Assembly: GCA_000182565.2 (NCBI GenBank)
Contig: KQ257450.1
Source of the DNA: Spizellomyces punctatus DAOM BR117
Taxonomy: Eukaryota
Length of the DNA: 64,000 nucleotides
Reading direction: 5' to 3' (one strand)
Both the position numbers and the translations under genes were made by a program. The notes beneath the pieces are model-generated. The model was not told the origin of the DNA and searched no databases. It saw only the letters and a list, made by a program, of their open reading frames with translations. Below are positions 1 to 64,000 of the stretch, piece by piece; within the stretch, counting starts at the first letter, position 1, and every line of letters begins with the position of its first letter.

Positions 1-8
1 GGCGAGCG

Positions 9-134
9 NNNNNNNNNNNNNNNNNNNNNNNNNNNNNNNNNNNNNNNNNNNNNNNNNNNNNNNNNNNNNNNNNNNNNNNNNNNNNNNNNNNNNNNNNNNN
101 NNNNNNNNNNNNNNNNNNNNNNNNNNNNNNNNNN
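9..134. other. Assembly gap (N run)
   Basis: Run of n characters. Confidence 0.99.
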
Positions 135-322
135 GGTCGTCACAACCGCCACTACATCATCATCACAGGGTATGCGGTTCCTCCTCCACAAGCACAACAG
201 GCCTACAGGCCTCTCTCGCCTCAACAGATTGCCGCTGCCCAACATTATCCCCAGTATGGCCATCCCCAGCAAATTCAACCCGCGCATACCGCCCCCGCAG
301 CCGGCATACCAAACACAGTGGG

Positions 323-1887
323 ATGATTCCCGCATCTGAATCCGATGGAACTGTCGTTGAAGACACCCCTGAAGCGCGAGCGGGTCCCGCTTTCCGTGGT
401 GCGCGTCAAGAGACGGATCCAAAGGCCATTGGTGGATCAAGGAGTAACCCAAATGTGCCAGGCATGTCGTATGCCCTCCTCGAAGAAACGGGAGAGCGCA
501 CAAACAAGGGAAACACCAAATTCATCATGGCCATTTTGGCTGAAGCTTGGCTCTTTCACTTGATTTTTATTCTGGGTGGGACCTTTTTGCTGACCTTTTA
601 CGCGTGGGACTTTTCGTACACGGACACGAAATTATGGAACACGTCTTGCTACTGGAAGCTGGGTACGTTTTTTTGCTTGCAGGTAATTGAAATGAAATGA
701 AATCTAATGCTTTTTATTAAACAGGCTGGCTGTTTCCTTTCCCTTACACACTGATTTGCTTTTTCGGCTTGGTCTTGCCCTTTCGCACACCAAAGTTTCT
801 CTACGACACGGATATGCCCAAGCGTCGCGTAGACAATTTATACATTCTCACAGTCACAAAAGGTGACAACCGAGAAGCTGTCTACCGTGCCTGGAACGCC
901 CACAAGCATTTGGAGCGCTTGCACCCTTGTGTTCGTGTCCACGTGTTGACCGACGAGCCCTACTTTTTCGAAAACCTGAATTGTTACACGTGCCCAAAGA
1001 GCTTCCGTACCGCCAACAGCAAGTACAAGGCCCGTGCCCTCGAATGGTACCGTCAAACTATGCGCTTTACAGAGCACGACTGGGTTCTCCACTTGGACGA
1101 AGAGTCTGTTATTGACGACGAGTCGGTCAAGCGCGTGCTTGAATTCATTTGGTACGAACGCGAGTGCACGTGGGGTCAAGGCGTCATCATGTACAACCAG
1201 TACCGCTACTGGTCCAACTGGATCTTTACTGTTGCCGATGCCATCCGTGTCGGAGACGACTTGAGTCGTTTCCACCTCCAGTACACGTACTTTAGGCGTC
1301 CTATTTTCGGTGCTCACGGTTCCTTCTTGTTGACAAATGGTCTCGTTGAAAACTCTGTTACATGGGATTTGGGCTCCTTGACCGAAGATTTCCAATTTGC
1401 CGTCCATGCATGGGAAATGGGTTACAAGTGCGGAAAAGTTCCCGGCATCATTCGTGAACAGTCTCCCATGGACTTGATTGGATTCTTGAAGCAGCGTCGT
1501 AGGTGGTATGTCGGTATTCGCCGTCTCCCTGCCTTTTTGCCCAAACTCTGGAGTTTCTTTTGGACCCTCGGTATCTTTTGTCTATTTTGCACGATTGCCT
1601 CGATCCCGCTCGGTATTTGGCTCGCCAAATCGATTGACGGTGAAAGCGGCAACGACACACCACGGTGGTTTGGCCTCCTCAAGGACTTTTCCTTTGTCGT
1701 ATTTGTTTACCTGTACCTGATTGGCATTATTACTCAAGACTTGGACAAAAAGGTCAATCCCATTATGGCCTTGATCCATATCCCCGCAACCCTGATTCTC
1801 CAATATGTAGCGGGTATTTTGGAAGCACTGAGTGTGGCATATGGTATCATTTTCCCGCCCGCTGACTTTGATGTCATTAAAAAATAG
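323..1887 (+). CDS. GT2-family glycosyltransferase, egghead/BRE-3-like (beta-1,4-mannosyltransferase-like); 5' end uncertain
   Basis: ORFs 323-700 and 769-1887 join in frame via intron 663-724 (GTACGT...ACAG, giving KLG/WLFPFPY). Motifs YKARALE, HLDEES, GAHGSFL, SLTED and KQRRRW (QxxRW), with N- and C-terminal TM helices. Confidence 0.8.
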
Positions 1888-2833
1888 TTGTGTGTGTGTG
1901 TGTGATTTATATTAAGTGTGGACTAGGATGGGATCTTTTATTATCTAGTAGTTTGGGAATTGTAGGTAGAGGGACAAAAAAAATGTATTTGATAAATAGG
2001 GGACGTCTTGAAACATAGGACATTATTAATGCCTGATAATGACTGTTGAGACTGTTTTTTGCATTGACGATACCTCTCTCTGTGCAATGGAGCGAATATC
2101 TGTGTTAGATATGGGGACGTCAAGAACCAACGGATCCCCATTTCCCAACGTTTAGAGGCAGAAAGCTCTAGGGAGTAGATGCGGCGAACAGTGTTGGAAG
2201 ATCGAGAAGTAACCCCAGCACTACAAACAAGCCATGATGTGTCTCAAAGAATCCCTTGTGATTAAGGCAATGAATCATTCAGTCCTTACAGGGATCGATT
2301 GGAAAGTTACGACACGCTATTCGTTCATTCTCAACACTGAAAATCTTGATAGAAAATCCAAGCCCATACCCAACCAAACCCTAAAATAAAACAAAAATCC
2401 CTTCCTAATCATCGAAAAAATTATGAACGATAAAACTGTAGCTTTTTAAAGAGTCACATTGCAAGATCACACTACCAAAACGGTCCGGTTTCTTCATTAC
2501 CCTTTTACGGTTTCTCCGCGATATGGAATGAAACAACTGTATAACGAATCATGTCATATGAATGATCACCTCAACTCTTCCTGGGCTGATGTTAACGGAT
2601 TTTTTATTGGTGTCAAGGTTTAGTTTTAGTCAGTGATGATATCTAAGCTATAGACCTTTAACAGATACCTACATCACCAAAAGTTTTTAATTTTATGTAT
2701 CGTAGACAAAACCAAAACATGACCCTTGTTGTCGTGTAGAAGCTGAAATGCCCAATGTTGATAGGAACTTTTAACACGATCTAAGGTGTTAAAGACGTGA
2801 ATATGGAATATGTCTGTTGGATTGTTTCAACAT

Positions 2834-2906
2834 GGGGAATTAGCTCAAATGGTAGAGCGCTCGCTTAGCATGCGAGAGGCACGGGGATCGATACCCCGAT
2901 TCTCCA
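2834..2906 (+). tRNA. tRNA-Ala(AGC)
   Basis: GGGGAATTAGCTCAAATGGTAGAGCGCTCGCTTAGCATGCGAGAGGCACGGGGATCGATACCCCGATTCTCCA folds as a cloverleaf with anticodon AGC; a T-run Pol III terminator follows at ~2931. Confidence 0.96.
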
Positions 2907-3488
2907 CTCCCTTCGCTCATCATCGCCATCTTTTTTCGCTAGCCTCACCATTGTCAACATGTTGACCCTTATGGGACTAGTTTTCTGTTTTGATAAACAG
3001 AAAGAATTGTAGAGCGCTTGCATTCTTGATAAGACGCAAAGTACAGGCAGGATTCAGCAAAAAGGGATCGATAGGCTGATGATCCCAGCCTTTATTGGCT
3101 TCACAGTGATGTGTTGTTTGCTTGTTTTCGATGGCTTCTGCGTATGGTCCAGCGTGGAATGTTTCGCATGAGAGACTCCCTGGTGTTGCAGGTCTATGTA
3201 TGCAAGTGTCAATCTTCGTCGAACAAGATGTACCTGCGTTTGGGAAATATAGATTATGAGATCTGAAATGGGATGTATGTACTAAGTGTAAAGGGAATGC
3301 TATGGAACTCTTTTTTCTTTGCCGTCCGTGTTTCGCATATGTTTAAAAAAAAAAGTAATATCATAGTTGGATTACAAAAGAAAATGGTGGGACTATGTTA
3401 GAAATGCCTATATGAAACTATTCTACATCCGAAATTTGCGCATTTTAACGATGGTAACCACACATGTGCATGTGGTCAATATGCATCA

Positions 3489-4737
3489 CTATGCATTTCG
3501 CCAAAAACAAACCTTGCCGTCTTCTCCACCAGAGACTAACCGACCCCCCTATAGAAAAAAAAAATCATCAACATTCACACTACCAATCTCACAAAATATC
3601 ACAAAAAAACCTCGTACAAAAGTTTACTTACCCCAACATCCCAAAGCACCCCTCTCACAATATCACTATGCCCCCCATTCAACGTATGCACCAACTCCAA
3701 TCCCCCCATCCCAACATTCAATGCACACATATTCCCAGATTGGTCCCCACCGACCACAAATAACCTCTCACCATGCGGATCATAGGTGGCATCAATACAG
3801 TACTCTAAAGCCGCCAATTCAGACGCCCCACGCACGTCCCCGTATTCTCGTACCGTGTCTCCAGTCATGGTATACAATGAGAGCGTCTCCATGTGTGATA
3901 GGGCATACAAGTACGTCCCCCCCGGTCCAAAAAACCCAATCTTTGAAATTGAATCGGATTTGAATACGTGTTCTAGGGCGTCGTCTTCTGTTGGTGTTGT
4001 CAAAGCGTATAAACACATTAACCCATCCGTAGATCCACTTGCAAGTGCCGTTGGATGCGTTGGGTGGAATTTGATTTGGGTAATATCGTCGGAATGGCAT
4101 TCTGTGAATTCTGTCAAAGGTGTTGGGCCTCCGCGGATGTCCCTGTTTTTTTGATGTTCGTTAGGATAATGGTGATGTTGGATTGTTTTTTTGTGCAGCA
4201 ATTGTTTACCATATACAGATTTTGGCGTCTTCACCAACGAGTTCTGTTCCCTATTAAAAATAAACGAAAATTGGCACATGGAAAGTATAAGGTTTACATG
4301 AAAGGAGTACGTACCGCAGCTACCATCGTTTGCGAAGAATTAACATCCAAACTCAAAACAGGTGCACCCGCTACAACCAAAAAAAACAACCACTTGTTAA
4401 CAACAACACTCCCATTTCCTCTCACACACAAAAAAAAACAAGAATCACCTTGAAACCTCTTTGAACATTTCCCCTCCCGCACATCCCACACACTAACCTC
4501 ATCCCCCCCACACCAAACAACATTATCCCGCTTATCAAACACAGCCTCCTTGATTCCTCCCACATTTATTCCACCCACATGCTCACTCGTAGTCGCATCA
4601 TAGAGGTGGACTGTCCCGCATGATGTTGGTGCGGCGAGGAGGGTGCCGTCGGGGGAGATGAGGATGGAGAGAACGTAGGAGGTGGTTGGATTGTGGGTTT
4701 TGATAAGGTGGAAGGGAGTGTATGGTGGGGACGTCAT
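3489..4737 (-). CDS. WD40-repeat protein, WDR89-like (multi-exon)
   Basis: ECHSDDITQIKFHP..LASGSTDGL, LYALSHMETLSLY, GGHSDIVRGVLWD, and a last exon LVSGGEDGKVCFWRNA*. Confidence 0.8.
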
Positions 4738-5118
4738 TGTCGACACGTAAAAGTGATCTAAGGAAAACTCCGTTGGTGAAAGGAAGCATCTAAAATGACA
4801 CGTGATACCACGTGGATGGTAGCTGGATGCTTGTGGTTGAGGAACTTTGGAATATGATATTTGGTTGTTTGGGATGTTTGGTGCTGAGACTGTTAAAGAT
4901 GTTACAAAGTGTTTTTGCATTGTTCATGTCTGTTTTGTTTGTTGCAGTCATTGCTGTCTGCCGAAAATATCTCGATTGCAATAGTTTTGTTGAAATCCAA
5001 GCAGAATCTAAAACTATGAAAAACAACCCGCGACATGCCGTAATCAAACTAAATGGTCCTGGCCAAACTCCGCTACGAAACACACTCGTTCAAGCTCCAT
5101 TCTCAAACTTATCCCATC

Positions 5119-5478
5119 ATGTCCACCCTAACACCCACCGCACCAACAACCTTACCCCCCACAACCCCGCGAACCCGCAAAACCCTCCCCCCCTCCCCCC
5201 CGTCCGACTCTTCCACTCCCCTCTACACAACAACCACCATCGCCCCCGCCCCTCAAACCAGCACACACACTCTAACCCTCCTACCCAACCGTACACTCGT
5301 TATCGACACGGTACCCAAAAAACGACTCTCGGAGAAATGGACTCGGGAGTCTCGTATGAATCCTACGCGGCGGATCGTCAATTGGGAGGATATTGAGGAG
5401 GTGCGGGATTTTGTTGTGGAGGTTTTTGGGGTGGGTGTTTGGGAGAGGGTTTGTGAGGTTGTTGGGGTGGTTGTGTAG
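5119..5478 (+). CDS. Small hypothetical protein (~119 aa, P/T-rich N-terminus)
   Basis: ATG at 5119 in ORF 5053-5478, divergent from the WDR89-like gene; protein-like C-terminal half; no family recognised. Confidence 0.45.
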   Translation: MSTLTPTAPTTLPPTTPRTRKTLPPSPPSDSSTPLYTTTTIAPAPQTSTHTLTLLPNRTLVIDTVPKKRLSEKWTRESRMNPTRRIVNWEDIEEVRDFVVEVFGVGVWERVCEVVGVVV

Positions 5479-6166
5479 TTTCTTTGAGGTTTTAATGGGG
5501 TTTATTTGGAATATGAGTTTTGTTGTCGGTTTTGGAGAAAATTGAACGCTTTGGGATATTCCTTTTCTCGTCTCTTTTTTTTAATTGTTTTGGTTCGCTC
5601 AAGCATTTATCAACTTATGATTTTGGATATTTGGGGAATTGAAAAAGTTCTTTCGAGTTTTCTGTTTTGGTCGCTAATTATCCAACCACGTAGAAATCGC
5701 ATTGAAATGATTGGTTTTGCATGCATGTGTGTTCCACCTAGGACCCTCCATATTCTTTCTAGCATTGTAAGGAAATCATAACACGGTCACTGCCGTTCCA
5801 CTCTCTGAGGACCTCTCTCGTGGCCGTCAGTGAGCGTCACTCGGAGTAGTCATTGGGCATTACTTGAGAGTGCAGAGTTAATCGCTCACTACCACGCATA
5901 TGACTGCCCACCGCAACCAATTTGCTAATGATTATTCAAGCGTTGAACACTGGTTGCGAATATTCATTACGCCTAATCAACCATGTTTTTCAAAGTCCAT
6001 GCTAGTGTATATAAAAGTGCGTGGATTCGAGGGGAAATGTAGCACGGCTGCCAGCGAAGTGTGCAAGGACGTACACGTGATGGATTACGTGTCCCCACGT
6101 CCGGACAATCAGACAAGATCCTCACAAACAACTACGATAACTTTCAAGCTTGAACTTTTCTTAACC

Positions 6167-7834
6167 ATGACCGACCCGTCCTTTCCCGCTCCCTCCCCTC
6201 CACCAGATATATACACCCTCTTCCCAGGCCGAAAATCTCAGATCGATGCTCTTCTTCCTATCCTCACCCATGTAAGTCGTTCTCTCCCACATGCACGAAT
6301 ATATCCAAAACTTGAACACCATTTCTTTAGCCAACCCTTCCCGCCCCACCGACAATCTTTCTCAGCGGCCTCCCTGGAACAGGAAAAACAACTCTCCTAA
6401 AATGCGTCCTCAAGGACGTTTCAAATATGGCGTGGGTGAATTGCGTGGAACGGTTCACGGAGCGATTGGTGTTTGAGGGTATATTGCGGGATTGGGGAGT
6501 TGGTAGACGCTGTGATGGTATTGCAGAGTTTGTTGGGGTTGTAAAGGAGATGGAGACTGAGGAGAAGAGGATTTTGGTATGTTGAGTTTTTTTTCGTTGG
6601 TTGTTTTGGAGTGTTGTTGTTTGTTGGTGAGATGCCTTATTGGCCAAACTCAGGTATTTGACAAGGCGGAACGATTGCGTGATATGTCATCAACACTCCT
6701 CCCAGCTCTCATGCGACTCCCCGAACTCGTACGTTCCCAATAGGATATCTCACGCCTCTCCCTATTTCACTACACTGACACAATCTCGACAATAGGTTCG
6801 ATTTCCGTTAACCATTATCCTCATAACACACCTCACCTGGCCCGATTTCCGTTCCCGCATTGGATCTCTCGACCCATCCTACACTGTCCATTTCCCATCG
6901 TACACTAAATCCGAAACACTGGCCATACTCGCAAAAGACTGTCCACCGACAGAAGATGTCCAATTCTTTGTCTCGTTTGTCGAGATTCTTTATGAAGTGT
7001 TTTCAAAGCCTTGTAGGGATGTACGTGAGCTGCGGTACTTGGTTGCATTATGGTTTCCAAAGTATGTTGAGCCGGTTTTGAATGGCAAAGGTATGTATTG
7101 CCTTTTCTTTATGGTTGATAGGTTCTCGCATGTATTAATGGACCAATGTTAGTAACCCGACAGCAAACCAGCAAACTCTTTGGATTCATCCAACCGCATA
7201 TCAAAAACGCACTTCACAGCGTGTATCTCCGAGACGTCTCCAGTCACGAATACCAGAAAACCAGTGTCAAATCCAACCACGGTATGTATATAGGGCATCT
7301 TTTGATATGCAGGAAACTCTGCTGATCATTCCTAAAAGTCTACGACGTGGATTTACCCTACTATACCAAATTCCTCCTCATTGCCGCATTTTTGGCGTCC
7401 TATAATCCTCCTCGGTTAGATGTTCGCTTCTTTTCAAAGGGTGATGTGGGGAGTCGTAAGAAGAAGGGCGGGCGACGAGCGAGGGTATCGAGTGAGGGTG
7501 GAAAGGTACGTTTGTAGTACGAACCAGTATGCATGACACATGTACTAAAAACGCCTTTTTACAGATGCGTCAACAACTCCTTGGTCCAAAAGCCTTCCCC
7601 ATTGAACGCCTCCTCGCCATATTCTACAGCATCCTCGAAAATTCTCTAGAGAGCTCTATCGATATTTACCAAGAGATTGCATCCCTCGTATCACTACGAC
7701 TTTTGGTGCGTGTTACGACCCCCGATCGCTTGGATGGCGTTAAATGCAAGTGTAATGTAGGATTGGAGTTTGTGAATGCTGTTGCAAAGAGTGTTAAATT
7801 TGATGTTGGGAAATATTTATTTGATTTTGTGTGA
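6167..7834 (+). CDS. ORC5: Origin recognition complex subunit 5 (multi-exon)
   Basis: [10 protein letters not shown], Walker [62 protein letters not shown]-terminal KCKCNV..KYLFDFV. Confidence 0.92.
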
Positions 7835-7996
7835 GTTGTGGATTAGGACATTTGTTTTGGGTGTAATACCATACACGATGGGATTTTGGTATTCTTATTA
7901 GAAAGTACGAAAAAAAGTTGACCTATATACATATTGAATCCAATCCCATCCCCTTTGTGCCATGACACACTATTATCAGGGAAACCAGTCAGGCTT

Positions 7997-8361
7997 TTAT
8001 CCAAATAATTGGACAAAAACGTTCAATTCCTCTTCACTGACTCCGCTGGGTTCCAGCATGTCTTTCCACTTGTTTTCCACTTCCTGGGCAAGTAGAACCA
8101 ATCGGCGGGACAGCCTAACAAAGAAAGGTATGAGTATCACCACTGACAAGATTGCTACGACCATAACAAACCAAACATACACTTTTATGAAAATAATAGT
8201 AAGCACCCATTGTTCGGCGTGAGATGGCACGGCCATGGTTTCAGAGAGGTACAGCGTGTCAACTAACCCCGATAGATCATCGGTAATGGGCACCGTGATG
8301 TGATACTCGCGTCGAAAAAGGGCATACCTACAACCACAAACATAAAATAAGAAAACCCAAA

Positions 8362-8398
<37 letters not shown>

Positions 8399-9911
8399 AG
8401 AAAACAATGTCAAAACATACGTCGCCAACATCTTTTCCATAAAAATTCCTTTCCGAATCGTCATCCTCTCATCTTCTACCACAGGCCCCCAAGACTCCCC
8501 ACGCACCCACCCCCTCGTCCGATCCGTCACCATCCTCCCCAACAACGTCCAAACATTCCCAAAAAGAGACAACGAGACCATTTTTCCAATCGGTTTGGGG
8601 TGAAGCCATATTTGTGGTGTTTGCTCTGTTGTATCGGGTCCAAGGGGTGAATGCGGTGGTGATAACAGTGGGGACTCTATAACGGTTTCAGAAGAAAAGA
8701 TCCGAGTTGGGGGGCGGTGTGGGGCGGCTGGGCCTTTGGTGTGATGTCTTGGTGGGCCGTTGGGTGATGCGATTGGGATATCGTGGTCTGTGAGAACAAG
8801 ATCTTGTAGTTTGTTTTCAAGGTGCGTGATACCGTCCCCAAGGCTTTGCTCATTAGTTTGGCTTTCAATGTGTTGTGTATCGTTTATTGGTTCAGGTGTG
8901 ATTGAACTGCCGTCCAGACGTTCCTTTAATACCATTGTAGAAGGTCTCCCCTTTTTGTCCTTTCGAAATTGCACATGGAATCCTTCAATAGCGTCGTGTT
9001 GCGGGCCGATATCAGCAGGAGGTGTAGGTGGCGTGGGTGGTTCAATGGTTTTTTCTTTCACTACGATGGTGGGGGCGCTCATATTTGGGAGGCGTTGAAG
9101 GAGGGTGTGTACGTAGTTGGTGCGGAGGGTTTTGGGTGATGTGGTGCTTGGTGCGGATTTTGATACTCTTTGTTGGCGGAATTCACTAGTAGTATTGTAA
9201 GAGTATTAGGATATGGGAATCAGACAGTGGGATCAATGTCCCTTCTTATACCTAAGCGTGTATCCCGTAGGAATGACTTCAACTGGTGGCATGCTACCAA
9301 ACACACACCATACCACATTAGTGACAGCTCCTAGTCAAGAATACTGGCGATGACACTCACCTCTCAAAATTCCTCATATAAACCGGCTCCTCCACCAACT
9401 GCGCCTTAAAAAACTGACTTGCAGCAAAACAAGTTGATGAACAGAACCTCTTCAATTCGGTCACATCGTATACTTTCTGCTCTGCTCTTGATATACGGTA
9501 CCGGCCCTTGATATCTGCAACTGCTTGATCGCAGAGTGGGTACCCGCATGTCTTGTCGGATACTCGCTCAGTGACAATATCAGTGTAATCGGTTGGTGTT
9601 AGGTATTTGGCCTAGAGGTAAACTAGTCAAGTCTTGATTGTCATCAAGACATTCATCATTGAACGCACCGCTTCAACAAGTAAATCCAAATCGACAGCAC
9701 CGTCAAAAAGTCGTTGCTGCCACTCAAATACTCTTTTATCCCACTCCGCTCGAGTCGCAGCCGACTTTGCTATGGACTTTTGCCGATCCGTCAGTTCCTT
9801 TTTCTTTCTTGGTCTCGCGGCACGGGGGCCTGGTGCTCGTCGGGAAGGTCGTGGGGCTGTCACTACATTCTGGGGGTTGGACAGTGGACTTGGAGTGTGG
9901 GGTTTGTGCAT
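7997..9911 (-). CDS. RTR1: RNA Pol II CTD phosphatase RTR1/RPAP2-like (multi-exon)
   Basis: Exons at ~9360-9610 read YTDIVTERVSDKTCGYPLC...RYRIS..QKVYDVTELKRFCSSTCFAASQFFKAQL (RTR1-type zinc finger); downstream ORFs 8363-9082 and 7997-8293 continue the gene. Confidence 0.8.
8365..8397. repeat. Poly(A) homopolymer (33 nt) in an RTR1 intron
   Basis: Direct read of the A run. Confidence 0.9.
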
Positions 9912-9995
9912 GGTGAATGATCTACGCTGTTTGCAGTGGGCGAGTGAGCGCCTTATTGGTGACGTTTAAGCTTCTATCATGACTGTGCCCCTAGC

Positions 9996-10008
9996 GTTGC
10001 TTGGCAAC
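9996..10008. promoter_or_regulatory. RFX X-box-like palindrome GTTGCTTGGCAAC (RTR1/NAA35 divergent promoter)
   Basis: Resembles the X-box consensus GTNRCC-N0-3-RGYAAC. Confidence 0.5.
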
Positions 10009-10010
10009 CC

Positions 10011-12687
10011 ATGACACATCAACAATTCGATTCCGACCCTCCGTTTGGCGGTCTTGGAGTTGAGTTGTAAGGGAAATCGTAACGGAGGAAACGTGGAATT
10101 TGGTGCGCTTTTCTTCTAGAGCGCTTGAAAGCTTACTCGGAAATGTCTTTGAAAACGTAAGTGTCCTAGAGTTCCTTCCAGTAGACAAACGCGTTTTCAA
10201 CCCAGTGGAGATCATTTTCAGAATACACGAAGAGATTCTGGAGCAAGATCACAAACCACGTACGTTGCACTAGATACCGCTCTGCTCCTGTGAGCTCTAC
10301 CTAATTAACCCACAAAGCAACCAGCGTTCATAGACCGTTTGAGTGGGCACCTGTAGAACCAAGTTGGCAGGATGTAACGCAGTTTCTCAAGGATGCCACC
10401 AATGGTGAGGGTTCTCTTCCTGAGGCCTTTGGGATTGTTGCAGCAAAGGGCTGACGTTTGTGCTTTAAGCTCATTGAGGTTGCTTTTCCTTTTTTTATTT
10501 AAGAGTTGGAAGTGGGCCAGCTCGTACACCCCGAGGGATTTACGCTTTGGGAGGCCATGTCTGCTATTGAGGTAGGTCGGACCGGTATCTTACATGGCAT
10601 TATGGTTTTCTTAAATATATGGCCGTTTGAAGATGATGGATCCAAAAATGGATGCTGGCATGGAGCTCCCTCCTGAGCTGACATCGGGAAAACTTGCCGT
10701 TTCCGACATTGAAACGAAGCGATTCACCGCCGCCGAAGTGATCGGTGTCATTGACGAGCTGATCAGTTTGGAGATGTCTTGGATATCGGGCAACCTCCTC
10801 TGCCAGACGTTGTTCACCTGCATCTACCTTCACGAACCCTACAAGATAACTAGTCCGTTGTTGCAAGCCTACATCATTGCAGTATTAAAAACTGCAAACT
10901 TGATCCGACGGGAGGTCACTATGGCACACGTATACGAGGAAGAAGATTTCATTCCAGACTCCATGGGCCTCAGTTTGTGCGAGGAAGTACAGGAGAATGA
11001 AGCCTTGTCATCCTTGTTGCAAGTTGAGGATGCGCTTATGGTTCATTGGAGGACGGCAAAGGGAAAGCCCGCTAAATCGGATGCGGGTGAAATAGAGATC
11101 TTAGAGTGCCCAGAAGGACGGGAATTGGAGTACATTGACGCCCTCTTATCACGGATACGGTTTCGCCGAGCGTTTTACTCAACAGTGGCGAGCATTGGCC
11201 GATATAACCTACCTCACGCACGAAAAAGCCTTGCACAAGCAATCACGCAAATCAAGACGATCCAAAACACCATACCTCTCGGATCCGATGTTAAAGAAAG
11301 CTTCGATCCCTATGTGACTCGGAAACTTTTCTCGCAGTCTCCACCAAAACCCATCATTGCCATGCGGAAAGAAGATGGCGCTGAAGCTATGGCATCCATG
11401 CTGTCGCACTTTCAAGAGATTTGCGATGTACCCGCTTTGCAAGACTCGCATGAATTACTGGGATTTTTGAACTATGTATCTGGCCGGTCACCCAATCCGA
11501 ATGTCTTGACGCGATCTCTCATGCAAAAGACATTGGTTCGCGACGGTAAACTTTTTGGTCGAATGGATTTGAAAGATCTTATTCGGGATTCAGTCATCAA
11601 GCTATGTAGTCCTCTCTGCTTTTCTGTCACGGATCCGCAAGTGATGGAGACAGTCGACCTATTTTTGGAACGCGCAGTTGATCCTTTTTGGGCTTTGTTG
11701 CAATTGTTTGGGCACAACCGGGCACGACAACATCGACGGCTACGGAAGCTTGTGCGGCAATGGGAAGCCTTACAGGTGGAGGCTGAAGCATTGGATCTGG
11801 ACTTGCAAGCGACGATACCGAGCCGATCAGATTCCGACGAATTACCCTTTCATTTATCATCGTGGGTGTACCATCAGAAGCTAAATCTACTGTTACTTTA
11901 TCTCCTCCTTGGATATGAGCTGGATCTCTACGGCACGTACGAACATGTGATGGTGTCTTGGTACCTAGAGTATCTCTTTGAGATGCAAGAACAACATTTG
12001 TTACGCATTGAGCGGAATCGAAATAACCCAGGTCGGAGAGAAGAGCAGACCACAATGCTTTTGCTGACGGAAGTAGTGGCCAAGCAGCTCATTTTCCGAG
12101 GGTTATTTCAACTGGGAAAGGTCTTGAGACGACAAGGCCTCCTTCCTAGTCCGAAGCATGCAGCCTACAATGAGAGTATACACTATGGACATCGATTCCG
12201 GGTATTCTCGAACCTGGGGAGTCCTTCTATTTTGCCTTTTGAGCACTTTCTGGACGCTGTGCAGGAAAATGATGACGGCGATGAGGTAATGCTGGCATCT
12301 CATTCAATGATTTGGCCAAATTCTAAGTTTTCCATGTTGGATAGGCTTTACAGCTAGCACAAGCTGATTTTGCAGCTGCAAAAGGGATGCTGGAACGTCT
12401 CTTGCAGAGTTCTAGACGAGAAAATGGGGCACATTGTGCAGATAAACAACAGGGATGGATAGAAGACCGGCGAACAGTGAGTAGCTTATTTTCCTATAGC
12501 TATACCGCGTTTCGTCATCTCACCGGATCCTTAGGATATTTCCAATCTGATCAAGGTCTGTATTGCTAATGAAGTGGGCATCCGGACAATGACGGGGATA
12601 GATGCGACGGAGAGGGGAAAGCACCTTAATGTGGCCTTTGAGACAAAGTACCATAAGCAGGTGCCTTTACTGGTAGTCAAGCGATGA
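10011..12687 (+). CDS. MAK10: NatC auxiliary subunit NAA35/MAK10 (multi-exon; start uncertain)
   Basis: WQDVTQFL, GQLVH.EGFTLWEAMSAIE/MMDPKMDAGM, GNLLCQTLFTCIYLH, VYEEEDF, GHNRARQHRRL, GYELDLY; stop at 12685-12687. Confidence 0.9.
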
Positions 12688-13140
12688 TTTTTTTAAAAAT
12701 AATAAAGAAGTAAGATGGCCAAAAGGTCGGTGCCTAGACGAGAGTCCTTTGAAATGCATTGGAATGCATGAGCGAAATGAAACCAAACCAACCCTTGTGA
12801 CTCCATCCAGAACGTTTTTGGGGCGGGGGGTCTTCCATTGGATCAACACATGAAGGTCCGCCTTTTTGTTTCTATTTTTGACTTGGTTTATTAACGTACA
12901 TTCCCCCAATTTTCTTTGTCGACCAACGGAGGGGCAAGGCTGGCATTCCTCAACGAAAGGAAAAACGACACTCGAGTATACCATACGAACCCTTGCATGA
13001 GGACGGACACATTTTTGTTGAATTGCACGCATAGTCTGTGCTCCTCCTAACTGAAAAACCCGCCGTCCCCCCCTTCCCACCCCCACCCTTTTCGCCATCC
13101 ACACGTCCCAACATTGTGTTCACTTTGAAAACGGTTGGAC

Positions 13141-14678
13141 ATGCCGTTGGACGATAAATATGTCGGCCTGATACTGGCCCTGTCCTCTAGCGTCTTGATT
13201 GGAACAAGTTTCATTATAACGAAATTGGGATTATTGGACGCTGCGCGGACACATGGCGGTGAGCGGACCAGCCTGAATTTTAGGGAGGAGGAGAATGGGA
13301 CGCTGGAGATACTGATATACTTTGATGATTAGGAAATGCTGGAGACAGTTACAGCTACCTGCAGAATTACAAATGGTGGGCGGGGATGGTGACAAGTGAG
13401 TCTTATTTATTGTGCTGTAGGGACTCGTTGAAACTAGCATGACTGAGGGACATGTTTGAAATCCGCAGTGGTATTGGGTGAGATTGCCAATTTTGCCGCA
13501 TACACATATGCACCCGCCATTTTGGTAACGCCTTTGGGTGCGGGAAGTGTGGTTGTCAGGTACCGGCTAGCACTGGTTTTTGCCCATTTTTGAAGCAGAG
13601 GTTCACACCATGGCATGTTTCTAGTGCGATTTTGGCATCGTTCTTCCTACAGGAAGAATTAGGGATGGAGGGGAAGGTCGGTGCTGCCTTGTGCATCATT
13701 GGTTCCGTCGTCATCATCCTTCATGCGCCTGAAGAGAAGCACGTTGAGACTGTGGATGAGATTTTGAATTACGCCTTGCAACCTGGTGAGTCCAGTACAT
13801 ATGCTTTCGGCTACTCCGAGGCACTATCTCATTCTTTTTGTTCAAAAGGCTTCCTTATCTACTGTCTACTCGTCTCAGGCGTGTCAATATACCTCATCTA
13901 CAAAGTGGCACCAAAGTGGGGTAAAAAGAGCATGATCGTTTACATCTCCATATGCTCCCTAGTCGGATCAATCTCCGTCATGGCCTGTAAAGGATTTGGT
14001 ATCGCTATGCGATTGACCTTGTCTGGGCAGAATCAGCTGATTTATCCGTCCACATATGTTTTTGGATTGACGGTCGTGGGATGTGCAATGGTTCAGATGA
14101 ATTACTTCAATAAGGCATTGGATCTGTTCTCAACAAATAGGTATGTAATTGTGATCTGTCGCAACGGCTTCGATATGCGGCTCGCTAAATGTATTTTACG
14201 GGGATTTTCTAGAGTAACACCAAGTACGTGCCATCGGTTTAGACTTCGATCTTTATTGCATCCTAACCCAGTTGGTTTTCCAAGTTTATTATGTGTTCTT
14301 TAGCACAGCAACCATCATAGCATCTGTGCTACTTTTCAAGGGCTTTAATGACACCAGCGGTGTAAGTCATGACATGTTTCATAATGTTTATAATAACCTT
14401 ATTTACCGGGATTCGCTTATCTCCAGCGGGACGTTGTATCCATGTTTGCGGGTTTCCTCACCATCTTTGTCGGAGTCTTCCAGCTCAACTCACACAAATC
14501 ACCCGCCGCCCATGGATCGCCAGACAAGTTTACCAATGCCAGCCGACGAAATTCCTTGTCAGCTGGAGGAGTAGCGACATCGTTGGTCAATGAGGCACAT
14601 TTGCTCAAGACCTTTGATGAAGAGTCTGCGCCTTTGAGGGAAATTGATTCTGTGGGGGATGGGGATGATTCGGATTGA
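13141..14678 (+). CDS. NIPA-family magnesium transporter (multi-exon)
   Basis: GLILALSSSVLIGTSFIITK, WWAGM, GEIANFAAYTYAPAILVTPLGA, VYISICSLVGSISV, QMNYFNKALDLFST. Confidence 0.92.
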
Positions 14679-14981
14679 AGAATACATGTAGGGGATAGAG
14701 AAGCGTTTCGAACATTAGGATATTGCGACTTTGCCCGTAGGGCGTGGCTGGGAGGTTTCATGACAACATGCACCGCTTCGCCCTAGACAGCAACTTTTGT
14801 TCGAGGGCCCATCGTTTTTGGACACCTCATTTCTTTCTTTTTTTCTTGTACATTTGCTAATTCGAGAGTATGATTGTTCACGCATGGGCGTTTAAGCTGG
14901 TAGTTTGTATCATTGTGCAATAACACCATCGCATCTTTCCTTGTTATTATGTTGTGCATGAGATACAGGAGCAATATTCTA

Positions 14982-16001
14982 TTATTCCTGGCTCTTAACT
15001 TTCTTTCGCTTCTTTTCGCTCGATTTTGGAGCTTTTCGGGACTCGGCGATTTGCCCTTCTCCTTCCTGCTTTCGCTTCTTTCCCGTCGACGGTGTGGTTT
15101 TACTGGAAGCCTTTTTGTTTTTCGGAGTTGATGCTGGTGGCGACTGATTTGTAGTCCCGCGTTTGGATTTGGCGGGGAATCGGGCATCGAGATTGTACCG
15201 CTCCAGTGACAGTTCCAAAGCTTTTCCCGCTGCAAATGCAGCAGTGTGAGCATGCTGTTTAAGATTGTCATCTACTCGTCAAAGTACGCACCAGTATCGA
15301 AACCAAAGGGCAACGATTGTAATGTCAGTCCTTCAGGATGTTGAGGCCTCTCATATGCCTCCTCCTTGGCTTCACGACCCTTTTCTTGCAAAGCCGCTTG
15401 GGTAGGCGCCAAATCCGCGACCGGTGTCACACTAAAGAACCTGGTACACGAGGTCTTACTCAGTGCGTACCGATTCAAACGTTTGCTTGGCAAAAGAGGC
15501 TTCAGTTCCAGCATTTCGCCTGGTTCGCCGTATGTGTTTGGTGTTGTGATGTCATGGATGGCATACTCCTCTTCACTGGATTGTGGGGTGGTAGTAGTGG
15601 GAAGGGTGAGATGAGCTACGGGTGTGGGTTCTGTTGCGAATGATGATGGAGTTGGTATTGTGGGATCTCGCAGAATGAGACCTTTGAGTTTGGTGACTGG
15701 AACCTGTAATGCAACTCTGTTAACATACAATCTCTAATGTCCATTACAAAGTCTTTTTAGTCCTTGGCTTGGTCGCACTTACTTCATTAGGCACTCTAAA
15801 CAACCAGATCTCCTTATCGCTTGTGATGCTATCAAAGTCGAAAGCGGATGTGTAGGTCAAGGGCTCGGGTAGGAAGCCTTTTGGAGGTTGGTACTCGAGT
15901 TCGAGATCTTCGTCATTGTACCGGTTTGTCTCGGGTGAGCTTTCCTCGTCGGAAGAGTGGACAGTGTCCGCGCTGAGTGCTTCTGTGCGAGCTTTGGCCA
16001 T
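14982..16001 (-). CDS. RPA34: RNA polymerase I subunit RPA34-like (multi-exon)
   Basis: FDFDSITSDKEIWLFRVP, RPQHPEGLTLQSLPFG, and a Lys-rich C-terminal tail. Confidence 0.7.
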
Positions 16002-16221
16002 AACAGAGGTTGGTGAACTGGCAAATCCCGCGATATCGTGAGCGCTTTTCCTGCTCGTTTGCTGATCTGAGCTCAAAAGCCAAAAATAAATATGATTCGA
16101 TTGCGGATATACCGAATGGAGCCACTTCGAATGTATGGCACAGCTATCCATGAGCAAGATCACCAACGTTGAAGTATGTGCAAGATCACACTTTCCACCA
16201 TTCCCATCCTACTTGTCTAAA

Positions 16222-17690
16222 ATGGACCAAGAAACTGCAAACGCCTTATTTGATAAAGGGGCGGTCCTCCTTTTTCTGGACGCTCCGCAAAACATGGAAT
16301 TTGGCGTAGACTGCTACTCCTGGACAACCGGTCCAAAGTTCAAGGGCCTAAAGCTCATTCCGCCCGGAATACATTTTGTGTACTATAGTGCGCTAAGTCG
16401 ACATGGGGAGGGCTCAGTGCGGACAGGCTTTTTTAAGACGTTTGCCGAGCGTGAGGTTAGTTTTGCTCAACGTGAATAGATGTGGCGTTCATCCTTCATG
16501 CATGTGTTCAGAACTTTTGTGATGCCTAGGTAGTTGTGAAGCGCTGGAACCCCTCGGCAGAGGATCTTTACGCAGATGATGAAATAGATCAAGAAGATGC
16601 GGAGCGATACAGATCAAGTACGTGTAAAGAAGGTTTAAAAATGTTGCGCGAGCTTTTTTCTAAATTTCCTCTGCGTCCACCAGACGTACGCGACTTTGAT
16701 CGATTCCTTGGTGTTTACCCGCTCCTTCCCGTCGACAACGATCCCGTCAGTCCATATCAAAAGTGGCTAAGACTCACGACTCATATCACCCCTCAACTCA
16801 TCGATAGAATTCTCCCACCGTCAAGGAAGATTAGCGCAATGACGACTGTGTCTCGATTTTCAGATGTGGATGATGTTCGACAATGTAAACCATCCGGGGA
16901 GGTGGTGATGAACGAGGACCAATCAGAGCATGATGCAAATACCGTAGCCGCGCAGGGAGGGGAAGATGTGATTCGAGGCGAGCGCGTGGAAGTACTAAGA
17001 CTGAACTTCACGCCCATCGATCTGAAGCGTTCCTTTCCATCCGGTGCATCTGGTGGCGATGTTACAAAGTACAGTATGGATAAAAGTTACCTCCTTCGTC
17101 AACTGCTACAAAATCAGTACAAAGGTATGCTAGTCATTAGAATGCCAAACATTGAGGCGTGACCGCTACTGATATCACCCCGAAATAAGATTATAAAGAA
17201 CTTTTAGGAGAACTGCAGCTTGCATTTATCATATTCCTCCTCGGAGAGGTCTACGACGGTTATGAACAGTGGAAAACTTTTATCCATCTGCTTTGTCAAT
17301 CTGACGAAGCGATTGATGACAATGGCAGCACACTCTTTTATGAATTCATAGGTAAGCTCAATAGGCCAGTCCATTTACCTAGCCAATTATTCACACACCA
17401 AGTTACTTTCATTAGGCATCTTCCACGCCCAACTGGAATCCCATCCAACAGATTTTTTCTACGACGCACTTTCAGCAGACAATTTTATCCGATCCAATAT
17501 CCTCATATTTGTACGAATGCTTCAAGATCGTGCAGGACGAGGTGTGCCAAAGACTTTACAGAGCGCTGTCGACACTTTGGTCGATTTTGTCGAGTCGAGA
17601 TTCAAGTGGGACATTCGGCATGATGTACGGGTGCTTGGGGAGGAGGAAGAAGAGGAAGGAGAATTTGCTCCTGTTGTCGTTGAGATGTAG
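16222..17690 (+). CDS. AAR2: U5 snRNP assembly factor AAR2 (multi-exon)
   Basis: EFGVDCYSWTTGPKFKGLKLIPPGIHFVYYS, VTKYSMDKSYLL, ELLGELQLAFI, C-terminal EEEGEFAPVVVEM*. Confidence 0.92.
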
Positions 17691-18049
17691 CCAGAATTCC
17701 TTAACATTAGCATTAACTTTGTACATAGTTTGCATGAGTGGATATCGTTAGCATAATGTGCATAATTGAAACTGAGGACCCATTATGAGTCTGCTGTGTT
17801 AGGTCTCGCATATATGACACTGTACACTAGAGAGGCAAAACTGAATCGTAAATTGAGGTTAGCAACAGGTCGCAGCACAATGGCCGGAACTCTGAATGTG
17901 GAATGTAATGCATTCTTCAGCTGTAAGCAATCCCCAGACATGCTTTGCGATGGCTGACACTCTTACAATGGTGAGCTACCGAGGCCATTCATAAATGTAA
18001 CATGTGATATCCTATTCACCACCAAGTCCGCCATCCCATCTCTAACTGT

Positions 18050-21000
18050 TCACATACTTCGTTGAACATACGTTTGGGGAAATACACCAGACTTGCTTCC
18101 ATCCACACTCTGCCCATACGCCCACCCATTTCCATAATCCCATTTGACCACTTTGAATGTCTCCCCAGCCGTCATACTTAACTGGCCTTCTCCACCGCTG
18201 GCATAATCCGAGAGAGCTGTTACGATTGTGCCGGGAGGGATACCAGGGGCTGGGGGGAGGATGGGCGCTGCGGGGATCGTTGAGGCTGTTGTTTTATGGT
18301 AGCTTAGATCATAGTAATATGTAACAAAAAAGTAGCAAACCCCAACTCACGAGTTGAGTCCGTGATCGGCTCTTCTTTAGTGGCAGCTTGTTCTTCCTTC
18401 TTGGCGGCAACAGCTGCGGAGACAACGTCGGCTACACGCACGCTCGTTTTGCGCTGAACGAGCGGTTGTGTGGTAGCTGTTTCCAAATCAGAGGCGAGGC
18501 TTTAACATTCAAAATCCTCAATTAACAGTCATTTCAACACTCACTTGCGGCCTTTTCAAGGTTCTTCCATCTATCTCGAACACTTGCTGCGGGTGCAGGG
18601 TTCGCATCTTTATCTGCCAAATCGGGACTCCACATCAACTCAGGTCTAACAGGCAAATTTCAATTGTGCTGTTCAAGTACCTTCTTCTGGTTTCTTTCCA
18701 AGGGCTCCAATTGATGAAGCATTTACGGTTGCTGAGAGCCAGGGGTTAGCCAAAGCCATTTGACAACATTGGAGACAGGAACTCACAGCGACTCTTCAAT
18801 GCTGAGCGAAGCTGTGACTGGAAATCCACTGCAGGTTCCGCTTTTGGGCGAACAGGTTCATTCTTCTGTTCTCCCTCCGTTGTGGCTGGAAAAGAAAGTG
18901 TGTTATTGAGTCAGCTTATTGCCGCCTGGTACCCACAACAAGAAAGCAGTGCATTACATTTATCCCCCCTTTTTTTCAGCGTCATCTTGAGCTGGTCCTG
19001 GAATGAAATTGGCCCCCCAGCAGGTGCAGCAGGGGCAGGTGCCGCTTCAGCTTGCGCGGCATCAACCGGCTTACGCAAGGTTCCCCGGTTTTTGACAGCA
19101 AGTGCTAATTGTTCTTGAAGGGACAGACCTTCTCCAGGTGTGGGAGTAAGCGGTGAGGATGGTTCTTGATTGATTGAAAATGAGCAACTGCGTAATCGAC
19201 CAATAGAGTGACATTAACAAGCACATACCTGACGGAGCTGTACTTCGTAAGGCTTTGTTTTTGAGCGCATTTGCAAGCTGCGATTGTAGATCATTGCCGC
19301 CACCTGAAAGAACAGACGCTGTAAGAAACCAACATACTTTTATGGAATGCTTGAACCCGACATTTACCTGAAGCTGGAGGTGGAGGAGCTGGCGGCCCTG
19401 GTGGAGGAGGGGGCGGTGGTCCTCCCGCTCCAGGTGGTGGCGGAGGAGGAGGTCCACCAAATGCCGCTGGCGGTGGTGGTGGAGGGGGCGGACCGCCTGC
19501 TGTCGGGGCAGAAGACACGGCAGGAAAACTTCCACCTGCAGGTGGAGGTGCAGGTGGAGGAGGTCCCCCTGTTGAAATCAGAGGAGGGGGAGGCGCTTGT
19601 GGACCTCCACTCGCCATGGGTGGGGGAGGAGGGGCTGGTGGGCCCCCACTTGTCATTGGCGGAGGAGGAGGAGGCGCTTGCGGACCTCCACTCACCATTG
19701 GAGGAGGAGGGGGGGCTGGTGGGCCTCCACTCGCCATTGGCGGAGGAGGAGGGGCTGGTGGGCCCCCACTAGTCACTGACGGCGGAGGTGGGGGTGCAGG
19801 AACTGATGCTGCTGTGGGTGATAGTACAGCGGGCGGACCAGGAGGAGGCGGCGGAATGTCAACGTAGAGCACTGTCGGCTCCGTGGTCACCTGAGGTGCC
19901 GGAGGAGGTGTAGGCACGATGACAGCCGCGGCAGGGACGGGCTGTATTGGAGCCGGGGGAGGACTTGCAGGACTCACAGTAGCAACATTTTGTTGAGGAG
20001 CCGTCGAGATGGGCTCTTTCGTCGGTGTTGGAGTCGCAGCTGGCGGCGGGGACGGTGTCGCGAGCGCTGCTGCAGGTGGTGCTGGTGCTTCCTTTGGCGC
20101 TACGGATGCCACTGCTGGTGTCACGGTAGGTCCTCTCACCGATACGGCAGGCGATGCAGTCGATGACGATCTCACATCTGCAAAAACACGCAAACGCAAT
20201 GCGTATTCAGCATTCATGTGGGAGATTCTGAGATTTGATCGAAATACTCACCTTGTCCAGCTGCAATATCCGATGAAGACCCTTTTTTATCTAGGCTACT
20301 AGCACTGGCCGTATTATTCAGTATGCCAAAGATTTCACCTCGCACCGACTTTTTCCCACTACCGTCATAGGCCACTCTTGTCAACGACGCCACGGAGCCT
20401 GCCTTGGATGTATTCTTCACTTCAGGCTCCTCTATAGCCTGTCTAAAAGCCCCAATAACTCCAGACCTCATGGCCACGGTCGTGTCGGCCCGCGAGAGCG
20501 AGGCAGCCGCGGCCGCCCCCAAACTCATTTTGGAGGGAGCGTAAACCATTGTAACAGAATACCGTGAAGCACGGCTAGACCCAGACTCAGGTATCACACC
20601 AACGTGGTCGTAAGCGTTAAGATCCAATTGGAGAGCTGGTTGGGCTGGAAGCTTGGGCAGGCCAGCTGAATTGCATTCAAAGTTAGTCCTTCAGAATGTG
20701 CTATTATCCACACACCAAGCAATTACCATCAATCTTTACAATCTTCTTGCTCTTCCTGTAAACTTTTTCCATGGGTTGTCCCAAGGATCGTCGTTCCAAA
20801 TCTTCAAAAGCGAATTTCAATCTCTGATCGATTGCCTCGGTCTCAAGCCCAACTTTATCCACCCTCCTGGCCTGCAATTCAAGGAATCCTTTCAGCTTTT
20901 CGGCTGCCGTATAGAGTTGATATGCCAGAGCTGAGACCCCTTGTACAGCGTATCCTTTAGTCTGTCCATACGTCTCAGCGAACCTCGCGCGATCGTGTGT

Positions 21001-21207
21001 AATGGCATCTGGTCCATGGTACAAGTTTTCTGTATGTGCGACAATTTCGTGCAAGTTTTCATATGACCGAAGAAATGCCTCTAGAGAATCTGGGAGGATA
21101 TGCTGCATGTACTCGTTAGTTGGTGACAGTGGTGCTGGCTCAGTGGGTTCCGCTGCCGTGGTGTCAACCGCTGGAGGGACTACTGAAAGTGACTCTGTGC
21201 TGGCCAT
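18050..21207 (-). CDS. Abi (Abl-interactor)-like WAVE-complex subunit with polyproline tract, WH2-like repeats and C-terminal SH3 (multi-exon; ends approximate)
   Basis: N-terminus LPDSLEAFLRSYENLHEIVAHTENLY...TKGYAVQGVSALAYQL...FLELQ matches the Abi N-terminal helical domain. SH3 reads VTALSDYASGGEGQLSMTAGETFKVVKWDYGNGWAYG..SGVFPQTYV. Confidence 0.78.
19380..19860 (-). repeat. Coding tandem repeats (~36-39 bp) encoding SGGPPAPPPPPM-type polyproline units
   Basis: Repeated GGAGGAGGGGCTGGTGGGCC units; see translation of ORF 19291-20217. Confidence 0.85.
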
Positions 21208-21440
21208 GGCAGTTTGATAAGCCACTGGTCTTGGCTGTGCGAGCTCCCTCTTCAAGATACAATTGATGCTTTAAAAGTCTCAAAAAAAGAATGATGGATT
21301 GAGGTTTCAAAGCCGGAAGAAATACGAACTTCCATCCATGCAAAACACCAAGAATAAAGCTTGCTGATTCTGCTGAGATAATCACGCGCGTAATTCCGCA
21401 ACCAGTCCCAACTAGCCAGCCAAAAATACAAAAACGTTGG

Positions 21441-22305
21441 ATGATGTCCCAACTCCGTCCCCCACCACAAACATTTTCTCGATCTCGAACTCCAGAACCT
21501 CATAGCCAGGGGTTTGCACGGAGGCGACCATCTGTTGCTCCCCGGGCGAGCGTCACCAGTAAAGCTAGCAGAGATGTAACTGTCGTGAACTTTAACGAGA
21601 AGCCTCGGGTGAAGGCTAGTAAGCGGCCGGGTGGACAAGACGTGGAAACAAAAGATGGGAAAAAGTTTCATTTAACGGATGAAGAATATGAGTACTATAA
21701 AGAGGTTGGAGCATAATGATGCTGACCGTTATCATGCAGCTGAAAGTAGCGCCGAACGGGGGTTTTTAGGCCTTCAATCTATTTGATCGGGATGGAAGCG
21801 GTGCAATTGATCTTGAGGAACTGGGAGCGGTCATGTTGAGCATCGGACTACAACCCACACAGGAGGAGCTGTTGAACATGATTGAGAAAGTCGACGAAGG
21901 TACGTTTATAATTCAATGTAGCAGTACCGAGGCACGTTTTTCTGACATTAGGTTGTTCCTTTCAAGATCATACCGGAACGGGTACGGAAATCGTCTTCGA
22001 TTAGATAATCTCCCATACTTAACCTTTCCCGCCAAATAGTGGAATTCGACGAATTCCTCCAAATGTCTCACGAATGGATGATCCAAGGTCGCCTTGAGAC
22101 CACCGATCAAATTCGCGAGGCCTTTGACCTCATGGATATGGATGGTAATGGATATATATCCGCCGCAGATTTGGCACGTGTGCTGGAAGGATTGAACGAG
22201 GACAAGTCTGATGAGGAAATGCTGGATATGATTAAAGAGTTTGATTTAGATGGTGACGGGCAAGTCGGATTTGATGAGTTTATGGCATTAATCACCGAAA
22301 AGTAA
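21441..22305 (+). CDS. Calmodulin-like four-EF-hand protein with basic N-terminal extension (multi-exon)
   Basis: YKE/AFNLFDRDGSGAIDLEELGAVM, KVDE/DHTGT/VEFDEFL, IREAFDLMDMDGNGYISAADL, FDLDGDGQVGFDEF. Confidence 0.88.
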
Positions 22306-22563
22306 AGAATTAGTAGCGTCCTTATCTTGCTGCAAAGATGTTGTATAAGCTCTCATAGTTTATTACCTGCAGACCTCTGCCCATCCAATTCACTTTCCAC
22401 TAGACTTGCACCAGCAGTTATGTGCTATTAATAGCGACATGCCGCATTTCGACCATGAAAGTTGGTCCCGATATAACTAGCACAGCGCGCTGAGTCATTT
22501 ACTCTTTTACATTTACTCTTTTTCTATATCACTCCTCGAATAATCCTTTCAATAATTTGACGT

Positions 22564-23532
22564 ATGGATACACTACCTACGGAACTCGTCACTGACGTCC
22601 TCATCTATCTCGCTATCCCAGTCCTCTGGCGTCTCCGCCGAGTCTCACGAGCATGGAAGGAAAGTACAGAAATTGCACTTGCAACCCGTTTGCGAACGCT
22701 TTACGGCATCGACCCGTCCAGCGCTCGCCCGAAACCATTGGACACCCTTATCATCCTTGACACTGCCATTCTCCTCACAAGTGGAACACATCCCGCCTCA
22801 AATCACAGAATCACTTATCCAGTGTTTGGAAGACCGGTCGTAAGTTGCAACAGCATGGAATTAGCGGTTCGATCAGTGGACCTTGACCGCAAATGTGTGG
22901 AGTTGATCCCAGTTGAGTCACCTGTGGTGAACCTAGTCCGTGATGTTGCACTGGGGAGATACGAATGGTGTGCAAAAGGTGCTGTACGATCCGGGGGTAA
23001 AGAAAGGACGTCCAGTCAAGATGTGGTGATCCAGTCTCATCCTTTCACACTCGTCGCACCCGACATGGACCTCCGAAACGAGATACAAGACAATTCCAAT
23101 CCATCCGCCACTTCAACCTTGTCAAATTACGAATTCCAGCTCATCTATTCTGCAATCGACACAACGGCCGAGTCGATAGCATCGTCCGTCACCACCTTAT
23201 CACTTCGCATTCATTCCCTTATAATTTCCTACACATATCTCTTTTACCTCCTTTCTCCTCATCCACCAGATCCAGCAACTCGAATATCCATCTTCCCACC
23301 AGACCGTGTCAGACTCCTCCAAAACGCATCTGCAATGGCAGGACTGACGTGGCATCACAAGTATTACACATTCGACATTGTGCTGCACTGGTTGGCATCG
23401 GAAGATGGGTCGGAAGCCGACGTGGATCCCGTTGCTGTCGTAGAGTATTTAATGGAGTATGAGAAAGTGATGGAGAATAGGCGGCAGAGAGTTGTGAAAA
23501 ATCGGGGGAGGTTTTTAAGAGTCCCGTCGTGA
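22564..23532 (+). CDS. F-box domain protein
   Basis: Intronless 322-aa ORF; N-terminal MDTLPTELVTDVLIYL...LRRVSRAWK is an F-box motif. Confidence 0.75.
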   Translation: MDTLPTELVTDVLIYLAIPVLWRLRRVSRAWKESTEIALATRLRTLYGIDPSSARPKPLDTLIILDTAILLTSGTHPASNHRITYPVFGRPVVSCNSMELAVRSVDLDRKCVELIPVESPVVNLVRDVALGRYEWCAKGAVRSGGKERTSSQDVVIQSHPFTLVAPDMDLRNEIQDNSNPSATSTLSNYEFQLIYSAIDTTAESIASSVTTLSLRIHSLIISYTYLFYLLSPHPPDPATRISIFPPDRVRLLQNASAMAGLTWHHKYYTFDIVLHWLASEDGSEADVDPVAVVEYLMEYEKVMENRRQRVVKNRGRFLRVPS

Positions 23533-25004
23533 TGTAGAGTGTAGAGTGCAGGTAGGGCTTTGTAATTTATAGTGCCGTTGTATATAGTTTTCAAGTAGGT
23601 AGTGATTTAAATAGATGGTGGGAAAGGAACTGTTGGATTGAATAGTTCATGCTAGAGGCCACAAAATCATATTGGATAGATGCTCTCTTACTCATCCAAA
23701 CACCGTACTTACACATACGCACGGTGTCCCTACAGCAAACCTGAGGTGCAGGAAGACCAAGTGCAATTGTGGTCAACCTGAGGGTGCTCGAGCCCAAGAT
23801 CCACAAGGTGATCGACAGTAGGTAGTTTGCAATGGTGCAAAACTCCATATGTAACATGCAATCCAGAAGGAAATCATGCCCTACTCGTACCTACTGTTAC
23901 TACAAAGTGGTTACTCGAAACTTTGCCCTTCCCAGATCTTGCACTACGTAAGAAGCAAAGTGTTCTGGTATTTCCACAAGGGGTTGGGAGAATAATTCTA
24001 CTTTCGGCAGCGTTAGCTTGAAGCATTGCATTGGGTCGAGACTCAGTTCTATGTTGCATGTTGCTTCCTTTTACAATAACAAATGCGGGCCTCGAAAATT
24101 GGGTACTTTAGATCTGCACCTAAATACAAATACTTTCCAAAGGGTTTCCCGTTGCCATCCCAAACGACTAACGTTCACATTTCCCATCTCATGGGACCAG
24201 ATCTGGGCCTGGAGCCTCAGAGAACAGCCAACACTAACACGAATTAACAGAACCGATTCTCGCGCAAATGGCCGTAGTTACAAAAAAGCAAAACCCAATG
24301 CTGGGATGGCTATTACGAAATCGTACGGCGTAATTCAGCACATTATCAACTCCATAAATTCTACAACTAGATCCAACGGGGCTCGTCCAAATCTAAAGCG
24401 ACAGTAAAATATTGCAGAGGAGGCCGAGAGACCTACTGCCGTGATGCCCACTGCAGCTCTAAACGAATAATTGAATAAAATCAACCAAAAGAGGCTGGCC
24501 TTTGACATGGGATGGCAAACGAGGAGAGATGAAATGGCCACCAAAGCTGACCTTATAATAGTACGTTGAGCTGAACGACATTTGATCTCTTTAAGGCATA
24601 AGTTGGAGTTTAATGCCTAATTGATCAAATGATATCTGGACTTTTGGAAAGCATATGGCTGCGGTTGACGATGCCAAGGGGATGTAGGACTCAAAAGGTG
24701 ACAGTCCAATCATTGTGCGAACCAATCACTGTTCAGCTATTTAACTCCTCGTTTAAGGTGTCGCTCAATATTGAAGGTAAATAATTTGATTAACATAGAT
24801 ATTCTCAACTGAGAACAGGATAATTGCCAGTGTAGGTTAGCAAACTATGGAAAATCCAGACAAGGATGGTGACGAGGATTAAAGGTCTCGCCACGAACAG
24901 GGTTCGCTTGAAATTGAGAGTAGCAAAGATCAATAACAATGGTCAGCTTCAGTCAACCAACTCGATATCGGCTGTTGATTTATTATACAGCATTCGAGTA
25001 CGAC

Positions 25005-25892
25005 CTATCGCCTCCCAGATCTTGATTTCTTCATACTTTTGACCAATTCCGCCTGCCTCTCGTCTGTCCGATTCAAAAACGCAACCTTTTCGAGGTACCC
25101 ATCTTTTCTGTGGTGCTCCAAAGAATGGGCATCTCCCGCTTCTTCCACATGTCGCTTCCAATCCATTTTGCTTTTTTCGAGGACCGTGAGTCGTGCAGCG
25201 TCTGCCAGGCCGTATTTAGCCGCCAGAGCTAGAAGATTGGATTTTCGTCGACGGGGGGCGTTGCGGCTGGGTTGCGTGGGCTCGGGGAGGGTTGAATCTG
25301 GTGTTGCGGTGGTGGATGATTGTTGCTGTTGTTGCTGATGATGCGGATTTGGCTGATTTGGCGGCGGGATTTGGGAGGATTTAATGGTCTCGTCAGGTTT
25401 TTGAGCAGGTGCTTCTATCACGCTAACAAGTAATGCTTTGCCTTCGTCTTTCACCTGCGTATGAACCGCAATTAATACACTGCTGGTTGGTATCTGGATA
25501 CCATACGCATTTGCACCTTTCTGCCACCACCAGACGCGTTCATTTCAGCCCATAACGCTTCGATACGGCTCCTCCTCTCAGCCAACTTGCCGTTCGACTG
25601 CTGATCAAGCTCGTCGTCGGCAACACCTATTGGTTACTCCATTATCAGCTCCGTTGTATCCCGCCCTGTACATGAGCCTACACCCTCATACTTACGTACT
25701 TTCGGTGCCTCGGGCCCGTTTTGCCTCCCTTAACGTGTCCTTGCCACGCCGTTTCCCGGCCACATTGAACGCCGCCTCTTCTTCGGAAGAACTCTCGGCT
25801 TCTGATTCTGAGGCATCTGCTTCTTGCGTAGGGATAAAGTCTTCGTCGTCCGAATCGGAGGAAAGATCTTGAGCTGTGATTGTGGTCGCCAT
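25005..25892 (-). CDS. SWC5: SWR1-complex subunit Swc5/CFDP1 (BCNT-C domain; multi-exon)
   Basis: Acidic N-terminus SSDSDDEDFIP, RIEALWAEM, and C-terminal LTVLEKSKMDW...KDGYLEKVAFLNRTDERQ. Confidence 0.88.
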
Positions 25893-26732
25893 TCTTAAGG
25901 TGTTGGAACTCATGAGAAGGCACTCGCTCACTTGCAAATCCACAATAGCATTCGATCCGACTTGAATGCTCATATGGCTCCGAAATTGACCCGGTCAGAA
26001 TGACTCGTGTCGCATATATCTCAACCATCTTTGCGAGCAGAACGATAATGCATTGACTGGAAAATGAACTCTGTCATGAGAATAAGCATTGGTTAATCGA
26101 TTGATTAGTTGAGATGAGTTGCTACGACTCGTTTGACGTGCCAGATCACCAAGCTGTCATTGAAGAGATATATTCATCGCTCCAAAACTCGATGCAGATG
26201 ATGATCTTTTTCATTCTATATCTTTCCATCGTCAAGACAAATATCTTGCGCATGTGGATTACTCTTGCATGTGGTTTGCGCCCTCAAACTCACTCCCCAA
26301 AAACACTCGAGTGCACAGCCACGCACACTTTCAAGTTAACGCTTACGTCATGATCACATTCGTTTCGATCACACTTCCCTCCCGCGGTTTGTCATTCCAC
26401 CAGCTGGCTTTCTAACCCACAAAGCCCTTCTCCCCGCATCGGCCCCACAAAAGGCGAAACTAAAAAGAAGAAGACTTAACAGAGAAGCCAAAAGAAGGAG
26501 GCTTGAAAGTTTGGGAACAAAAAGAAAATGACGAAATGATTCAAACAAGTGTTGTCATCAGATGGTGATGAGTGCTGGTTACTCGCAGTGACATCACCCC
26601 TTTATGAATTTAAAGACTTGAATTTCACGGACGCTATAAAAACTCGAAACGTACTCGAGACTTTTCTTTTGTAAAACTCACATCCCATCTCACTACTATC
26701 CCATCAAAAAACTACCACATACCTACAAGAAA

Positions 26733-27807
26733 ATGCACACAAAAGCCCTTGTTTACACTTTGGCAGCGGCAGGATGCGTCCTCTCCTCGCTTCCTTCGTC
26801 GGATGCATTCTGGTTGATCCCTGGATCAAGCAGGAGGAGTGATGGCATCGTCGACACGGGAAGGTCAATCGTTGGAGACGCACGAGAAAAGGTCGGAAAC
26901 CTTGTACCTGGAGCTGAGGAATCGCCTTTGTAAGTAGCTTTGCCTGTGTGTGTGCTTATCATATAACGGTACACTGACAGGTGTGGAATACAGAGCCGAT
27001 CTCCTACGAGCCCTTGAAGAAGTTACAACAGATGTTGGAGCAACAGCCTCTCTTGCCAAGAGCGCTCTCCTTCGAGGAATGTACCTCCGCCAAAACGACA
27101 ATGAATACCTCCTTGCAATGGACGTTCCCGGTCTACACACAAACGAGCTCGTGGTGACGGCGGACCGGGGCACACTCAAGATCAAGGGCGAGCATAAATG
27201 CAAGAACATTGCAGGAACAGAGAAACCCGATCCCCTCTGCATTGAGCGCTACTACGACGCGGCCTTCACATTCCCAAGTGACGCGGATGAGGAACATGCT
27301 CAAGCGCATCTGGACGCCGGCGTCGCATATGTAAAGGTTCCCAAACTCAAGGGTGAGAAACGCGGGATTGGCCGAGTGCTAAAGTTGACGGAAGATGCCG
27401 CTGAATGGGTATATGAAGAATCTGGCGCCAAGAAGGTCATTGACAAAACCAAGGAGGCGTATGAAGCTGTCAAAGAAGGAGTTGTCAAGGGCTCCACACA
27501 AGCAACAGAAACAATCAAGAATGCCGCCGCAGGTGCAACAGACGTAGTGAAGAACGCTGCCAACAGTGCCAATCAAGCTGCGAACGAGGCCGCGAACCAA
27601 GCTGCTGAGGCTGCCAATGCCGCCAAGGAGACTGTCAAGAATACCGCTGCGCAAGCTACAGACCGTGTCAAGGGAGTAAAAGAAACACCTGTCGTTGAGG
27701 ACAACCGAGGTTTCGTCGAGCGTGTGAAGGAATCTATCAAGGAGCGGGTCGTGGGTAGAGGTAGTGCCGAAGGGCAGGTACCTGTTGAGCGCAAGGATGA
27801 ATTGTAA
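26733..27807 (+). CDS. Secretory-pathway small heat-shock protein (alpha-crystallin domain) with LEA-like repeats and C-terminal KDEL
   Basis: Signal-peptide-like MHTKALVYTLAAAGCVLSSLPSSDA; intron 26930-26993 joins in frame; ACD YLLAMDVPG..ELVV...TLKIKGE..FTFPSDADEE..AHLDAGVAYVKVPK; A/K/E/T/N-rich repeats; ends RKDEL*. Confidence 0.82.
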
Positions 27808-28049
27808 AGTCCCTTTATGATTGCTCGGTGATGCAGATGCATTTTATATAGTCTAGTTTGAAGCCGTTTACTCTTTTTTTGCTGTCACCTATATTGTACA
27901 TGCCCGCAAACTCTTTTGTTCCAACATTTAAATGTTTGCAAAGAAAAGAGCCCAGCTCTGTTTTCAACTTGATACAAATCTAATTACAATGCAAGCACAA
28001 ATATCCCGTCTCAGTGGCGAAACTTTCTGTTTTATTGCGAACTTTCTTA

Positions 28050-29335
28050 TCACTTCGAACCTCTGGATGAGGTTCTTGTGTAGGGCCCCTCCACAGCTCC
28101 GTCATCATATGCTGAATCTGCTCTTTTGTGCTTTACGTACGGTTCCCACTCGCCACTACCAGAACCGCCTTTCACTGTCACTAGCACATCTTTCAAACGA
28201 CCAGCTGACGTCGATGCTGCAGTTGGCAGGGAGGAGGGCGGCGTAAATGAAGCTAATTTGTACACCCGATAAGTCGTAGACTTTGACTTTTTCTCGCTAT
28301 GGTACGTGCTATCCACCCCGGTATTTTCTGCTGCTGAAGCCGCAGTTGGTAGGCTAGAGGCAGATACTTTGAACTCCCCATAAATTGTGCCGCCCCTCTT
28401 TTTCAAGGCCATCTCCCCCTGCTCCCTCATCTTCTGCCTCTCGCGCTCCATCTCTCGAGTTGCCTCCATTCTCCTTTGCGCACATCTCAGCTTTACAACA
28501 CTGGGAGGCCTCAGAGCTCCGGCGTCCCATTGTCTCTCCGATCGGCCTCGTTTCGGAAGAGGTGGCTTGAATAGTTTTGTATGAGAAGGCAGGAATGGTA
28601 GCGGCCGTGGAGATCTGATGAGATTCTTCATGTCGCATAGCCATGGCGGAAGACGAGGTCCTCGTGGACGCTTGGTAGGCGCTGGTACTAGGATAAAGTC
28701 GGGCAGAAAGCTCCTTGGAATGTGTTTGGACACGGAATTGTTTGGAATGGGATCAGATACGGCCAATAATACTGGCTGTAATTCGACAGGTTCAAGGGCG
28801 GTGTCCCTGTCCTCTTTCTCGGCCGGCGAGAGAGGAAAAAACACGGATCGTGATGCAAAGTCTGCTAATGATGGTGCAATAATGTGGTTTTTTGACATAA
28901 AGTCTATGGGGTCTTCAATAGATATCTGTAAACGAGAACGATGAAAAAAAAGGAATAAACGATGATATGAAGGGGGGGCCAAGTGAGGCGTCCGAACCTT
29001 TATAGGTTGCCGTTCAACATTTACGAAAACATTTTTCTTTTGACTAATTTCCCAATCAGCCTCCGCAATTTCATCGAGTGCTGCAGAGGAACACAAATAC
29101 ACACATTGCATACTTCTGGCAGCGACAAGAACGCCGTCGACCTTTCGCCTGTTCGGCTTCCGAACCTTTTCACTTTTTGGGCTTTTTGACTTCTACTTGT
29201 TTCTACATTTGCGTCTGTGTAGTCAAAAGCTTGATATCCACCATGGCTTGCATTGGGCCTACGGCGTAAGAAAACTGTGCCGTGTGGTAAAGTCACGGTG
29301 ACACCGCCAAAGATTTGGGGATGAAATGTCGCCAT
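28050..29335 (-). CDS. Hypothetical protein (multi-exon, basic/Pro-rich)
   Basis: ORF 29021-29335 with GTATGC donor at ~29113, followed by long ORF 28050-29111; divergent from LTP1; no family recognised. Confidence 0.55.
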
Positions 29336-29391
29336 TGCAGCGATATCTCACTTTTTGAAACTCGGCATCCCACAAACCGAGCTGCACGAAC

Positions 29392-30139
29392 ATGGCAAAG
29401 GGCGAGTCAACCCGCGAAAAGCCTTCTGTGCTGTTCGTCTGCCTAGGTAAGTCTGATACAAGTTGGAGGCGCTTGCCGTGGCAGAGTCTTTTAACGCCGC
29501 CAGTTAGGCAACATTTGCCGGAGTCCAATGGCGGAAGCCGTGTTCAAACATGTTGTAAAGGAAAAAGGTCTCGAAGAAAGGTTTGGTGCGATAAATAGTG
29601 CAGGCACAGCTGGATATCACGTACGCACAGTCTTGCGCTTTTCATGTCTGTTTATCTTTTCGTTCTCACTTTTGCTCTGTAGGTAGGGGAAAAGCCAGAC
29701 CCACGCTCGACTGCTACCTGCGTCAACCATGGTGTGCCAGTTCATCATTTTGCGCAGCAAGTGTCAAAGAACCATTTCAGAGACTTTGACTGGATCCTTT
29801 GCATGGATGAGGTGCGTGCGACGATTCGGCCGTTAAATCGTGGTCGTACCTAGACTCACAACTGGATCGTAGAGCAATCTGGCGGATTTGAAGAGGAAAC
29901 AACCTCCAGGGTCTACCTCGAAAGGTTCGTCTGTTTTCATATCCCCACATCTCTCCATTCCTACCGATCGACTAACGGATGACTCTCATTCTGCAGTCCA
30001 GTTGTTTGGCGATTTTGATCCTAAAGGCGACAAGATCATCAAAGACCCCTATTACGGTGGGATAGACGGCTTTGAATACAACTACAAGCAGGTCGTGAGA
30101 TGTTCCGAAGGATTTTTGAAGCATCTGGAAATGATCTAG
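29392..30139 (+). CDS. LTP1: Low-molecular-weight protein tyrosine phosphatase (multi-exon)
   Basis: SVLFVCLG/NICRSPMAEAVF (CLGNICRS P-loop split by an intron), FDWILCMDE, IIKDPYYGG. Confidence 0.93.
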
Positions 30140-30698
30140 AGGCCATGGCTATTATTTATTGCGGGTTGAAGAGCTGCTCGCTTGCCGTGGTGTAGAGAGG
30201 AGATGGAAGATTGTTGCGGACCTATTTGGAGTTTAGATGTGACATTCATTATTTATATGTCAAATATGGGGTTTGGTGAAGAAGAAAAAATGGAAATGTA
30301 TATAGAACTATTCCATCGTATCTAAAAATGACGAGCTTTAATGTCGCGATATGGCATGCTCATTGCTCCCAAGCGTCCTCTGGAAACAAACTCACCGGAC
30401 AAGCACCTCAACATCTCACGAACACTCTCCAATATTTGACTCCAATCGCCGATCCAAAATGCGGAAACCACATGTTCGTCATAAACAAGATTTACCAGGA
30501 TAGATCCCAACTCTGACCCCTCACATGCGTCACACCCTTAACTATCGAACAGTGGATGTCTAGACCCAAACAAAATAATGATATCAATTCCCCACATGAC
30601 GCAACATGCTTGTCGAAAGACATAAAAACAGGGCTTGTGCTCCACATCGACCAGCAGCCACAGCCAGATTCACATATCTTTTAATCTGTTAATTAACA

Positions 30699-32115
30699 AT
30701 GCCCATCTCAAGCCAAACTTCCCGCCCTGTCCCCTCCACAACGCTCTCCACAACGCCCCGGAGACGCTCGTTAACACCCTTCCCCGGCCTTCCACCTGTC
30801 AACGTCTTGGGGGCCGAAACGACGCGGAACGAGGTGGCACATCCAGACGTTGGGAATGTGACGGTGGTACTTGTCGGCAGTCGAGTTGGATCTTTGGTGA
30901 GTAATTACTTTCCTTGAATATTATTTATATTGGCGAACTGATATCGAAAATGCCGTTGTGGGTAGGAAAATATAACGTGGAAACCTCCAGGAGGTAAGAT
31001 ATCCAAATCAACCGAATTCCTGCATCTTTCCCGACCAAGATATTCAATGGGCAAACGGTAAAAATAACAGGAGACAAGAAAATCTTTCACCAACGACTGA
31101 ATTTCAAACAAAAGGCCAGCAGTCGGGTTGGGTCTTTGGAGGTGCGTACGAGTCTCCACAGTTTCAATACATCACTGGAGATCGGGCTGATGAAAGTTGG
31201 TGCTTGCTTTAGAATCTTTATTGGTCGGCACCAGGGTAAGGTTATGCATTGCGAATCCTTCTATCCCCAACTCAATGAATCCTCACCGTCCAAATCTTGC
31301 AAAGACATAAACAAAAAATCCCAACAAACGATCTAAGCTTCATCCAAAACGCTCGATCCAAAGTCGGCTCGCTGGATAATATTCATTATACCCCACGAGC
31401 CAGTCAAACTCTCAAGGGACGACAGAGATCTGCGAGTTTAGAATCAAAGAGTCGGGAAAAAGTTTTGTTTTATAGTCCATCTTTTGAGGTATCTCTACCA
31501 TGTTATCATGTTCGGGTAGATGAACATACTCATCATCCGCTTCCGCAACAGAGCCTTCCCCGCACACACACGCCGACTAAACCGATCAATAAAAACGTCC
31601 ACTCAAAGATTGGTAGCTTGGATAACATTCATCACAAGCCGGGCGGCGGGAAGGTCAAGATCATAAATGAAAAAATTCCGGTGGGAAAGTTCAAAAAGGT
31701 GGACTCCAGGGTTGGAAGTTTGGAGGTTAGGCCCCCTTTGACACCATTTTTTTTTACTTGCTTTATTGGCTTGAACGCTCACTGAGTCGTAGAATATTCG
31801 GCATGTGCCTGGTGGTGGAGATGTTCAGGTACGGCTGTGTTCCTGCTCTTCTGCATGCCACTCCTAACACTCTGTCCTGGGCACAAAACCTTTGAAATAT
31901 GACAGATCATCAACTTGCCTCTACATCTTCACCCTCAATCCAAAGTGGGGAGTCTCGATAACATCCACCACGAGCCTTTAGGTGGTCATGTAGTCATTGG
32001 TACGTGCAAAGCCAGCATATGAGTCGCGCAAAGCCGCAGTCTAATGCTGTCACCAGTGAACGAGCCCATCGTGTACAAGACAAAGGGGGAACTTGCTAGG
32101 GCTGCGCGCGGTTGA
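30699..32115 (+). CDS. Tau/MAP2/MAP4-like microtubule-binding repeat protein (8 exons, 6 repeats)
   Basis: Exons 30699-30896, 30966-30993, 31071-31141, 31213-31235, 31305-~31725 (probably containing one more in-frame intron ~31489-31551), 31793-31828, 31906-~31999 and 32057-32115 splice in frame through GT-AG introns. Repeats include [22 protein letters not shown] and [22 protein letters not shown]. Confidence 0.85.
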
Positions 32116-32234
32116 CGCTTGTGGCGAGCAAAGATATCGCTGTTTTCATGTCTGTCCATGCACGGCTACATTTCAAAACGTACTAAAGAACGAATCTGTT
32201 GTCTATGTGTAATTTACATAAATATGTGTAGAAA

Positions 32235-33302
32235 CTACAAATCTACACTCTCCCAAGATGCTCCGTCTTTCAATACATCCAATATGAGAACCTCGCTCTC
32301 AATAGGTTTCCCATCCGCACCCACGCTCGACGTCCATATTCCCTGCACCTTTGCTCCAATCTCTTCAAAGTTGCCTGTTGCTAGTGCCAATACTGTCGGT
32401 CCCGCACCAGATACACATATGCCCAACAATCCGGGTAGATCCTGAGGTGTCAATGCAAGGATTTGGGGGAGACCGGGAACGAGGTGCTGACGATAGTGTT
32501 GGTGGATCTTGTCTTGCATGGCGGTGTAGACAATGTCCGGGGAGGGTACTTCGGCACACAGAGCTGACGTCAAAACAGCGAGACGTTGCAGATTGAAGAC
32601 AACGTCTGCTCGGGGGTATACATCCGGTAAGACACTTCGCGCCAACTTTGTTGACAATTCAAACTTTGGAATGATCACAACAGCCCGAATGGCTTTCGAA
32701 AGCGGTAACCGGACGTATCGCCCAATGTTTTCAATCGGAGGTACGGGCAACCCAACACTCCCATTCGCCACGCCGTTCAATTTAGGAATCAACTTTCCGC
32801 TCTTCTCCAATTCATGTAACTCTCTATGCTCCTGCTCTACACTGGCTGCCAGATAGCTCGCACAAAAGCCCCCAATCAAACTCGCCGTAATGTTATCAGG
32901 GTGGCCCTCAATAACCAGACAAAAGTCCAGCATTCTGTCTTTACTCAAACCCAACTGACATGCTTGGTTGGCCAAGATCACGCCAGCAACCACAGCTGCG
33001 CCTGATGAACCTAAACCTCTGCCAAGTGGAATAGGGTTATCAATGTGAAGGTCCATAGGCGGAAGCGAGACATTGTGCACAGCAGCAATGTACGAGGCTG
33101 TTCGTGTGATGAGATTGTCAAGGACTGTCAATGGCACCGTGTGAGGGTTGTTCCCAGTGTATGTGATGCTGACGGACTGTAAGGTGGGCGACAAGGTGGC
33201 TGTCAGCGTGAGATGGAGGGAGAGTGTTGCTCCCAACACATCGAATCCCGGCCCAATGTTTGAAGTCGATGCGGGAACGCGGATAGTGATTTTTCGTGAC
33301 AT
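32235..33302 (-). CDS. THR1: Homoserine kinase (GHMP family)
   Basis: IRVPASTSNIGPGFDVLG, IPLGRGLGSSGAA, IEGHPDN, MQDKIHQHYR, SGAGPT. Confidence 0.95.
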   Translation of the reverse strand: MSRKITIRVPASTSNIGPGFDVLGATLSLHLTLTATLSPTLQSVSITYTGNNPHTVPLTVLDNLITRTASYIAAVHNVSLPPMDLHIDNPIPLGRGLGSSGAAVVAGVILANQACQLGLSKDRMLDFCLVIEGHPDNITASLIGGFCASYLAASVEQEHRELHELEKSGKLIPKLNGVANGSVGLPVPPIENIGRYVRLPLSKAIRAVVIIPKFELSTKLARSVLPDVYPRADVVFNLQRLAVLTSALCAEVPSPDIVYTAMQDKIHQHYRQHLVPGLPQILALTPQDLPGLLGICVSGAGPTVLALATGNFEEIGAKVQGIWTSSVGADGKPIESEVLILDVLKDGASWESVDL

Positions 33303-33379
33303 GATGTCTGTGGTGAACAAACAAACCAGGAAGGGCAAGATCCAAGTCGGGGCGGTACTTCATCGCCTAACCATCAGAT

Positions 33380-33393
33380 GTTGCCATGACAAT
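33380..33393. promoter_or_regulatory. X-box-like GTTGCCATGACAAT upstream of THR1
   Basis: Near-consensus motif in an intergenic region. Confidence 0.4.
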
Positions 33394-33760
33394 AAGATAA
33401 GATCAACATCATGATTTAATGCATTCCATTTCAAATAACCAGGTTGGAAGTTTTTAGCACACAGAACAGGCTTCTGCTCCAAGTTTGCAGTGTGTGCTTG
33501 CCTGCTTGCCTTCCTAGCAAGTATTTTGCAAATCCGTTATCGCTTGCGGGCGTACGGCCATTGCTCGACTTTCATCTCTTTTTCGATGGCCCGCTCCAAC
33601 CAATTTCCGTTGGTCAGAGATGTCACAACAGGCCACTCCTTGGCGGATCTCATCTTTTTTGATATCTTGCTTTGATTGGACCCCGTCTGCTTTGTTTACG
33701 CTGAAGGACTGGGGACAAAGCGTCCAAGAATTGCAGTCACAATGAGCAATCTCTTTACCT

Positions 33761-33790
33761 ATCACCATGGCAACAATCAGATCACATGAC
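33761..33790. promoter_or_regulatory. X-box-like ATCACCATGGCAAC plus E-box ATCACATGAC upstream of GGC1
   Basis: Both motifs read directly ~100-130 bp before the ATG. Confidence 0.4.
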
Positions 33791-33890
33791 TTGTATCTCT
33801 CTATTCAGCATCCCATCGGTGTTTTTGGTCTGCCTTTTCTTTCCCCGGTCCAACCCTTTCTAGCGCATTGTTGAATCTCCGTCCAGCAAC

Positions 33891-35136
33891 ATGGTCCCAC
33901 CCCCATCCTCAGGCAACAGAAAGGAGTCGGGCACCGCCCGCTTCTTTGGATCAGCGTCTGCTGGTGTATTGGAGCTGTTGGGCTTCCACCCGGTGGACAC
34001 GGTGGCCAAGCGGTTGATGAATAACCAGCAGCAGGTAGGCGCGAGCAAGTTGCGAGCAATACACCATGAGCGGGCATTGATGGGCTTGCACAAATTTAGG
34101 TGTTTGGCTCGGGGAAAGCCTTTTCGGAGAGCATGGGTGTGATGAACAAGATCATTTTCAAGGTGCGACCTTTCTTTAAGCAATGTTTATGATCCATGAG
34201 GCAGGTCGCTCAACTTGTATATATTTCTTCAGGATGCTGCTACAAAGGGAACCCTTTCCAAATACTTCTCTCTCTTCCCCGGTCTTGGTTTCGCAGCGGG
34301 TTATAAAGTCATGCAGCGAGTCTACAAATTCGGCGGCCAGCCTTACGTGAATGACTACCTAAACAAACACTACAAGGAGACCTTCCAGAACGTCTTTGGT
34401 GACCGCCATGCAAAGACAATCATGCATGCAACAGCCGGGTCGTTGGTCGGAATTGGAGAGATTGTTTTGTTGCCTTTGGATGCATTGAAAATCAAGATGC
34501 AAACCAACGCCCAGTCATACGCTGGTCAGAACGTGTTCCAGATTGTACGATCAGAGGGATGGGGATTATACCGGGGAGCATCTTGGACCGCTGCTCGTAA
34601 CGCACCGGGATCATTTGCATTGTTTGGTGGCGCCGCAATTACAAAGGAGCACTTGTTCAAGCTGGATGATTATGGAAAGGCGACATTCTTCCAAAACTTT
34701 GTCGCTTCCATTGCGGGTGCTATTGCCAGTATCACGATTTCTGCACCGGTATGATATCATGTTTCTTAAATGGGCAATACCTGCCATAGTCATTCTTACG
34801 GTGGCGTTTGTTTAGTTGGATGTGATCAAGACCCGTATCCAAGCACGCTCAAGTGAGCAAGCTCAGGGAGGATGGACCATCGTCAAGAACATGGTAGCAA
34901 AGGAAGGTTTCCATGCCTTCTTCAAGGTACGCTTCACCAAAATTACTAATTCCGGTTGCTCAGATAACTCATGTACTTGATGTTTGCAGGGATTGACGCC
35001 AAAGATCCTGGTCGTTGGGCCCAAGTTGATTTTCAGCTTCACAGTTGCACAGCAGCTCATTCCATTCTTTGGCCGGCTTTTGGATGGAGAGGCACAAGCT
35101 GCCGCCGCCGCCAAAGCTGCAGTGACCAAGGCCTAA
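33891..35136 (+). CDS. GGC1: Mitochondrial GTP/GDP carrier (multi-exon)
   Basis: KESGTARFFGSASAGVLELLGFHPVDTVAKRLM, SLFPGLGFAAGYKVMQRVYKFGGQP, GLYRGASWTAARNAPGSFALFGG, GPKLIFSFTVAQ. Confidence 0.93.
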
Positions 35137-35436
35137 TTGCCCGAAATTGGTTTTTTTTTCTGTATCTAGAGATTAGGTTATAGTTTTTGTGGACGTTCAG
35201 GTTAGATTGTTAGGTATATTTTCTGTTTATCTTGTTGTTTATCACAATTGCACATTGTTTTCTTCATCATAATACTTGAGTGCATTTGGTTCGCCTCGAT
35301 GGCACAATCACTGTGGGAGTTGTGTTGTGGCACAGTAAACACGTGTAGGTTGAGAGTCTATCCTCCTTGCATTTTTCCCAGCGAGTGTCCCCTCGCCGTC
35401 TGCGCATCATCTCGTGTGTTCTTCCAACGCCGTAAC

Positions 35437-36530
35437 ATGACACTCGAATCTCTCTGGCAAACCCACCGCCGCACCCGTGGGGCTCCTCCCAAAGCAGTTC
35501 CGTCGCGTTTTCACTCCGACTGCGTGATTAGTTACGTTCCGACGGGAGCCACATATCGCGGTCATAGGGAAATTGAGGTGCTCCTGGAACAAATACGAGC
35601 GACGTACTTTTACATTGAGGACACCAAGATTCTATCTACTATCTATGGGCAGAATGATGTGGTATGCAAGTAGATTGTGATGGAAAACGCGGTAATATGA
35701 TGGGCATCTCACCGTTAAGATAGGTCGAAGAATCACTCCTGACCGTCCGCCACGAACGACCGATGGAGTATCTGCTCCCTGGAGTCAAAGATACGGGTCG
35801 CACACTCACGGTAGCGCAGATTACCGTCTCAACGTTCCGTGGTGACAAGCTAGCTTCTCAGAGGGTATACTGGGACCATGCGAGTGTGCTAAGGCAGGCA
35901 GGTCTTTTGCCGCAGAGTGTTAGAGGGCGAGCAGGTGGAGAGATTCCTGTCAAAGTAGCAGGCAATGATGTGGAAAATGTTGTTAAGGCGGCATTTGAGA
36001 CTGAGACCCTCAAAGGGGACGCACAGTTACCTGTGCAATCAAGCGTAGAGACGTTGGACGTGCAAGAGGTGCCTGTTGCACCCCCACAAGATACTTATGT
36101 AAAGCACCATGAGAACGAATGGGTAGGTTCTGGTCAGTCTGAGGATGTGAAGCCGACCAACAATGGAGATCCCGTTTATCAAACATCGAACGTCGCAAAC
36201 ATATCCAACCCGGTCACCGGCAAACGACAATCCGTAAGGCTTCACGCCCCACCTGGCGGGGTCTCACAAATTAGCTTGGCGACTGGCAACGACCTGCACC
36301 CCGTCAGCCGCCGTAGCGACACAACGCCTAGGGACTCGGACATGATGGCCACCAGGAACTCTTACGCGGCCCGGGACAGAGGCTCCCTTGGTTTTGCAAC
36401 ATCTGCGGAGAGACCTCCGGCTGCTGCTCCTCTGCCAGCTAAAGGCCAAGCACCCCCCGTTACAGGACAGAGAGTTAGTGTTAAGCTGCATGCACCCCCG
36501 GGGGGAACATCGCAGATCTTTTTTGGCTAG
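35437..36530 (+). CDS. SnoaL/NTF2-like domain protein with two C-terminal SPIRAL1/Jupiter-like 'SV(R/K)LHAPPGGxSQI' motifs
   Basis: YVPTGA.YRG..EI, VEESLLTVRHERPMEYLLPGVKDTGR..V.ITVSTFRGDKLASQRVYWDHASVLRQAGLLP; one intron at ~35662-35723; motif present twice, the last ending QIFFG*. Confidence 0.75.
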
Positions 36531-36584
36531 ACCAATGACATAGACTAGTATAGAAGGACACTATCCTCTTTTATGTATCGTATG

Positions 36585-37622
36585 TCAAGTCTTTCTGGCA
36601 ACGCAATACCAATTATCTCTATCATATCCTGATGTTTCTATTGTTGCCATCCCAGTCCGCGTAATGAGTTCATCAAGCTCTCCCTTGACAAAGAGATGGT
36701 AATATCTGGACCAGTTGTTAGAGAATTAATAAATAGATGGTAGCAATAACGAAAGAAACCCACCGCTGATACACAATGTCCTGACTACCTTCTTCTGTCG
36801 GCGTGGACCCTTTCGTTGGTTGCCCTTCAGGACAATAAATCTTTTTGGGCATTTTCCAAGGGACAAAGACATCCTGTTCTTGATATTTACGTTTACCCTA
36901 CTTGGACCACCATTAATATCTATTCACATCCAACCCGGTTCTGGAAAAGGTACAACCACGCACCTCCTGCTCAAACGCCCATACAAATACGAGAATTCGT
37001 CCCCCAGTCCTCGTTATTCTTAAAAGTTCCTATATGTTCATCAGCAACTATTGATTGCACTTGACATACTCCGTGAACAGACGAACCTTTAAAGCTTCTA
37101 ATCGCCGCTCTGGAGATGACATATGATGTATCACTGCTATTGAAATCACAAAATCCTATCGAAAATTAGTACAGTACTAGCAAGATCAACGAAAGGAACG
37201 AAACAACATACAAAGCATGCATCTCGATAGGGAAGGCTCAAATTGTCGCACACCATGGCTTCGAACCCTCGCTTTTGGACGATTTCGATCAATTTGTCAC
37301 TCCTAATAGTTCACAAGGTTGAACACCCAAGTATCAATCCTAGACGACGAGAACGTACCGATCCGAACCAACAGTAAACACCTCCTTATTTACTCCCAGA
37401 TATTTTCCATTTCCACATCCCACATCCGCACCAAGAGAACCTTTTTCCAGCTCCCTAACAAGCACATGTTACAATTCCGTACTAAGATAAACACGCGACA
37501 AAGACATACCGGAGGAAACTGTCAACAACTGGCCATGGTTTGTACCGTGTCGCACTGAAATGGTCTGCGATGAGGTTGTACACTTCATGAACGTGCGTCG
37601 TTTCAAGGTGGTTTGGTTGCAT
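36585..37622 (-). CDS. TRM9: tRNA (carboxymethyluridine-34) methyltransferase Trm9-like (multi-exon; missed by the ORF track)
   Basis: Reverse strand reads HVHEVYNLIADHFSATRYKPWPVVDSFL, DVGCGNGKYLGVN, and C-terminal SGYDRDNWYCVARKT*. Confidence 0.88.
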
Positions 37623-37673
37623 TATCGAATATCTGCAATAAGCCATACAGATCCGTCGTGATGGCCAATGAGT

Positions 37674-37687
37674 GTTGACATGGCAAC
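37674..37687. promoter_or_regulatory. X-box-like GTTGACATGGCAAC (TRM9/C9orf85 divergent promoter)
   Basis: Near-perfect X-box palindrome in a short intergenic region. Confidence 0.5.
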
Positions 37688-37784
37688 AAGGTCCTGCTTA
37701 GCTTCGCTTCCTTCTCCAACAAGCCAACTTTTTATTCAGGAACATTGAACGTACACCTATTTCGCAACAAACCGAGCAGCAGCA

Positions 37785-38549
37785 ATGGCCGGAAAAGTAT
37801 CGTCAGCAAAAGGAAAAGGCGGGGCAACCAAGTCTCGCCAGAAATATCAAAACACATTTGCATACAAACCGCACAAAAAGGATACCGTGGCACTTAAAAT
37901 TGCTGCCCTACCTGCTAAAGGATTGTGCCAGCGGTGTTTGGATATTGTTGACTGGAGGTTGGGGTCTCAGTTCTTTGTTGTGCAAGTTTGGGAATGATTT
38001 ACTTATTCTGTTCTCTGGGAATTAAAGAAAACGCATGAACAAGTACAAACCGTTGACGCAACCCAAGACATGGTGAGTTCTTATTCTAGCACAATAAACA
38101 CTATTTCCAATACTAAGCCAATACTCTTACCACTATAGTGTCGGATGTAAACAAAAGAAAGTAACAGACGCCTACCACGTCCTCTGCAAATCATGCGCCG
38201 AGGAAAAGAATGTATGCGCAAAATGTCAAGAAAGCACAGATGTCGTGACGTAAGTTTCCAAGTCAGATCTCTCTCATACTCCCATATGTTGAGAGCTCTT
38301 ACGGTATACATAAATAGTCCCGATATAAGAACACCCGCAGATATCCTACGCGAAGAACAAGATCAAGAACGTCTGCTTGCCTCCATGTCTGAACGCCAAC
38401 GACGATCTTATTTGAGACGAGTCGCACGCGGAGATGATGAGGGGGCGCAAAAAGTCGTTTTGGCCGCGGAAAAGAATGAGGACGGAGGTTGGAGCGATTT
38501 TGATGACTTTGATGATGAGGAAGAGGATGAAGAGGATGATGACGCTTGA
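37785..38549 (+). CDS. C9orf85-like (DUF2039) zinc-binding protein (multi-exon)
   Basis: KSRQKYQNTFAYKPHK, GLCQRCLDIVDWR/KRMNKYKPLTQP, AYHVLCKSCA....CAKC, SMSERQRRSYLR. Confidence 0.82.
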
Positions 38550-38656
38550 AAATAGGAAGGATGCAGTCCTTCTCCTCCATGTACAGTATTTATTTTAGTT
38601 CTTATTGCATTATCACGACATCATGTTCGATGATCCTCTTCAACTTCAACCGGCCA

Positions 38657-39927
38657 TCAGTCTTCTGTAACGGCGTCGTAAAGTCTTCTCCTAAAATTCT
38701 CGGCGAATTCCTCAATGGATGCCCCACTGGACAAATCTATTGCCTCACGGGGCAAGCGACTGGTCGTATACGCCGGATACGGACTCTGGGTTGCGTTTGC
38801 TTGGGATTCGATGATGCGGAATATAGGGGGCTGTGATGTTGGATCTGTTCGGCGGATAGAAGTTTAAGTATTGGAACGTCTTGCGTCATGGAAATGGACG
38901 ACATTGACTTACGCCGAAGGATCTCTTGCCATTGAAAGAGCAGTGAATCTGTTGTGAGGCTGAAAGGATTGAAGTCTAATAGCCATACTTTTCGATTGCG
39001 CTGATTGATATAGACATCAAATACATCTAATGGTTTTGCATCAGTTAGGACGTGTGACTGTCAGGACCTACGGGATCTGCCACTTACAGTCCGGATCAGG
39101 AAACCGTCCTTTGATTTTCTCTTCAAAGAATTCTATAATGGAGTCTTCCAGATCCTCCCTCGCTTCCGACAAAAAATCATAATAGTTGACAACGTCTCTT
39201 TGGCTGATTCCTATTGAATCCTCATGTCAATATCTTGTCACATATACCTGGTCCCCTGTACTTCTCCAGATCGAACGTTTAAACCCACCTACTAGCTCCC
39301 CATCCTTAACAAAACATCTGAACTCCATTGACGGCAGCAAGTCGTACCATTTTTTAAGAACCAGCTCAAACTTCTCCGGTCGCGTGGGTCCATTTTCACA
39401 CTTTTCAAATGCATGTCCCAGATCGTGGGCAACGAAATCGCTAGATTTCAGAAGAAGGAAGATTTCGGACGGGGTGGTGGATTTCAAAGTTGTGCCTGTT
39501 GTTATCCACGCTGCGTCCTGGAGAACAAGTATGAGATATCGTCCGATTGAGGAAGCTGGAGAAGTCGCACCTTTGGTGAACTCCAGTTAAGCTTTGGGAA
39601 AACAGCCCCACCCAAATCTTCAATATCTTGTTCAATTCTTCTTTGCAATTCTGGAAATGATGGACTTCTATCGTCCCCAATCTCCTCTTCTCCCCCGCTC
39701 TCGTCTCCACTTCCCCCCCAATGGTCTTCCTCGGCAGCGTCCTCCCCACGAGGCAAAAATACTCCGTCCGCATTTAAATATTCTATAAACTCTTCCTCCA
39801 GGGGTATGATTCGGCTCTTCAACGTACAGGCCGCAAATGTATCATACCAGGATGAAAAAGAACAGTTTTGGATGTGTTGAATGGTTGTCGGAGGAAAGTC
39901 CTGTGGTGGGGTCGTTGACACCGGCAT
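38657..39927 (-). CDS. CDC123: Cell division cycle protein 123 (ATP-grasp, eIF2 assembly; multi-exon)
   Basis: CSFSSWY, SRIIPL.EEFIEYL.ADG, LGGAVFPKLNWSSPK/DAAW, IFLLLKSSDFVAHDL, PSMEFRCFVK, WLLDFNPF. Confidence 0.93.
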
Positions 39928-40253
39928 GTCTCCAAGCTTTGACGAACTTGCAGATTGTTATCCAGTTCTGATTCGCTGAAACGGTCGGAAAAGAGTTGAT
40001 TTTGCGAGAGCTTTATATCTCAACTCACAGTACAAGTGTTTCCAACCAAGGCAAGTTTCGTAAACTTTATAAAGTCACAAAAAAGCCAGAAGGAAGATCG
40101 TTGCGATGAGTCAAGTGACAAAGCTGATTCATGTGTTGGTTTGAATCGGTTCTTGTCCGGTTGTCCGAGCGCGTTCTTTTTGGTCAACGATCCAGACGTC
40201 TTGCAAAAGATTCCTAGTGGCTAGACAACGCTATATAGGCATGTCACAACCAA

Positions 40254-41658
40254 ATGGCTGCACCTCCTGATCCTGTATTCGTGCTACGAGCACATGAAGC
40301 GGACGTTACGGCTGTCGTTTTCATAAGGAACAACACAATCTTGGCTTCAGGGTGAGCAGCCAATTTCATAAGTTTGCTGAAGGTTGAACACTTACCGATG
40401 CTATGGATGGTGGTAGCGACCAGGAAGGTCACATAATACTTTGGTCAGTACTTACTCGGCGTCCCATACGACGATGGCGTGCGCATACATCAGGGATCTT
40501 GGCCATTCACTCTGTAGCCGGCGACAATTTGCTAAGGTAGCTCCTCTGTGATTGGTGAAAAGTCTGGCTTTCCGCTATGGCTGAAAATCCCAAAGTCACG
40601 GCCGTGACGATCAGCTTCATATCTGGTCCTTGTGCGATCCGTCAGATAAAGCCTCGTCAAGCCCACAAAAGCCGGAATTCACCCTCCTGGTCAACTCTCT
40701 GAATTTTTGTGGGGTTTCTCTTTGGAAACAACCAGCGGACAGAGAAGGAGGCGCCGAGCAAACTCTCCTTGCGTTGCCAGGTCTGGGAGAAAATGCGGAG
40801 GTGGGCTCGGGCTTGGCTTTGATATGGCTTCACATCTGTATAATTGACCAGAGCGTCTCCCTAGATTGACATTTACAACTTGTCGACCAAGACATACACA
40901 CTCCAGGGTCTAAGCGTCCCAAATGCATCAAAAGACACAGGTATGTTGTGCTGTTTGTTTTTATGTCTTTCAACGTCTTGTGGTATAGTCTGAATATCCT
41001 AGGCTTGTGCATGTGCCTCAAGTTCTTTGAGGGTCCAACTGGGCTCTGCCTTGCAGCAGGTTACGAAAGCGGAACCATAATAATATGGGATATCGAATCC
41101 AAAGGCCTGGTGTGGAGACACAAAGTACACGAAGAGCCAGGTACTTTAATACATGTGGAAGAGCATTTATTGGTCCAGGAATCAAAACTTGGCTTCCCTC
41201 AGTCCTTTCGTTAGATGTCCTTCCAGACGGCTCGATCGGCTTTTCAGGTGGAGCCGAAACCAAAATCTCCCAGTTCTTCCCTATATCAGATCCCGAACAG
41301 ACCACTCGGCATCTCACTGTCCCGACCCGAGGTATAGCAGTGGTGCGCATACGGCCAGATGGAAAGATTGTAGCAACTGGAGGCTGGGACTCAAAGTACG
41401 ACATATTCGCGTCATCAACTGTGCCCAGTCTTCTTCCGTTGCTTACCCCCCTACCCCAGAATTAGAATATACAATGCAAAGAAATTTAAGCCGCTCGCAA
41501 TTCTTCGCGGACACCGGCAAGGTGTCTCATGTCTTGCATTTTCGGAAGCGGGATCATCACACGTTGGAAGTGAAACGAATTCTGAAGAAGTGGCGCCGCC
41601 GAATATGTTTGCCGCTGGATCAAAAGATGGGAACGTGACACTTTGGCAGATTTACTGA
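40254..41658 (+). CDS. WD40 protein ASA1/GNB1L-like (multi-exon)
   Basis: MAAPPDPVFVLRAH, LLVNSLNFC, GLCMCL, LAAGYESG, IRPDGKIVATGGWDSK/IRIY, PLAILRGH, FAAGSKDGNVTLWQIY*. Confidence 0.85.
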
Positions 41659-42163
41659 AATTGTTGGTGGGCCAAGAATGGGTCTCCTCTCTTGGAACGT
41701 GGGCAGCTAGTTTGCATTAGGGCCTCCCTGGAAATTGGTCAGCTCTCCTTCCGTTCAAGATATGGTGTACGCCTGTCGCGAGATACGGAGAATTTGAATC
41801 GGCCCCGCTACTTCTCACGCGCCATGCATCTGACTTGACACTCCGTTGATGGATATAATCTCGTCACTAATTTGGACGCGACTCGGTGGAGCTTGGGCTT
41901 CCGATATGATCACCGAATATTTTGATGTCGCCTGCTCGTCTCTTCTGTGAAGTTTTCACGGATGATTCAATGGATGATTCAATGGGGCTGCCTTCATAAA
42001 CACGCATTAACCATAATCGACAGCCGTCCTCCGATTAGGATTAACATTTTCCAGCATAGATACGCATATAATGCCGCATACAAATCCAAATGCAAAATCA
42101 TGTCATATAACAATGAATCTATACAATATCACTATCTACAAGTAACTGGCGAAATAGCTACAA

Positions 42164-43437
42164 TCATGCCTGCGCTGCTACATATGCCTTAATTTCTATT
42201 AAAGTGCAGTGTTTTAGTAGTGTATTCATCATGAGCCACAGCTACAATGACTTACTCTCTATTACGCTGAGATACGCCGTGTGGGCAGGGGAGTCCGGGT
42301 ATAGATCCAAAAAGGATTCTCCCAAATCGCAAGATTTTCCTGCAATAACACAGCATTAGTCATCAATCCTATGTTTTAACAGTCCCATGAATCATACCAA
42401 TTCGTGGATCCAAAGGAATCGAGCCCAAAAATGGCACACCAACTTCCTCTGCCATGCGCCTAGCACCCCCGGTGTTGGGTGCAAAAATGACCGACTCCTT
42501 CTTACATCCCGGGCATACGAACCCGCTCATATTTTCCACAACACCGATGATTGGAATCTTGGTCTTTTTGCAGAAGTTGATCTCCTTGCGTACATCCTGA
42601 AGAGACATTTCTTGTGGTGTTGTGATGATAACCGCTCCGTCAATACCCGCTTCTTTGAGATATTGCACGGCTGAGAGATGCTCATCGGATGTCCCAGGCG
42701 GGGTGTCCACAACAAGGAAGTCCAATTGTCCCCAATCGACATCTTTTAAGAACTGCTTAATAATGCCTAAGGGCAAATACCAGTTGAGATATAAGATTCC
42801 GTAGTCGTAGTCTGCTTGAGTAAACATTCGTACCGTTCTTTTTTGGTCCCCTCCATATGACAGCATCGTCGGGGTTTTCTAACATAAATCCGACCGACAT
42901 AACACCCAAATTGTCGCTGACGTATACTGGCGACCATCCTGAATTGCTTTGGTGTATCGTTTCTCCATCCAGACCGGTCATGCGTGGCATGGATGGACCT
43001 GTGATATCAATGTCCATAATACCGACCTGCGTACCACCAACTACGTCAATATTGCCCTTCCTAACAGCACGAACACTGTGAGTGACAAACACACCTGAAT
43101 TGATTCGTCCATAGATAGAGCAAACGCCAAGTTTGTTGTGAAGGTACTTTTGCCCACTCCGCCCTTTCCCGACAAAACCAGCACCTTGTGCTTGACTGAC
43201 GACATTCGCTCATTAATCAAGGGAATAGCTGGATCAGGTCCTTTGGGTCCAGTAGCGCAAGCTGCCTGATTTGGACATCCGGCGCATGAGGCAGCTTAAA
43301 AACAACGCCCATTCAATTCCGGTTCACAGATGATCAGTGTCGCCGCTAAAACACCTACCTTTGCCGGCCTGATCGCTGCCTGTTCCCGGGCAGTGCTCGG
43401 GAGCATTTTCGGGTACGTCTTCATTCCGAGGAGCCAT
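42164..43437 (-). CDS. NBP35: Cytosolic Fe-S cluster assembly factor NBP35/NUBP1 (multi-exon)
   Basis: N-terminal CPG...[11 protein letters not shown] cluster, [48 protein letters not shown]. Confidence 0.95.
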
Positions 43438-43893
43438 ACTTGTAAGATACAATGGTGATCTTCGTTAAAGTAAATGTAGCAAAGAAGTTGTTCGCTCATT
43501 TCAAAGCAATCTCCGATGCTCTGCCACATATCACATGACTTTAGGCGGTGGCGACGTGGCTGGTAACTTGCATGCCTCCGACTGGCCATCCTATTTGGTT
43601 TTGACCTCGTCTTTGCAAAAACTGTCCGCGACCGCAGGTTAATGGGCAGTTTTCATCCTGTCTGCCACTAGCACATGTTGAGGAGAGGAAGGGGACTTTA
43701 TACAAGTGCACCTACTGAAGATTACGACGACGACACATATCCTCTTCTGCCTACTTCATCGTTCCAATCGCGTTTTAGCTCTTCGTCCGCACCATCCTTC
43801 CCGCGACGCCATCGCGCAGACCGTTTTGATCCTCCACCCATAGAAGATCCTGAACCAATACCTCCACCTCCTCCTGAAGTCACCGTATTCGAC

Positions 43894-44744
43894 ATGTACT
43901 ACTCAAAACAGGCTTACATCACCTACGGTGCGAGCTTGGTGGCCCTAGTGGTCTTCCTAAATTTAATTTTTACTGGCAACGGCGAGCAGTTTAACGTCGG
44001 CAGGTTCTTGACCGAGACGTCACCTTATATGTGGGCGCTACTGGGCACGTCATTGACTGCTGGACTCAGTGTTGTTGGTGCTGCCTGGTGAGTTGAAAGG
44101 AGCGACGCGTCGAGCAACCGCTATAGGAGGTGGTGAAGGAATGGACACTGACTAAATGTTCGGATTGTTAGGGGAATTTACACCACGGGCTCCAGTCTTC
44201 TCGGTGCTGCTGTCAGAGCTCCTCGTATTCGAACGAAGAATCTTATCAGGTGTGTTTTGCTATGTTGAAGTATGTGCATTTGGCCCTGTTCGAAGGTATT
44301 GATCATCCCGTACACAGCATCATTTTCTGCGAGGTCGTTGCTATTTACGGTCTCATCATTGCAATTGTCTTTTCCTCTAAATTGAATGATGCCGCACTGG
44401 CTGCTGGTGAAACATGGTCGAGATCTGCTTACTATTCAGGTGCTTCCTTGCCATTACTGTTGACCGTCGAAGTTAAACATTTTGATTTAACGATGCTTTT
44501 ATCTCTCTACTCAGGTTATGCTTTGTTTTGGGCAGGTCTCACAGTTGGCTTTGCAAACCTCTTCTGCGGCATCGCTGTTGGAATCACAGGATCGACTTGC
44601 GCCATTGCAGACGCCTCCGATCCCCAGCTGTTTGTCAAAGTCCTCGTGATTGAGATTTTCGGTTCCATCATCGGCCTTTTTGGTTTGATCATTGGACTGC
44701 TGATGACCTCGAAAGTCCGCGAATTTGATGTCCAGCAAGGATGA
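43894..44744 (+). CDS. VMA16: V-ATPase V0 proteolipid subunit c'' (multi-exon; in-frame upstream ATG at 43675)
   Basis: [67 protein letters not shown]. Confidence 0.93.
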
Positions 44745-45179
44745 GTTGACATCTCTGATAAGAAAAGTTAGATAGGCTGGGAAACGGGATTTAGAGATTC
44801 AGCTTCCTTGGCGGCGTTTCTTGTAAACAAAGATCTCTGACCAATACGATTTTCATATTGTGATATACGGCCAACGGGGTGCTTTTTTGACCGGATGCGA
44901 ACCCCACTGTAGATCTCATGCAATAGAACTTCTTATGCGAACAGTGACGAAAGATAAATTGCCGGTATAATTAACTGAAATAATGTACATTTGTTCTCCC
45001 CACTATGGCCCCCCACGGGTAAACGAAGCATCGCGGGATTCCATGCTACATGTACCCACTGCTGTTGTACTGCGACATGGTTGTGGTGTGTGTCAAACCT
45101 CCAGTAGCGAGTCTTTCCCCGCGCGGCGGCACTTAGCAAGCTACATAACTGTAAATAAACCGTTCAACTATGTACGCTT

Positions 45180-45759
45180 TTAGGCCTTAGGAGCTGGCAA
45201 TCCGGGAATTTGGGGAGCGCCTGGAACTCCAGGAACGCCAAGACCAGGTTGAACCATCTATTCAAGATCAAAGCAATATTGGTCAGTCAATGAACCTGAT
45301 ATTTGAAAGTTTCACTTTTCCACTTGCCTGCTGAGCCTGTTGCTGCTGAGCCCGTACTTGAGCTTCCTGCTGGAACACAAACTGTTCCCTCTCCAATTCC
45401 AATGCAACCGGTAACCCCACAAGCATGGCGGCAGTGGCCAGAACCCATGCGGCGCTACCAACCCACTGAGCAGCACCCCACGTTGCGCTCGTGACATTCT
45501 TTACGGAGCGAACAATGCTTCGTCTGGTTGAGGGTGGAACGACATCCACCAAGGCGGATATACGCTCAAGGAGGGATTCGTCTTGGATGTCATCTTCGTC
45601 GTCGATCTCCAAGTCTTCAATATCGTCCTCGGACAAGAGCTCGTCACCATCTTCATCTTCGTATTGAGAGTCATTGTCGTCCTCTTCCAGGGTAGCAATC
45701 AGAGCGTCTTCTGTCGCCAGTACATGTGTTTCGGTGTGCACTTCTGTGAGCTCAACCAT
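45180..45759 (-). CDS. TOM22: Mitochondrial import receptor Tom22 (two exons)
   Basis: MVELTEV, acidic domain, DESLLERISALVDVVPP, TM GSAAWVLATAAMLVGLPVALELERE. Confidence 0.9.
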
Positions 45760-45820
45760 GGTTACTGTGTGTTCTGAAAAAGAAACCTGCGAACAGGAGG
45801 ATGTCATCGGGATTTCGCAC

Positions 45821-45834
45821 GCAACCATGGCAAC
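45821..45834. promoter_or_regulatory. X-box-like GCAACCATGGCAAC upstream of TOM22
   Basis: CCATGGCAAC core ~60 bp upstream of the ATG. Confidence 0.4.
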
Positions 45835-46043
45835 AAATGACAGTCCCGCCCGTGATGGATTACCCAATCATTGAGCTATTTCGGTTGATGATGGACGTAT
45901 AGTACATTCCTTAAAATTCCCACTGCAAGGTGAATGATAAAAATCATGAAGTGTATGTAAATGCTCTACAATGATGGCCTGATCTACCAGCCCACTTGTA
46001 CATATGATGGCTTGCATATCCCGCTCCTCTACTCTACTATGAT

Positions 46044-47841
46044 CTACTTGGCTAGCAGAGACTGCCCCGACATTTCTTCTGGAATAGGCAGATCCATCAC
46101 CTCCAAGATTGTCGGAGCAACATCCGCCAATGCGCCGATTTTAGACGGAATGAATTTGCGGGTGGTGGATGTCATGATGAATGGAACTAGAACGAAAAAG
46201 GGCCATTTTAGCAGCTGCTGCATCGCGCCTGTTCATAATTATGGTACTGACCTCGGGCGGTAGTGTGAGCCGTGTGTGGCTGTCCATTATCTCCAAACAT
46301 CTTTTCGGCATTTCCGTGGTCAGCTGTAATGAAGAGTGTATATCCAGCGCGTTTGCACGCTTCATATATAATTCCAATTCCCTTGTCGGTTGCTTCCACG
46401 CCCTTGATGGCAGCTTCGTACACACCAGTGTGTCCAACCTGCGTAGCATACCAGTAAGCGGACTGTTCAGATGTAGCTACCAAACAGTAGCGCTCACCAT
46501 GTCTGGAGGGGCAAAGTTGCACATTACGAAGGGATACTTTTTCGTTTCGACCGTTTCCGCTACCTTTTGCGCCACCTCGATTGCACTCATCTCCGGCTTT
46601 TTGTCGTAGGTTTGCACCTTTGGAGACGCAATCATCTCGCGATCTTCTCTCTTGTACTGTGCTTCTGTGCCTCCGTTAAAGAAGAACGTCACGTGGGCAT
46701 ACTTTTCAGTCTCGGCAATGTGGCTCTGGGGAATGTCATGTTGAGCCAACCATTCCGCCAAAACATTGGTCATCTTTTGTGGAGGGAAAATGACGGGAAA
46801 AGGGTAATCGGCTTTGTATTGGGTCATGGTGGTAATGGACTAGTATCGAGGATACTTAATTTTAGCCCACATCCTGAACACCTGAATGCAATTCACTTAC
46901 AATGTGCTTTGGCTTCTTGGCGGTCTCAAACGGTGTCTCAATGCCAAATGCTTGGGTGATCTCCCGCATACGGTCACTACGGTAGTTGAAGAAGATAAGG
47001 GTATCATTGTCTTGAACCCGTCCATCTTCTTCAACAATGATGGGTTTCAAGAACTCGTCCGTCTCGTCTTTGGAGTAGCGTTCTTTGACAGTCTTCAACG
47101 GGTCATCCGTCTTCTCTCCAACTCCCTGTACTAGACCCTCGTAAGCAACCTTGATGCGTTCCCATCGCTTATCACGGTCCATGGCATAGTAGCGTCCAAC
47201 AATAGTGGCGACAGAGCCGTATCCGATCTTCTTCATAAAGTCTAGCAATTCTTGAAGATACTTGTCAGCGGATCGGGGAGCCGTATCCCGCCCATCGCCA
47301 AAGAAGTGGACGAAAGTCTTGGGAACACCATAATCCTTCGCTGCCTCCAAGAGCTCGAAAAGATGTCTAATATGGGAATGGACCCCTCCGTCAGAAATGA
47401 GACCCAATAGGTGAAGGCGCCCATTGCCTTCTTTGGCCGACTTGAAGGCATCGACGAGTGCAGGCTGTTGAGCCAATGTTTTATTCTTGATGGAAAGATC
47501 AATTCGAACAATGTCCTAATCAGAAAGCCACAGTTAACATCCTTCAATAGGGCGGCCTAGTATCCGACTTTTCACACAGAATAGGAATGCGCACATACCT
47601 GGTACACGATTCGACCTGCGCCAATGTTCAGGTGACCGACCTCAGAGTTTCCCATCAAACCGTCGGGCAACCCAACTGCCAAACCGTGCGCGTCGAGCTC
47701 AGTCGTAGGATACCTCTTCTGCAAGTCTGTCATGACTGGGGTGTCCGCGTTCCGGATAGCGTCTCCCTTGGGGTCAGCCTCGGGGGAAATACCCCAACCA
47801 TCGATAACAATGAGACAAGTGTTGGTGGAAGGTTTTGTCAT
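46044..47841 (-). CDS. 2,3-bisphosphoglycerate-independent phosphoglycerate mutase (multi-exon)
   Basis: [71 protein letters not shown]. Confidence 0.96.
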
Positions 47842-48088
47842 GGTAGCAGAGTCTGGTAGTGTCAGCAGAAGCCCAGAGATGGTTGTGGGGATGGAGACGA
47901 CCTTCTTTGGGCCAGGACAACGGGATAATGCGGGATCGATTGTGTCATCACGGGATTCACGTAAGCGACCAGATATAAACAAACTCTTCAGGAAGTGCAT
48001 ATTTCGCAATCGATTATAACGCACGACAGGCGTTGTGGAAAAGTATACCGATGGATTAAATAAGCATCATATGTACATTATCTAAACT

Positions 48089-49759
48089 CTATTTGCGACC
48101 CCGTCTCTTGTTCTTCTTTCTGCCACTTGTTGCCGGTGTGGCTTCATGTTTGTTTGTAACAGTCGCCTTCGTTGTGATCTCTGCAGGAAGCCAGTCATTC
48201 ACAACCGCACCGGTCCTATTTTGGTCTTCTTGATCCGCTCCAGCTACCAGAGAATTTAATCGCTGGACAACTTCCTCACTTCCCATAAATTCGGCCCGCA
48301 CCCACGGCACGATTTTGCAATAAAGCTCATACAAGCCTTTGGCCAGTCCCGCTCGCACACAATAGGGTCCAATGGAGGCCAAATGTCTCGCATGAATGTG
48401 AGGATAATGCGGCCTCACATGCTCGGCTGACCAAACCAGCCATTCCATTGCTAGTTGGCCGGCCTTCCTCTGGTTTCCACGGGACGCCATTTGAACACAG
48501 AGAAACCCTTTCACCCAGTTGGAAATCCAATGAGCAGGACCTAGCGCTTCTGTTGCCGTCCTACGGATAACATCCATCTTTAAGAACCCCTTGTCAAACA
48601 TTGTGGTCTCATATCCATCAAAAATTGTCGTGGCTTCCAGTACGGCTTTCTCAAGTTGGGCTTCCGTTTTGAGCGGCATGTCAGCATTTGAAAAGCTAGC
48701 TTGACAAGAGCTACAACGCCATGGATGGAAATCGCCTCCCTTTTCATACACTGGATAAAGGATAACGCTGGCCACCTTGCACTTCGGGCATACCAACTTT
48801 CTACAATCGTCGGGGGCAATGCATCGCTCGCACTCGCAGCGAAAGAACTTGGTCGCCAAAAGCTTTGCTTGACGTAAATGCGTCGGCCAGCAAACGCTGC
48901 AAACATTGATAAATTATTCCCAGCTTCAAACCAACCAAAGATAAACAAACGCGCACCGAATATCATCGCTAATAGCATAATTTGTCGTGATAAGGTCGCC
49001 CGGTTTTATCTCTTTCAAAGCATAGTGCCTTAACTCAGATCCATTTCCGATATATACTGTCTTGTGCCATGAGAAATAAGTATTCTTAGAATCAGAGAAT
49101 TCTGCAGCATATTTTCTACCTTGGGAGAGCACGAATGTGCAAGTTTGGACCCTTTGATTTCAAGCATGTTAAGGCTCGATGCTCGGATTCAAGCCATTTA
49201 TAATACGAGAATCAAACCTTGGTCATATAACCCGACATATAGTTGACCATTTTCAATGTATTCGTGAGCATTGGTAGCCATTACTAATAGCACGTGGTGG
49301 AGCTCCTTGATGGAGAAACGCCCTAGCTCCTCGACATTCTGCTGGGCTGATGATGCCAGTGAACCGAGGATTTCCACTATCCCATGGCCGGCGTCGATTG
49401 GCGGAGCAGCGAAATTTGTCTAATCAAATTGCATCAATCCCAGTTTTCTTTGGCGCTATGGCTCAACCCATCCATACGCTGATCATGTTTCTTTTGTCTT
49501 GAGAGATATGGGAGTATTCTGCCAATATATTGGCCTGTAAATCCACAGGGATAACTGCGTTGGGATTTTCATCCGCGACTAATTGAAGGACGTCCCGGAT
49601 GCGCCGGCTCAAAGGGTTTGATAACGGGCTATCGGCCACAGCCAAGACCGGCAAGTCCACCATAACAACATCGCCCACATTGAACGACTTTGTCGCAACC
49701 GCAGCGCGACCCAAGTCGCCTTCAAAAAGGCGAATTTCCACTCCGCTCTCGGTCGTCAT
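48089..49759 (-). CDS. SET-domain (SMYD-like) lysine methyltransferase (multi-exon)
   Basis: GRAAVATKSFNVGDVV, GSKLAHSCSP, ALKEIKPGDLITTNY, post-SET FFRCECERC, then CPKC..C..C. Confidence 0.78.
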
Positions 49760-49886
49760 TTCATCCCTCCACACACCAACTAGCGATTTCCGATGGATCA
49801 GACCTGCTGTGCCATCGAGATATGACTCATTCAAGTCATTGACAATCCACCACCTCCAACCTCAAGAACAAAAGATCATTGCGACG

Positions 49887-51969
49887 ATGACGGTACTGGT
49901 ACCGTTACGTACCGTCCTTTCTGCACCTCGCCAACGTCTCAAGTTTCCAATGCAGAATGCGACCTTTCCATTCTTTCCCCGTTTTCCACACGTAACATGC
50001 GATAATGTCATTCGACACATTGGCGGTAGCAGATCTCCACGCCTTGTGCAGCATCACCATATGAAGTTTGTCCATTCATGCACTGCATCACGACAAAAAC
50101 TCCGCCCTGGCACAATCTCCCCTTCAGCACCCCTTCAGCGATTGGCGTGGTTTTCACCCATCTACGAAATTACACCCGTTTTCCCGTGCAACCCGGGCAA
50201 TGTCACTATCTTGGATGAGCCGCAAGACTTTTATGGAGCGATTGAGGTAGGGAAAGGTAGGAAAATCTGCCGACAGATTAGTCCTCAAAAAATATTTGCA
50301 AAGAATGGATCTGAACCTCTAATCTGCATCTCTGTAGCGCGGAATATCGACCGCCAAGCGACGTATTGTGCTAGCCTCTTTGTATCTTGGCGCCGGTGAA
50401 GGTCGTGTGGTATGTCATAACACGGTTGAACTATTACAGAACCATGGTTAACTCCTACCTAAGAGGGACGCTCTTAAAACAGCGTTGACTAAAAATAAAG
50501 ACTTAGAAGTACACATTCTCCTCGACTACTTCCGGGGTACACGTGGACCAAAAGATAGTAGCGTATCGTTACTGTCGCCTTTAGTTCAAGCATATCCAGA
50601 GCGGGTGAAGATATCATTATATCATACACCCGCAGTTGGATCGCTTTTGAAGCGCTTGGTTCCACCAAGATTCATCGAAGGCTTTGGCTTGCAACATATG
50701 AAGATATATATATTTGATGATGACGTGCTACTGAGCGGGTAGGCCCACGAAGACTGTACACGCGAGAGGTTGCTTCATCCGGCTGACTTCACCTCATCAG
50801 GGCCAATCTCAATACCGATTATTTTGTGGATCGTCAGGATCGCTATGTCCTATTTCGAAGTACCGCGTCCATAAGCGACTTTTATGCAGACTTGGTCCGA
50901 ACAGTCAGCCGCTTCTCGTATTCCCTCGTTCCGGGAAAAGTGACCACTGCGACATCCATTGCAGTGAATCTTCTTCCTCCACCAGCATCCTTAACTGGAG
51001 GAAGGGTAGACCGTCCCAAATTGAAACGAGTAGCATCATCAGATATGCACTCTTTCTGCAAAAGATGGCATGAGAAGACTAGCGAATTGAGGGAACAGCT
51101 GGTTGAGCGGCGGGCGACAACCGACACAATCGTAATGCCGATGATTCAAATGGGACAGCTTGGGGTTCATCAGGAAGAATCTGTACTCGACCGGCTTTTG
51201 AAAATCATGGACTGCCAGAAACTTACAGAAAAAGAAGGCCGTTGGACAGTGCACTTGAGCTCTGGCTATTTAAACTTTCCCGAAACTCTACTACGCCCGA
51301 TATTAGGATCCTCAGCTCTCTATCGTATATTGACAGCATCCCCAGAGGTACAAAAATACAGCATACGCGGGTCTATTTTGAGCTTATATTGAGTCACATC
51401 ACTGGTAGGCAAACGGGTTTTTTGGTTCGAAGGGAGTCTCTCGATATCTACCAGCGGCATACACGTACCTAGAAACAAAACTCTTAGAACGGGCACAGCG
51501 GTTGGGGAGGGGTGAGAGTTTGATTGTGCATGAGTGGAAGAGGAAAGGTTGGACCTTTCACGCTAAAGGTATTTGTGGAGTCGCACCCATTGTAAAAACT
51601 CGTAACTAACAAATTAGCAACAGGACTTTGGTGCACGCCTCCTGGCGAGTCCTCACCGTTGGTGACAGTTATTGGCTCGTCAAATTTTGGATACCGATCA
51701 TTATTCCGAGATGTGGAAGCACAAGCTGTGATAGCTACAGTTAATGAAGATCTTAGACGACGATTGCAGCTGGTTAGTTTTCTGGCTATCTTTTTGCAGG
51801 GTGTTGTCCCAAAAATATTGGTTTAATGTCAAATTTCCGTTTTATACAGAACATCGATCACCTTTATGCACATTCACGACCTGTGAAACAAGATGAACTT
51901 ACTCACGGTGACAGAAGAGTGCCGCTCGGAGTCGTCGTAGCCACGCGCATGATTCGGACCATGCTATAA
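49887..51969 (+). CDS. PGS1: CDP-diacylglycerol--glycerol-3-phosphate 3-phosphatidyltransferase (multi-exon; start uncertain)
   Basis: RIVLASLYLG, LLDYFRGTRG, GLQHMKIYIFDDDVLLSG/ANL..DYF.DRQDRY, GWTFHAKG, IGSSNFGYRS..RDVEAQ. Confidence 0.92.
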
Positions 51970-52085
51970 TTTAAGACTTTCTCCGATAATACTCAACGCG
52001 CCCTTGTTTCTATACATTATATACAGGCGTTACCTCCGTAGCATTGGCAGTCATTAGTACATCGACGGAACTGCGCTACCTAGGT

Positions 52086-52925
52086 TCAACCAGCCGCTTG
52101 ATATTTCTTTAGATTTTGCAGGTCATTCAAAGTGCTATGGATTGTATTGTCGTCCAACGTTTCTCGATTCAGACTTTCAAGATAGCAACATTACTTTTTC
52201 GTGATCGTACTTTCACTCAGCGAAGAACAGACATTACCTTGGGATAAGCGACCTTGCTTCCTCCACTGACTCTATCCCGAGATTCCCCATAAGCCCAATT
52301 TCGAATGGTTCGTATTGTGAACTATCTATTGTTCTGCGTGTCCGGTCATCCAACAATGGGGCCAGATTTAAATGATATTCCGTAGATTGTGTGGGACAAG
52401 CAATCAAACTCACGATTTTATATGGCGCACCGTGTTTGGGTTAGAAAACGCTGTGAATCTTGAGCAGTACTCGAGGGTTTTTTCAAAAACTCTGTTGTTC
52501 GTGATGAATAGAAAAAGCCGAGACACGCATCAGTACATCTCTTCAGGCTACACAGAGCAGCCTCAGACAAATCACAATGTGCAGACACTGAACTCGTTGG
52601 AAGGTCGTTCTATTCCAGATTGCATTCGCCGTCGCTTGTGCATATCAAGCAAAAGCTTCACTTCCGGTATCAGCAGACAGTCCACACCTTGAAAGTCTGG
52701 ACTGAAATAGTCAGCAGAGGACGACATATCACTGGAAGAGTGGTTGTAAAGGCTGGCAGGCATCTATTTCAGATGTATGGGCTGCAGCAAACACTACAGA
52801 CCAGCACCAAGTTTTCCTGTGGCAGAGTCGAGATCTTCGGTGTCGCGACGGGCGCCCCGTGAGGGTGCTAGACGGCGAGGAGCCGGATAGATGCTCGGAA
52901 TGGCTTCTGATTGTGACGTTGGCAT
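52086..52925 (-). CDS. RPB4: RNA polymerase II subunit RPB4 (multi-exon)
   Basis: DSATGKLGA/DFQGVDCLLIPEVKLLL, VFEKTLEYCSRF, EPFEIGLMGNLGIESVEEARSLIP. Confidence 0.88.
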
Positions 52926-53439
52926 CTTCTCAAAGTGCTTTTGCAGGTTGACTGTCTCGACTCGGGTTGGGACCGACATGGATCGCAAGTGGCTTTCGTG
53001 ACAACAAATCACGTGATACTACATCTTGACGAGTCTCGGACTCTCGGTCAGCAATTCAAACATGCAATGCAGGTCAGGGTTGCGTGATGCCAGCGCAAAA
53101 TGCCCAAAGATTCACATGAGGGAGATACGCCAAATGTTAAGCAGCTAGATTGTGCGGAGATCCTTGCTTTTGTTGTTTGAGATATCATCGAGAGGACATT
53201 AACTGTGCAGCCGTGATGAATGATGGCAAGCGATTGAAGGAAATGGTCCCCACAACCTGTGATATATCCATCTGTGCAGAGGGTATTCTTATTGCAATCC
53301 TTATTACTGTTCTTGACGGAAGAGTTGCTCGTCGTTGCTTCAACTTGCCTTTGAATCGGCCATGCGCGCGTCTGTGGCGCAGCTGCTCGGCACATCTCTT
53401 CCACAGCCTCCATCTCATCTACTTTCCTGACCGTGCACG

Positions 53440-56400
53440 ATGAACGGGCCAGATCTTCGCCAGCGGGTCAAGGGTAACGGTTCAGCGGACTCCAAGTCTC
53501 CTGCCGATTCGGGTATAGATCTCCACAAAAAACTACAGCGACCTGGCGGGGTTACGGTACGTTTCTTTGCCTTTGCAGCAGCTCGTCGTGGAGAGAACAA
53601 AGCTTGAATAAAACCGGTATAGATTCCCGCAACTGTTGTGCCATATTTGCATACGGTACTTGGCTATGCAGCCTTTGCAGCTGCGCTAGCTGTTTGCTCT
53701 CACACTCGGTGGCACAATGTTCTGAAAAATGAGGTTGCAGGCTGGCCTGAGGTATGGTCAAGAGCGGAATAGCGTTGAGTTGAACGCAACATTTTGATGG
53801 ACGGTCTAGGAATGGTTTCCGAGTGTGTCGGCGGTGACTGGAGATTGGTACCCTGCTCGAAACATATTCCAAATTCTCATCGCTATGGCTGCTGGTGGGT
53901 TCAGACATGAGTGTGCACGTGAATGTAAATGGCCTCAACATCCAACATCCAACGGATCAACAGGTCCGCGATTCCTGCTTCTTGCGATAAATTACCTGGT
54001 TCATGACGTGAGCATGTCTACGGGCTCACGCTTTGTTGCCCGTCTGACTTTGCTCTTCGGTCTCATTCGTACACTCAGCTGTGGTGGTTGGGTTTATATC
54101 ACTTCGACCGACCAACACGATTGGCATGACATTTTCATGATCACTTACCTAGTTGCCGGATTATTCTATATGATTGGATTGACGTGGCTGTCCTGGAGAT
54201 CATCAAAATTTGGCAAGCAAACGGGATGGAAGCTGCGCCTTGGATGCATTATCGGTTTTCTCGGTTTGGTACCATTCTTGGTTTATTGGTTCGTTAAACA
54301 TAAAGTAGACCGTATTCCTGGAGGTAAGTCACCTGTCTTGTAGCAACAGAATTCACAATCCAGAGATTTGAATGCGTTGGCACTAGCCTACTCTATATAT
54401 GCTTTATTTGAATGGAGCGTCATATTATTTGATGTGGGCTTCGATTTCGCCACCGCGTTGGATGTGAAAGATATATCTATACAACTGGTCCAGCCATCCT
54501 CAAATAGCGGGCCTGCCGGGTACACTCGAATCAAGCAAGAACCATCATTGGAAACCATGAGTCGACCTCAGATCGTCATCGAACAAAGCACCCTATCAAC
54601 TTTGTCCAGTCATGTTGCAGACACCTATTTGGGTGGGTTAGCCGTTGGAACGGGCGTGCATCAACGTCAGGATTAGTTAATTATGAACTCTATGTCACTT
54701 ACGTTTGAATATACTGATTAAAAAGGATTCGTCTTTTGGTCAATGACAACCTCCCTGGGTCTCACCATATGGTATGATTGGTTCAGTTATTCAGCCAATT
54801 TTCTTTGCTGCTTCAGTCAAGGATTCTCTGCTTATCAGTTTCCGCTATTGAACAGGTACTTTCCTTTGTGGAACATGGGAATTTCGGGATTTGAAGCATT
54901 CCTCTTCACAACATTATCCCCCGCAGTACTTGGCGTACCCTTTATTCGCCGCGCAGTTCACTGTATGCCCGGCATTTTCCACCTCCTCTCTCTCGTTGGC
55001 CTCCTATCGTACCGATTTCCCGAACCTCTACACAGGCTTATTTGCGTCGGAACTGGCGTAGGGTTCTCGTTCCTCGTGTGGGGATCTTCCTTTGTTGATG
55101 CCGACGGTATCTCATCCGAAAGAGTTCAATCACGCAGCTGGAGCAAGTGCCTTCCTTTCATGCTTGGTCTTCTGTTGAGTAATGTCGCGAAAGTGTACGG
55201 ATTTTCGAATAATCCGGTTTGGTCAATCATGCGCCCGGAAAACGGTGGATTGAACGAGCTGGGTCTTGGACTAGCAGTGCTTGCTTCACTACAAGTGCTG
55301 CTACGACCGCTGCTGGAATCAAAGAGCAAAGTTGCATCAATCACAACGCCGGAAGAGAAAATTGCTGCAAAGCAAGGTGTCAAAGAAGCGCGCGCCACGG
55401 GACACTGGGCAGCTGCGGCCGTGGGCTTCGGTGCATTACTTTTTGCTCTTCATAGCATGCTGACAGATTCAGGTATCATCTGCAGATGGGCTACCGACGG
55501 TTATCCAAATCCTGGAATGGATCCATTGTTCGGGGGTGTGATCGTTCTTTTACAAATGGGTATCGGATTATTGATATCCAAAAATGTCAATGTTGCCACT
55601 AATACGGGCTGGTGGCTTCTCGGATCGACCGGAGTAATGGCATTGTACTTCTTACCACAATGGTCTACGGAAGGCAGATACATTGGTTTTGGTGGAGGCC
55701 TGATCTTTGCGACCTACATATGCTCCATTGCACCTTCCTTGATCAATCAATTACCATATTTCCCCGCTGGTCGAACGCTGCTACTAGCCACATTTGTCTA
55801 TGATATATTGCAGGTAATGTCAAGAAAGTTGAAACCTACTGAGTTTATTGACCAAAGCCTTTCATGACTAGCTTGCGCATGTTTGGGTTGTTGCGTATGC
55901 ATTTGTTCCTGGCGGAGTCTACGCTCGCGAACGAACGCATTATCTTCTTATTGTCATGCAATTCCTTCTTTTTGTCGGCCTACGATCGGCTCGCTCAACT
56001 CTTTCGTCCGCCGAAAAGCGGGAGGCACCAGTGAGCGTACACAAGACCGTCAGGCATGAGTACGATCGGGCTGCCTTGACATTAGCTATATCATATCTGC
56101 TCCTAGCTGCTTCAGTAGGGGCGCGCATGTCTGTTCGGAAGGAACCCAAACCCTATCATCCGGAGGAGAAACTAGCAACTATGGGGATTTGGACTGTTCA
56201 TTTCGGATTGGATAACGAAATGTGGAGTAGTCATCAGCGGATGGCCGAGGTCATTCGAGAACTAGAACTGGATGTCATAGGTACGGATCTTGGGTGTTCC
56301 CTACTGTCAATGAGAATGATTAATTTTTAATCTTGTTTTAGGTCTGCTAGAATCCGATACCTATCGCATTATTATGGGTAATAGAGATCTTACCCAGTAT

Positions 56401-57221
56401 CTGAGCGAGACACTTGGCATGTACGCGGATTACGGCCCCGGACCGACCAAACACACATGGGGCTGCTCAATGCTATCCAAATTTCCAATCATTCGATCAA
56501 CGCACCATCTTCTCCCTTCCCCAGTCGGTGAGCTCGCATGTGCCATCCATGCCACTCTCGGTAGGTATGATTCTATCTTCTCCCAAGTGGCCGAGGAAAT
56601 GACCAGGTTTTGTGACAGACGTATATGGGACGGAGGTTGACGTGAGCGTATCTCACAATGGACAAGAAGAAGACTGGTTAGACAGACAACTACAGACACA
56701 GACTCTTGCTGGCATTATGAACAATAGCCAGAATCCGTTCGTGTTCCTAGGATACGTCGTAACAGACCCAGGACATCAACACGAACTGTACCACACCTTG
56801 GTGGGAAAAGGACGGGTCGAGGATATTGATGAAACGGATTGGGATAGGTATGAGTGGGCCTCCTGGCTTCAGGCGGTGCTCGCTAATGTATTCTCCTCTT
56901 TGCTCACTATATCCCGCACGGAATTGCAGATGGTGCCAGTATATTTTCTACCGCGGCTTAGAGCGAGTTGGATATGCACGTATAAGTCACGGCGGTATAA
57001 CCGATACCGAGATCCAGGTTGGGAAATTCGTGCTCCCGCCTGAAGGTGGGCCGCGGCCTTTGACTGTAGTTGATGAGGATGATGATGCTCGTATTCCGGA
57101 GGGACAAAGATTCCCTGAGGCATTCTGGGGAGATGGAGTAAGGGGTCATCGGTATCATGTGTTCGACGCTCCGAAGTATTGGGGTGAAATGAACGAGAAT
57201 ACTGAAAGGACTGACAACTAG
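53440..57221 (+). CDS. CWH43: CWH43/PGAP2-interacting protein (GPI lipid remodelling; Frag1/DRAM plus endonuclease-like domain; start approximate)
   Basis: [100 protein letters not shown]. Confidence 0.93.
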
Positions 57222-57446
57222 CACTTGTACTCTAATTGCGTATACATTGAAAATCCGACGAAAAGTAAGGAGCTATATGCCCTCATATTAATCTCAATAT
57301 TATATACCTGGCTGCCCCATCGTATTGCGTGACATATAATAAGCCGTACAACAGAAATACACACTCCTCGGGGCTCCAAAAGATAAAAGATCCAATAGAA
57401 GTTTTGCCACTCCTTCCAATCCTAATTCAGTAATTCACGGTGTGAA

Positions 57447-59185
57447 TTAGGAGGCCTTTCGACGACCTTCAGCGATCCTTGCCGCCACTAGACTTGCTTC
57501 CACCCCAGCAGCAGAATAAGTCAAAGTCGGCACACGGCGGACGACTGCCTCAGGGGGCAACACCTGGACCACAGTACCCCCTCCTCCTTTATATCTTTCA
57601 TGTGCACTCCCTCCCCGACTTCCATGGCCCCGATCCACACTTTGTTCTCCAGTGTTGTTGCCATGGTCCGTTTGTGTGGGCTCTGCAGCGGAAGCGGCTA
57701 ACGTCGCAGTGTCTGGTATAGCGTCAGCCGGCAGGGTGGATGGAAGGAGAAAGTCGCAGTTGTAGTGGACTATGCCTGTGTACACGCTCGTAAGTGGGTC
57801 TGAAAGCATACTAAAATAAATGAGCCTACCTAATGACGCTGAGGAAGGACTTCGGGCCATGGGAAGATGATTTGACGGGGTATGTCCAAGAAATTCATTG
57901 AAGTGGTGGATTGACTTCTTGCGCCGTGCTGGACGAAATGGATCCGCGTCAGTAATCGTCACAGTGGAAGAAGTCGTTAGTGAGAGAACTGAACATTGAT
58001 TTACCTGAGCCCATCGCAGGAGGCCCAGAGACTTTGCGGTGTCGTCTGCGTCGACGGCGTAATAGAACAATGCTGTATGTAACACATGCAATGGCAACAG
58101 TCGCTGAAGTAACAGCCACAATGACGACCCCCGCTAGAAAATGATGATCGGATAAGTACTGAAGCACGATTCTCAACAACAGTCGCACAATTCCTACCAG
58201 TGGATAGCTTGGGCGAGAAATTACGCTGAAACCACGATCCCACAGCCTGGGCAGCACTCACAATGTTGCTCTTAACCACCTGCCATGGCACTACGCCCAA
58301 TCGATCTAATATGATCAGGACTATCCCAGTCACGATAACCCCCCCACACAAGATTCCGATCGTCATCAGCGGGCAGAACCACCAACGCTTTCGGCGACGA
58401 GATTTGGCTTCGGACATTTCTTGCAATAATTCCGCTGTAGACTCATTGTGGATAGGCTCGTCGAGCTGCGTGGTGACGGCCGTGACGCTTTCGGATGGAC
58501 GATTGATGGAAGGTATACCTATTTCAATGTCAGAGTCCGGGGACTTCTGCATGGAAGGACCACGCTTTGTGATGCCCAAGGCAGCTGATGTTGCTTCATT
58601 CAAAACAGTACCGGACGATCCAGATCCAGACCAGCTTGGGAACAACGGTAATTGACCTGGTTCGGGAACAGACAATCGAGAGTGTCGAACGTTCTCTGCA
58701 ATGTCACGGGCTGAACGCGAAGGAGCACGGTTTGCCAAACCAGCTACACGGTTTTCATCCCTTAGCGTCTTCGGATATCTGGTTGCACTTGTCCCGGCTG
58801 AGATGGATGTAACTCGTACCCTTTCCTCGACTAATGTACTGCCAGCCAAACTCGGTGCCATTGCTGACTTTAAGGTTCCAGAATTCGTCTGAGTCTCAGC
58901 CAAGGCCAGGTCTTCCTCCCATGAAGCCATGGCTTCTTTTAATGGGGTATTATAGTGTGAGCCGAGCGAATACGCGATGCTGAGGTCCGATCCGTGCCGA
59001 CGTAACGGAGTTGATGGGGGCGGTGGGGCGGGAGGTAGACGCGGTGTGGCAAAAGACAGTTGGTAGCGAGCATTTTCACGACTGGAAGCAGTGGATGGCT
59101 GTCTTGACGGAAGGCTTGTGTTGGTTGTTGTGTTTGTTCCAAAGGCGGACGGACGACCGAGGGAATGTCCAGGAAGAAACCCCAT
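57447..59185 (-). CDS. Hypothetical membrane protein (disordered N-terminus, two TM helices; multi-exon)
   Basis: ORF 58001-59185 has a TM helix after KRWWFCP. A probable intron at ~58135-58197 switches frame to AGVVIVAVTSATVAIACVTYSIVLLRRRRRR; later exons end RRKAS*. Confidence 0.55.
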
Positions 59186-59470
59186 ACGGTTTCTAACTAC
59201 AAAAGAAAATCGCAGATATTTTACAAAAAGCTACCAAAAAGGCGTTTAAAGACTACAAGGAACGATTCCTTGCGTAGTGCCCTCTCGGGCTGTCGAAAGG
59301 GAACGAAAACGATAAGGATGGTCGCCGAGGACCACTGTCGGTGCGAGTGGCTTAGACCCGGGCCTAGCACGTTACATAATCGTGTTTGCTCACGTCACGT
59401 GCTCATCGCAAAGTGGTTCCCCGATCGACATAGCGGAGGGAACGGCTAGTTGGTCTGGAGATCGGCCTGC

Positions 59471-62400
59471 ATGCGGGCAAGAGCATTAGCACCGTGTGTC
59501 GTCGCCCGTTTCGCTCAGCTTCCCGACATTGCTGCATTCCTATCGGTTGCATATCGCTCCTGTTCGCTGCCCAAACAACGACCTCACCGATCGTTTTCCA
59601 CGTCCCACACTGCGAGAATGCGGTATTATCTCCAGATCCTATCGACGAACACAGTGGACAGTAGTCCCGCTGTCCTTCTTCACTTTGACTCGCAACGTTA
59701 TTTGTTTAACTGCGGCGAGGGAACTCAGCGCTTTTGTCATGAGCACAAGGTCAGGTTGGCCAAAGTCAAGAATATCTTCCTCACGCGTGTGGCTTGGGAT
59801 TGTGTGGGTGGTTTGCCGGGTATGTGGTTCAACGGTTCATGCATGTCTCGCGAGAATGCAAGGAGAGATGGATAGGCTTATATACGCGGAGACCTGCTGT
59901 TGAATTTGCTGTGTGCAATATGCTAACATGATCGTCCTCCTGTATTCTTTTCAAATCAAATTGCAGGCATGCTCCTCACCCTTGCTGACGCGGGTAGTTC
60001 CTCAATGCGACTGAATGGGCCGAATAATCTTACCCACTTTATGGCCGCCACTAGGCACTTCATCTATAGGTGCTCCCCGCGTCATCGCTCTGAACCATAG
60101 TGAGACCGTGCCTAATGATTCTTATAACCAGACAATCTTTGGATCTGAGCACATTTGAGTTCCACGAAACCAAAGGAGAGCCATTTCAGGACGAAAATAT
60201 CACAGTCCACCCAGTTTATCTTGCACCTGAACCAATCGTGTCACCAGAAACACAGAACGCCGCAACGAACGGTCCGGATGTGATCACTTTCAGCAGGAAA
60301 CGGAAGAACGAGAGTCAAAATGATCATTTGATTTGCAAGAGAGCCTTTCTCAGACGTATGTTTCCGGTGGACCAAGGGTATCATCCTCTAAGTGATCACA
60401 CTGGAACGGAGATCACCGACGTGACGATACCTGCTGGCGAAGGGGAAACGGCTACGGTAGTAGCAATGGAAGACATAAAGGATTCGAATGAGGATGAGGT
60501 GGTTGTTCCAAGAACCGAAATCGGACGGCTTGGGTCTGCTCGATTACCGCGGACAGAGCCTGACCACGTCGTCTTGTCCTACATTTGCCGTGGGCCAAAT
60601 GTTCCTGGCAAATTTAACCCGGTCGCTGCCCAGAAACTCGGAGTGAAACCTGGAAAGGATTTTGGTATGTAAGAAATATGAAGTTCCAGTGCCTATATGA
60701 TTCACTAGCTCACCGGTGAGAATAGGAATCCTTGCCGGGGGACAAACTGTTACAACCGCAGACGGGACTGTGGTATATCCACATATGTGCATGGGGGAGC
60801 CTCGGCCAGGGGCGGTAAGTTTATCTTTGATTGAGATTCACTCGGATTTGGCTTCACTCTATTTGATTGCAGATATTCGTCATAATCGATTGCCCCTCTC
60901 CAGCATATATCAATGCCCTTGTAAACTCACCTGAATTTGCACCCTTCTACGATACGACAAACGGAAATCATGTTCGATGCGTAGTCCACATAACCGGGGA
61001 TGGGGTCTTGTCAGATCCCCGCTATGTGGAATGGATGAACAAGTTTGGGCATCAGACACGGGTGCGTGGTTGTCATGTACCCCTTGCAACGTGGCCATGG
61101 CTGAAACATCAGGTCGTTCTCGTTGTAGCATTTTATTATCAGCCGTCGTCATAATCCAATGGGAATAAGCTACCTTGCTGCGGGGAACCTTCAGCACAAA
61201 TTGAATGTTTTGGACGCGGAGGTATTTCCTCTCCCGTATTTTACGAATGACCCTGAGGAGGATTTGAGAACAAGTGAGTCTGTCGAAACAGTGCCGCTGT
61301 GGCCACCAACTTATACATACCCATACAGTAATGGATCTTCCGAAAGGAGCGGTAATGGCCACACCATTGACAAATTATATAATAGAGCCTGCGCCGAAAG
61401 TAGATAATTCGGAGGCACTGCGACCGTTTTTAAGAGAAGAAGTTTCAGGCCTGGCGGAACCTGATTTAATCTCGTGCATCAAGAAGGACATTGAGAGACG
61501 TCATGCCACCTCGTCTGTGGTTCCCCCAGAGAAAGATGTTACAATCATTCCTTTGGGAACCGGTGCCGCTATCCCAGGCAAATACCGAAATGGTACAGTT
61601 TTTGTTTCGACGTGAACCACTATTGATAGATGATCCTCAAGGATGCGCGATTATCTTCTTCCAGTAAGCTCAACCTTTCTCATGCTATCTTCTGGCAACG
61701 TGCTGCTCGATGCGGGTGAAGGCACGCTTGGACAGCTCTTCCGTCACTTTGGACCAGATATGATGAAAGAAGCTCTCCGAAATCTGCGGATGATTTTCGT
61801 ATCGCACCTCCATGCAGATCACCATTTAGGCGTAGTACGCATATTGAAGTATTGGGATGAGGTGAATCAATTATGGGAAGCTACACATCATGACACATGT
61901 TAAACAATATCTTTCATGTTAGGTCAGAGATTCACGCAATCCGCAACCGCTGATTATTGTTGCACCAGCCAGATACCAGATCTGGTTGGAAGAATATGCT
62001 GACTGCGAGGAATTTGGGTTGAAACATGTGTTATTCCTTAATGCGGAGGATGTGCGATGGAATGCATCCGGTACAGATGGAAGAGACGAAGACGTCGAGA
62101 AGACGACCACGTATGTAGTGTATGATGAACATCTGTGAAGGCACTCAGATTGACTTGAATCGACTTTAAGAATAAACACCTTGAAAAAGACACTACACCT
62201 CAAGGACATCCACACGGTAGGCGTACACCATTGCCCATGGGCCTACGCGCTCGTATTAGACACGGAAGCCGCAGGCAAAGTGGTGTACGTATCAATACTT
62301 GGCTTGGATGACTTGAGTCTAATTAGATTATTGCTTTTGAGCAGCTTTTCCGGTGACTGCCGTCCGTCTGAGGACTTGGTCAATGCAGGACGGGGAGCCA

Positions 62401-62783
62401 GTGTGGTTATTCATGAGGCGACCTTGGAGGATGACAAGGTGGAAGAAGCGCTGGAAAAGCGACATTGCACAACGGGAGAAGCTATCCAGGTGGCCAAAAG
62501 GTGTGTCCAAGTGGAGCATGTTTTTACATCCCTCCAGCCGTCGAATCTGACCTTTCTCTTCAGCATGGAGGCCCAGAACTTGCTCTTGACGCATTTCTCA
62601 CAACGATACCCGAAAATTCCCATACTTCCCAATGACGTGGACGATGACCTTACTCAGGTCAAAGTTGGTATCGCGTACGACCTGATGCGGGCGAAGCTCA
62701 GCAGCTTTTGGCGGTTGCCCCTCCTAGTACCGGGATTACGCGCACTATTCCCCCAGGACGACAATGATGGTGTGAACAGGTGA
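59471..62783 (+). CDS. TRZ1: Long-form tRNase Z (ELAC2/Trz1; multi-exon)
   Basis: RYLFNCGEGTQR, GGLPGM, PLGTGAAIPGKYRN/VSS, LLDAGEGTLGQL, SHLHADHHLG, SGDCRP, IHEAT, LTHFSQRYPKIP. Confidence 0.95.
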
Positions 62784-62853
62784 TGAGATGAAGATGCACA
62801 CTCACTCATTGCTCGGAACCGATCTGGCGTAATATAATTCTATTTACAATAGT

Positions 62854-64000
62854 CTATCTAATTTTTTTAGCAACTAGTACCATATTTCGTGGGGAGTCAA
62901 CATGGTCGAAGAGTGGGAATAACATGACACTTAAGTGCATTGGACTTTGACATGTCGCGTTATCATATTCTCCATTGTATCTTTGCCCGTCGCCCTCAGC
63001 CTCCATTAAGTTTCTCGATTTTGCATCGACATACACATCGCGCTCACCCGTCATTTCTACAATGGATAAAAAACGATCCACCAGTATCAAGCTCTCAATT
63101 GCTTCTGCGACCATAGCCCTAAGTGTCCATACAACTGCAACTTCTTTCTCCCTATCTCTGTACTTCTCCTCGTATTCTCTCAAAACGTCGTCAGTGAGTC
63201 CCGCCTTGTCCAAATCAATCCCTAGCTTTCGTAGAGCATGTCTTGCATATCCAATAAACCCGTTTCCGAAAGCTCCTCTGGCCAACCGTCCGATCACAAT
63301 GTTTCGCGAGTCGTCGAGATCTGGAATGAGCTCCTTCTCTAGGATGATCAGCTGTAAAAGTGCGCGATAAAAATGTCTTGAAAAACTTTCTTTTGCTGCG
63401 TCTCCCTGCTGAGTCCATCGACAAGTTGCCTGACATGCCAACATCCGTGCGGTGAATCCTAGTGAGACGCCCTGTGACCAAACGTACTTGCTTAACGGAA
63501 ATCCAGCACTGTGCGTTACAATTAGTCCTCTTTCACCCGTTTCGCAGAGTGGTGAGGGTGGGGCTGGCCTCCGCCGAGGCGGTGGGCTGTCCGGCAGTTG
63601 ATATTTTGGGGGAATACAAGGATCGGGCCCTTCTTCGGTAAGATGGTTGTAACAGCACCCTACCGAAACAAGAACTCTCGCGTCGCTCATCAAGAAGTGT
63701 CGTACCAGAGCGGCTGAGAGGTCTCCACAAGCATGTAAACCGCAGAGTAGCCATCTTTTAGATTCTTCCTCTATTACTCTTTCCTCTTCTGCTACCCCCG
63801 CTTGACTTTTGACCTCGCTTAGTAGTTCATTGAACTTCTCCTCAGCCGTTACCCTTCGATTCACATGATAAACCTTGCCGATAGCTTTATCTTTGTTCTT
63901 GGGCTTTGAGAAGATCTTCTCTATCATTCCAGATCGCCGTTTTGCTCCGCATGTTTGTATTTCATCATCGTCGACACCGATGACAGTATGGCAATAAGTA
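62854..64000 (-). CDS. METTL25/RRNAD1-like methyltransferase (5' part outside window)
   Basis: LCGLHACGDLS, VSVGCCYN, GFPLS, ARMLACQA, HFYRALLQ, IESLILVDR, PLFDHVDSPRNMVLVAKK. Confidence 0.85.
   Translation of the reverse strand, partial: TYCHTVIGVDDDEIQTCGAKRRSGMIEKIFSKPKNKDKAIGKVYHVNRRVTAEEKFNELLSEVKSQAGVAEEERVIEEESKRWLLCGLHACGDLSAALVRHFLMSDARVLVSVGCCYNHLTEEGPDPCIPPKYQLPDSPPPRRRPAPPSPLCETGERGLIVTHSAGFPLSKYVWSQGVSLGFTARMLACQATCRWTQQGDAAKESFSRHFYRALLQLIILEKELIPDLDDSRNIVIGRLARGAFGNGFIGYARHALRKLGIDLDKAGLTDDVLREYEEKYRDREKEVAVVWTLRAMVAEAIESLILVDRFLSIVEMTGERDVYVDAKSRNLMEAEGDGQRYNGEYDNATCQSPMHLSVMLFPLFDHVDSPRNMVLVAKKIR

Follow-up and report, generated by a model that had tools for sequence, protein, structure and literature searches.

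A tau-type repeat protein encoded in the genome of the chytrid Spizellomyces punctatus

A stretch of 64,000 nucleotides of Spizellomyces punctatus DAOM BR117 DNA, here called the window, contains the annotated gene SPPG_00495, which we consider to encode, with a high degree of confidence, a basic, disordered protein of 288 aa carrying six tubulin-binding-type repeats (three repeats, a 47-aa spacer and three repeats), a protein that would act as a tau-like microtubule binder and whose family would be older than the split between animals and fungi. Judged by its sequence, SPPG_00495 belongs to the Tau/MAP2/MAP4 repeat family and represents it in a chytrid. Both the gene and its family label are already public, as are other fungal members.

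Gene model and expression

The gene occupies positions 30699–32115 on the plus strand. In a canonical splice-site model it consists of nine exons, with the ATG at 30699 and the stop codon TGA at 32113–32115, and all eight introns run from GT to AG and are 57–77 nt long. Comparison by script revealed that the product of this nine-exon model is identical at every letter to the public 288-aa protein SPPG_00495. The protein is named 'uncharacterized protein SPPG_00495 [Spizellomyces punctatus DAOM BR117]' at NCBI and 'Microtubule-associated protein' in UniRef, and a precomputed PF00418 annotation is also present.

The repeats are distributed over small exons, all on the plus strand, and the introns interrupt them behind GSL/GSLE (in phase 0) and in the vicinity of PGG. 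Exon 1 (30699–30896) encodes Met1 to Leu66, comprising the basic S/T/P-rich N-terminus (residues 1–58) and the start of repeat 1, whose core RVGS lies at residue 62. The middle of repeat 1, with PPGG at its end, is encoded by exon 2 (30966–30993; 28 nt). Exon 3 (31071–31141) contributes the end of repeat 1 and the core of repeat 2, and matches PF00418 with 26 bits from this exon alone; exon 4 (31213–31235; 23 nt) encodes the middle of repeat 2. The end of repeat 2, the whole of repeat 3 and the opening part of the 47-aa basic spacer come from exon 5 (31305–31488). The spacer ends in exon 6 (31552–31725), which also encodes repeat 4 (KIGS...PGGG) and the core of repeat 5 and aligns with R1–R2 of tau. 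Exon 7 (31793–31828; 36 nt) encodes the middle of repeat 5 (PGGGDVQ), and exon 8 (31906–31999) encodes the end of repeat 5 together with repeat 6, matching PF00418 with 39.8 bits by itself. Exon 9 (32057–32115) encodes the C-terminal tail, which is conserved in chytrid orthologs, and ends with the TGA at 32113–32115.

These limits, 30699–32115, are exactly those of the original prediction, and all six repeat strings that it quoted are present in the spliced product as well as in the stop-to-stop frames of 30000–33000. Its GT–AG splicing also held, but it had taken 31305–31725 as one exon, which the public model splits by intron 5 (31489–31551, plus strand; 63 nt, GTATCT..CAACAG). Read-through of this in-frame, stop-free intron is the sole difference between the two models: keeping it yields a product of 309 aa, and removing it yields the public protein of 288 aa. 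A 31-nt GT..AG intron candidate inside exon 5 was dropped, and the 63-nt intron reproduces the public protein instead.

SPPG_00495 is a real, expressed gene. From one RNA data set bearing the same species label, of which about 6 in 100 raw reads of the run were sampled, 583 reads were placed. The depth of sense-strand RNA was strand-specific and rose toward the 3' end, with values of 70.5, 65.8 and 31.1 in the bins spanning 32075–32275 and of less than 6 across the bulk of the coding sequence. The junction of the last intron, 31999>32057, was crossed by 10 reads with 8 distinct starts, and loose read ends also matched the start of the last exon. The join across intron 31829–31905 was indicated by 8 reads whose loose ends before 31903 match the end of exon 7. 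In an unrelated root metatranscriptome, the joint 31235>31305 (intron 31236–31304) lies inside a 190-nt RNA contig with 0 other letters, and a loose end of the same contig matches the end of exon 3; coverage in that run extended only over 31211–31456. A further RNA run that we searched yielded no reads matching the locus. The junctions had been proposed for confirmation by RNA, and four of the eight are supported in this way; the other four (exon 1 to exon 2, exon 2 to exon 3, intron 5, which no RNA reads cross, and intron 31726–31792) fall outside the coverage.

The 3' untranslated region extends over 32116–32275 on the plus strand, with an approximate end point, and holds the peak of sense-strand RNA depth. 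It overlaps the 3' end of a convergent gene for a GHMP kinase on the minus strand, the overlap lying within 32075–32275. Positions 32142–32275 are covered by sense reads of both strands, and a loose end with a run of T at 32181 marks a poly(A) site for the gene on the minus strand.

Locus context

The gene had been placed between LTP1 and THR1, and Pfam matches recovered a phosphatase and a GHMP kinase on its two flanks. Upstream lies a gene of several exons for an LTP1-like low-molecular-weight phosphotyrosine phosphatase (LMWPc; 29495–30139, plus strand), two exon pieces of which match PF01451 with 47.8 and 33.1 bits. Downstream and convergent is the gene for the homoserine-kinase-like, THR1-like GHMP kinase (32235–33359, minus strand), which matches PF00288 with 64.9 bits and is covered by antisense-strand reads.

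Nothing was found in favour of animal contamination or of chimeric assembly at this locus, and either is vanishingly improbable. The public protein sits on a 2.24-Mb contig, its neighbours are ordinary housekeeping genes of fungal type, contigs from a DNA run with the same species label span the stretch with 0 other letters, and six other chytrid species, each assembled independently, have orthologs. The introns are short in the manner of the host, as had been pointed out, all eight being uniformly 57–77 nt. Because the neighbours are fungal, the introns short, the same-label DNA contigs in agreement and the orthologs in the six other chytrid assemblies collinear, contamination is excluded.

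Elsewhere in the window, the only tRNA gene found was one for tRNA-Ala (AGC) at 2834–2907 on the plus strand. The bin with the highest G+C content of the window is 18001–20000 (0.544, compared with 0.42–0.52 in the other bins), and it overlaps an ORF of 308 aa at 19291–20217 on the minus strand.

Repeat architecture of the protein

With a pI of 10.44 and a net charge of +22, SPPG_00495 is very basic, and S, P, G, V and K are abundant in its sequence. It is built from a 58-aa N-terminus, repeats 1–3, the 47-aa basic spacer, repeats 4–6 and an 18-aa tail. The N-terminal 58 residues are 41% S+T+P, with a pI of 11.4 and a net charge of +2. As the core of the family we took a (K/R)xGS motif with (D/E)N after it, expected once per repeat at a spacing of about 31–32 residues, and six such (K/R)xGS...(D/E)N cores are present. 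Their (K/R)(V/I)GS motifs are at residues 62, 94, 126, 187, 221 and 251, in steps of 32, 32, 61, 34 and 30. Only repeats 4 and 5 retain the full PGGG; its counterpart is PPGG in repeat 1, APG in repeat 2 and PLGG in repeat 6, and it is missing from repeat 3.

The Atlas model of the exact SPPG_00495 sequence has a pLDDT of 0.39, a value that fits intrinsic disorder. The protein thus combines a basic, proline/serine-rich flank with overall disorder, and a long acidic N-terminal projection domain is absent from it, the N-terminus being 58 aa long with a net charge of +2.

Two smaller features of the repeats were observed. Repeat 5 contains VQIINL at residues 236–241 (31823–31828 and 31906–31917), of which VQIIN is common to the aligned stretch of tau R2; the corresponding stretches are VKIIN in repeat 4 and VVIVN in repeat 6. 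The VQIIN-bearing stretch of tau R2 is one of the aggregation-prone hexapeptides of tau. We also observed a weak match to PF12488 (DUF3704) at residues 57–69 (about 30867–30896 and 30966–30974), with 22.7 bits against a cut-off of 21.9. No single stretch passes, the match overlaps the first repeat core, and PF12488 is also precomputed on a Racocetra homolog; the match probably reflects overlap of the DUF3704 model with tau-type repeats.

Membership of the Tau/MAP2/MAP4 family

A search with the PF00418 profile, which the original prediction had put forward as a check of its family assignment, was highly significant: with the cut-off at 27, SPPG_00495 as a whole gave six matching stretches and 187.1 bits (E 3.8e-56), and the largest exon piece by itself gave 83.2 bits (E 1.2e-23). 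Of the solved-structure sequences, 51 matched at E ≤ 0.001, and every one of them was tau or a microtubule-associated protein. Among these solved structures, residues 169–277 of SPPG_00495 (repeats 4–6) aligned collinearly to tau 241–347 (R1–R3) over about 107 residues, and the human Tau repeat strings that had been quoted in the original prediction agreed with the tau chains. BLASTP returned E values of 1e-34 against a lizard tau and 3e-36 against a starfish microtubule-associated protein, with the similarity confined to the repeats. The profile, the alignment to structure sequences and BLASTP concur with the identity first proposed for this protein, that of a fungal member of the Tau/MAP2 family.

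When 1.84 billion representatives were scanned exhaustively with HMMER, 804 clusters passed E ≤ 0.001, 461 passed E ≤ 1e-10 and 50 passed E ≤ 1e-30. The Atlas sequence search returned animal PF00418 clusters only. Atlas structure matches (TM 0.16–0.23) were discarded, such matches being meaningless for a disordered model.

Fungal relatives and chytrid orthologs

Named relatives with PF00418 were found in at least 18 fungal species belonging to two phyla: 7 chytrids, 6 Mucoromycotina (5 Mucorales and Bifiguratus, of the Endogonales) and 5 Glomeromycotina. They were drawn from the best 120 of about 3300–3400 matches per search, 13 of 120 and 15 of 120 being named fungal, together with 20 representatives that were looked up. 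Eight of these 20 were named, comprising two further fungal records (Thoreauomyces and Bifiguratus), a second Powellomyces protein and five animals, and the other 12 were environmental or assembly records. NCBI files Spizellomyces and Thoreauomyces under Spizellomycetales, Rhizophlyctis under Rhizophlyctidales and Phlyctochytrium arcticum under Chytridiales. One of the Glomeromycotina proteins, from Gigaspora margarita, has the NCBI name 'microtubule-associated protein tau-like'. The matches listed, which are the best 120 of about 3300–3400, included no named Dikarya, Blastocladiomycota, Zoopagomycota or unicellular holozoans, and this lack, among the best 120 of more than 3300, carries no weight on presence or absence.

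Six chytrid orthologs, including those of Phlyctochytrium arcticum, Powellomyces hirtus, two Geranomyces species and Rhizophlyctis rosea, are collinear with SPPG_00495 and related to it one-to-one, with 48–58% identity. All keep the layout of three plus three repeats, and in all six orthologs every core has an unchanged G, S and N. Wherever the ends are present, the 'PGLPPVN' stretch of the N-terminus and the tail at the C-terminus are conserved as well.

Across the fungal PF00418 proteins (Powellomyces hirtus, Geranomyces, Phlyctochytrium arcticum, Thoreauomyces, Rhizophlyctis, Mucorales, Glomeromycotina and Bifiguratus), several share the UniRef name 'Microtubule-associated protein'. The chytrid orthologs resemble SPPG_00495 in layout and in both terminal motifs, whereas the proteins of Mucorales and Glomeromycotina have 6–9 near-identical contiguous repeats and long unrelated flanks and do not have the chytrid end motifs.

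Several observations concern individual relatives. Chytrids have a second, shorter PF00418 paralog (198 aa in Powellomyces hirtus, 239 aa in Rhizophlyctis rosea and 197 aa in a further record), and these short paralogs do not group with the six-repeat orthologs. Among the matches listed, the closest relative of SPPG_00495 is the Phlyctochytrium arcticum protein (58% identity), which falls within the Spizellomycetales/Rhizophlyctis clade despite being filed under Chytridiales; its taxonomic label may be out of date. The models from Rhizopus arrhizus (1136 aa) and R. delemar (1123 aa) join PF02652 (lactate permease), PF00293 (NUDIX) and PF00418. These fusions are probably merged models of neighbouring genes, and they may be the 'distinct' Rhizopus architecture of Sundermann et al. 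2016 (PMC4815063).

Origin of the fungal repeats

We built a tree from a block of about 94 columns covering three repeats, with 39 rows (19 fungal and 20 animal) chosen by name from about 340 proteins. Repeat arrays make the orthology of this block uncertain, and the tree was used only on nesting inside animals. Eight of the nine chytrid rows formed a clade (support 100/99), as did the Glomeromycotina (100/98) and the vertebrates (99/93). The backbone was weak (66/74), the Mucorales rows were scattered, and one Rhizophlyctis paralog paired with a starfish row (88/94, unstarred). No fungal group in this 39-row tree was nested in an animal clade with starred support. When the fungi were constrained to a single clade, the cost was 12.9 log-likelihood units, and the AU test did not reject the constraint (p 0.123).

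The tree and the AU results fit an ancient origin with many losses, and we infer that the family is older than the animal–fungal split and was then lost in most fungi. The weak backbone, the scattered Mucorales rows and the pairing of a Rhizophlyctis paralog with starfish limit the case for vertical descent. We nevertheless lean, at somewhat better than even odds, toward a repeat module that predates the split and survives in zoosporic fungi and Mucoromycota, with the 288-aa chytrid protein standing near the minimal ancestral form, which would consist of the repeats and a basic flank without a projection domain.

Part of the same evidence could instead indicate that the fungal repeats arrived by at least one old horizontal transfer from an animal, perhaps with transfer between fungal lineages as well. 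The named fungal matches listed are patchily distributed, coming only from Mucoromycota, Spizellomycetales, Rhizophlyctidales and a single species that NCBI places in Chytridiales; the free tree does not unite the fungi in one clade and has 6 label changes compared with a minimum of 3; and the chytrid block reaches much the same scores with Mucoromycota (54–89 bits) as with animals (50–85 bits). Set against these points, a single fungal clade is not rejected by the AU test, no starred branch puts a fungal group inside an animal lineage, and the gene has short introns of host type and fungal neighbours. The chytrid orthologs, moreover, share one collinear architecture, which argues for long residence. 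On balance we regard such a transfer as unlikely, and the presence of the module before the animal–fungal split as the preferred reading.

Proposed function

If SPPG_00495 behaves like its homologs tau, MAP2 and MAP4, its disordered chain would be stretched along a microtubule protofilament and anchored at a tubulin interface by each (K/R)(V/I)GS(L)(D/E)N core. Entries 6cvn and 6cvj among the matched solved structures are, we believe, cryo-EM structures of microtubule-bound tau. A protein bound in this manner might stabilise microtubules or bundle them, the cytoskeleton of the zoospore or the rhizoid being one possible site. Phosphorylation of tau-type KxGS motifs by MARK-type kinases releases microtubule binding. 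In the chytrid protein, a kinase of the MARK/Par-1/Kin1 type may likewise phosphorylate the Ser that is invariant in all six (K/R)xGS motifs and so detach the protein from the microtubule.

Microtubule binding by SPPG_00495 is thus predicted from the behaviour of its animal counterparts. One could also suppose that the tau-type repeats were kept while microtubule binding was lost, in which case the protein might be a disordered scaffold for another partner. The PGGG is not intact in four of the six repeats, and expression in the sampled RNA run was low (depth below 6 over most of the coding sequence), both of which would suit such a scaffold. However, the G, S and N of the six cores are invariant in six chytrid species, as expected of a maintained tubulin-contact motif, and repeats 4–6 match R1–R3 of tau across about 107 residues. 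We therefore judge a scaffold without microtubule binding to be quite improbable and retain the tau-like binder as our working interpretation.

Prior record and significance

Reviews usually treat tau-family MAPs as animal proteins, and fungal members are present in databases largely without comment. A premise that the gene was unreported does not hold: SPPG_00495 is annotated and has a UniRef name, and relatives are recorded in at least 18 fungal species. Sundermann et al. 2016 (PMC4815063) set a homolog from the 'fungus Rhizopus delemar', with a distinct domain architecture, beside the animal proteins, and rooted the family in 'ancestral metazoan homologs'. Passages from PMC6759874 and PMC13406575 contain nothing about fungal members. 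Among the titles and abstract openings covered by our literature search, we found no paper on chytrid tau-family members, and none that states or tests, for chytrids, an origin before the split or a minimal ancestral form.

If the fungal members bind microtubules, the repeat module would be at least as old as the opisthokonts. A chytrid would then offer a simple, non-neuronal system for the original role of tau-type repeats, and would open the questions of KxGS-based regulation and of the behaviour of the VQIIN-type stretch. Spizellomyces punctatus can be transformed. The value of SPPG_00495 is that of a pointer for researchers on the cytoskeleton and on tau; it is neither a new gene nor a new kind of system.

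Comparison with animal tau-family proteins

Vertebrate tau (MAPT), MAP2 and MAP4 share with SPPG_00495 the tandem PF00418 repeats of 30–34 aa with a (K/R)xGS...(D/E)N...PGG(G) core, and also the basic, disordered, proline-rich flank. In tau, R1–R3 are collinear with repeats 4–6, and R2 shares VQIIN with repeat 5 at the aligned position. By contrast, the chytrid protein is only 288 aa long and does not have the acidic N-terminal projection domain, and its six repeats are split three and three by the 47-aa spacer, whereas vertebrate members have 3–5 contiguous repeats. It also differs from them in that four of its six repeats do not have a full PGGG, and similarity beyond the repeats is not significant. 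The long acidic projection domain is a trait of the vertebrate members; Pfam does not define the family by it, and it is variable in invertebrates.

Tau/MAP2-like proteins of invertebrates (sea urchin, starfish, brachiopod, mollusc and tunicate) carry multi-repeat arrays near the C-terminus. Among the matches listed, they rank with the best-scoring relatives after the chytrid orthologs (Lytechinus, E 7.4e-84; Lingula, E 3.3e-72). At 524–1847 aa, these animal proteins far exceed SPPG_00495 in length, and they have large N-terminal regions.

Follow-up and report, generated by a model that had tools for sequence, protein, structure and literature searches.

Could the microtubule-binding repeats of tau, their control by MARK kinases and even a propensity to form amyloid be older than animals? 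The question is raised by a gene in a 64,000-nucleotide stretch (the window) of contig KQ257450.1 of the chytrid Spizellomyces punctatus, in which an earlier note, made from the letters alone, had described a tau-like protein with KxGS phospho-switches and a hexapeptide resembling PHF6*. Here, we propose that the gene encodes a tau-type microtubule-associated protein, that its release by MARK is probable, and that the resemblance of its hexapeptide VQIINL to the tau motif is convergent, a combined reading that we hold to be likely.

A tau-family gene in a chytrid

The gene occupies positions 30699-32115 on the plus strand, and its nine coding exons (Table 1) specify a 288-aa product identical to the database protein SPPG_00495 (P0001), which its sources label 'Microtubule-associated protein'. 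All eight introns are GT-AG and 57-77 nt long. The expression evidence consists of two RNA runs, X1 and X8, the latter sampled to about 6/100 of the run, with 599 reads placed, mainly at the 3' end of the gene. In X8, 10 reads with 8 different starts cross the joint of the intron at 32000-32056, and the intron at 31829-31905 is supported only by 8 loose read ends, in which the last part of the preceding exon is found (agreement 0.68). One X1 contig holds the joint of intron 31236-31304, which has an AAG acceptor, together with a loose end at intron 31142-31212. Introns 1, 2, 5 and 6 gave neither a joint nor a loose end in the reads of X1 and X8. Two other gene models were set aside: one with an acceptor at 31337, contradicted by the joint at 31304 in that one contig, and one retaining intron 5, passed over since the nine-exon model equals the database protein, the reads being compatible with either. 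Intron 5 (31489-31551; 63 nt) is open in frame, and its retention would add 21 residues; at this place the linker of SPPG_00495 is shorter than those of its orthologs.

The convergent neighbour is a GHMP-kinase (homoserine kinase-like) gene, whose 3' transcript ends overlap those of SPPG_00495 (32100-32300), where loose ends with poly-T fall at 32181 for one strand and the reads of the other strand reach to about 32275. On the minus strand, 28050-29192 holds a 380-aa open frame without a Pfam match.

Judged by its sequence, SPPG_00495 is a chytrid microtubule-associated protein of the Tau/MAP2/MAP4 family. Pfam PF00418 matches it in six stretches with 187 bits (curated cut-off 27), and the comparison with human tau gives an E value of 2e-39, residues 169-277 aligning with tau 241-347; the claim of a tau-like protein outside animals therefore holds. 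Its six (K/R)xGS repeats form two blocks of three with spacings of 32/32/61/34/30, the second block being the part first described, and six cores exceed chance (shuffled sequences had a mean of 0.36 KxGS, and 87/20000 had three or more). The core had been said to occur in every repeat, and it does, in six repeats rather than three, the additional ones having their cores at 30882, 31124 and 31360. All the cores reported for 31590-32075 are likewise present, their true order being KIGS, RVGS, KVGS and not the one first given. The repeat ends read, in order, PPGG, APGH, none, PGGG, PGGG and PLGG, with the core present in 6/6. The chain is basic (pI 10.4; 42 K+R versus 20 D+E). AlphaFold returned a pLDDT of 37, with 282/288 residues below 50 and a short end helix alone, which fits but does not prove disorder because the underlying alignment held 9 sequences only.

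Table 1. Coding exons, repeat cores and hexapeptides of SPPG_00495 (window positions)
Feature	Position	Strand	Remark
Coding exons 1-5	30699-30896, 30966-30993, 31071-31141, 31213-31235, 31305-31488	+	
Coding exons 6-9	31552-31725, 31793-31828, 31906-31999, 32057-32115	+	
Repeat 1 core RVGS (Ser65)	30882..30893	+	outside the part first described
Repeat 2 core RVGS (Ser97)	31124..31135	+	outside the part first described
Repeat 3 core KVGS (Ser129)	31360..31371	+	without PGGG; then a basic Ser/Pro linker of about 45 aa
Repeat 4 core KIGS (Ser190)	31606..31617	+	aligned with tau R1 KIGS (Ser262)
Repeat 5 core RVGS (Ser224)	31708..31719	+	from the gene model
Repeat 6 core KVGS (Ser254)	31942..31953	+	from the gene model
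Hexapeptide VKIINE	31654..31671	+	contiguous; PHF6* slot; two charged residues
Hexapeptide VQIINL	31823-31828 + 31906-31917	+	split by intron 31829-31905; PHF6 slot; Pro next
Hexapeptide VVIVNE	31990-31999 + 32057-32064	+	split by intron 32000-32056; Pro next

A phase-0 intron lies at the identical place (GSLE/N) in repeats 2 and 5 (31142 and 31726), whereas in repeat 1 it falls one codon earlier. The same GSLE/N intron occurs in one repeat of a second paralog of 172 aa, on contig C16 of the same genome (L001, at about 1382-1470). As this position is common to repeats 2 and 5 and to the paralog's repeat, the gene structure suggests that tau-type repeats were duplicated together with their intron.

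How widespread is the family? That it is older than animals was already in print through a Rhizopus delemar homolog in Sundermann et al. 2016, where KxGS is given as the core motif by which microtubules are bound (PMC4815063); a later preprint scored MAP2/Tau across eukaryotes, with one chytrid among its species (10.1101/2024.01.08.573270). MAPT itself arose in vertebrates, and SPPG_00495 departs from vertebrate tau in having no Cys and in spacings unlike the 31 of R2/R3. The named fungal relatives come from chytrids, Glomeromycota and Mucoromycota. No name from the Dikarya occurred among the 76 matches of one search or the best 120 of 2185 of another, and when the family was sought below fungi and animals, the named sequences among 30 representatives were animals or fungi. 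We found no paper on the chytrid six-repeat subfamily, and no literature on tau in chytrids or on a link between MARK and tau in fungi, in a search that had most subscription journals outside its reach. SPPG_00495 is an unstudied yet annotated member of a family already known to be present in fungi. One predicted chytrid protein (P0208, Irineochytrium annulatum, 663 aa) has tau and ankyrin repeats in the same chain and may be either a true fusion or a merged gene model.

The KxGS cores as probable tubulin contacts and candidate MARK sites

What might this protein do with its six cores? Extrapolating from tau, the disordered basic chain would run along protofilaments, its repeats arranged in two blocks of three and each SKxGS core bonding to helix 12 of alpha-tubulin, and microtubules would be stabilised or bundled as a result. 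That the chytrid protein binds the microtubule lattice is, by this analogy, very probable. In a tau-microtubule ensemble, E434 of alpha-tubulin accepts hydrogen bonds from S262 and the corresponding serines of the other repeats, and the Lys at -3, the Asn at +3 and the His at +6 likewise touch tubulin (PMC8704032). Residues 362-436 of S. punctatus alpha-tubulin are identical to those of a mammalian chain, E434 included, and because the contact of the serines is kept in this way, the steric basis of a phospho-switch is present.

The core is nearly invariant. When repeats were scored in 55 hand-labelled proteins out of 339, with a profile that ignored the four core columns, was seeded from KxGS-bearing repeats and recovered 5/6 of the SPPG_00495 repeats, [KR]xGS was found in 278 of the 289 scored repeats: 45/47 in the chytrid orthologs, 9/9 in short chytrid proteins, 50/52 in Glomeromycota/Mucoromycota, 118/125 in invertebrates and 56/56 in tetrapod tau. 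Since KxGS is both a universal core and a tubulin contact, its presence alone cannot indicate phospho-control; binding by itself would be sufficient to explain the conservation, and KxGS would have been retained first of all as a binding contact.

Might the motif then be purely structural, the serines binding tubulin without any regulated switch? Any control would in that case depend on expression or on proline-directed and basophilic sites in the linker and the N-terminal part, and outside its repeats SPPG_00495 does carry a series of RxxS sites along with two of the form [ST]P-x-[KR]. The same account is favoured by the tubulin contacts of the tau serine and of the Lys, Asn and His around it, residues for which binding alone would account. 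We rate it as possible rather than probable in view of the kinase complement. The S. punctatus genome has eight KA1-domain matches (L014-L021) with kinase exons upstream of each, and one of them (L015, P0340) combines kinase, UBA and KA1 domains by Pfam and is named CAMK/CAMKL/MARK by its source. The best PDB matches of its kinase exons are MARK1-4, ahead of SIK3, AMPK and Snf1, with 165 + 160 bits on MARK3 versus 148 + 136 on SIK3 and 99 + 95 on yeast Snf1; the assignment to MARK is one by search scores, domains and identity. Over the kinase domain it shares 69-75% identity with six MARK-family matches from Holozoa, and it keeps the GGE, KAEN and PFDG-NL segments, a likeness by which it should recognise the same sites and which speaks against a purely structural role.

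Because the genome encodes this animal-type MARK, a MARK-type switch is plausible in this fungus. In tau and MAP2, KXGS is the motif at which MARK acts (PMC2604893; PMC6468450), and the SPPG_00495 sites have K/R at -3, N at +3 and I/L at +4 in 6/6 repeats, as around tau S262. In the mechanism that we propose, the animal-type MARK would phosphorylate the KxGS serines and would probably thereby release the protein from the lattice, as in animals; we lean towards such a release taking place inside the cell. The idea of a pre-animal MARK-tau module gains plausibility from the kinase, whereas KxGS, from which it had been deduced, is in itself no sign of phospho-control.

The distribution of the kinase bears on this step. 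Among the best 120 of 7999 matches of a MARK search we counted by hand 60 fungal, aphelid or rozellid names, all belonging to zoosporic lineages or their kin. None of the 60 came from Glomeromycota, Mucoromycota or Dikarya, in a set of matches that reached as far as animal ones. That Glomeromycota and Mucoromycota keep KxGS with no MARK among the matches listed weakens the kinase step and favours a structural role, but because it concerns the best 120 of 7999 matches only, the absence is a lead and not a result, and other kinases could act in those fungi. MARK was possibly lost along with the flagellum.

Which kinase would act in S. punctatus? The earlier note had pointed to Kin1. The yeast Kin1/Kin2 consensus, as cited, has Asn at -2, a primed +2 and Ile/Leu at +4 (10.1101/2025.02.20.639281), whereas the KxGS sites have Val/Ile at -2, Asp/Glu at +2 and Ile/Leu at +4, each at 6/6. 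Since the Asn at -2 is missing from all six sites, Kin1 is probably the wrong kinase, and we set it aside on the cited consensus in favour of the animal-type MARK, which fits better. The Kin1-like locus L020, which we take to be Kin1, has GGQ in place of the GGE of MARK, at a residue that would read the -3 basic side chain. Phosphorylation by a Kin1-type or other KA1 kinase instead of the MARK ortholog is an unlikely alternative by reason of that residue and of the Val/Ile at -2, for all that the genome has eight KA1 kinases to choose from, that each site offers Ile/Leu at +4 together with an acid at +2, the position that yeast Kin1/2 require to be primed by a phosphate, and that L014 scores almost equally on SIK3 and MARK1.

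MARK-like, SIK-like and Kin1-like KA1 kinases are found side by side in this one chytrid genome (L014-L021). L014 (G000:C7:537500-542500), with 352 bits on human SIK3 versus 345 on MARK1, has a C-terminal KA1, a domain that one account lists for MARK and not for SIK (PMC2604893); the locus may be informative on the split between SIK and MARK.

The hexapeptides and the amyloid question

VKIINE, VQIINL and VVIVNE do follow PGGG, PGGG and PLGG, as had been reported, with the qualification that only VKIINE is contiguous in the DNA and the other two exist after splicing. In the phmmer register against human tau, VKIINE corresponds to VQIINK (PHF6*), VQIINL to VQIVYK (PHF6) and VVIVNE to VEVKSE. The description of VQIINL as PHF6*-like is thus right in composition, with a 5/6 match to VQIINK, and wrong in position, as it sits in the PHF6 slot instead. 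By hydropathy and charge, VQIINL and VVIVNE are hydrophobic at positions 1, 3 and 4 without an internal charge, and VKIINE is not. Alanine scans of VQIVYK found positions 1, 3 and 4 to be needed and 2 and 6 to be dispensable (PMC9935906), so that free VQIINL likely aggregates; by analogy with those peptides, we would expect the isolated hexapeptide to form fibrils with good probability.

Was the motif inherited from an ancestor shared with tau? In its strongest form, this alternative has the animal-fungal ancestor already equipped with the MARK switch and with a VQI-x-x-x-P hexapeptide prone to aggregate. It can draw on the register, in which the three chytrid hexapeptides match, one after the other, the starts of tau R2, R3 and R4, and on the scans just cited, by which V1, I3 and position 4 are the required ones and position 6 tolerates Ala. 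In the nine orthologs, the slot reads VQIINL, VQIIDV (4), VQIVDV, VQITDV, VMIVDV and VQILDQ; VQI is kept in 8/9, and the Pro that follows in 9/9, as in tau R3, is a point against an independent origin. Position 5 tells the other way, being Asp in 8/9 and Asn in S. punctatus only, and the conservation of an amyloid-type motif across orthologs fails there. At the VKIINE slot 7/8 of the other orthologs start with KK or KR and one with SR, and at the VVIVNE slot 8/9 have V-x-I-V.

The wider survey also speaks against common ancestry. A V-x-I-[IV] start is found in 20/47 ortholog repeats, 15 of the 20 with a charge in positions 1-5, and in 28/56 tetrapod tau repeats, none of them charged there, but in only 3/186 of the other non-vertebrate repeats; VQI[IV] starts 0/61 other fungal and 0/125 invertebrate repeats. 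Look-alikes one change away from VQIINK make up 4/233 non-vertebrate hexapeptides; of these four, the two invertebrate ones are from a nematode and a snail. The Pro at +7 occurs in 25/47 chytrid ortholog repeats and is rare elsewhere outside vertebrates.

The repeat that contains VQIINL is also unlike its tau counterparts, with a 30-residue spacing and no Cys against 31 and a Cys in tau R2/R3; Cys was present in the core of 0/31 chytrid ortholog units, and repeat types of 30 and 32 residues are common to chytrids and invertebrates. In favour of a shared origin, tau R3 (59.0) came close to the best class (62.8) when the unit was scored against repeat classes. A repeat tree built without the hexapeptide places the unit among chytrid repeats, weakly, and is only suggestive because it has 25 columns and 88/146 inner branches are open; the vertebrate tau/MAP2/MAP4 labels of some of its rows were assigned from motifs. 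On the other side, an AU test (25 columns, 91/155 rows) failed to reject a clade joining the chytrid unit with tau R3 (p 0.378), as a common origin would have it.

The vertebrate paralogs speak to the same point. According to one study, Y310 and P312 are specific to tau as against MAP2 and jointly switch on aggregation in MAP2c, while MAP2, 90% similar in the repeats, has no polymer found in vivo (PMC6468450); with MAP2 unpolymerised at such similarity, a look-alike hexapeptide predicts little. MAP2 and MAP4 have neither the Tyr at position 5 nor the following Pro, and as MAP4 branches first within the vertebrate MAP4/MAP2/MAPT group (PMC4815063), Tyr5 and Pro are best read as tau novelties. 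A gatekeeper function for the following Pro, protecting VQIINL from aggregation, was considered and dropped, since P312 is reported to favour aggregation in tau (PMC6468450).

On this evidence, the likeness of VQIINL to the tau motif is likely a convergence. The chytrid subfamily would have drifted to V-x-I-[IV] hexapeptides, usually with a charged residue, and in S. punctatus, with an Asn where its relatives carry Asp, the resemblance to PHF6* would have arisen independently. Descent of both switch and hexapeptide from the animal-fungal ancestor seems to us very unlikely, and we give as little credit to a shared origin with tau of the amyloid motif taken singly. Equally improbable is a version in which the whole tau package is pre-animal and its hexapeptide start was masked by charge in most lineages and unmasked in this chytrid and in tau; the fibrils of tau type that the fungal protein, once released, would form under that joint reading are hardly to be expected. 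An amyloid that is conserved or functional in the chytrid is unlikely, and the ancient amyloid propensity that had been suggested is not borne out by the single Asn5 among nine orthologs and the scarcity of V-x-I-[IV] elsewhere.

Meaning and comparison with known systems

If the chytrid MARK does release SPPG_00495, the tau-MARK switch would date to the animal-fungal ancestor and would be open to study in a single-celled, neuron-free, flagellate organism, where its original role, such as lattice stability in zoospore building or encystment, would be directly addressable. In addition, the nine orthologs vary naturally between Asn and Asp at one position of the hexapeptide, which may help to explain how repeat MAPs stay soluble. 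What we add is a tau-like MAP paired with an animal-type MARK rather than with Kin1, for which we found no study (most subscription journals being outside the search).

Compared with the R1-R4 region of vertebrate tau (MAPT), SPPG_00495 has the same SK(I/V)GS-LDNI-H-PGGG cores in a basic chain with no predicted fold, and V-x-I hexapeptides after PGGG. It differs in having six repeats in two linker-split blocks, no long acidic projection domain, its own spacings as opposed to 31/31/32 in tau, cores without Cys, and hexapeptides that end in E or L where those of tau end in K, lysines that contact tubulin (PMC8704032). With the other non-vertebrate MAP2/MAP4/tau-like proteins, such as that of Rhizopus delemar, it forms one repeat family that is the outgroup to vertebrate MAP4/MAP2/MAPT, homologs for which 'tau' has been called a misnomer (PMC4815063); the chytrid six-repeat subfamily stands apart from them by its richness in V-x-I-[IV] and in Pro at +7.

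As in the control of tau, MAP2 and MAP4 by MARK/PAR-1, the site pattern is present in all six repeats and a kinase-UBA-KA1 MARK is encoded in the genome; unlike in animals, the chytrid MARK-MAP pair is deduced from co-occurrence, and our literature searches returned no report of phosphorylation or release of such a MAP in any fungus. Lastly, VQIINL resembles PHF6* in five of its six residues and PHF6 in the Pro that comes next, with V1, I3 and a hydrophobic position 4 kept, and it differs in varying among its orthologs, in having no Tyr5 and in the Asp that stands directly before it in the chain.
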